This document shows, piece after piece, positions 1 to 64,000 of a DNA stretch of 64,000 bases; the stretch's first letter is position 1; every line of letters begins with the position of its first letter. Made by a program: the position numbers and the translations under genes. Origin of the DNA: Macrostomum lignano (Eukaryota). The stretch is taken from the NCBI GenBank assembly GCA_002269645.1, contig NIVC01002119.1, forward strand, positions 107,866-171,865. The letters run 5' to 3'. Below the pieces are notes generated by a model. That model was not told where the DNA came from. It saw only the letters and a program-made list of their open reading frames with translations, and searched no databases.

Positions 1-1
1 G

Positions 2-232
2 GGAGTCTTCACTGGCCCAGGCAAGAACGTTCCTTTTCTCATTGGTCGACGAGCTTGCGCAGGAGAGGGTCTGGCTCGGATGGAGGTGTTCCTCATGTTC
101 ACCGCCATCATGCAGCGCTACCGGGTCTCCCTGGCTCCGGAATTCGTCGGCAGAGAAGCTGAGATTCTCAAAGGATCTCTTGGGATACTGCGAAAGCCAG
201 GGGAGCACAAACTTGTTTTCGAACGGCGATGA
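2..232 (+). CDS. Cytochrome P450 (CYP2 clan), 3' end only (5' part outside window)
   Basis: Frame from nt 2 reads GVFTGPGKNVPFLIGRRACAGEGLARMEVFLMFTAIMQRYRVSLAPEF...KLVFERR* with the heme motif FxxGxRxCxG; near-identical DNA to 4278-4430. Not in the ORF track in this frame. Confidence 0.95.
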   Translation, partial: GVFTGPGKNVPFLIGRRACAGEGLARMEVFLMFTAIMQRYRVSLAPEFVGREAEILKGSLGILRKPGEHKLVFERR

Positions 233-1582
233 AGATTGGACAGGCTGCATCGTGCTGATGACCAATTCATATGGACTTTTTTAAGATTTTCGGTCCTGCT
301 TCTATTTAGATTTTATGTTTAAAATTACAATCAAGCCTTTTTGCGTTAAGTCTCGTAAGATGGGACTCAATAAAAAATTATTCTACGCTGTGTATCGCGA
401 TACGAACACTGAATCTTGTGCTGAAATACTGATGCGGGCCATCAAGGTGCCCCGCTTGCACTAGGAATCATACACTGTGATTAGTAAAACTATTAATAAC
501 AGTATGGAGCTTTACCAACTGATTTTAATTGTAAAAGCTATTTAACATTACTTTTACTTATCTCGAAAACTGAATAAATGATGGCAACTACGGTATAATT
601 GTATTTTATTGTATGTTATTAAAAATTACATATTTTAATGCTCTGTTTAAAATTCTTTAAAGAAGATTTATGAAAAATAAATTCTAACGCTTTCTCTCTT
701 GTTTTGCAAAGTGATTTAACAATACTTGGCTTCACGCAGCTGCATGTGGGAAAGCTGAAAGCTGCTTGCCAAATGAGGGCAACGGCTGAAAGTAGGTGAG
801 TGCTATAGGTTCAGAAAATGTCAAAGCATGCACTCTTGGCCTGGGCCTCCACGCTGGCACTGCCATCGTGGCACAGTCGAGGCCAGTGTCTCATTGAGAT
901 AAGACAATCAGTAGGAGAGAAGGCTGTCTCATTTGCTCAGTACTCGAAAGTATACAAACTGTGCGAGGAGAGCTGAGGCCCCATCTGAAGCCAACGTGTG
1001 GGGGCAGGCATTAGAAGCAAAAATAAACATAAAGCAAAGTTTGATGCCAACTTCAAAAGCCTTAATTGTTTGCCACCTATTGAAAGATATACACGTAGCT
1101 GCTCATGTTTCCAAAGAAAAGAAAGTTACGTAACCTGCTCATGATTTTATGATTTGACAGACGTAAGAGATACAAAATGTATAAAGGAGTAATGCAACGC
1201 AATTTTAATATCATTAGGCAACTTCCGTTCTAGACAATTTGACAAGACGAATTTGAGAAGAATCATAGTTGAGGTCATAGCTGCCATGCCATTTCAGCAA
1301 CGCCGAAGATCGCAGAAGATTGGACCGTCTGTGGTCGTTACTTTTGAGAGTGCAGGGAAAGTCTCACTCAATGTTGCGAGTGACGCAACTCAGCTACGCC
1401 GCGGCAGACTTGAGTTGAGGAATGGAGTGGGGGAGCGGTGTGCGAGGGTTGGACGGACTAAAGCTACCTCGATCAGTTTTCTCGTATCTTTTATTTCAGA
1501 ACAGTCCAACAGAAATCGCTCACTGGCGCATAGAGTGGCGACTTTTCAATGCTGCTGAGAATACTTAAACACGCTTATGCAG

Positions 1583-2482
1583 GGGCCCGTGCTATAGAAT
1601 ACTCTTAACTCCTAAATCCTTAAGAGTGTCCTAACTCCTAGCTGGCTTTTCTGTGCTATAGAATCAAGAGTAAATTTTAAGAGCTAGGAGGCTCCTTAAG
1701 GACGTTAGGAGACTCCTGGGTGAATTTAGGAGACCTCATTAAGGTCCGTGGCATGCTATAGAATTAGGAGAGGAAGTCTAGGAGCTAGGAGTTGGCTTTT
1801 AGGAGTCATTCTAGGAGCGCGTGTCCTAAAGAATGAGAAAATTTCGCTCCTAACTCAATTGACTCCTAAGCAAGAGTTCAAGGGCCAATTTTCACTCTTA
1901 GACAAGCTAGGATTATAATGTTTTCGGACAGCGAATCGGATTCTGATGAGGAAGGAGTCGATGATAGACCAGCCGATCTCGGAAGATCCAGCCGAGAGCG
2001 CTATGCGTTTTAGACTTAACGAGATCCAGCTTTCAGGCCTAACAGATAGAATTCGACACAGAATCGAACATCTTAGTACCAAACTTTTCACGGCATTCCA
2101 ATATCACGTCTTGCCACATAGCAATCTTCGCATTCTTAGTTATGGTTGTACTAAACGCACCAAAGAGAACCTCTTTGCGTGCAGCGACAGCTCTCACAAA
2201 TGATATTTTTTGAGCAATTTGCATTTTCACTCCTGAGATTCAATCCTTAAGGACCGTAAAGTTAGATTGTGATATAGCACACAATTCTCTATCATCCTTA
2301 AACGATTGCGCAACACTCCTTGAACACACCCCAACTCCTAGGCTGCACTCCTTGCAAGAACTCCTAGCTCCAAACTCTTAACTCCTGAAATCTATAGCAC
2401 ACAAAATTCAATCACTCCTTGTCAAGAGTACTCTTGAGTCCTAGCTCCTAACTTCTAACTCCTGATTCTATAGCACGGGCCC
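1583..2482. mobile_element. Non-autonomous PIF/Harbinger-like DNA transposon (internal deletion derivative)
   Basis: Perfect 18-bp TIR GGGCCCGTGCTATAGAAT (1583-1600 / 2465-2482); flanks CAG/(C)AG; subterminal GCTATAGAAT and CTCCTA repeats; internal remnants of a Myb/SANT-like ORF (minus, KISFVRAVAARKEVLFGAFSTTITKNAKIAMWQDV) and a possible transposase N-terminus (plus). Confidence 0.85.
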
Positions 2483-2993
2483 CAGATGACCGAGTGAACG
2501 AATTTTCCCGCAGCATGCAAATAATCATGCGGTTAGTGAATCATTACAATCGTGAGACTAGGTAAATAATTTTTTCATACAAGCTAGCAATAACGATGGC
2601 GTAAATATTATCGATGCTATGAATATGAATGAAGAGAGAGATAGTAATGAACATTTAGCTGTTGTTAATTGGTAGAGAAATAAAAGTACACAATAATCTT
2701 GCCACGGCCCGCAGCAGTTGACTGTACGGTTTGCGCTGTACACGAATGGACAGTGTGCATGCATTCTGATACCGGGGAAAAGTTGCTGTACGCAAGTGGG
2801 CATTCAACCCTCCAATGAATGCAGTGGCAGGACAGACTGAGACGGGCGTCCCTCGCAGGGTGGGCTGGGGCTAAGTCAAGCACCGCCACTGGCTGAATAA
2901 AAAACAGACTGCTGCTCCGAAAAAAACACAAATTAACTATTGATATTTGCTGACTCGGTGAAGCAGCTTGAAAGTCACTCAACGTGGTCAACA

Positions 2994-4508
2994 ATGGCTC
3001 ACCTACTGTCGTCTAGTATGGACAACAAGATGGCCCTCGGCATCGGCATGCCTGTTGCACTGCTTGGTTGTTACGGAGCCTACCAGTGGTACCGGTCGAG
3101 AGATCTACCTCCTGGTCCCATCGGACTGCCTGTTGTGGGCCGTTTGCCATGGCTTCACCCAAGTCAATTGCACCTTTGCATCGAGCAGATGGTTAACAAA
3201 TACGGTGACATCATCTCGTTTCGAATGGGTTCGCAGCTGATGATCGCCATCGGCAACTACGACATCCTCAAGGAAATGATGAATGACGACAACTATGCGG
3301 CTCGGCCCAGGCCACCGTTCCTGGAACGGCTGATTCAGGGATGCGGCATTTTCAACACGGAGGGCGAATCATGGACCCGGCAGCGCCGGCTTGCTCTGAA
3401 GAGTCTACGAGACTTCGGATTCGCTAGAACTCGATCTGCTGAGATGGTCGACGTACAGCTTGACCTCATCTTCCAGCTTCTTGAGAAATCCGTCGAGGAG
3501 AAGCAGAGCCTGCGAGTTATTGACGCGTTCACAGAGGCAACGAACGGGGTCATCGCGCAACTCACTATCAACCGTCGCTTCAAGCAGGACGAGGCCGAAT
3601 TTAAATTTCTCAACAGAGCAATAAAATCGTTCTTCGAGACACCCCTGTTTCTTTCGCTGCCGCTTCTGTTTCCTTACTTGGACCCGATTACGCGCATTTT
3701 GCCTTCAGCAGACAAGTTCATTCAGCTTGTCCTCGAATTCCACGAGTTCATTCGCGAGCAGATCCACATCCGCGAGTCAATCTTGATTGATGAATCTATG
3801 GAGCCCGAGTGCCTCTGCGATGTGTACATTCAGGAGAAACGGAAGGCTGAGAAGCTTGGCGACTTTGAAAGCTACAAGGAACTGCAAATCATTCGAGTAA
3901 TTCTCGAGTTTTTCATGGCTGGCACAGACACGACAGCGCGATCTCTGGAGTGGCTCTTCGTCCTGATGGCAACCCACCCGGACATCCAGAGCAAGGTGCA
4001 GAGCGAGCTTGACCAAGAGGTTGGCTCGGACAGACGAGTGCAAACATCGGACAAGCCAAAGCTGCACTTTACAAACGCAGTAATTGAAGAGGCCTATCGA
4101 TTCGTGTCGCTAGCTGTTGTTGGCCCATTTCATCGTGCGAAGAGCGAAGCCGTCTTCAATGGGTACAGAATTCCAAAGGATGCTGTGATTTTCCCGTGTG
4201 CTTATATTTCCAACCATGATCCCCGAATCTGGTCGAAGCCGAACGAGTTTTATCCTGAGCACTTCCTCGACCAGAAGGGAGTCTTCACTGGCACAGGCAA
4301 GAACGTCCCTTTTCTCATTGGTCGACGGGCATGCCCAGGAGAGGGTCTGGCTCGAATGGAGGTGTTTCTCATGTTCACCGCCATCATGCAGCGCTACCGG
4401 GTCTCCCTGGCTCCGGAGTTTGTCGGCAAGGAGGCCAAAATAGTGAAGGGCTTCATCTCTGGCTTGCGCACGCCTGGCGAGCACAGGCTGCTGTTTCGCC
4501 CCCGCTGA
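2994..4508 (+). CDS. Cytochrome P450 (CYP2 clan), intronless, ~504 aa
   Basis: N-terminal membrane anchor, PPGP hinge, WxxxR (WTRQRR), I-helix AGTDTT, ExxR (EEAYR), PEHF, PFLIGRRACPGEGLA. First ATG at 2994 (track start 2940 is a non-ATG codon); ATG at 3018 is an alternative. Confidence 0.96.
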   Translation: MAHLLSSSMDNKMALGIGMPVALLGCYGAYQWYRSRDLPPGPIGLPVVGRLPWLHPSQLHLCIEQMVNKYGDIISFRMGSQLMIAIGNYDILKEMMNDDNYAARPRPPFLERLIQGCGIFNTEGESWTRQRRLALKSLRDFGFARTRSAEMVDVQLDLIFQLLEKSVEEKQSLRVIDAFTEATNGVIAQLTINRRFKQDEAEFKFLNRAIKSFFETPLFLSLPLLFPYLDPITRILPSADKFIQLVLEFHEFIREQIHIRESILIDESMEPECLCDVYIQEKRKAEKLGDFESYKELQIIRVILEFFMAGTDTTARSLEWLFVLMATHPDIQSKVQSELDQEVGSDRRVQTSDKPKLHFTNAVIEEAYRFVSLAVVGPFHRAKSEAVFNGYRIPKDAVIFPCAYISNHDPRIWSKPNEFYPEHFLDQKGVFTGTGKNVPFLIGRRACPGEGLARMEVFLMFTAIMQRYRVSLAPEFVGKEAKIVKGFISGLRTPGEHRLLFRPR

Positions 4509-5802
4509 TTGGCACACATGGCCGAGTTTACGCTGAATGATTTTGCTTCTTTTGGAATCGACTACTTCTCAATATATTAAACCTATAATATGCCATACTT
4601 TTTGTAACATTTTCCTATTTCCTGAACGTTCAAAAAATTTTTTTAATTTACTACGGTTTGTTTTTTTTCAAGGACCCTGTGGGGCGTTGATTGGGTGCGT
4701 AAGCTTAACCTGTACACTACCATATAATTACTTTAAGGTTAAATTAGTTTTGGTCAAATAAATTTACCAGCGATTAATATATAATTCAGCTCCTACTGAT
4801 TGGACGCGTCTTGAAATCTTATACGCTTGTATTGACATTCCTGAACTGAATAGAAACAAAATTACACGCCATTTTACCATAAGATCAGTGATTAAAAGCA
4901 GTGCAGCTCGTCTGCACTCACTCGAACTTGCCTGTAAGAACGAGTACGTTGTTTAACAGTGCCCTGACGAGTGGCTTTGTCTATAAATCTATTGCTAAAT
5001 GTATCGTATTAAAAAATGATCAAATGCTTTACTGGTTTGAAGATTTTACAACTATGCAATTTTCCTTAAAAACCTTTAATTTTTCTTACGAATGGGCCTT
5101 CTTTAATTTAATCTGGATTGACTCTGTTTGGTGGTCACCTTTGGTCACATTTGTTAAAAGAATTCGATTAAATGTAAAGAAGTTCGCGCATCTGTAAACA
5201 ATATCAAAGTTTAAACACTTTTTTGTATTGCGAATTGTGATTAAAACAATTTGGGTACTCAGTTGTAAGTGAACAAATGCGTATGAAAGCGGCATTTTTG
5301 CCACCGGAAAAGTTCCTAAGAGCTCAGCGAGTGAGCTAAAAACCTTTTTAACCTTCAGTGATCCCTGAAGATTGATTTAAAAATAGTTTCGTGTGGCTGC
5401 TGCTGTCCAGCTTTATCACAGGCAGAGCTGTATCTCGGGCTGTACTATCAAACTGGGTTCGGAGATAGGGCAGTCGGGCAAGACCCAGGCCAAGTTGAAT
5501 GATTTATTATGACAACTGGGTGCTATAGGGCTAACAGTACAACGCAAGCATTCCGCAGACCCCTGTGCCACGCTGGATAATGCCACGCTGGAAGGCAAAA
5601 TAGCAATCTCTTCTATCTCTGCAGACCTGCATGGTAACCCGGCTGGGCAGGCAGTCTGCCCGTCACTGGCTGGCACAGAAAGCACAAAACAAACAGACCA
5701 AATTTTTTCTGCGTTCTCGTGGAAGGGTAAAAAATGAGAGACGCAAATGCAGCTTTCTAATCAGAGTTGATTCTGCACAGTCTGCCAGGTCATGACGTGA
5801 CC

Positions 5803-6030
5803 CGAGTGTGTGAACTCTATGCGAGTGTGTGAACTCTATGCGAGTGTGTGAACTCTATGCGAGTGTGTGAACTCTATGCGAGTGTGTGAACTCTATGCGA
5901 GTGTGTGAACTCTATGCGAGTGTGTGAACTCTATGCGAGTGTGTGAACTCTATGCGAGTGTGTGAACTCTATGCGAGTGTGTGAACTCTATGCGAGTGTG
6001 TGAACTCTATGCGAGTGTGTGAACTCTATG
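5803..6030. repeat. 19-bp minisatellite x12
   Basis: Perfect tandem CGAGTGTGTGAACTCTATG. Confidence 0.97.
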
Positions 6031-7009
6031 CAATATGCTCATACAATCCCGGCTTTATAGCCTCAAAATATCATTATTCGCACATGCAAGCATGCTTCAA
6101 AACTTAAATATTTCATAACGTTTTCTGGCCGTTGTCTGTTCCGCACGGACAGTGACTTGTCACTCTCATGATATCACTTTCATAATTTGTCACTGTCATA
6201 TTTTGTCACTCATAATTTATCACGCTCATAATTTGTACTCTCATAATGTCAATGTCAATGCTAATCTGACTCGCTTTCACGCCGCCATTGTCAATGTTGC
6301 AATTTTAGGGTTCCTTGAGATTCATAACTGAATTTTCATTAATTTTCGTTTCACCCTTACAAGTGTTTTCTCCAATTGTAAGTATCCTAGGCAGAAATTT
6401 ATAGTTTTGTGCGAAGGGTTTCGGGCAATAGGATGATTTTTCAAGCCCAAATATATTTGAGCAACTACATGCATTTGCGTCTCTTGGGATGGAAGAAACC
6501 TATACGGCCGAATGATATTGGCGTCTCATTTGTTTTGTGTGAATACAGGATTGCAAACACAAACATTTCATAAGGGCATCAAACACTACTGATCCTGTTC
6601 ACACAATTCGGTCATACCCAAAGGTACATCGAAGCAACATTATTCAGTCACCTCAACGACGTTTTAGCTTCCCAGTGGTTTGAAAGCCATTTTAGGAAAG
6701 ATGAATCCAGAAAGTAGCTTAATGTATTTAGAAAATGTTTCTCTTTCAAATCATTTTAGAACAGATGTCGATTGAATTTTCCACACCCGTACAACATAGC
6801 AAGAATGTCATGATGATTTAAGAAATTTAAACAAGCTAATTTTTAACGCGCATGATTCCCATTTACCAATTCTCAACAAAATTAAAAGCGAAAAATGACC
6901 AGTTATCATTGTAAGTAGTCACAGTCCAGGATTATTTGGCTGTTAGATTGACAATTAGGGGCAAAAGACAAGCTCTTAGCTTGAGAACCGGAGCAGAGAA
7001 GCAACCTGC

Positions 7010-8521
7010 TCAGCGCTTCTGAACAGACAGCTTGTAGTCCCCGGGCTGGCGGAGAATCCCATACGAGCCTTTCAGTATCTCCGCCTCCTTGCCAACGTAC
7101 TCCGGCGCCAGTGTGACCCGGAAGCGCTGCATGATGGCGCTGAAGACAAGCAGAACCTCCATACGTGCCAGTCCTTCCCCAGGGCAGGCCCGCCGGCCGA
7201 TCATAAAGGGCACGTTCTTGCCATGGCCAGTGTAGGCGCCCTTCTCGTTGAGGAAATGCTCCGGATAGAACTCGTCGGGTTTAGCCCAGATGCGCGAATC
7301 GTGGTTAATTCCGTAGGTGCATGGCAGAATAATCGAGTCCTTGGGAATCCGGTAGCCGTGAAAGATAGCGTCCTGCTTGGCCCTGTGCATAACGCCAATA
7401 GCCACTAGCGACACGAACCTGAACGACTCCTCAATGACAGCGAGAGTGTAGTTTAGTTCAGACTTGTCCGATGTTAGGGGCCGCCGCTCCGAGCCAACGA
7501 CGCGGATCAATTCCTCGTGAAGCTTGTCTTGAATCGCTGGGAAGACCGCCATTAGGACGACGAGCCACTCCAGCGAACGGGCTGTGGTATCAGTGCCAGC
7601 AACAAAAAATTCCACAACGCCCCGGACGATTTGGTGCTCCTTGAATGTCTCATAGTCACCACGTTTTTCACAGCGACGTCTCTCTTGGATGTACACGTCA
7701 CAGAGACATTCTGGTTCCATTGAGTCGTCAACAATCTCCTTGCGCTGGTTCACTTGGTTTCGGACGAAATCCTGCAGACCGAATACCAGGTTGTTGAAAG
7801 AACTACTAGCCGGCAAGGTTCTCACAATGACGTCTAACGATGGAAACAAAAGAGGCATGCTGAGCAAGAATGATGTGTTGAAGAAGGCCTTGATTGTTTC
7901 ATTCAGATAAATAAATTCCTTTTCACCCCGCTCGTACCTGCGCCCGAGCGTCAGTTGAGCAATCACACCGTTAGTGGCCTCAGTGAAGGCTTCAAGCGTG
8001 CGAATATGGTCGCCATTATCTGCTGCCGCTTCTAAAAGTTGGAAGATTATGTCTACTTGTGCGTCTACCATCTCAGCGGATCGAGTGCGGGCGAACCCAA
8101 AGTCACGAAGACTCCGCATAGCGAGGCGGCGCTGCTGCGACCAAGACTCGCCCTCAGTGAAGAAGATGCCGCATCCTTGGGTTACGCGGTCAAGGAATGG
8201 AAGCCGCGGCCGGCCAGTATAGTTTTCGTCTTCCATAATCTCCTTGAGTAGATCATAGCTGTTGACAGCGACCATCAGCTGGCTTCCCATTCGATATGAA
8301 ATCAGGTCGCCATACTGCTTGCACATCTCAATCACGCACAGGTGAGCCTGCTTCTGGTCCATCCATGGCAGGCGACCAATGACTGGCAGGGCGACGGGTC
8401 CTGGTGGTAAGCTTCTGTTTCTGAACCATCGGCTGGCTAGGTAACAACCAAACAATGCTACTGGTACACCCACACCGAGACTACTTGTCTGCAAATCTAA
8501 TGACGACAAGAGATGGGTCAT
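7010..8521 (-). CDS. Cytochrome P450 (CYP2 clan), intronless, ~503 aa, convergent with the 2994-4508 paralog
   Basis: Same motifs: PPGP, WSQQRR, AGTDTT, EESFR, PEHF, PFMIGRRACPGEGLA; ATG at 8521 preceded by TTTTCAG-CT. Confidence 0.96.
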   Translation of the reverse strand: MTHLLSSLDLQTSSLGVGVPVALFGCYLASRWFRNRSLPPGPVALPVIGRLPWMDQKQAHLCVIEMCKQYGDLISYRMGSQLMVAVNSYDLLKEIMEDENYTGRPRLPFLDRVTQGCGIFFTEGESWSQQRRLAMRSLRDFGFARTRSAEMVDAQVDIIFQLLEAAADNGDHIRTLEAFTEATNGVIAQLTLGRRYERGEKEFIYLNETIKAFFNTSFLLSMPLLFPSLDVIVRTLPASSSFNNLVFGLQDFVRNQVNQRKEIVDDSMEPECLCDVYIQERRRCEKRGDYETFKEHQIVRGVVEFFVAGTDTTARSLEWLVVLMAVFPAIQDKLHEELIRVVGSERRPLTSDKSELNYTLAVIEESFRFVSLVAIGVMHRAKQDAIFHGYRIPKDSIILPCTYGINHDSRIWAKPDEFYPEHFLNEKGAYTGHGKNVPFMIGRRACPGEGLARMEVLLVFSAIMQRFRVTLAPEYVGKEAEILKGSYGILRQPGDYKLSVQKR

Positions 8522-10991
8522 AGCTGAAAACAATTACTGTGTCTACTGTTTTTTGAAAATTTTCAGTATCACGATAGCTGTAGGTAGTTGTTTTCGTGGT
8601 TTTACCTAGGATCATGCTCTAATATAGACTCAATCTCGTTCCACGATAGCCTAGCAATACGCTTTACTTTCTTCAATGAACTTGATAGAAATTGTTGTGG
8701 TTGGCTGGACCTTGCCTCAAATTAGCTCAGATACGCTGGCACTGTACAAACGTACATTCATTCCGCTTCTCCTGATCTAAAAGAAGGTTGGGTAAACTGT
8801 ACTGTTGTAAATTCATTCCACTGCCCCACTTCAGTAGTTTTTCTAAGCTTTTCTTCCTGCCTATGCGCTGCAGCTTTTTGACCAGCCAAACTAACACGGT
8901 TCTTCAAACCTCAAAACTGATTCTAAGTACATTTATGATATAGATTTATGTAAATGCATACTACTATAGCCTAAAGGAGCTAGGATCGTGTACGTAATCA
9001 GCTCCTGCGGTTGATCAGCAGGATATTTTCACGACGAGCTATGCAGAGTGAAGACACCTTTGCATGCTCTCGTGGATCACATTCACCTTCACACGTTACA
9101 CGAAGATACATGTACTCCACTATATAGTTCATTATCCACTGCAACACTTCCTAGCTATATGTGATCTCATTTACCACGATGTATATGTACACATCTAATT
9201 AGCATCACTCAGCAAATTAAAATTGCAAACACAACAGCTATTGGTATTGGCGTCTCATGGCGCTCCCTACTAAATGTTGTTCCTGGTCAAAGAAAAAAGC
9301 CCAGAACAGAACCCGGGGCAATATCAGCACCAGCTGTGGGCAGTACAGCTCGGCACGGAATGAGTTGGTGTGCTAACTCAGGAATCGACCACAAGGCGCA
9401 GTAATATTTTGGACCATCAGCAGGCCGACGTTGCTCGCTTCGCATCCAGTCTATCCAGTTGTCATTAGATCCTTAGGTGTCGAGGATAGCCGGGTGAAAT
9501 CGTTGAAATATCTAAGCGGAGAGAGCAGCTTGTTCTATTTTTCTGTTCTGTATTTATATGTCCCTATGTGTAATAAGATTTTCAGGCACTGAGAAAAATT
9601 TATATCTAATATGGTTTTGCCATTTCCTAAAAAATGACTCATGGAATCATCTTTAGAGTGAATGATTATTTTTGGGTCCAGGCATCTAGGTTAAAAATAG
9701 CAAATGTGACTTAAATAAAATTTCCCATTTGGCATGATTTCCCGCGCGAAAAAATAAACCCATAGAAGGCATAACAAACTTTGTACGTAGCAAATACGGT
9801 GGCTTAGTGCGGTGCAAACGAGCCACCAATCGCTGGAAAGATTTTCAACCGGATTTATTTGATATTTGAGGGTACTTGCACATGTAGCCATGCTGATGCA
9901 ACGGTATGGTCACGAATTACAGCCAGCTCGTATTGTTTTGAGAATCTCACTCTCTAAAATTCCGCAAACAACGCGAGCGCAATTGTCGTGTTGTATTTTT
10001 TAATTTTTCGTGACCATCTTTTTCTAAGATATATCAAATCAAATCATGATTATGACTCCATAGAGGAGCTAGGCGTAGAGATTGTTCTAGCCGGTAGCCC
10101 TAGCTTGAGCCAAATGCGCCAGGGCCAGATGTTTGCATACTCAGAGTAAGCTTTAACAGTTAACATTTTGTTACGGGTATTTTTTTGCTGTCAGTACGTT
10201 TCGTTGTACAGACATAGTAGGGTAGGCCTAATTTTAGATGTTGACAACAATAGGTCAATTTTGAAAAGTATGTCTAGCATTAATAAATCTATCATCGCTA
10301 TCTACAACTATCAATACTTTTATGTCCATATATACTTACTAAGTATAGTAAAGTAGAGTGGCAAATAGATTATAGTTGTATAAAACTATTACTAAACTTT
10401 ATAAAATGGACTACTACATAGTCTGTTAAAAAGTTAACTTCTAAACTGTGCAACCCGAATTTATTATGGTTAATGCAATATAATTTTTATATTTTATACA
10501 AAAATATAATATATTATAAAAAGCTTTTTGCAACAGCTTTGTTCTGCATATAATTAAATTTTTCTCTTTGGCATCAACTAGGCCAGGCAGGCCTATTTAA
10601 TGCTCTTTGTTTTTGACCACTTATATGTAAATTTTCCTCATAAGTATTGCACATAAGATATTATTAATCTAAAATACTAATAATAAAAAATGATAACACT
10701 ATATTTAGTCTATAATTAGAAATATATGTGCAACCCATTTCTCTGATTTATATAAATTATGCAATTTACTTTTTGACAAAAATTACTTTCTTATGAAAAA
10801 TACCCAAGCAAAAGCTAATATAATTTTGGGTAGATGGCAACAATAACTATGACTATAATAATAAAGCTAAATGCCTCATTATCTAATTAGTATAACACCT
10901 ATATTTTTGGTTAGGTAGGGCATAGAAATAGTATATAGGTGGTACATAGATTTCCCCTTCAAAAGTTGTATTCCAATGTGCATGTCACATT

Positions 10992-11395
10992 CCATAATCA
11001 GGAAGGTGGCACAATGTGCGCTGGAATAAATTTTTTGGGACGATCTGTGTGCTATTTATGCGCCGCCATCTATGCGCCATTTGTGCACTTTCTATGTGCC
11101 ATGTCTATGCCCTTATTTTACATATTTTATGTAAATTATATATTTTACAATAAATTTACAAAATTCTTAGAATTCATGTAGACCCAATATGCTATGCCAG
11201 TTTTATGCTAATAAAGATTCTATTCTAATTCCTTATGCACCAAAGTTGTGCATAGCACCGCATATGTCAGGGACCTTATGTGCCACAATTATGCGCCGCA
11301 TGCACTAGGGACCTCAGTGTGCACCATGATTGTGCGCCAAGGACCCCTTGTGTGTGCAGAATTTTCTATGGCAAAGGCCACCTTCCTGACTATGG
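10992..11395. mobile_element. Small MITE-like element
   Basis: 19-bp inverted termini CCATAATCAGGAAGGTGGC / GCCACCTTCCTGACTATGG (1 mismatch); internal degenerate ATGTGCC/GCGCC repeats; no clear TSD. Confidence 0.6.
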
Positions 11396-11727
11396 GGCAT
11401 ACTATGCTACCTTGATTATATTATAGTATTTAACTATATAATCTAAGCTAAATAGTTTTTAAACAACTTAAAACATTGTTTGTATTTATTTTCTATTAAA
11501 AGTGTCACATGATAAATTGAGATCAATGTTCAATAGCATTTAGCTAGCACAATAGCTTTGTATTTTATTTTGTTTTAACTCTAATAAATAATGTATTTAT
11601 TATTAAAGCTAGTAATGTTCTTTTATTATAGAATTATAAAATTTACAGTATGTGCGTATCTAAGCGCTTCCCCCATTCCAATAATTACAACCAATTCAAT
11701 CACTGTTCTTCCTTCCATTGCTTGCAG

Positions 11728-12726
11728 ATGTCCTTGCTGCTGTGGCACAGCCCGTCTGCCTTCGCAACTGCCCCGCCGCCTCAGACAGCGCAGCTTCGCC
11801 CTCCACCTCCGTCAACATCTGCTGCACAGTTTTCGCTGCCGCAGCAGCAGCAGCAGCAGGTGCACCATCAGCACCATCAGCACCATCACCTCATTGGCCA
11901 GCAGCTCCAGCAGCAGGCTGAGCAGCCGCAGAAGCCGCAGCGCCAGAAACGGCGCCGCTCCCAAGCGGAGACACCCCGGTTAAGTCTGTCTGAAAAACTC
12001 GCTCTGGTTGGCGCCTACGCGCGCTGCATCGAGACTGGCGCCCTGCCCGGCCGCGCCCTCATCGAGGCGGGCCGGCCGCCCGAGCTGAGCGAGCGTCATT
12101 GGAAGCAGCTGAAAGACAACATCCGGCACGCCATCAATTCCTATCGGGACTTCCGGCTGCGCAGGCCGCCTCCAGCCCCGCCTGCCGACTCGCCCGAATT
12201 CCTCCGCCACTACATGGGCAGGCGGGGCGCCGCTACCGCCGTGGCTGCAGCCGCTGCCGCCGCCAGCTCGGGCGGCCTCCCGCTGCCGCACGCTGCCCAG
12301 CCGCCAACGCAGCCTCCGGCCACGCTGCCTCATCCTCATCCCGTGTCTGCGTTGCCCAGACTGTCCTCCCTTGTGATGGATGGCAACTATGTGTCCCTAA
12401 GCGCGGCAGCGGCCGCTGCGGCTGCAGCTTCCAGCGCTCCTCAACAACAACAGCCGCAACCGCCTCCGCCGCCGCCTCCGCCGCCGCCGCAGCAGCCGAA
12501 GAAGAGGCGGCCCCGCGAATCCACAGGCGTGACGCGGCTGACGGCACAGGAGAAGCGCGAGTTGAACCGCGCCTTTCGTCAGCAAATCGAGGAGGGCCGC
12601 CTGCCCGGCCGGTCGACCATCGAGGCGCTGCGGCCGCCGTCTCTGCTAGAAAAGTCCTGGCGCCAGCTGAAAGACAGTGTGCGCTGGTCCATACAGCTGT
12701 ACAAGCGGGGCAGGCTCGCGTTCTGA
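11728..12726 (+). CDS. Uncharacterised low-complexity protein with two ~57-aa Myb/SANT-like repeats (putative DNA-binding protein)
   Basis: GC-rich 332-aa ORF starting at ATG 11728 directly after a TTGCAG acceptor; repeats at 11977-12147 and 12535-12705 share 29/57 residues; polyQ/H, polyA and polyP tracts; basic NLS-like KRRR/KKRR before each repeat. Confidence 0.8.
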   Translation: MSLLLWHSPSAFATAPPPQTAQLRPPPPSTSAAQFSLPQQQQQQVHHQHHQHHHLIGQQLQQQAEQPQKPQRQKRRRSQAETPRLSLSEKLALVGAYARCIETGALPGRALIEAGRPPELSERHWKQLKDNIRHAINSYRDFRLRRPPPAPPADSPEFLRHYMGRRGAATAVAAAAAAASSGGLPLPHAAQPPTQPPATLPHPHPVSALPRLSSLVMDGNYVSLSAAAAAAAAASSAPQQQQPQPPPPPPPPPPQQPKKRRPRESTGVTRLTAQEKRELNRAFRQQIEEGRLPGRSTIEALRPPSLLEKSWRQLKDSVRWSIQLYKRGRLAF

Positions 12727-12913
12727 CGCCTGAAGCCTCCCCAGTTGTGTTGCTCCCAGATTTTCATTCATGTTTGGTTAACTGCATAAATTTTATCTGA
12801 CACTGTTGTAGTTGCTGTTGAACTGAACTGTTTTGTCTACCTCTGTACCACCTTATTAATCCGTTTTAGCGATATCTTACTTGTAGCGATTGCGGCACTC
12901 TAGCTCAGAGCGT

Positions 12914-13968
12914 CCCCAACTCACCTCTGACTCTGCACTCCCCAACTCACCTATGACTCTGCACTCCCCAACTCACCTCTGACTCTGCACCCCCAACTCA
13001 CCTCTGACTCTGCACCCCCAACTCATATCTGACTCTGCACCCTCAACTCACCTCTGACTCTGCACCCCCAACTCACCTCTGACTCTGCACCCCCAACTCA
13101 CCTCTGACTCTGCACCCCCAACTCACCTCTGACTCTGCACCCCCAACTCACCTCTGACTCTGCACCCCCAACTCACCTCTGACTCTGCACCCCCAACTCA
13201 CCTCTGACTCTGCACCCCCAACTCACCTCTGATTCTGCACCCCCAACTCACCTCTGACTCAACACTCCCAACTCACCTCTGACTCAACTCTCCCCAACTC
13301 ATATCTGACTCTGCACTCACCAACTCATATCTGACTCTGCACTCCCCAACTCATATCTGACTCTGCACTCCCCAACTCATATCTGACTCTGCACTCCCCA
13401 ACTCATATCTGACTCAACTCTCCCCAACTCATATCTGACTCTGCACTCACCAACTCATATCTGACTCTGCACTCCCCAACTCATATCTGACTCTGCACTC
13501 CCCAACTCATATCTGACTCTGCACTCCCCAACTCATATCTGACTCAACTCTCCCCAACTCATATCTGACTCAACACTCCCCAACTCATATCTGACTCTGC
13601 ACTCCCCAACTCACCTCTGACTCAACACTCCCAACTCACCTCTGACTCAACTCTCCCCAACTCATATCTGACTCTGCACTCCCCAACTCACCTCTGACTC
13701 AACACTCCCCAACTCACCTCTGACTCAACACTGCCAACTCACCTCTGACTCAACACTCCCAACTCACCTCTGACTCAACTCTCCCCAACTCACCTCTGAC
13801 TCAACACTCCCAACTCACCTCTGACTCAACTCTCCCCAACTCACCTCTGACTCAACACTCCCAACTCACCTCTGACTCAACTCTCCCCAACTCATATCTG
13901 ACTCTGCACTCCCCAACTCACCTCTGACTCAACACTCCCCAACTCACCTCTGACTCAACACTGCCAAC
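12914..13968. repeat. ~26-bp minisatellite, ~40 copies
   Basis: CCCCAACTCACCTCTGACTCTGCACT and variants (CATATCT, CAACACT). Confidence 0.95.
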
Positions 13969-14513
13969 TAGTGCTAGTGTTTTTAGAAGTTCTGAACCGC
14001 CTGTGTATGATGATGAAAGGCCATCAAATGGCTGCTCATATCTGCTGCAATCGCAGCGCATCACTCCAAAACCCTATCAATCAGTTTACTTGTGGATGTT
14101 TACCAAATAAATTGACTGTCTGGAATGCATTGAAACTGATTCAGATTTTCAATATTGCAGCCCCTGCTCCGCGACTCTGTTCTGTTAAATTGTTGTGCAG
14201 TTTCAAACTGTTTAAATCTTCTATGTTGTTTTGAAGTGTAAGCCATTTTTCTGTGAATATATTTTAATCTTGGTTATGGCGCTAAAGTATTGTTCTGCAT
14301 GGGATCATGCCCTCCCGTGTCTGCAATTCCTCTCTGTGTTGTCTGTAGCAGATCTGTGCGAACCACACGCGGTTGAATAGATTGAGAATAATCTCCTTGC
14401 AATATTACACACGTGTATTTAGTTTTACTGCGATTGTATTGATGTTGCTGAACTGACTTTGCCTTGCCGACTTCATCCCTTTTTTACCTGCGACACCCAC
14501 CTAATTTTACCAC

Positions 14514-17500
14514 CAAACCCTCCTGTCTCCCTCTACCCAACCCTCCTGTCTTCCTCTACCCAAACCCCCGTCTCCCTCTACCCAACCCTCCTGTCTCCCT
14601 CTACCCAACCCTCCCGTCTCCCTCTACCCAACCCCCGTCTCCCTCTACCCAACCCTCCTGTCTTCCTCTACCCAACCCCCCGTCTCCCTCTACCCAACCC
14701 CCCGTCTCCCTCTACCCAACCCTCCTGTCTCCCTCTACCCAACCCTCCTGTCTCCCTCTACCCAACCCTCCTGTCTCCCTCTACCCAACCCCCGTCTCCC
14801 TCTACCCAACCCTCCTGTCTCCCTCTACCCAACCCTCCTGTCTCCCTCCACCCAACCCCCCGTCTCCCTCTACCCAACCCCCCGTCTCCCTCTACCCAAC
14901 CCTCCTGTCTTCCTCTACCCAACCCCCGTCTCCCTCTACCCAACCCCCCGTCTCCCTCTACCCAACCCTCCTGTCTCCCTCTACCCAACCCTCCCGTCTC
15001 CCTCTACCCAACCCCCCGTCTCCCTCTACCCAACCCTCCTGTCTTCCTCTACCCAACCCCCCGTCTCCCTCTACCCAACCCCCCGTCTCCCTCTACCCAA
15101 CCCTCCTGTCTCCCTCTACCCAACCCTCCTGTCTCCCTCTACCCAACCCTCCTGTCTCCCTCTACCCAACCCCCCGTCTCCCTCTACCCAACCCTCCTGT
15201 CTCCCTCTACCCAACCCTCCTGTCTCCCTCCACCCAACCCCCCGTCTCCCTCTACCCAACCCCCCGTCTCCCTCTACCCAACCCTCCTGTCTCCCTCTAC
15301 CCAACCCTCCTGTCTCCCTCTACCCAACCCTCCTGTCTCCCTCTACCCAACCCCCCGTCTCCCTCTACCCAACCCTCCTGTCTCCCTCTACCCAACCCTC
15401 CTGTCTCCCTCCACCCAACCCCCCGTCTCCCTCTACCCAACCCCCGTCTCCCTCTACCCAACCCTCCTGTCTTCCTCTACCCAACCCCCCGTCTCCCTCT
15501 ACCCAACCCCCCGTCTCCCTCTACCCAACCCCCCGTCTCCCTCTACCCAACCCCCGTCTCCCTCTACCCAACCCCCGTCTCCCTCTACCCAACCCCCGTC
15601 TCCCTCTACTTAACCCCCCGTCTCCCTCTACCCAACCCCCGTCTCCCTCTACCCAACCCCCCGTCTCCCTCTACCCAACCCCCCGTCTCCCTCTACCCAA
15701 CCCCCGTCTCCCTCTACCCAACCCCCCGTCTCCCTCTACCCACCCCCGTCTCCCTCTACCCACCCCCGTCTCCCTCTACCCACCCCCGTCTCCCTCTACC
15801 CACCCCCGTCTCCCTCTACCCACCCCGTCTCCCTCTACCCACCCCATCTCCCTCTCTCCCCAACCCTCCTGTCTCCTTCTACCCAACCCTCCCATCTCCC
15901 TCTATCCAACCCATTCGTCTCCATCTACCCACCCCCGTCTCCCTCTACCCACCCCGTCTCCCTCCCCCAACCCTCCCATCTCCCTCTACCCAACCCTCCC
16001 ATCTCCCTCTACCCAACCCTCCTGTCTTCCTCTACCCAACCCCCCGTCTCCCTCTACCCAACCCCGTCTCCCTCTACCCAACCCTCCTGTCTCCCTCTAC
16101 CCAACCCTCCTGTCTCCCTCTACCCAACCCTCCTGTCTCCCTCTACCCAACCCCCGTCTCCCTCTACCCAACCCTCCTGTCTCCCTCTACCCAACCCTCC
16201 TGTCTCCCTCCACCCAACCCCCCGTCTCCCTCTACCCAACCCCCCGTCTCCCTCTACCCAACCCTCCTGTCTCCCTCTACCCAACCCTCCTGTCTCCCTC
16301 TACCCAACCCTCCTGTCTCCCTCTACCCAACCCCCGTCTCCCTCTACCCAACCCTCCTGTCTCCCTCTACCCAACCCTCCTGTCTCCCTCCACCCAACCC
16401 CCGTCTCCCTCTACCCAACCCCCGTCTCCCTCTACCCAACCCTCCTGTCTTCCTCTACCCAACCCCCGTCTCCCTCTACCCAACCCCCGTCTCCCTCTAC
16501 CCAACCCCCGTCTCCCTCTACCCAACCCCCGTCTCCCTCTACCCAACCCCCGTCTCCCTCTACCCAACCCCCGTCTCCCTCTACTTAACCCCCCGTCTCC
16601 CTCTACCCAACCCCCGTCTCCCTCTACCCAACCCCCGTCTCCCTCTACCCAACCCCCCGTCTCCCTCTACCCAACCCCCGTCTCCCTCTACCCAACCCCC
16701 GTCTCCCTCTACCCACCCCCGTCTCCCTCTACCCACCCCCGTCTCCCTCTACCCACCCCCGTCTCCCTCTACCCACCCCGTCTCCCTCTACCCACCCCCA
16801 TCTCCCTCTCCCCCAACCCTCCTGTCTCCTTCTACCCAACCCTCCCATCTCCCTCTATCCAACCCATTCGTCTCCATCTACCCACCCCGTCTCCCTCTAC
16901 CCACCCCCGTCTCCCTCCCCCCAACCCTCCCATCTCCCTCTACCCAACCCTCCCATCTCCCTCTACCCAACCCTCCTGTCTCCCTCTACCCAACCCTCCT
17001 GTCTCCCTCTACCCAACCCCCCGTCTCCCTCTACCCAACCCTCCTGTCTCCCTCTACCCAACCCTCCTGTCTCCCTCCACCCAACCCCCGTCTCCCTCTA
17101 CCCAACCCCCGTCTCCCTCTACCCAACCCTCCTGTCTCCCTCTACCCAACCCTCCTGTCTCCCTCTACCCAACCCTCCTGTCTCCCTCTACCCAACCCCC
17201 CGTCTCCCTCTACCCAACCCTCCTGTCTCCCTCTACCCAACCCTCCTGTCTCCCTCCACCCAACCCCCCGTCTCCCTCTACCCAACCCCCCGTCTCCCTC
17301 TACCCAACCCTCCTGTCTTCCTCTACCCAACCCCCGTCTCCCTCTACCCAACCCCCGTCTCCCTCTACCCAACCCCCCGTCTCCCTCTACCCAACCCCCC
17401 GTCTCCCTCTACCCAACCCCCGTCTCCCTCTACCCAACCCCCGTCTCCCTCTACTTAACCCCCCGTCTCCCTCTACCCAACCCCCGTCTCCCTCTACCCA

Positions 17501-17850
17501 ACCCCCCGTCTCCCTCTACCCAACCCCCGTCTCCCTCTACCCAACCCCCCGTCTCCCTCTACCCAACCCCCGTCTCCCTCTACCCACCCCGTCTCCCTCT
17601 ACCCACCCCGTCTCCCTCTACCCACCCCCGTCTCCCTCTACCCACCCCGTCTCCCTCTACCCACCCCATCTCCCTCTCTCCCCAACCCTCCTGTCTCCTT
17701 CTACCCAACCCTCCCATCTCCCTCTATCCAACCCATTCGTCTCCATCTACCCACCCCCGTCTCCCTCTACCCACCCCCGTCTCCCTCCCCCAACCCTCCA
17801 TCTCCCTCTACCCAACCCTCCCATCTCCCTCTACCCAACCCCCGTCTCCC
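14514..17850. repeat. 21-23-bp C-rich minisatellite, ~3.3 kb
   Basis: CCTGTCTCCCTCTACCCAACCC / CCCGTCTCCCTCTACCCAACC units; source of the artefactual 1272-aa ORF. Confidence 0.97.
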
Positions 17851-17906
17851 GCTGCCCAACTCCCCCCAACCCCAGCAACTCACGCACTGCCGGTGCCCGC
17901 CCGCAG

Positions 17907-18686
17907 TACGGCTGGGTCCGCACCAAACTGCAGGGCGCCGGAGGCCGCGCCTCTGAGTCGCTGCTGCCGCTGTTCAATCGCGGAGACGCGGCCACCTCGT
18001 CCAGCAGCTCGGCTTCCACCGGCTTCGGCCTACTGGCCTCGTCGGCCTCCTCGTCATCGCTGTCGGCGAATTCCTCGGCTACTGCGGCGGTGGCCTCTTC
18101 AACTGGCGATCACCTGGCTGGAGCCGCCGCGGGGAATGCCGGCGAGGCGGACGATCCGTCCTCGGGCGCCAGCCTGTCGGGCTGGTTCGGCTCCTCCAGC
18201 CTGCTGTCCGGAGCGGCCGAGCGGGACCCGCTGCTCCGCTGCCTCGGCCTGTCCCGCAAGCAGCGGGTGCTGGCCTTCGTGACCCTGCTGCTGCTGGGCA
18301 GCCTGTTCCTGTCCCTCAGCCTGGTCTTCCTGCCCATGGTGCTGCTCAAGGCCCGCCGGTTTGCCGTGCTGTACTCCATGGGCTCGCTCTGCCTGCTGCT
18401 GTCATTCTCCGCCCTGTGGGGCCCGGTGAATCACCTGCGCCACCTGGTCACCGGGCCCAGGCGGCCGTTCACCTGCGCTTACCTGCTGATGCTGGCCGCC
18501 ACTCTCTATTCCGCCATGGGCCTGCGCTCCGGACCTCTGGCTCTGCTTTTCGTCTGTCTGCAGGTGGCCGCCCTGCTGTGGTACCTGATCTCCTACCTGC
18601 CCGGCGGCCAGCGGGGCATCCGGTTTCTCACATCCGTATTTTATTCCGCCGCCAGCCGCACAGCTAAGACCACCCTGCCCATCTGA
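17907..18686 (+). CDS. SFT2D3: Vesicle transport protein SFT2 family (SFT2C-like); start codon not found in cis
   Basis: Got1/Sft2 domain LSRKQRVLAF...KARRFAVLYSMGSL...WGPVNHLRHL...LWYLISYLPGGQRGIRF and C-terminal TLPI. The frame stays open upstream of the track ORF to the repeat edge (YGWVRTKLQGAGG...) with no in-frame ATG before the TM region. Confidence 0.85.
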   Translation, partial: YGWVRTKLQGAGGRASESLLPLFNRGDAATSSSSSASTGFGLLASSASSSSLSANSSATAAVASSTGDHLAGAAAGNAGEADDPSSGASLSGWFGSSSLLSGAAERDPLLRCLGLSRKQRVLAFVTLLLLGSLFLSLSLVFLPMVLLKARRFAVLYSMGSLCLLLSFSALWGPVNHLRHLVTGPRRPFTCAYLLMLAATLYSAMGLRSGPLALLFVCLQVAALLWYLISYLPGGQRGIRFLTSVFYSAASRTAKTTLPI

Positions 18687-18734
18687 TTGCTGTCTGCCTC
18701 TGCCGGTGCTGCGGGCCTCCTATCACCCTCAGTA

Positions 18735-19590
18735 TCCTCAGGCTGAGCCACCGCCACCCTCCCAGATCCTCAAGCTGGGCCACCGCCACCCTCCCAGATC
18801 CTCAGGCTGAGCCACCGCCACCCTCCCAGATCCTCAGCTGCTGTCCACTGCCACTCTCCCAGATCCTCAGCTGCTGTCCACTGCCACTCCCAGATCCTCA
18901 GCTGCTGTCCACTGCCACTCTCCCAGATCCTCAGCTGCTGTCCACTGCCACTCCCAGATCCTCAGCTGCTGTCCACTGCCACTCTCCCAGATCCTCAGCT
19001 GTCCACTGCCACCCTCCCAGATCCTCAGCTGCTGTCCACTGCCACTCCCAGATCCTCAGCTTCTGTCCACTGCCACTCTCCCAGATCCTCAGCTGCTGTC
19101 CACTGCCACCCTCCCAGATCCTCAGCTGCTGTCCACTGCCACTCCCAGATCCTCAGCTGCTGTCCACTGCCACTCTCCCAGATCCTCAGCTGCTGTCCAC
19201 TGCCACTCCCAGATCCTCAGCTTCTGTCCACTGCCACCCTCCCAGATCCTCAGCTTCTGTCCACTGCCACCCTCCCAGATCCTCAGCTGCTGTCCACTGC
19301 CACTCCCACTCCCAGATCCTCAGCTGCTGTCCACTGCCACCCTCCCAGATCCTCAACTGCTGTCCACTGCCACCCTCCCAGATCCTCAAGCTGGGCCACC
19401 GCCACCCTCCCAGATCCTCAAGCTGGGCCACCGCCACCCTCCCAGATCCTCAAGCTGGGCCACCGCCACCCTCCCAGATCCTCAAGCTGGGCCACCGCCA
19501 CCCTCCCAGATCCTCAAGCTGGGCCACCGCCACCCTCCCAGACCCTCAAGCTGGGCCACCGCCACCCTCCCAGATCATCAGTTGCTGGGC
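18735..19590. repeat. 31-33-bp minisatellite (two related units)
   Basis: CCACCGCCACCCTCCCAGATCCTCAAGCTGGG flanking CTGCTGTCCACTGCCACTCCCAGATCCTCAG copies. Confidence 0.93.
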
Positions 19591-20243
19591 CATAGTTAAC
19601 GTATATTTAGATTATGCATATGCCTTTAAATATAAGCTTCGATTTATGTTTGGTGTACAATCCAACTTATTCGTTTAAAGTTCCTAAACAAAAATTGTAA
19701 ATAATGAATCCACACACGCCCTCGACCTTACTGCTTTGGCAAGGCAAGCACTTGGGCAAATACATTTAGGAGATTAATAATCGGGTCCGCTAGCCCCCCC
19801 CCCCACAGTTTCGCAATCAGTCTTGTCTAACGCGGCTTTTATTGTAATGGACACAATATACACGTGATCAGTTATTGTACTTCTGCGAATCTAATTGCAA
19901 AGATGAATTCTGGATCAGTTACTGAGCGCACTGTATTGTAGCCACTCCGTGTGATATGCTGGATTATTGCGGTTCGCTGTTCGCTTTCTTGGCTGTAAAT
20001 AGATTTTTAGAAAATTTCATTCGTTGAGCAGTCAATTTGACTCTCGATTGAAGCCAGCACTTTATTGTTGTGTTTGCTTTTTAATATATCTGTGTTTCTG
20101 CTAGGAATACTTTTTCATCTGTGCCATTCCTGTCAAATTTCTAAGTAATCGCATTCCCATCCGAAAAAGGAGATTTTTTACAAGCAACTGCATCTCAATC
20201 CAAATCATGATTTTCTAAGAAACCACCATAGCGTCGCCGTGGA

Positions 20244-20650
20244 GAAATCGCATATATATCCGGAACGGAGGTTTCTAAGAAATCGCATATATATCCGGAA
20301 CGGGGGTTTCTAAGAAATCGCATATATATCCGGAACGGAGGTTTCTAAGAAATCGCATCTATATCCGGAGCGGGGGCTTCTAAGAAATCGCATATATCCG
20401 AAGCGGGGGTTTCTAAGAAATCGCATCTATATCCGGAACGGGGGTTTCTAAGAAATCATATCCCTTTCCGGAACAGTTTCTTCTAAGAAAACGCATTCAT
20501 ACCCTGAACAGGTGTTTCCTAGAAATCATATCCATATCCGGTACAGTGTTTTCTAAGAAAGCACATCCATATTCATAACAAGGTTTTCTAAGAAGTCTCA
20601 TCCATATCAGGAACAAGGTTTTCTAAGAAAGCGCATCCATATCTGGAACA
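20244..20650. repeat. ~35-bp degenerate tandem repeat upstream of ILK
   Basis: TTTCTAAGAAATCGCATATATATCCGGAACGGGGG, decaying toward the 3' end. Confidence 0.85.
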
Positions 20651-20889
20651 TCGGAACAGTTTGTTTAAGTCCCGAGGGTCTCGTGACAATCGCTCCAGAA
20701 AAAAGCTTTTCATCTCATAGACTTTGAGTCAAAGACAACGATTTCCCCGAATGATATTGAGTATTACCGACTTAAATCTCATAAAACGAAAAGTGTTAGA
20801 AATATCATATCGCTGTTTTCCATCTCCACTTTCCCAGCACCTGTTAGTTTCTTGGAAACAGACTCAACTTTTCACCGCCCGCAGCCAGC

Positions 20890-23800
20890 ATGGACGACAT
20901 TGTGGCCTGGGTCCGCACCGGCAACGCAGTCCAGGTGCGCCTGTGGCTGGAGAACACGGAGAACGACCTGAACCAGGGCGACGACCATCGCTTCTCCCTG
21001 CTGCACTGGGCCGCCTGGGACGGCCAGACCGGCATCGCCGACCTGCTGCTGAGCCGCGGCGCCCGCGTTAACGCCACCAACATGGGCGACGACACGCCGT
21101 TGCACATCGCCGCCTCTCGCGGCCACCACGGGCTCGTGTCCCGGCTGCTCAAGCAGCGCCCGGCAATTAACGCAGTTAATGAGCACGGCAACACGCCGCT
21201 GCACTACGCCTGCTTCTTCAACCACGAGGAGACGGCCGTTGAGCTCGTGAACCAGGGCGGCCTGGTCAGCCTGGAGAATCGCTACGGCCAGACACCGCTG
21301 GACCTGGCCAGGCCCGCCCTGGTGCGCCAGCTGCGCCACCTGGCCAGGGAGCTGGGACAGGTCCGACCGCTTGAGCACTGCTTTGAGCTTGCCTAGGCCT
21401 GACTGACTGACTTGCCCACTCTCTCCCTGCCTTCCCCGCTCTCTCCCTGACTTCCCCACTCTCTCCCTGCCTTCTCCACTCTCTCCCTACCTTCTCCACT
21501 CTCTCCCTGCCTTCCCGCTCTCTCCCTGCCTTCCCCACTCTCTCCCTGCCTTCCCCGCTCTCTCCCTGCCTTCCCCACTCTCTCCCTGCCTTCTCCACTC
21601 TCTCCCTGCCTTCCCCGCTCTCTCCCTGCCTTCCCCGCTCTCTCCCTGCCTTCCCCACTCTCTCCCTGCCTTCCCCGCTCTCTCCCTGACTTCCCCACTC
21701 TCTCCCTGCCTTCTCCACTCTCTCCCTGCCTTCCCCGCTCTCTCCCTGCCTTCCTCACTCTCTCCCTGCCTTCCTCACTCTCTCCCTGCCTTCCCCGCTC
21801 TCTCCCTGACTTCCCCACTCTCTCCCTGCCTTCTCCACTCTCTCCCTGCCTTCCCCACTCTCTCCCTGCCTTCCCCGCTCTCTCCCTGCCTTCCCCACTC
21901 TCTCCCTGCCTTCCCCGCTCTCTCCCTGCCTTCCCACTCTCTCCCTGCCTTCTCCACTCTCTCCCTGCCTTCCCCGCTCTCTCCCTGCCTTCCTCACTCT
22001 CTCCCTGCCTTCCTCACTCTCTCCCTGCCTTCCCCACTCCCTGCCTTCCCCACTTATCTCTGACATCCACACTTATCCCTGACATCAAACTCCACCCGCC
22101 CACCACGCCAGGAGGTGGAGATGCGGCAGCCGCACAACACCTCGGACCCGCTGGGCGCGCAGACCTGGCGCACCCGGCCAACAAACCCCACGCTGAGCCG
22201 GCAGCCGGGAATCCAGTACGAGCAGCTCAACTTGCGCTCCCGCCTGGCCGGCCGGCACGGCACGGAGCTGTGGCGCGGCACCTGGCAGGATCAAGACATC
22301 GTTGCCCGGCTGTTCCGACCGAGGCCGCAGGCGGCCGCTCGACTGAGACGCGAATTCAACGAGCAGCTGCCCAGACTGCGCATCTTCAACAACACCAACG
22401 TGCTGCCCGTGCTGAGCGCCGTCATCTCCGACCAGCGCCTGGTGCTGGTGTCCCAGTTCATGCCCTACGGCTCGCTGTTCGACGTGCTGCACTCCGGACA
22501 CGGTGGGGGCTGGCTGCGGGGTCATGACCTGGCTAAGAATCAGGAATGGGGCTGGCTGCGGGGTCATGACCTGGCTAAGAATCAGGGATGGGGCTGGCTG
22601 CGGGGTCATGACCTGGCTAAGAATCAGGGGTGGGGCTGGCTGCGGGGTCATGACCTGGCTAAGAATCAGGGATGGGGCTGGCTGCGGGGTCATGACCTGG
22701 CTAAGAATCAGGGATGGGGCTGGCTGCGGGGTCATGACCTGGCTAAGAATCAGGGATGGGGCTGGCTGCGGGGTCATGACCTGGCTAAGAATCAGGGATG
22801 GGGCTGGCTGCGGGGTCATGACCTGGCTAGGAATCAGGGATGGGGCTGGCTGCGGGTTCATGACCTGGCTAAGAATCAGGGGTGGGGGTTGGCTGCGGGG
22901 TCATGACCTGGCTAAGAATCAGGGGTGGGGCTGGCTGCGGGGTCATGACCTGGCTAAGAATCAGGGGTGGGGCTGGCTGCGGGGTCATGACCTGGCTAAG
23001 AATCAGGGGTGGGGCTGGCTGCGGGGTCATGACCTGGCTAAGAATCAGGGGTGGGGCTGGCTGCGGGGTCATGACCTGGCTAAGAATCAGGGGTGGGGCT
23101 GGCTGCGGGGTCATGACCTGGCTAAGAATCAGGGGTGGGGCTGGCTGCGGGGTCATGACCTGGCTAAGAATCAGGGGTGTAACACTGGTTGTGGGGTCAT
23201 GACCTGGCTAAGAATCAGGGGTGGGGCTGGCTGCGGGTCATGACCTGGCTAAGAATCAGGGGTGGGGGTTGGCTGCGGGGTCATGACCTGGCTAAGAATC
23301 AGGGGTGGAGCTGGCTGCGGGGTCATGACCTGGCTAAGAATCAGGGGTGGGGCTGGCTGCGGGGTCATGACCTGGCTAAGAATCAGGGGTGGGGGTTGGC
23401 TGCGGGGTCATGACCTGGCTAAGAATCAGGGGTGGGGCTGGCTGCGGGGTCATGGCCTGGCTAAGAATCAGGGGTGGGGCTGGCTGCGGGGTCATGACCT
23501 GGCTAAGAATCAGGGGTGGGGGTTGGCTGCGGGGTCATGACCTGGCTAAGAATCAGGGGTGGGGGTTGGCTGCGGGGTCATGACCTGGCTAAGAATCAGG
23601 GGTGGGGCTGGCTGCGGGGTCATGACCTGGCTAAGAATCAGGGGTGGGGCTGGCTGCGGGGTCATGACCTGGCTAAGAATCAGGGGTGGCGGGCTGGCTG
23701 CGGGGTCATGACCTGGCTAAGAATCAGGGGTGGGGCTGGCTGCGGGGTCATGACCTGGCTAAGAATCAGGGGTGTAACACTGGTTGTGGGGTCTTGGCCA

Positions 23801-24464
23801 GCCATTAGCAACTTTTGTAACTTTTTTCGAAACATTCTACGGTTGCTACTATGAGTAATCCTGTTGCCCCGCCAGACATCATCATTGACGCCAACAAGGC
23901 CATGGGATTCGCTCTGGACATTGCCAAAGGCATGGACTTTCTCACCAAACTGGAGCAGCTGCTGCATCACTTTCAGCTCAACTCAAAGCACGTGATGGTG
24001 AGCAGGAAAGTTGCTTTGATTATCAAGCCATGGTTGATAATGCCCGTGTTTGCACTTGATCACCCTTCCAGGTAGACGAGGACCTCACCGCCCGCATCAG
24101 CTTAGCGGACTGTCGCTTCGTGTACCACCAGCGGGCGCAGGAGTACCACCCCTACTGGATGTCGCCCGAGGCGCTGCAGAAGCCGCCGCAGGACATCAAC
24201 ACCACCGCCGCCTTCATGTGGAGCTTCGGCATCCTGCTGTGGGAGCTGGAGACCCGCGAGGTGCCCTTCGGCAGCCTCGGCCCCATGGAGGCCGGCTTGA
24301 AAATCGCCGTCGAGGGCCTCCGGATCTCCTGCACGGCGCCGGGCTTCTCCAAGCACACCAGCAAACTCATCCAGCTGGCCACCAACGAGGAGGCCGGCCG
24401 GCGGCCTCGGTTCGACATGGTGGTCCCGATTCTGCAGAAAATTCTGCGCAAGACTGAGGCCTGA
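20890..24464 (+). CDS. ILK: Integrin-linked kinase (ankyrin repeats + pseudokinase), 4 exons, ~458 aa
   Basis: [33 protein letters not shown] matches the ILK N-terminus; later [70 protein letters not shown]. Exons 20890-21360, 22112-22502, 23876-23997, 24072-24464; all GT-AG with compatible phases (0,1,0). Confidence 0.96.
21415..22050. repeat. 20-bp pyrimidine-rich minisatellite filling ILK intron 1
   Basis: CTCTCTCCCTGCCTTCCCC(A/G) units. Confidence 0.95.
22503..23790. repeat. 42-bp minisatellite (~30 copies) filling ILK intron 2
   Basis: GGGGTGGGGCTGGCTGCGGGGTCATGACCTGGCTAAGAATCA; starts exactly at the intron GT. Confidence 0.96.
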
Positions 24465-24528
24465 GTTGAAGGGTGAAGTTCCCTGTCTGAAGACCCCGTT
24501 TTATTGCCTGAAGTCATGCAACCAATGT

Positions 24529-25000
24529 CCTGAAGCCACTCAGCCCATGTCCTGAAGCCACCTAATTCAAAGCCTGAAGCCACCAGCCCATGTCCTGAAG
24601 CCAACTAATTCAAAGCCTGAAGCCACCAGCCCATGTCCTGAAGCCACTCAATTCAAAGCCTGAAGCCACCCAATTCAAAGCCTGAAGCCACCAGCCCATG
24701 TCCTGAAGCCACTCAATTCAAAGCCTGAAGCCACCCAATTCAAAGCCTGAAGCCACCAGCCCATGTCCTGAAGCCACCCAATTCAAAGTCTGAAGCCACA
24801 CAGCCCATGTCCTGAAGCCACCCAATCCATAGTCTGAAGCCACCAGCCCATGGCCTGAAGCCACCCAATCCATAGCCTGAAGCCACACAGCCCATGTCCT
24901 GAAGCCACCCAATCCATAGCCTGAAGCCACCAGCCCATGGCCTGAAGCCACCCAATCCATAGCCTGAAGCCACACAGCCCATGTCCTGAAGCCACCCAAG
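24529..25000. repeat. Composite CCTGAAGCCAC-core minisatellite in/after ILK 3' UTR
   Basis: CCTGAAGCCAC alternating with CAGCCCATGT, CCAATTCAAAG and CCAATCCATAG. Confidence 0.9.
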
Positions 25001-25863
25001 CACCCTGTTGCTAGCCGCCGCTTGCATGTCCTGAGTCGGAGTTGCGGTGTGTATGTATAATAGTCTCATATTATTACACATAGTAGTAACTGCCGTACCC
25101 GACCGCCTGTGCCGGATATTTCTGTTAAGCCTCTAGTTTATTTTAGCGAACTGTATTTTTGAGTCTGTCTGTCTGCATTAGCCACTTTTATCGCCTCTGG
25201 GTCCATTTATTGTTTGCTAAACCGGCTTTTTTTGTTATACGCAAGGTGCGCTCGCTCCTTGAGCTTATAGAAGTGTTTCAAAATTAACGATAATTTCTTA
25301 GTCACTTTTGAATTGAAGTTCTAATTGCCGCTTAAGCAGCATGCTTCTCTCTGTGCATTAATTACCTCACCGTCAGCTGAGGCGCATGCCGCACCGCTAA
25401 TTGTTTATAAGCTTATAAGCTACTTTTAGTAGTTTAAGCCGTGGCCCAATTTTAACAGTTTTTTACTGCTGCACTCGGCATTTTGGACCGGTTGGTGATG
25501 GACTGTTCGGGACCCGCTGATCCAAGCCGATGTTGTTGTTAGGCGCTTTTTATATTATTAAACTATATATAATTATGCTAACTCTGCTTTGATTTCTTAT
25601 TGCAGTGCGTATTTTATATTTTAATTCCGATAGGAAAATCTATGAAATATACGTTATTGATGCAGGATGCTTGCTAATATCGCTCTATGGAGAATAATTG
25701 ATTGATAATTGTGTCACTTTCTGCTTATACCGGCCTTGGCAACTAGCGAGCTGCTCGAAACCTCGTATGCATGTTGTCATTGGCAACGAGAAGCCGAATA
25801 GATAAGCGTCGTTGTCAACCATCAATTTACAACTCTGCATCGTTAAGAGCCGGTAATAGCCAA

Positions 25864-26755
25864 GCAGTTCTAAAGTATCTGGAACCGATTAATGAGCAGT
25901 TCTAAAGCATCTGGAACCGATTAATGAGCAGTTCTAAAGCATCTGGAACCGATTAATGAGCAGTTCTAAAGCATCTGGAATAGAATAATGAGCAGTTCTA
26001 AAGCACCTGGAATAGAATAATGAGCAGTTCTAAAGCATCTGGAACGGATTAATGAGCAGTTCTAAAGCACCTGGAACGGATTAATGAGCAGTTCTAAAGC
26101 ACCTGGAACGGATTAATGAGCAGTTCTAAAGCACCTGGAACGGATTAATGAGCAGTTCTAAAGCACCTGGAACGGATTAATGAGCAGTTCTAAAGCATCT
26201 GGAACCGATTAATGAGCAGTTCTAAAGCATCTGGAACCGATTAATGAGCAGTTCTAAAGCATCTGGAATAGAATAATGAGCAGTTCTAAAGCACCTGGAA
26301 TAGAATAATGAGCAGTTCTAAAGCATCTGGAACGGATTAATGAGCAGTTCTAAAGCACCTGGAACGGATTAATGAGCAGTTCTAAAGCACCTGGAACGGA
26401 TTAATGAGCAGTTCTAAAGCACCTGGAACGGATTAATGAGCAGTTCTAAAGCATCTGGAACCGATTAATGAGCAGTTCTAAAGCATCTGGAACCGATTAA
26501 TGAGCAGTTCTAAAGCATCTGGAATAGAATAATGAGCAGTTCTAAAGCACCTGGAATAGAATAATGAGCAGTTCTAAAGCATCTGGAACGGATTAATGAG
26601 CAGTTCTAAAGCACCTGGAACGGATTAATGAGCAGTTCTAAAGCACCTGGAACGGATTAATGAGCAGTTCTAAAGCACCTGGAACGGATTAATGAGCAGT
26701 TCTAAAGCACCTGGAACGGAATAATGAGCAGTTCTAAAGCATCTCGAACGGATTA
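25864..26755. repeat. 32-bp minisatellite, ~28 copies, with higher-order structure
   Basis: AATGAGCAGTTCTAAAGCA(T/C)CTGGAA(CCGATT/CGGATT/TAGAAT). Confidence 0.96.
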
Positions 26756-28263
26756 TTTGCAGTCTTCATCAATTGCGAATGTGAGATACAAAAGCAACGA
26801 GGATAATGCCTAAAGTCTCGAGTGAACCAGATGAGCCAAGTATTTGAAAGGCGAGAGAGCGGTGCATTACGTGATAGCCGCCTCCACAGCGTGAGATTCA
26901 CTTAATGGATTGAATTCTGTTTCAAGAAGGGCAATTTCACAATAGAGAAATGAAAGAGCATTTTAGCTGTGGAGCGGAGCTTACCATTTTTTACTGCCGG
27001 GATCTATAAAAAGCACGCCCAGTACTCCAGAGCTAGCGCTTTGAATCTGCTTAGAACGTGCCGAGTTGGCGAACCCAGCCGATCGAGCCTGCTAATACTT
27101 CACAGGATGCGTCTCAAAGGTTTAAGGAAGCGGAATTTATACAAAGGAAGGAATGAAATAGAAGTCTATAAAAGTCTGCAAAGGGATTAGGGATTAGCTG
27201 ATTTCACAAGATTTTTGCCAACCCGACCGCGAAGCAGAAACGAGACGGCACAAGGTGGGAAGCTATTTTTGCTGAGACAATTTTAACTTGAGGAATGGGA
27301 AGCAGAAGGAAGGAAAGACCCGTTGCGAGCGGAATTATAGAGGTGAAAAGGAACAGGCACTGGAGAGGCTGAATTGCTGCGAGCATATCTTACAACAATT
27401 GCATTAGTGGAATGCAAATTGCCGCCGGCACACGAGTTGACTTGCCGCTCTGCTATATCAGCAATACATGTACTATTATGTCTTGTGCAAATGAATAGAT
27501 GCTCCATCAAATATTCAAAATTATAGGTTCATTTTCGACCGTCTTCAGATTTTAGTATAGTACACTGTACCGAATGGTCTGGGCTCGGCCAGGTGATTGA
27601 ATACCTGAAATCCGCCTTGGCGCCTTACAAGCAGATGACCTGGGAGTTTGCCAACGTGCTCCACACGAGCTCCGTGCTGTCCTGGGCCAGATAAGCCACT
27701 GCGCCAGACAAGCCGCCAGTCACGAAGCTCTCCAGCTCGAATCCCCAATATCCACAGCCTCCTGTTTGCTCTTCGCGCACCTGTCCGCATTTTTTTGAGC
27801 AGCCAGTCGTCAGCCGAAGGTTAGGAAGTATCAAAACGACCGGATAGGAAGAGCAGAAAACATCCGCAGATACCCTTTAATAAAATCGTGAGCCCGTGAA
27901 TTTGAAACTCGAATAGCACGCAGCATCAGGTGCATTTGCTTGGTGCAGTCAGCTTAAAAAACAAATTGTTCAGAATTAACAAACAATACCGCCATAATAC
28001 AGAAATGAGCGAACCGAACCGTTTATAACTCGACGGATATAATAGAAACACGTGGAGAAACGGCTTTATGACTATGTACTCTGTACGATTATGTACGATT
28101 ATAAAGAGGGACAAGCAGACTTGGGTATCTCAGCGTCTACCCGTTAAAGTAGCTTTCAACTGAGCTATAGTCATTTTCAAAACTCAAAAACTTTCTCTGT
28201 CAATCGCTATGAATTCGTGTGGATAGCATTGCAATTATTTGTCCTTGGAACAGTGGGCGCGGG

Positions 28264-29271
28264 TCAAATCAGGCTGCACTGGTTCCGCCGCAGCACCGCC
28301 TGCACTCGAGCTGTCGCTGGCTTGTGCCCGGCCGCCTCCCGGAGCTGCTGCTGCTCCACCGCCTTGAGCAGGTCGCGGAAGGCGGCCTGCACCCGCCAGT
28401 TGTACTTGGCTGAGCACTCGGCGAACTGGCACTTCCACTGCTTGCGCACGGTGACTGCGGCCTCCTTGCCGGCTGCGCGGCCCACCACGAGGTCCAGCTT
28501 GTTGGCCACCACAAGCACCGGCGCCTCGGGCCGCTGCTCCCGGATGCCCTGCCGCAGGCGGCGAGCGTGCCGGAAGCTGGCTTCGTTGGTGACGTCATAG
28601 ACTAGTATGTAAGCGCTGGCGTTGCGAAGGCCGTAGCCGCGGCAGGTGGCGAATTCCTGCAGGGAGTCGGCGGGATAGCGGCCGAGCGGCGGGCAGTCGA
28701 TCAGGCGGGTCTCCAGCGAGCGCTCATTCAGCTGGATGGAGGGCCGGTGCACTGCGGGCAGCTGGGTGGGCTCGTACACCTCCGGACAGGCGCAGTTGAC
28801 GAACTGCTCAACCAGGCAAGTCTTGCCGACAGCCCTGGCGCCGAGGATGGCGATGCGCACCTGCTGCTGCGAGGCGGCGCTGGCGTTGGCTGCTGCCGCG
28901 CTGGCGGACAGGCTGCCGCCGCTGCCGCCGGCCCCCGCGGCGCAGCTGTTGCTCTGGCCGAAAATGCCGCTCCCGGTGTTGCCAGGGCCGCTGCCGCTTC
29001 TCAGCATGACGGGCTTTTCCACTGATGGACCTGCCTGCCTGCCTGTCACTTCATCTCTTCTCAAGTCTCTCCCTTCGCTCTCAATCTCTGCCAAATTTAG
29101 CCATCCACTCGCTTCCGCCTCTCCATCGTCCAGCCGCTCCGACCAATCAAAGCGGAGCTGGAAGTCGCTCGTGACGATTTGCCGGGCATCGAATGGGCGG
29201 CTCGAAGCTTTGCGGCGGAGCGGCAAATCAGAAGACCTACGTCGATCGGGACCTGAAAAATTTACTCCCAT
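28264..29271 (-). CDS. RASL10: Ras-like protein family member 10 (RASL10-like small GTPase)
   Basis: RIAILGARAVGKT P-loop, DCPP replacing DxxG, AYILVYD, VANKLD, RKQWKCQFAECSAKYNW, LRRNQCSLI CaaX; all recognisable RASL10A/B motifs. N-terminal ~130 aa and true start (29271 vs the later MLRSGSG ATG) are uncertain. Confidence 0.9.
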   Translation of the reverse strand: MGVNFSGPDRRRSSDLPLRRKASSRPFDARQIVTSDFQLRFDWSERLDDGEAEASGWLNLAEIESEGRDLRRDEVTGRQAGPSVEKPVMLRSGSGPGNTGSGIFGQSNSCAAGAGGSGGSLSASAAAANASAASQQQVRIAILGARAVGKTCLVEQFVNCACPEVYEPTQLPAVHRPSIQLNERSLETRLIDCPPLGRYPADSLQEFATCRGYGLRNASAYILVYDVTNEASFRHARRLRQGIREQRPEAPVLVVANKLDLVVGRAAGKEAAVTVRKQWKCQFAECSAKYNWRVQAAFRDLLKAVEQQQLREAAGHKPATARVQAVLRRNQCSLI

Positions 29272-29887
29272 ATTCTTCTTTCTGAAATTCTTAAGGTATC
29301 TTAAGGTTTAAGGTACCCATGGTGTTCAAAGTGCAAAATGCACTTTAAGCTCTTCTTGCATCTTAATGTTTAGTTCGGTTCATTTTCCCAAAAATTTTGG
29401 GCTAGCGACGCCTTAATGTAAAAGCGCTGTAGGCAAGAATAATCTCTGCGATAATCCCCTACAGCCTGCTCCCCCACAGAGTGCGAGCTTGAGTCGATCG
29501 CCTTCCCCCCCCAGGCTGGGGAAAATTCTTAGCTTCCTTTTCAGACAAGAATTTCTCGTCGTTTCAACTCCCCTCCTTGTTGCTGCATGCGCCCGCCTCG
29601 AGTCCTGAGCTCGCACCTGGCTGAAATGCTTCCCCGGTCTCAAAGGCCCATCGGTGAGGGCTCAGCCGTCCTCCCCTGTTCCTTCCTCTTCTCGCGGTGC
29701 AGCTGGGCTCTCGCATAGCCAAAGCGAGAGGCCTTCGGGCCTCTTCAAAGAGATTGATTGGGCCAGGATGGTTCGAGGTAAAAGTAGCGTTTTAAAAAAT
29801 CTTTTCTGCTTCAAACAGTGATTTATTTTGATGTGCGTGATTTTGCCAGCTGGGGTGGAAATTGGTTTGCTAGTGCAGAAGTGTGGC

Positions 29888-30192
29888 TGACTGAGGTTAG
29901 GGTGGGGTGGGGACTGGGGTGAGGGTGAGGTGGGTGACTCAAGTGGGGATGAGGTGGGTGACTGAAGTGGGGATGAGGTGGGTGACTGAAGTGGGGATGA
30001 GGTGGGTGACTGAAGTGGGGATGAGGTGGGTGACTAGGATGAGGGTGAAATGGGTGACTGAGGTGAGTGACTGAGGTGGGTGACTGAGGTGGGTGACTGA
30101 GGTGGGTGACTGAGGTGGGTGACTGAGGTGGCTGACTGAGGTGGGTGACTGAGGTGGGTGACTGAGGTGGGTGACTGAGGTGGGTGACTGAG
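29888..30192. repeat. 13/24-bp G-rich repeat
   Basis: GGTGGGTGACTGA units, some with AGTGGGGATGA. Confidence 0.9.
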
Positions 30193-30721
30193 TTGGAGAT
30201 AGGCAGAGAATCAGGTTGCAAGTTGCATGCTCAGGAAATGAGGCCAGTCAGGGGAGCACTATTTCTTTCTTTATCAGCAAAAGTTCGCCGTTTCCCTTCT
30301 CGCGAAAGAAAGCAGATCTTTTAGCCTGGCGCAGATTTCCGCGTGCCTGCCCACCCCCCTAACCCCCGACCCGAGCCGTGCCGAGTCGGCCGTGAAGCCG
30401 CACCGCCCCGCGGCACGCCAGCGGCTTCTTTGAGGCAGGCGGCAAGCAAAGTTTTTTGTTTTCGGGCTGCCTCGCGACACGAAAAGTCGGAGCTGTTTTG
30501 CACTTTGTCAAAGTTTTGGTCTATCATTCAATAGTAGAAAAAAATGGAAAATTGTCTGTGCATTCATTTTATTGCAATGATTGAAAATTAATAAAAGCAT
30601 AAAGCACAGGTCGGGTTGAGGCCTGCTTGGTAAGCAAACTATGAGAAAGTCTTTGTGCTGAGTGGTGAGTGTGAGTGAGTGCTTGCTGGGGCTTCGGCTG
30701 ACTGCCTGTCGGTACTCAACT

Positions 30722-30992
30722 CAGAATTCAGCACTAAACAATCAGTAATCAGCGCTCGGCACTCAGCATTCACGAATCAGCAATCAGCACTCAGAAATCA
30801 GCACTCAGAAATCAGCACTCAGAAATTAGCACTCAGCACTCAGCAATCAGCACTCAGAAATCAGCACTCAGAAATCAGCACTCAGCACTCAGCAATCAGC
30901 ACTCAGAAATCAGCACTCAGCACTCAGCAATCAGCACTCAGCACTCAGAAATCAGCACTCAGAAATCAGCACTCAGCAATCAGCACTCAGAA
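30722..30992. repeat. 7/14-bp CAGCACT(CAGAAAT) repeat
   Basis: Direct reading. Confidence 0.9.
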
Positions 30993-31055
30993 CTCAGATT
31001 TCTCCAGTCGGCAGTTTCTCAGTCCTCAGCACTGCGCGAGCTGCTGCACGGATCT

Positions 31056-31295
31056 TGATTGGCTGTTTGATTGGCTGTGTCTGATTGGCTGTTTTATTGG
31101 CTGTGTCTGATTGGTTGCGTCTGATTGGCTGTGTCTGATTGGCTGTTTGATTGGCTGTGTCTGATTGGTTGCGTCTGATTGGCTGTGATTGATTGGCTGT
31201 CTGATTGGCTGTTTGATTGGCTGTGATTGATTGGCTGACTGGATTGGCTGTCTGATTGGCTGTGATTGATTGGCTGTCTGATTGGCTGTCTGATG
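31056..31295. repeat. GATTGGCTGT microsatellite-like array (~18 CCAAT boxes)
   Basis: About 18 ATTGG cores at 11-14-bp spacing. Confidence 0.9.
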
Positions 31296-32141
31296 GTTTC
31301 CTCTGATCATCAGCAAAAATGTTTCCTTCTAATTAATGTAATTTTTTGTCTTTTTCATGTACTTGTCTTTGTCTTTTTTGACTGAGTCCATCACCAGAAA
31401 CTGCAACCTTTAGTGCCGGGCAGCAAAGTATTATTACAAAATTATTATGCAACTGTTATAAATTTGTTTTACAAATAGTATACAATTATTATTCAATTAG
31501 GTTACGAATTTACTAAGCTACTTACTATACATAATAAAGTTATTATACAATTCCAAACACTTACCGCAGACTGAAGTCAAAGAGAACTCAGAGAGAAATT
31601 TTCCTGACAATTCCGTGCTTTTGCTGCTGCGCCCTGAGCTGCCCGCCACCGCAGTTCAGACAGTTTTTAGCTCTATTCTGGCCGGGGTGAGTGGCGACAG
31701 CTGGCCAGCAGACCGCCGACCCCGCAACTTTCTGCTGGGGCTGAGCTGGAGGAGCGGCAGCTCTGGGCTGAGCGACCTTCTTGTTGCTGAGCGAGTGAGC
31801 AGCCAGTCCTGCGGAGAGTCTGCCTGCCCTGCAGCTCAAATGGGAAAGGCTGTGCAAAAAATCACTGCCATCGAGTTTCTCTGGCAGAATACTCTCGGAT
31901 TACAAATATGAAACTGTAAATAACTCTCTTGAACTACTGAAATGAGTAGCAAACTCAGAATATACGTGTTAAAATTTGTTACAAAATAATTAAATTTTTC
32001 ATTAAAATTTCAAACTTTTACTTTTCAAAAACTCGGAGAACTTCTTTGCATTTGAACTGTGGGAGTCGCAGCTCTCGACCTGCATTCCCATCTGTAGCTC
32101 AGAGCTGCTCAACCACAGCAGGGTGAACTGGAGCTCAACTT

Positions 32142-32820
32142 GAATTAGCTGCAGGGGGCATCGTCCGGCGGAAGCAGCGAGGAGGCCGAGGAGACCGCCC
32201 ATTCCGCTAGCCCCTGGCGACCAATGACTTCCGTTGAAGCGATGTCGCTCAGGGGGACCCGTCGGTCTTGCCTGCAGCGCGGTCCTCCTCACCGGCGGTG
32301 GGTAAGAAGTAAGCACGTCCCGTGTCCCTGAGGTACCGGGCGAGCAGCGGGATGCTCTCGGGCCTGCAAACGTCGGAGAGAACCGGGTTTGGCCCGAGGT
32401 GAGTGAGCCTGGCCCTGGTGAAGATCGGGCAGTGGCAGATAAAGTGCTCGGCGTTTTCACTGCCTGAGCGGCAGAAGGGGCACCGCTCCTCAGGTATTTG
32501 GCCCTGAAGGAAGCGGTGGCGAGAGAAGCAGCAATGCCCGGAGATGGCCATGCTGACTGCTCTGAGGTCTCTGCGGTTGAGCCTGAGGAGGGCTCTACGC
32601 AGGAGGGGGAGGGCCAGGTGACGGCATCACGGGATTGCCTGCAATTCCGGGTGTCGCGCCATCTGCGGAGATGCTCGGAATCAGCCCAGCGCTTAACACG
32701 GGAGTTGATCATCGAGGCGGGGATGGGGACCCCCGGGCCCGGCCCCAGCAGCGCGCCGGCTGGGCCAGCCTTAGCCAGCAAGTCAGCGCGCTCGTTGCCG
32801 AGGAAACCAGCGTGGCCCGG
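32142..32820 (-). mobile_element. 5'-truncated non-LTR retrotransposon (RNase H end + C-terminal CCHC finger; I-group/Lian-like)
   Basis: PGHAGFLGNERADLLAKAG (RNase H C-terminus), one frameshift near 32600, then ISGHCCFSRH...CPFCRSGSENAEHFICHC; stop at 32249; 12-bp TSD GGAGCTCAACTT at 32130-32141 and 32821-32832. Confidence 0.92.
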
Positions 32821-33261
32821 GGAGCTCAACTTAATGGGTCACTCGCTTACGTTGGCAGCCAATTCAGTAGTGCACTTACTAACAGCGGCCGTCTTTGCTT
32901 AACTTGCAGTAATGCTGGACTCGTGTGCACTGAGCCACCGAGCCAGTGGGCTGGTATGAATATTAACAGGCAGTCCTCGGCTTTCGCGTACCGCTGGCGT
33001 GGCCCCAGTCCGCCCAGCTGCCGCCGCATTCTCAAGCCATCATCGATCGGCTGTCGTCGTCTCGATGCGAATATCCGATTTCAAGCGCTCAGGTTGGCTC
33101 AGTTCGCTTTGCCCAACTCCAAACTCGCATCTGGCTGTGGGGGTGTGGCTCAAGCAGAGCTGATGTTGGCTGCAGATTCCATTGATCTGCTGCTTGCTGC
33201 TCTTGCGTGACTTTTTAAGGCTCTGTCTGCATGAGATGCGATCAGATTTAGCGTCTGTCCG

Positions 33262-33512
33262 GGTACCTGTGTCCCTGCTGTAATGTAGGCAGGGTACCTG
33301 TGTCCCTGCTGTAATGTAGGCAGGGTACCTGTGTCCCTGCTGTAATGTAGACAGGGTACCTGTGCCACTGCTGTAATGTTGTCCTGGGTACCTGTGCCAG
33401 TGCTGTAATGTAAACAGGGTAACTATGCCACTGCTGTAATGTAGTCTGGGTACCTGTGTCCCTGCTGCAATGTAGGCAGGGTACCTGTGCCACTGCTGTA
33501 ATGTAGGCAGGG
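33262..33512. repeat. 31-bp minisatellite x~8
   Basis: GGGTACCTGTGTCCCTGCTGTAATGTAGGCA. Confidence 0.9.
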
Positions 33513-33519
33513 TGCAGCT

Positions 33520-33690
33520 GTTCGGGTACCAAGTGCAGTGACATTAATTTGAGGCTAAATTGGAATCTCGGCCGGCCCCCAAGGCACAGTGAAGTGTACA
33601 TTCCTAACAATATATAAAGTTAGGGCCGTATGATAGCGTACGTGTGCCTGGGCCTGCTCAGGGGAGTCGCCCTGTAATAAAAATAAAAAT
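33520..33690 (+). mobile_element. Partial copy of the tRNA-derived SINE at 55722-56170
   Basis: Shares GTGCAGT(G/C)ACATTAATTTGAGGCT, TTGGAATCTC, CCCCAAGGCACA, GTGTACAT, AAAGTTAGGGCCG and GCCTGCTC(A/T)GGGGAGTCG in the same order; ends in an A-rich tail. Confidence 0.7.
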
Positions 33691-34018
33691 GAATTTCTGA
33701 ATTCAGATTGCTTCAACCAGGGCCCAGCCAACAAGAGACAAAATGCTTGTCTGTCAAGCTCCACTTTGACAGGCCTGCAGCCGCCTGATTGGACAGAGCA
33801 GCCGGTCAGCCAATCAGCTGCTCCGAAGACCGCTAGAACAGAGAACGCCGCCAGGAGACAAGCACGGAGAGAGACATTAACTGCGGCTACCGAATGCTCG
33901 GGAGAGCGAAGCCAAGAAGCCGGAGTGGCTGACCCAGCATGCCAGAGACTTAGCTTGACTGGCAAAATTCGCACAGGCAGCTCTGGCTGTGGACAGGCCT
34001 CACCGAGTGCAGGTCCGC

Positions 34019-60987
<26,969 letters not shown>

Positions 60988-61782
60988 CCTGCCTCGACCC
61001 CGGCGCCGTGGCGAGCGGGGCCGCAGCCTGTGGCTAAGCGGCCTCATCAGCACTGAGCACCAAGGCAGCTGCTGCCCCGCACTGACTCACCCAGCACCTC
61101 ACGGGAGCTTCTCAAGCGGAGGCCTTCACACCCGACGCACCTTCGTTGTCACCAATAACAACTGACTAACTCGCGCTGACAGCTAACTTTCCCGAAAGTC
61201 TTAAGCCACCCTGGATAAAAGCTTAGAGTCGGCTGGAAGAGAACTCAGAACCTGATTCCCAGTGCGTTCTTCCCGCAAATCCCGGACTAGCAGGTCCCCA
61301 GCCCATCTTTTCACCCCGGAGACCCCCGCATCTTTATCAACTCGCCATCCGGGACAGTCGAGAGACGGTCGAGTCTGGAGGGAGGCGCTCTGCAAGCCGT
61401 AAGTTTTGGAGAAGACCAGCAGTCACGTGACTGCTAAAGTCGCCTGATAGGGTTATAAAATAGAGGAGGAGGGTTTGATGCGATCGGTCTTAAACTGCAG
61501 GTGAACAGTCAATGAACATAATGGATTGCTAATCTAGTCATCGGAGGAACATAATGGATTTCTAATTTAGTCATTAAAGGAACAGAGTGGATCTCTAATC
61601 TGGTGCTAATTACTAATCCATCATGTCACGCCGCGAAGCACTGCAAAACTATTTTACCGCTCTAATTGTCGCAAAGCGAAAATACAAATCACTAACCAAA
61701 CCAAGCCAATGACTAACACACAAAAACATTGACCCAGCTAGCGCAAGTTGCCAAGTTCTGTGATGATGATTCGTGCTGCACT

Positions 61783-62888
61783 CACGGACAACTTAAACTA
61801 CCGGGACGCGAAACAAACCAAATCATGGCGAAAAAAGCTGGGGGCTCGTTTGAATCTATGGGCGCCCGATTTTTCATGCATTAATTGCTTAGCTTAGCTG
61901 CTGAAAAGACTAAGGCCACAGTATTAGTTTTGCTTTAAAAGGCTCAGTAAGTTGTCTTAAAGTTTTTTTATTCAGTTTTAAATATGTTTTTTTTGAGTAC
62001 TAAAAAACGGCCGTACAGAGCACAATGACATACAATTAGACACGCGAACCTTTTCACGAAGAAAAGGTTTAAACTTAGCATGGCGTATATATCGTGGAAC
62101 GGAACTGAACATAACTTTTTTGAGGAGAAACTTATACGGGGACCTGTATACTGTATAGGAAAAACTGGGGTACTAAGCGAAAATTACATATATTTAAGCA
62201 TGTGAGATAAGCACAAGAGAAAAAAAGTTTAAAAGCATGAAATAGTGTGTGTACAAAAGTACAAGGCAACTCGTACTCGTAGAATAGAACACAGAAAATC
62301 AGGACTCAACAGAACGAATTTTAGGAGGAACCCAGATGAGGAGCAGCTAGATATGAAAGATTTCGGATTGGAAATTTGAAACTCCAAGACAGAATGCTAA
62401 AAACCATACCGCAAATTCACTGGCCTCCCAGTTTGCGTAGCTTTCTGTCCTGCGATGTAGTCGGCGCAGGTGCAACCTTCGTTGAGCGCTTTACCAGGCC
62501 TTTAAAATAAACATTCGTAAGCCGACGACTTATACTGCCATCCACGCAATACCAGCGTATGATCGCTTAGAACTAACATCCTTCTTACCTCAAAAATATT
62601 TGGTAGGGTTTGTCTCCAACGCTCCCGTTCTCGTGCATCTCAAGGAAGAGCTAATATCGTTGTTCGGCTTTCTACAGAGTTATAGTTTGATCTGCAGTTA
62701 AAAGACGCAGCACTTTCTCGACATTTTTTACAGTCGCACAAGAGTTAAGGGCGTTTTATTTGGCCTCACACCTCTTTAGACTGCAGAGTTGTAGTTGGAA
62801 CGGCCATAGAACTGCTTTCAAACGAGCCCCCAACTTTTTTCACCATGATTTGGCTTGTTTCGCGTGCCTGTAGTTTTAGTTGTCCCTG
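61783..62888 (-). mobile_element. Non-autonomous TIR DNA transposon with THAP-domain remnant and 9-bp TSD
   Basis: ~75-bp imperfect TIRs (CA(C/G)GGACAACT(T/A)AAACTAC...CGCGAAACAA...CCAAATCATGG...GGGGGCTCGTTTGAA); TSD TGCTGCACT at 61774-61782 and 62889-62897; broken ORF from ATG 62724: MSRKCCVF[fs]NCRSNYNSVESRTTILALP*DARERERWRQTLPN. Confidence 0.85.
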
Positions 62889-63344
62889 TGCTGCACTTTG
62901 TCAAGCTGGCTTCGGAGCCCAAGAGTTTGTGTAGCAACTGGATAAAGCGGGGACCGCGTGCTTCTCCAGGTTGCTCAGCCATGTGGCTCCGGTTCACCTG
63001 ACTTCACCCTGTATGACCGAAAAACTTCAGGCTCGGCGGCTGGCCGGCTACGGCTTCTCCTGCAGCGACACGGGTTGTGGCGGCGGCGGCGTCGGCCGGA
63101 CAGCCTGGCCAGGGTGCCAAGCCAGCCTGGCCTGGCTCAAAGCGAAGGCGTCGACGAGCTCCGGGAAGCGAGTACCTCAGGCGGACAGGCGGCGACCGGC
63201 CCGAGTCCCTCGACAGGCCGCCACAGCTGCTTGAGGCTGAGCCGGCCTAAGCGGAGGCCGCCACTTGCCGCAGTGACGCCGGACTCCTTCGCGTCCGTCG
63301 GTGCCGCCACGTCCACATTCGACTGCGGCAGCGCGGTGGTCGAG

Positions 63345-63860
63345 GCCAGCGTTCACATCTAGAGACCTCGCCCGCCCCTTGGAGGCCAGCTTCACATCTA
63401 GAGATCTTGCCCGCCCCTTGGAGGCCAGCTTCACATCTATAGAGACCTTTCCCGCCCCTTGGAGGCCAGCTTCACATCTATAGAGACCTTGCCCGCCCCT
63501 TGGAGGCCAGCTTCACATCTATAGAGACCTTGCCCGCCCCTTGGAGGCCAGCTTCACATCTAGAGACCTTGCCCGCCCCTTGGAGGCCAGCTTCACATCT
63601 AGAGACCTTGCCCGCCCCTTGGAGGCCAGCTTCACATCTAGAGACCTTGCCCGCCCCTTGGAGGCCAGCTTCAATCTAGAGATCTTGCCCGCCCTTGGAG
63701 GTCAGCTTCCACATCTATAGAGACCTTGCCCGCCCCTTGGTGGCCAGCTTCCACATCTATAGAGACCTTGCCCGCCCCTTGGAGGTCAGCTTCCACATCT
63801 ATAGAGACCTTGGCCGCCCTTGGGAGGCCAGCTTCATATTTAGAGACCTTGCCCGTTCAC
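63345..63860. repeat. ~39-41-bp minisatellite
   Basis: GGAGGCCAGCTTCACATCT(AT)AGAGACCTTGCCCGCCCCTT. Confidence 0.93.
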
Positions 63861-64000
63861 CCTAGAGGGCAGTTCCACATCAAGATATTAGTAGAAAGCA
63901 CATATTCAGAGCCGTTTAATGCTAGACTCTGGTTGCATTGGCAACAGTTTTTCACTAGCAGATAGTCGTGTTCAGAGGCCCGACAGCCAGAGCTATTCAA

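What the first reader, a model, noticed from the sequence alone, without database searches (positions are those of the whole stretch)
17876..18686. SFT2 gene with no start codon of its own: candidate for an initiator AUG donated by a trans-spliced leader
Seen: the SFT2 frame is open from the repeat edge, but the first in-frame ATG lies inside the TM domain (LPMVLL), and no upstream ATG-bearing exon is evident. A branch-point-like CTCAC (17879-17883) lies ~24 nt before GCCCGCCCGCAG (AG 17905-17906), an acceptor resembling those of ILK and GABBR2. The next base (17907) is exactly phase 0, so ATG+TACGGCTGG gives MYGWVRTKLQ... Established: flatworm spliced leaders end in AUG, which can initiate translation in Schistosoma. 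Inference: this gene may depend on SL trans-splicing to have any start codon.
Basis: partly seen in the sequence, partly recalled or inferred. Interest (0 to 1): 0.78.

Follow-up and report, generated by a model that had tools for sequence, protein, structure and literature searches.

The report
SFT2 gene started by spliced-leader AUG
A vesicle-transport (SFT2) gene of the flatworm Macrostomum lignano has no start codon in the genome and most likely takes it from the AUG at the end of the trans-spliced leader; this mechanism is already documented in flatworms, so it is a clean new example, not a new phenomenon.

Summary
The window is the last 64 kb of M. lignano contig NIVC01002119.1 (assembly Mlig_3_7). 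An intronless Got1/Sft2-family ORF runs 17907-18686. There is no ATG in any frame on the + strand from 14443 to 18135. The first in-frame ATG (18336, residue 144) sits at the end of the first membrane segment. An acceptor, CGCCCGCAG, ends at 17906, so 17907 is phase 0.

Three findings support the leader-AUG reading:
- The GenBank CDS of this locus is 5'-partial and starts exactly at 17907. Its annotation cut transcripts at peaks of leader-bearing reads.
- The first residues, YGWVRTKL, align with the extreme N-terminus of insect orthologues (MANLKSEL). Only about one Met is missing.
- A 56%-identical paralogue has its annotated 5' end at the same codon.

The M. lignano leader ends in ...TTGCATG. 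In Schistosoma mansoni more than 40 cDNAs are reported to need the leader AUG (Cheng et al. 2006).

I saw no leader-junction reads or protein data, so use of the AUG is inferred.

By-product: Mlig_3_7 was polished with RNA-seq, and acceptors appear overwritten with leader bases (TCAG to CATG). This probably created the paralogue's "genomic ATG".

Verdict: interpretation supported; new member of a known kind; modest interest.

The parts
14512..17866 (+). 23-bp C/T-rich tandem array (about 150 copies). It forms most of the presumed outron upstream of the acceptor and is ATG-free in all frames.
   Evidence: TRF. No + strand ATG from 14443 to 18135, and the 3 kb upstream of the acceptor are 82% pyrimidine. 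Array length differs among the three genomic copies.
17879..17883 (+). Branch-point-like CTCAC, 22 nt upstream of the acceptor AG. Function not tested.
   Evidence: Read directly from the sequence. Identical in all three copies.
17898..17906 (+). Proposed trans-splice acceptor CGCCCGCAG (AG at 17905-17906).
   Evidence: The GenBank CDS/transcript 5' end falls on the next base in copies L005 (= this window) and L002. The same 9-mer forms the ILK acceptor at 20876-20884.
17907..18686 (+). Intronless SFT2 (Got1/Sft2 family) coding sequence: 259 genome-encoded codons plus TGA, with no initiator codon.
   Evidence: All 4 substitutions between copies are synonymous third-position changes in this frame. 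The N-terminal YGWVRTKL aligns with the N-termini of the paralogue and of insect proteins.
17928..17933 (+). Second candidate acceptor CTGCAG. The next base, 17934, is also phase 0. It fits the published [T/C]TNCAG motif.
   Evidence: No annotation 5' end falls here.
18136..18282 (+). First AUG an mRNA without the leader would present. It is out of frame and opens a 48-codon ORF.
18336..18338 (+). First in-frame genomic ATG (Met144), at the end of the first transmembrane segment. Starting here would delete that segment.
   Evidence: The Pfam domain starts at residue 122.
11725..12726 (+). Upstream same-strand gene (332 aa, no Pfam family). Its ATG at 11728 directly follows a CAG acceptor. Possible first gene of a polycistron.
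   Evidence: The repeat-adjusted spacer to SFT2 is 781 nt.
20876..20892 (+). Downstream ILK gene 5' end: acceptor CGCCCGCAG, then CCAGC, then its own ATG at 20890. The leader AUG would be out of frame here.

Best explanation
The locus is one copy of a Macrostomum lignano SFT2 (Got1/Sft2-family, SFT2D3-like) gene. Its genomic coding sequence starts at codon 2.

Proposed mechanism:
1. The pre-mRNA is transcribed through a long ATG-free pyrimidine-rich tandem array. It may be part of a polycistron: 332-aa gene, SFT2, ILK.
2. The 35-nt spliced leader (...AAUUUAUUGCAUG) is trans-spliced to the acceptor CGCCCGCAG| at 17906/17907.
3. This puts the leader's terminal AUG in phase 0 directly before TAC GGC TGG, so translation yields M-YGWVRTKLQ...

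Shown: the gene structure, the lack of any usable genomic AUG, the position of the annotated 5' end, and the conservation of the N-terminus.

Inferred: that leader-bearing reads end at this junction, and that ribosomes initiate at the leader AUG.
For: 1. Gene and frame. Pfam Got1/Sft2 match at E 4.8e-28. The closest proteins are M. lignano SFT2 entries, all labelled 'partial'. All 4 substitutions between the window and copy L002 are synonymous third-position changes in this frame, including one at 17954 in the N-terminal part.

2. No start codon. There is no + strand ATG from 14443 to 18135. The first AUG (18136) is out of frame. The first in-frame AUG is Met144, inside the first membrane segment.

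3. Annotated 5' end. The window equals NIVC01002119.1 (L005 is collinear with it at offset 11906). Its GenBank CDS, P0012, starts at L005:6001 = window 17907, right after CAG. Copy L002 starts on the same base, read in another frame because of a G4-to-G3 homopolymer difference. That annotation cut transcripts at peaks of leader-containing reads (PMC5730564). Neighbouring genes ILK and DSS1 also begin exactly after CAG.

4. N-terminus. YGWVRTKL aligns with paralogue LTWIKSRL and with insect MANLKSEL/MATLKSDL, where the Met is the true N-terminus. So only about one residue is missing.

5. Paralogue SFT2-B (56% identical, AT-rich). Its annotated 5' end lies at the homologous codon in three copies.

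6. Species and precedent. The leader ends in ATG, and 30-39% of genes are trans-spliced. Wiberg et al. treat the final ATG as a start codon. Per PMC9851317, Cheng et al. 2006 reported the leader AUG in frame in 28% of S. mansoni trans-spliced transcripts and required by more than 40 cDNAs.

7. No cis exon. No phase-0 ATG...|GT[AG]AG exon lies in the 9 kb upstream. No ATG is hidden in the array in any of the three copies.
Against: - No leader-junction read, cDNA, Ribo-seq or peptide was available. The protein collection held no transcript-derived copies of this gene.
- The third genomic copy, L008, has its annotated CDS starting 12 nt further in (CGC, equivalent to 17919), not at the acceptor. 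The annotation boundary is therefore noisy.
- The acceptor CCGCAG departs from the enriched [T/C]TNCAG motif at position -5. A better-fitting in-frame site lies 27 nt downstream.
- The leader AUG has a weak context (U at -3, U at +4). It must also be bypassed in the neighbouring ILK mRNA, where it is out of frame, so initiation at it may be inefficient.
Confidence: 0.8

Rival explanations
1. The CAG at 17904-17906 is an ordinary cis-splice acceptor. An unrecognised upstream exon supplies the 5'UTR and the ATG, in the spacer at 13957-14511, further upstream, or missing from the assembly.
For: ATGs exist in the unique spacer at 14007-14442. Array length varies between copies, so this region is hard to assemble. 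I saw no reads.
Against: - The SL-informed transcript models of two copies stop exactly at the acceptor and are 5'-partial.
- No phase-0 ATG...|GT[AG]AG exon occurs in the 9 kb upstream.
- The N-terminal alignment leaves room for only about one residue.
- All three copies share the same array-to-acceptor junction.
Confidence: 0.06
2. The mRNA is trans-spliced, but the protein does not start at a leader AUG joined at 17907. Either the leader joins at the second in-frame acceptor (17933|17934, giving M-GAGGRAS...), or translation starts at a non-AUG codon or at Met144.
For: - CTGCAG at 17928-17933 fits the published trans-acceptor motif better, and 17934 is phase 0.
- The annotated start in copy L008 lies between the two sites.
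- The leader AUG has a weak context and is bypassed in ILK.
Against: - The WVRTKL motif between the two sites is conserved with the paralogue and with insect proteins. It would be lost.
- Starting at Met144 would remove the first membrane segment.
- An out-of-frame AUG at 18136 precedes Met144.
Confidence: 0.08
3. The copy is a decaying duplicate, or an assembly artefact, that has simply lost its start codon. M. lignano is a hidden polyploid with many redundant copies.
For: One copy (L002) carries a frameshift. The genome is highly duplicated.
Against: - Three copies share an identical ATG-less 5' end.
- All substitutions between copies are synonymous.
- The L002 frameshift is a single-base homopolymer difference in a PacBio-based assembly.
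- The diverged paralogue has the same architecture.
Confidence: 0.04

Closest known systems
Leader-AUG-initiated mRNAs of Schistosoma mansoni (Cheng, Cohen, Ndegwa & Davis 2006, J Biol Chem 281:733; cited in PMC12582326 and PMC9851317)
   Same: A flatworm spliced leader ending in AUG is trans-spliced in frame to an ORF that has no AUG of its own, and so supplies the initiator Met.
   Different: This is a different species (a free-living macrostomorph) and a different gene. Here the evidence is genomic and annotational only, whereas the schistosome cases rest on cDNAs and translation assays. I could not read the original paper. The figures I use (28% in frame, more than 40 dependent cDNAs) come from PMC9851317.
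M. lignano SL trans-splicing and operons (Wudarski et al. 2017, PMC5730564; Ustyantsev & Berezikov 2021, PMC8629364)
   Same: The same 35-nt leader. The transcript 5' end is defined at a CAG acceptor. Same-strand neighbours are separated mostly by repeats, with repeat-adjusted spacers under 1 kb.
   Different: In the text I searched, those papers do not discuss use of the leader ATG as a start codon or list genes that depend on it. The acceptor here deviates from their TTNCAG motif at one position.
slORFs: ORFs created by spliced-leader addition (Song et al. 2023, PMC9851317)
   Same: The start codon is contributed by the leader rather than by the gene.
   Different: slORFs in nematodes, Oikopleura and trypanosomes mostly use near-cognate NUG codons and are often alternative ORFs. 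Here the leader AUG would start the main, conserved protein.
Sft2 / SFT2D vesicle-transport proteins (Pfam PF04178 Got1/Sft2-like)
   Same: Domain match, several hydrophobic segments, a conserved C-terminal ...K(T/S)xLP(V/I), and the N-terminal [LIV]-[KR]-[ST]-x-L motif seen in insect orthologues.
   Different: About 100 residues of Ser/Ala-rich low-complexity linker lie between the N-terminal motif and the domain. There is no genomic initiator codon.

Membership tests
Got1/Sft2-like family (PF04178) | Profile match above Pfam's gathering score | tested here: met
   98.3 bits against a cut-off of 24.6, E 4.8e-28, covering profile positions 2-110 of 110.
Got1/Sft2-like family (PF04178) | Multi-pass membrane core | tested here: met
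   Kyte-Doolittle windows give hydrophobic segments at about 119-150, 152-171 and 205-233. The core is 50-70% identical to other SFT2 proteins.
SL trans-spliced genes of M. lignano | Mature mRNA 5' end lies immediately after an AG acceptor with no upstream cis donor | tested here: met
   The annotated CDS/transcript start at 17907 follows CAG. No consensus donor exon lies upstream.
SL trans-spliced genes of M. lignano | RNA reads carrying the 35-nt leader joined at that site | not testable with these tools
   Indirect only: the Mlig_3_7 annotation defined such ends from leader-read peaks. No reads or transcript contigs were reachable.
SL trans-spliced genes of M. lignano | Enriched acceptor motif [T/C]TNCAG | tested here: inconclusive
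   The site reads CCGCAG, with C instead of T at -5. The motif was found in only 9551 of 21754 sites, so it is not obligatory. The ILK acceptor is the same 9-mer.
Leader-AUG-dependent mRNAs (Cheng et al. 2006 class) | The leader ends in AUG | tested here: met
   The M. lignano SL is CGGTCTCTTACTGCGAAGACTCAATTTATTGCATG (PMC8629364). See also Wiberg et al..
Leader-AUG-dependent mRNAs (Cheng et al. 2006 class) | Acceptor in phase 0 with the conserved ORF, and no genomic in-frame AUG before essential parts of the protein | tested here: met
Leader-AUG-dependent mRNAs (Cheng et al. 2006 class) | Translation actually initiates at the leader AUG | not testable with these tools
   Needs Ribo-seq, N-terminal proteomics or a reporter assay.
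M. lignano operon (Ustyantsev & Berezikov criterion) | Adjacent same-strand genes, downstream gene trans-spliced, repeat-adjusted spacing under 1 kb | tested here: inconclusive
   Spacers are 781 nt (332-aa gene to SFT2) and 937 nt (SFT2 to ILK) after subtracting TRF arrays. I measured from stop codons, not poly(A) sites, and did not subtract transposon content.

The most novel reading that the evidence does not exclude
Dependence on the leader AUG is not a quirk of one copy. It would be an old, conserved feature of both M. lignano SFT2 paralogues, which are 56% identical and differ greatly in base composition. In this reading both have their acceptor in phase 0 at the same codon.

The 'genomic ATG' in front of the B paralogue in Mlig_3_7 would then be leader sequence written into the assembly by Pilon polishing with RNA-seq. 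That implies an unknown number of erased acceptors and false start codons at trans-splice sites across this widely used reference genome.
Probability: 0.5. Interest if true: 0.45.

Novelty: new member of a known kind. Interest (0 to 1): 0.3.

Why it matters
- Annotation. The GenBank proteins of this gene family are labelled "partial" although they are probably complete apart from a leader-encoded Met. Annotation pipelines for trans-splicing species need to add the leader before calling ORFs.
- A test case. M. lignano is the flatworm with working transgenesis. A small intronless gene that cannot be translated without the leader AUG is a convenient reporter for testing trans-splicing and leader-AUG initiation in vivo.
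- Assembly quality. The by-product may matter more in practice. Polishing an assembly with RNA-seq in a trans-splicing organism seems to overwrite acceptor sites with leader bases. This can fake start codons and destroy AG acceptors in the reference.

Tried and rejected
1. Retrocopy idea. The paralogue's upstream sequence resembles the leader's 3' end: 12 of the last 16 nt in L001, top 2 of 3474 ATG contexts. I first read this as a retroposed trans-spliced mRNA. I dropped it because the similarity does not extend further (4 of 19 for the rest of the leader). The DSS1 acceptor also shows that leader bases overwrite acceptors within this assembly, which fits the documented RNA-seq polishing.

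2. Paralogue's ATG as ancestral. I first took the paralogue's genomic ATG as proof of an ancestral start codon at that position. It is now considered probably artefactual. Either way it marks the same start position.

3. Window identity. I assumed the window was NIVC01000004.1, since P0001 is listed as window-encoded. K-mer anchoring showed it is NIVC01002119.1.

4. Searches that found nothing:
- Gene identifiers Mlig020859, Mlig022203, Mlig009178 and Mlig016751 in papers and supplements.
- Cheng et al. 2006 is not held in the library.
- Rfam scan of the window.
- Leader-like 16-mers in the window at up to 3 mismatches.
- Transcript-derived (Logan) proteins of this gene; cluster members are all from the NCBI genome annotation.

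5. Similarity between the SFT2 and ILK 5' ends. A shared 9-10-mer at the acceptor and a shared in-frame 13-mer are individually weak (E 1.4 and 0.07). Left as unexplained.

Full report
**What is there.** The best protein matches are Macrostomum lignano entries. K-mer anchoring shows that locus L005 (NIVC01002119.1, assembly Mlig_3_7, GCA_002269645.1) is collinear with the window at a constant offset of 11906. The window is therefore the last 64 kb of that contig.

Positions 17907-18686 (+) encode 259 residues and a stop. They give a full-length Pfam Got1/Sft2 match at residues 122-232, E 4.8e-28. The gene has no introns. Upstream lie a 26-bp array (12913-13956), a 555-nt unique spacer, and a 3.36-kb array of a 23-bp C-rich unit (14512-17866).

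**Checking the observation.**
- The SFT2 frame is open upstream to 14505.
- In-frame ATGs occur only at 18336, 18378, 18489 and 18516.
- The + strand has no ATG in any frame from 14443 to 18135.
- The ATG at 18136 is out of frame and opens a 48-codon ORF.
- Met144 (18336) lies at the end of the first hydrophobic segment. Starting there would remove that segment.
- AG is at 17905-17906, CTCAC at 17879-17883, and 17907 is phase 0.
- A second acceptor-like site, CTGCAG|, ends at 17933 and also leaves phase 0.
- No phase-0 ATG...|GT[AG]AG mini-exon exists in 9000-17906.

**Independent support from the published gene models.** Mlig_3_7 transcripts were cut at peaks of RNA-seq reads that carried the spliced leader, using the TBONE pipeline. 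ORFs were then called with TransDecoder (PMC5730564).
- The GenBank CDS of this very locus (P0012, 259 aa, YGWVRTKLQ...) is 5'-partial. It starts at L005:6001 = window 17907, the base after CAG.
- A second copy, L002 (PAA65787.1), starts on the same base. It is read in another frame because of a G4-to-G3 homopolymer difference at window 18131.
- A third copy, L008, starts 12 nt further in, so the boundary calls are not perfectly consistent.
- Neighbouring genes behave the same way. The ILK model begins right after CGCCCGCAG|, and the DSS1 model right after TTTCAG|.
One of them lies in the N-terminal part. That frame is therefore under constraint from its first codons.

**Only the Met is missing.** In a MAFFT alignment, YGWVRTKL (this gene) and LTWIKSRL (paralogue) line up with MATLKSDL, MANLKSEL and MANLKTEL of hemipteran/insect SFT2 proteins. 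In those proteins the Met is the true N-terminus. Two closer relatives from unidentified sequencing runs (L003, L004) carry their own ATG 9-12 nt after a TTNCAG-type acceptor. There is no room for a further coding exon beyond an initiator codon.

**The paralogue and an assembly artefact.** Paralogue SFT2-B is 56% identical, AT-rich and lies downstream of DSS1. It is present in three copies: L001, L006 and L007. Its annotated 5'-partial CDS begins at the homologous codon (CTG ACC TGG...). However, the assembly shows CATG (GCATG in L001) immediately before that codon, with no AG.

At the DSS1 acceptor, L001 and L007 read CAACTTTCAG|AAATTT. L006 reads CAACTTCATG|AAATTT. Those three bases are the only differences between L006 and L007 in the roughly 90 nt upstream, and they convert TCAG into the leader's last four bases.

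The Methods of PMC5730564 state that the assembly was polished with Pilon using RNA-seq mapped by STAR. I infer that leader-bearing reads overwrote the acceptors. On that reading:
- The CATG in front of SFT2-B is a footprint of leader-to-CTGACC reads.
- The real sequence there is probably ...TTNYAG|.
- SFT2-B also takes its AUG from the leader.

If the ATG is real instead, it still marks the same start position. An earlier idea, that SFT2-B is a retrocopy carrying a leader remnant, was dropped. The similarity to the leader is limited to the last 16 nt.

**Mechanism.** The M. lignano leader is CGGTCTCTTACTGCGAAGACTCAATTTATTGCATG. Spliced at 17906|17907, it gives ...UUGCAUG UAC GGC UGG..., which translates as M-Y-G-W-V-R-T-K-L. 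The pre-mRNA may be polycistronic. The 332-aa gene (11728-12726), SFT2 and ILK (ATG at 20890) lie on the same strand, and each starts at a CAG acceptor. Their repeat-adjusted spacers are 781 and 937 nt, below the 1-kb operon criterion of PMC8629364. Use of the leader AUG is inferred. Its context is weak, and in ILK it is out of frame (ATG|CC AGC ATG GAC), so ribosomes must be able to skip it.

**Comparison with what is known.**
- All reported flatworm leaders end in AUG (PMC12582326).
- According to PMC9851317, Cheng et al. 2006 found the leader AUG in frame in 28% of S. mansoni trans-spliced transcripts and required by more than 40 cDNAs.
- Wiberg et al. note that the Macrostomum leader's final ATG is a translation start codon.

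The finding is therefore a new, clean member of a known class, not a new mechanism. I found no paper naming this gene.

**Verdict.** Direct junction reads or protein evidence are still needed. Interest is modest. The most useful by-product is the evidence that RNA-seq polishing wrote leader bases into Mlig_3_7 at trans-splice acceptors.

Noticed in passing
L006:2199-2202 vs L007:1732-1735 and L001 (DSS1 acceptor); L001:5996-6000, L006:5993-5997, L007:5996-6000 (SFT2-B 5' end): Acceptor bases appear replaced by the spliced leader's last bases (TCAG to CATG; GCATG in L001), exactly at annotated transcript 5' ends. Mlig_3_7 was Pilon-polished with RNA-seq, so these are probably leader bleed-through artefacts that fake ATGs and erase AG acceptors.
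   Followed up: partly
window 11725-12726, 17907-18686, 20876-24600 (+): Three same-strand genes (an unnamed 332-aa protein with an internal duplicated ~60-aa segment, SFT2, and ILK) each begin at a CAG acceptor. They are separated almost only by tandem arrays, with repeat-adjusted spacers of 781 and 937 nt. This is a candidate operon.
   Followed up: partly
window 17898-17924 and 20876-20919: CGCCCGCAG occurs only twice on the + strand, at the SFT2 and ILK acceptors. CTGGGTCCGCACC (xxC TGG GTC CGC ACC, W-V-R-T, same frame) also occurs only twice, a few codons into each gene. Each match is weak on its own (E 1.4 and 0.07) but they are collinear. This may be a short sequence exchange between neighbouring 5' ends, or coincidence.
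   Followed up: partly
window 20883-20892: In ILK the leader AUG would be out of frame (ATG|CC AGC ATG GAC), 5 nt before the real start. It would create an overlapping upstream ORF, so leaky scanning past the leader AUG must occur.
   Followed up: no
L002:6220-6225 (= window 18128-18131): A G4-to-G3 homopolymer difference makes GenBank protein PAA65787.1 carry about 75 frame-shifted N-terminal residues. This is probably a PacBio-type assembly error rather than a pseudogene.
   Followed up: partly
window 14512-17866; L002 and L008 equivalents: The length of the C-rich 23-bp array differs strongly among the three copies. The distance from the last upstream ATG to the acceptor is 3464, 1619 and 471 nt. 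This is either true variation or collapse in assembly.
   Followed up: partly
window 11728-12726: The upstream 332-aa protein has two similar segments (…LPGRxxIEAxRPPxLxExxWKQLKD…). It has no Pfam family above threshold, only a sub-threshold VIR_N hit. Its ATG directly follows the acceptor, so the leader would add an in-frame extra Met.
   Followed up: no
L003:440-480, L004:455-495: The closest non-M. lignano relatives (Logan runs ERR14224704 and DRR639055, organism unknown) keep their own ATG 9-12 nt after a TTNCAG acceptor. The loss of the genomic ATG therefore seems specific to the M. lignano lineage.
   Followed up: no
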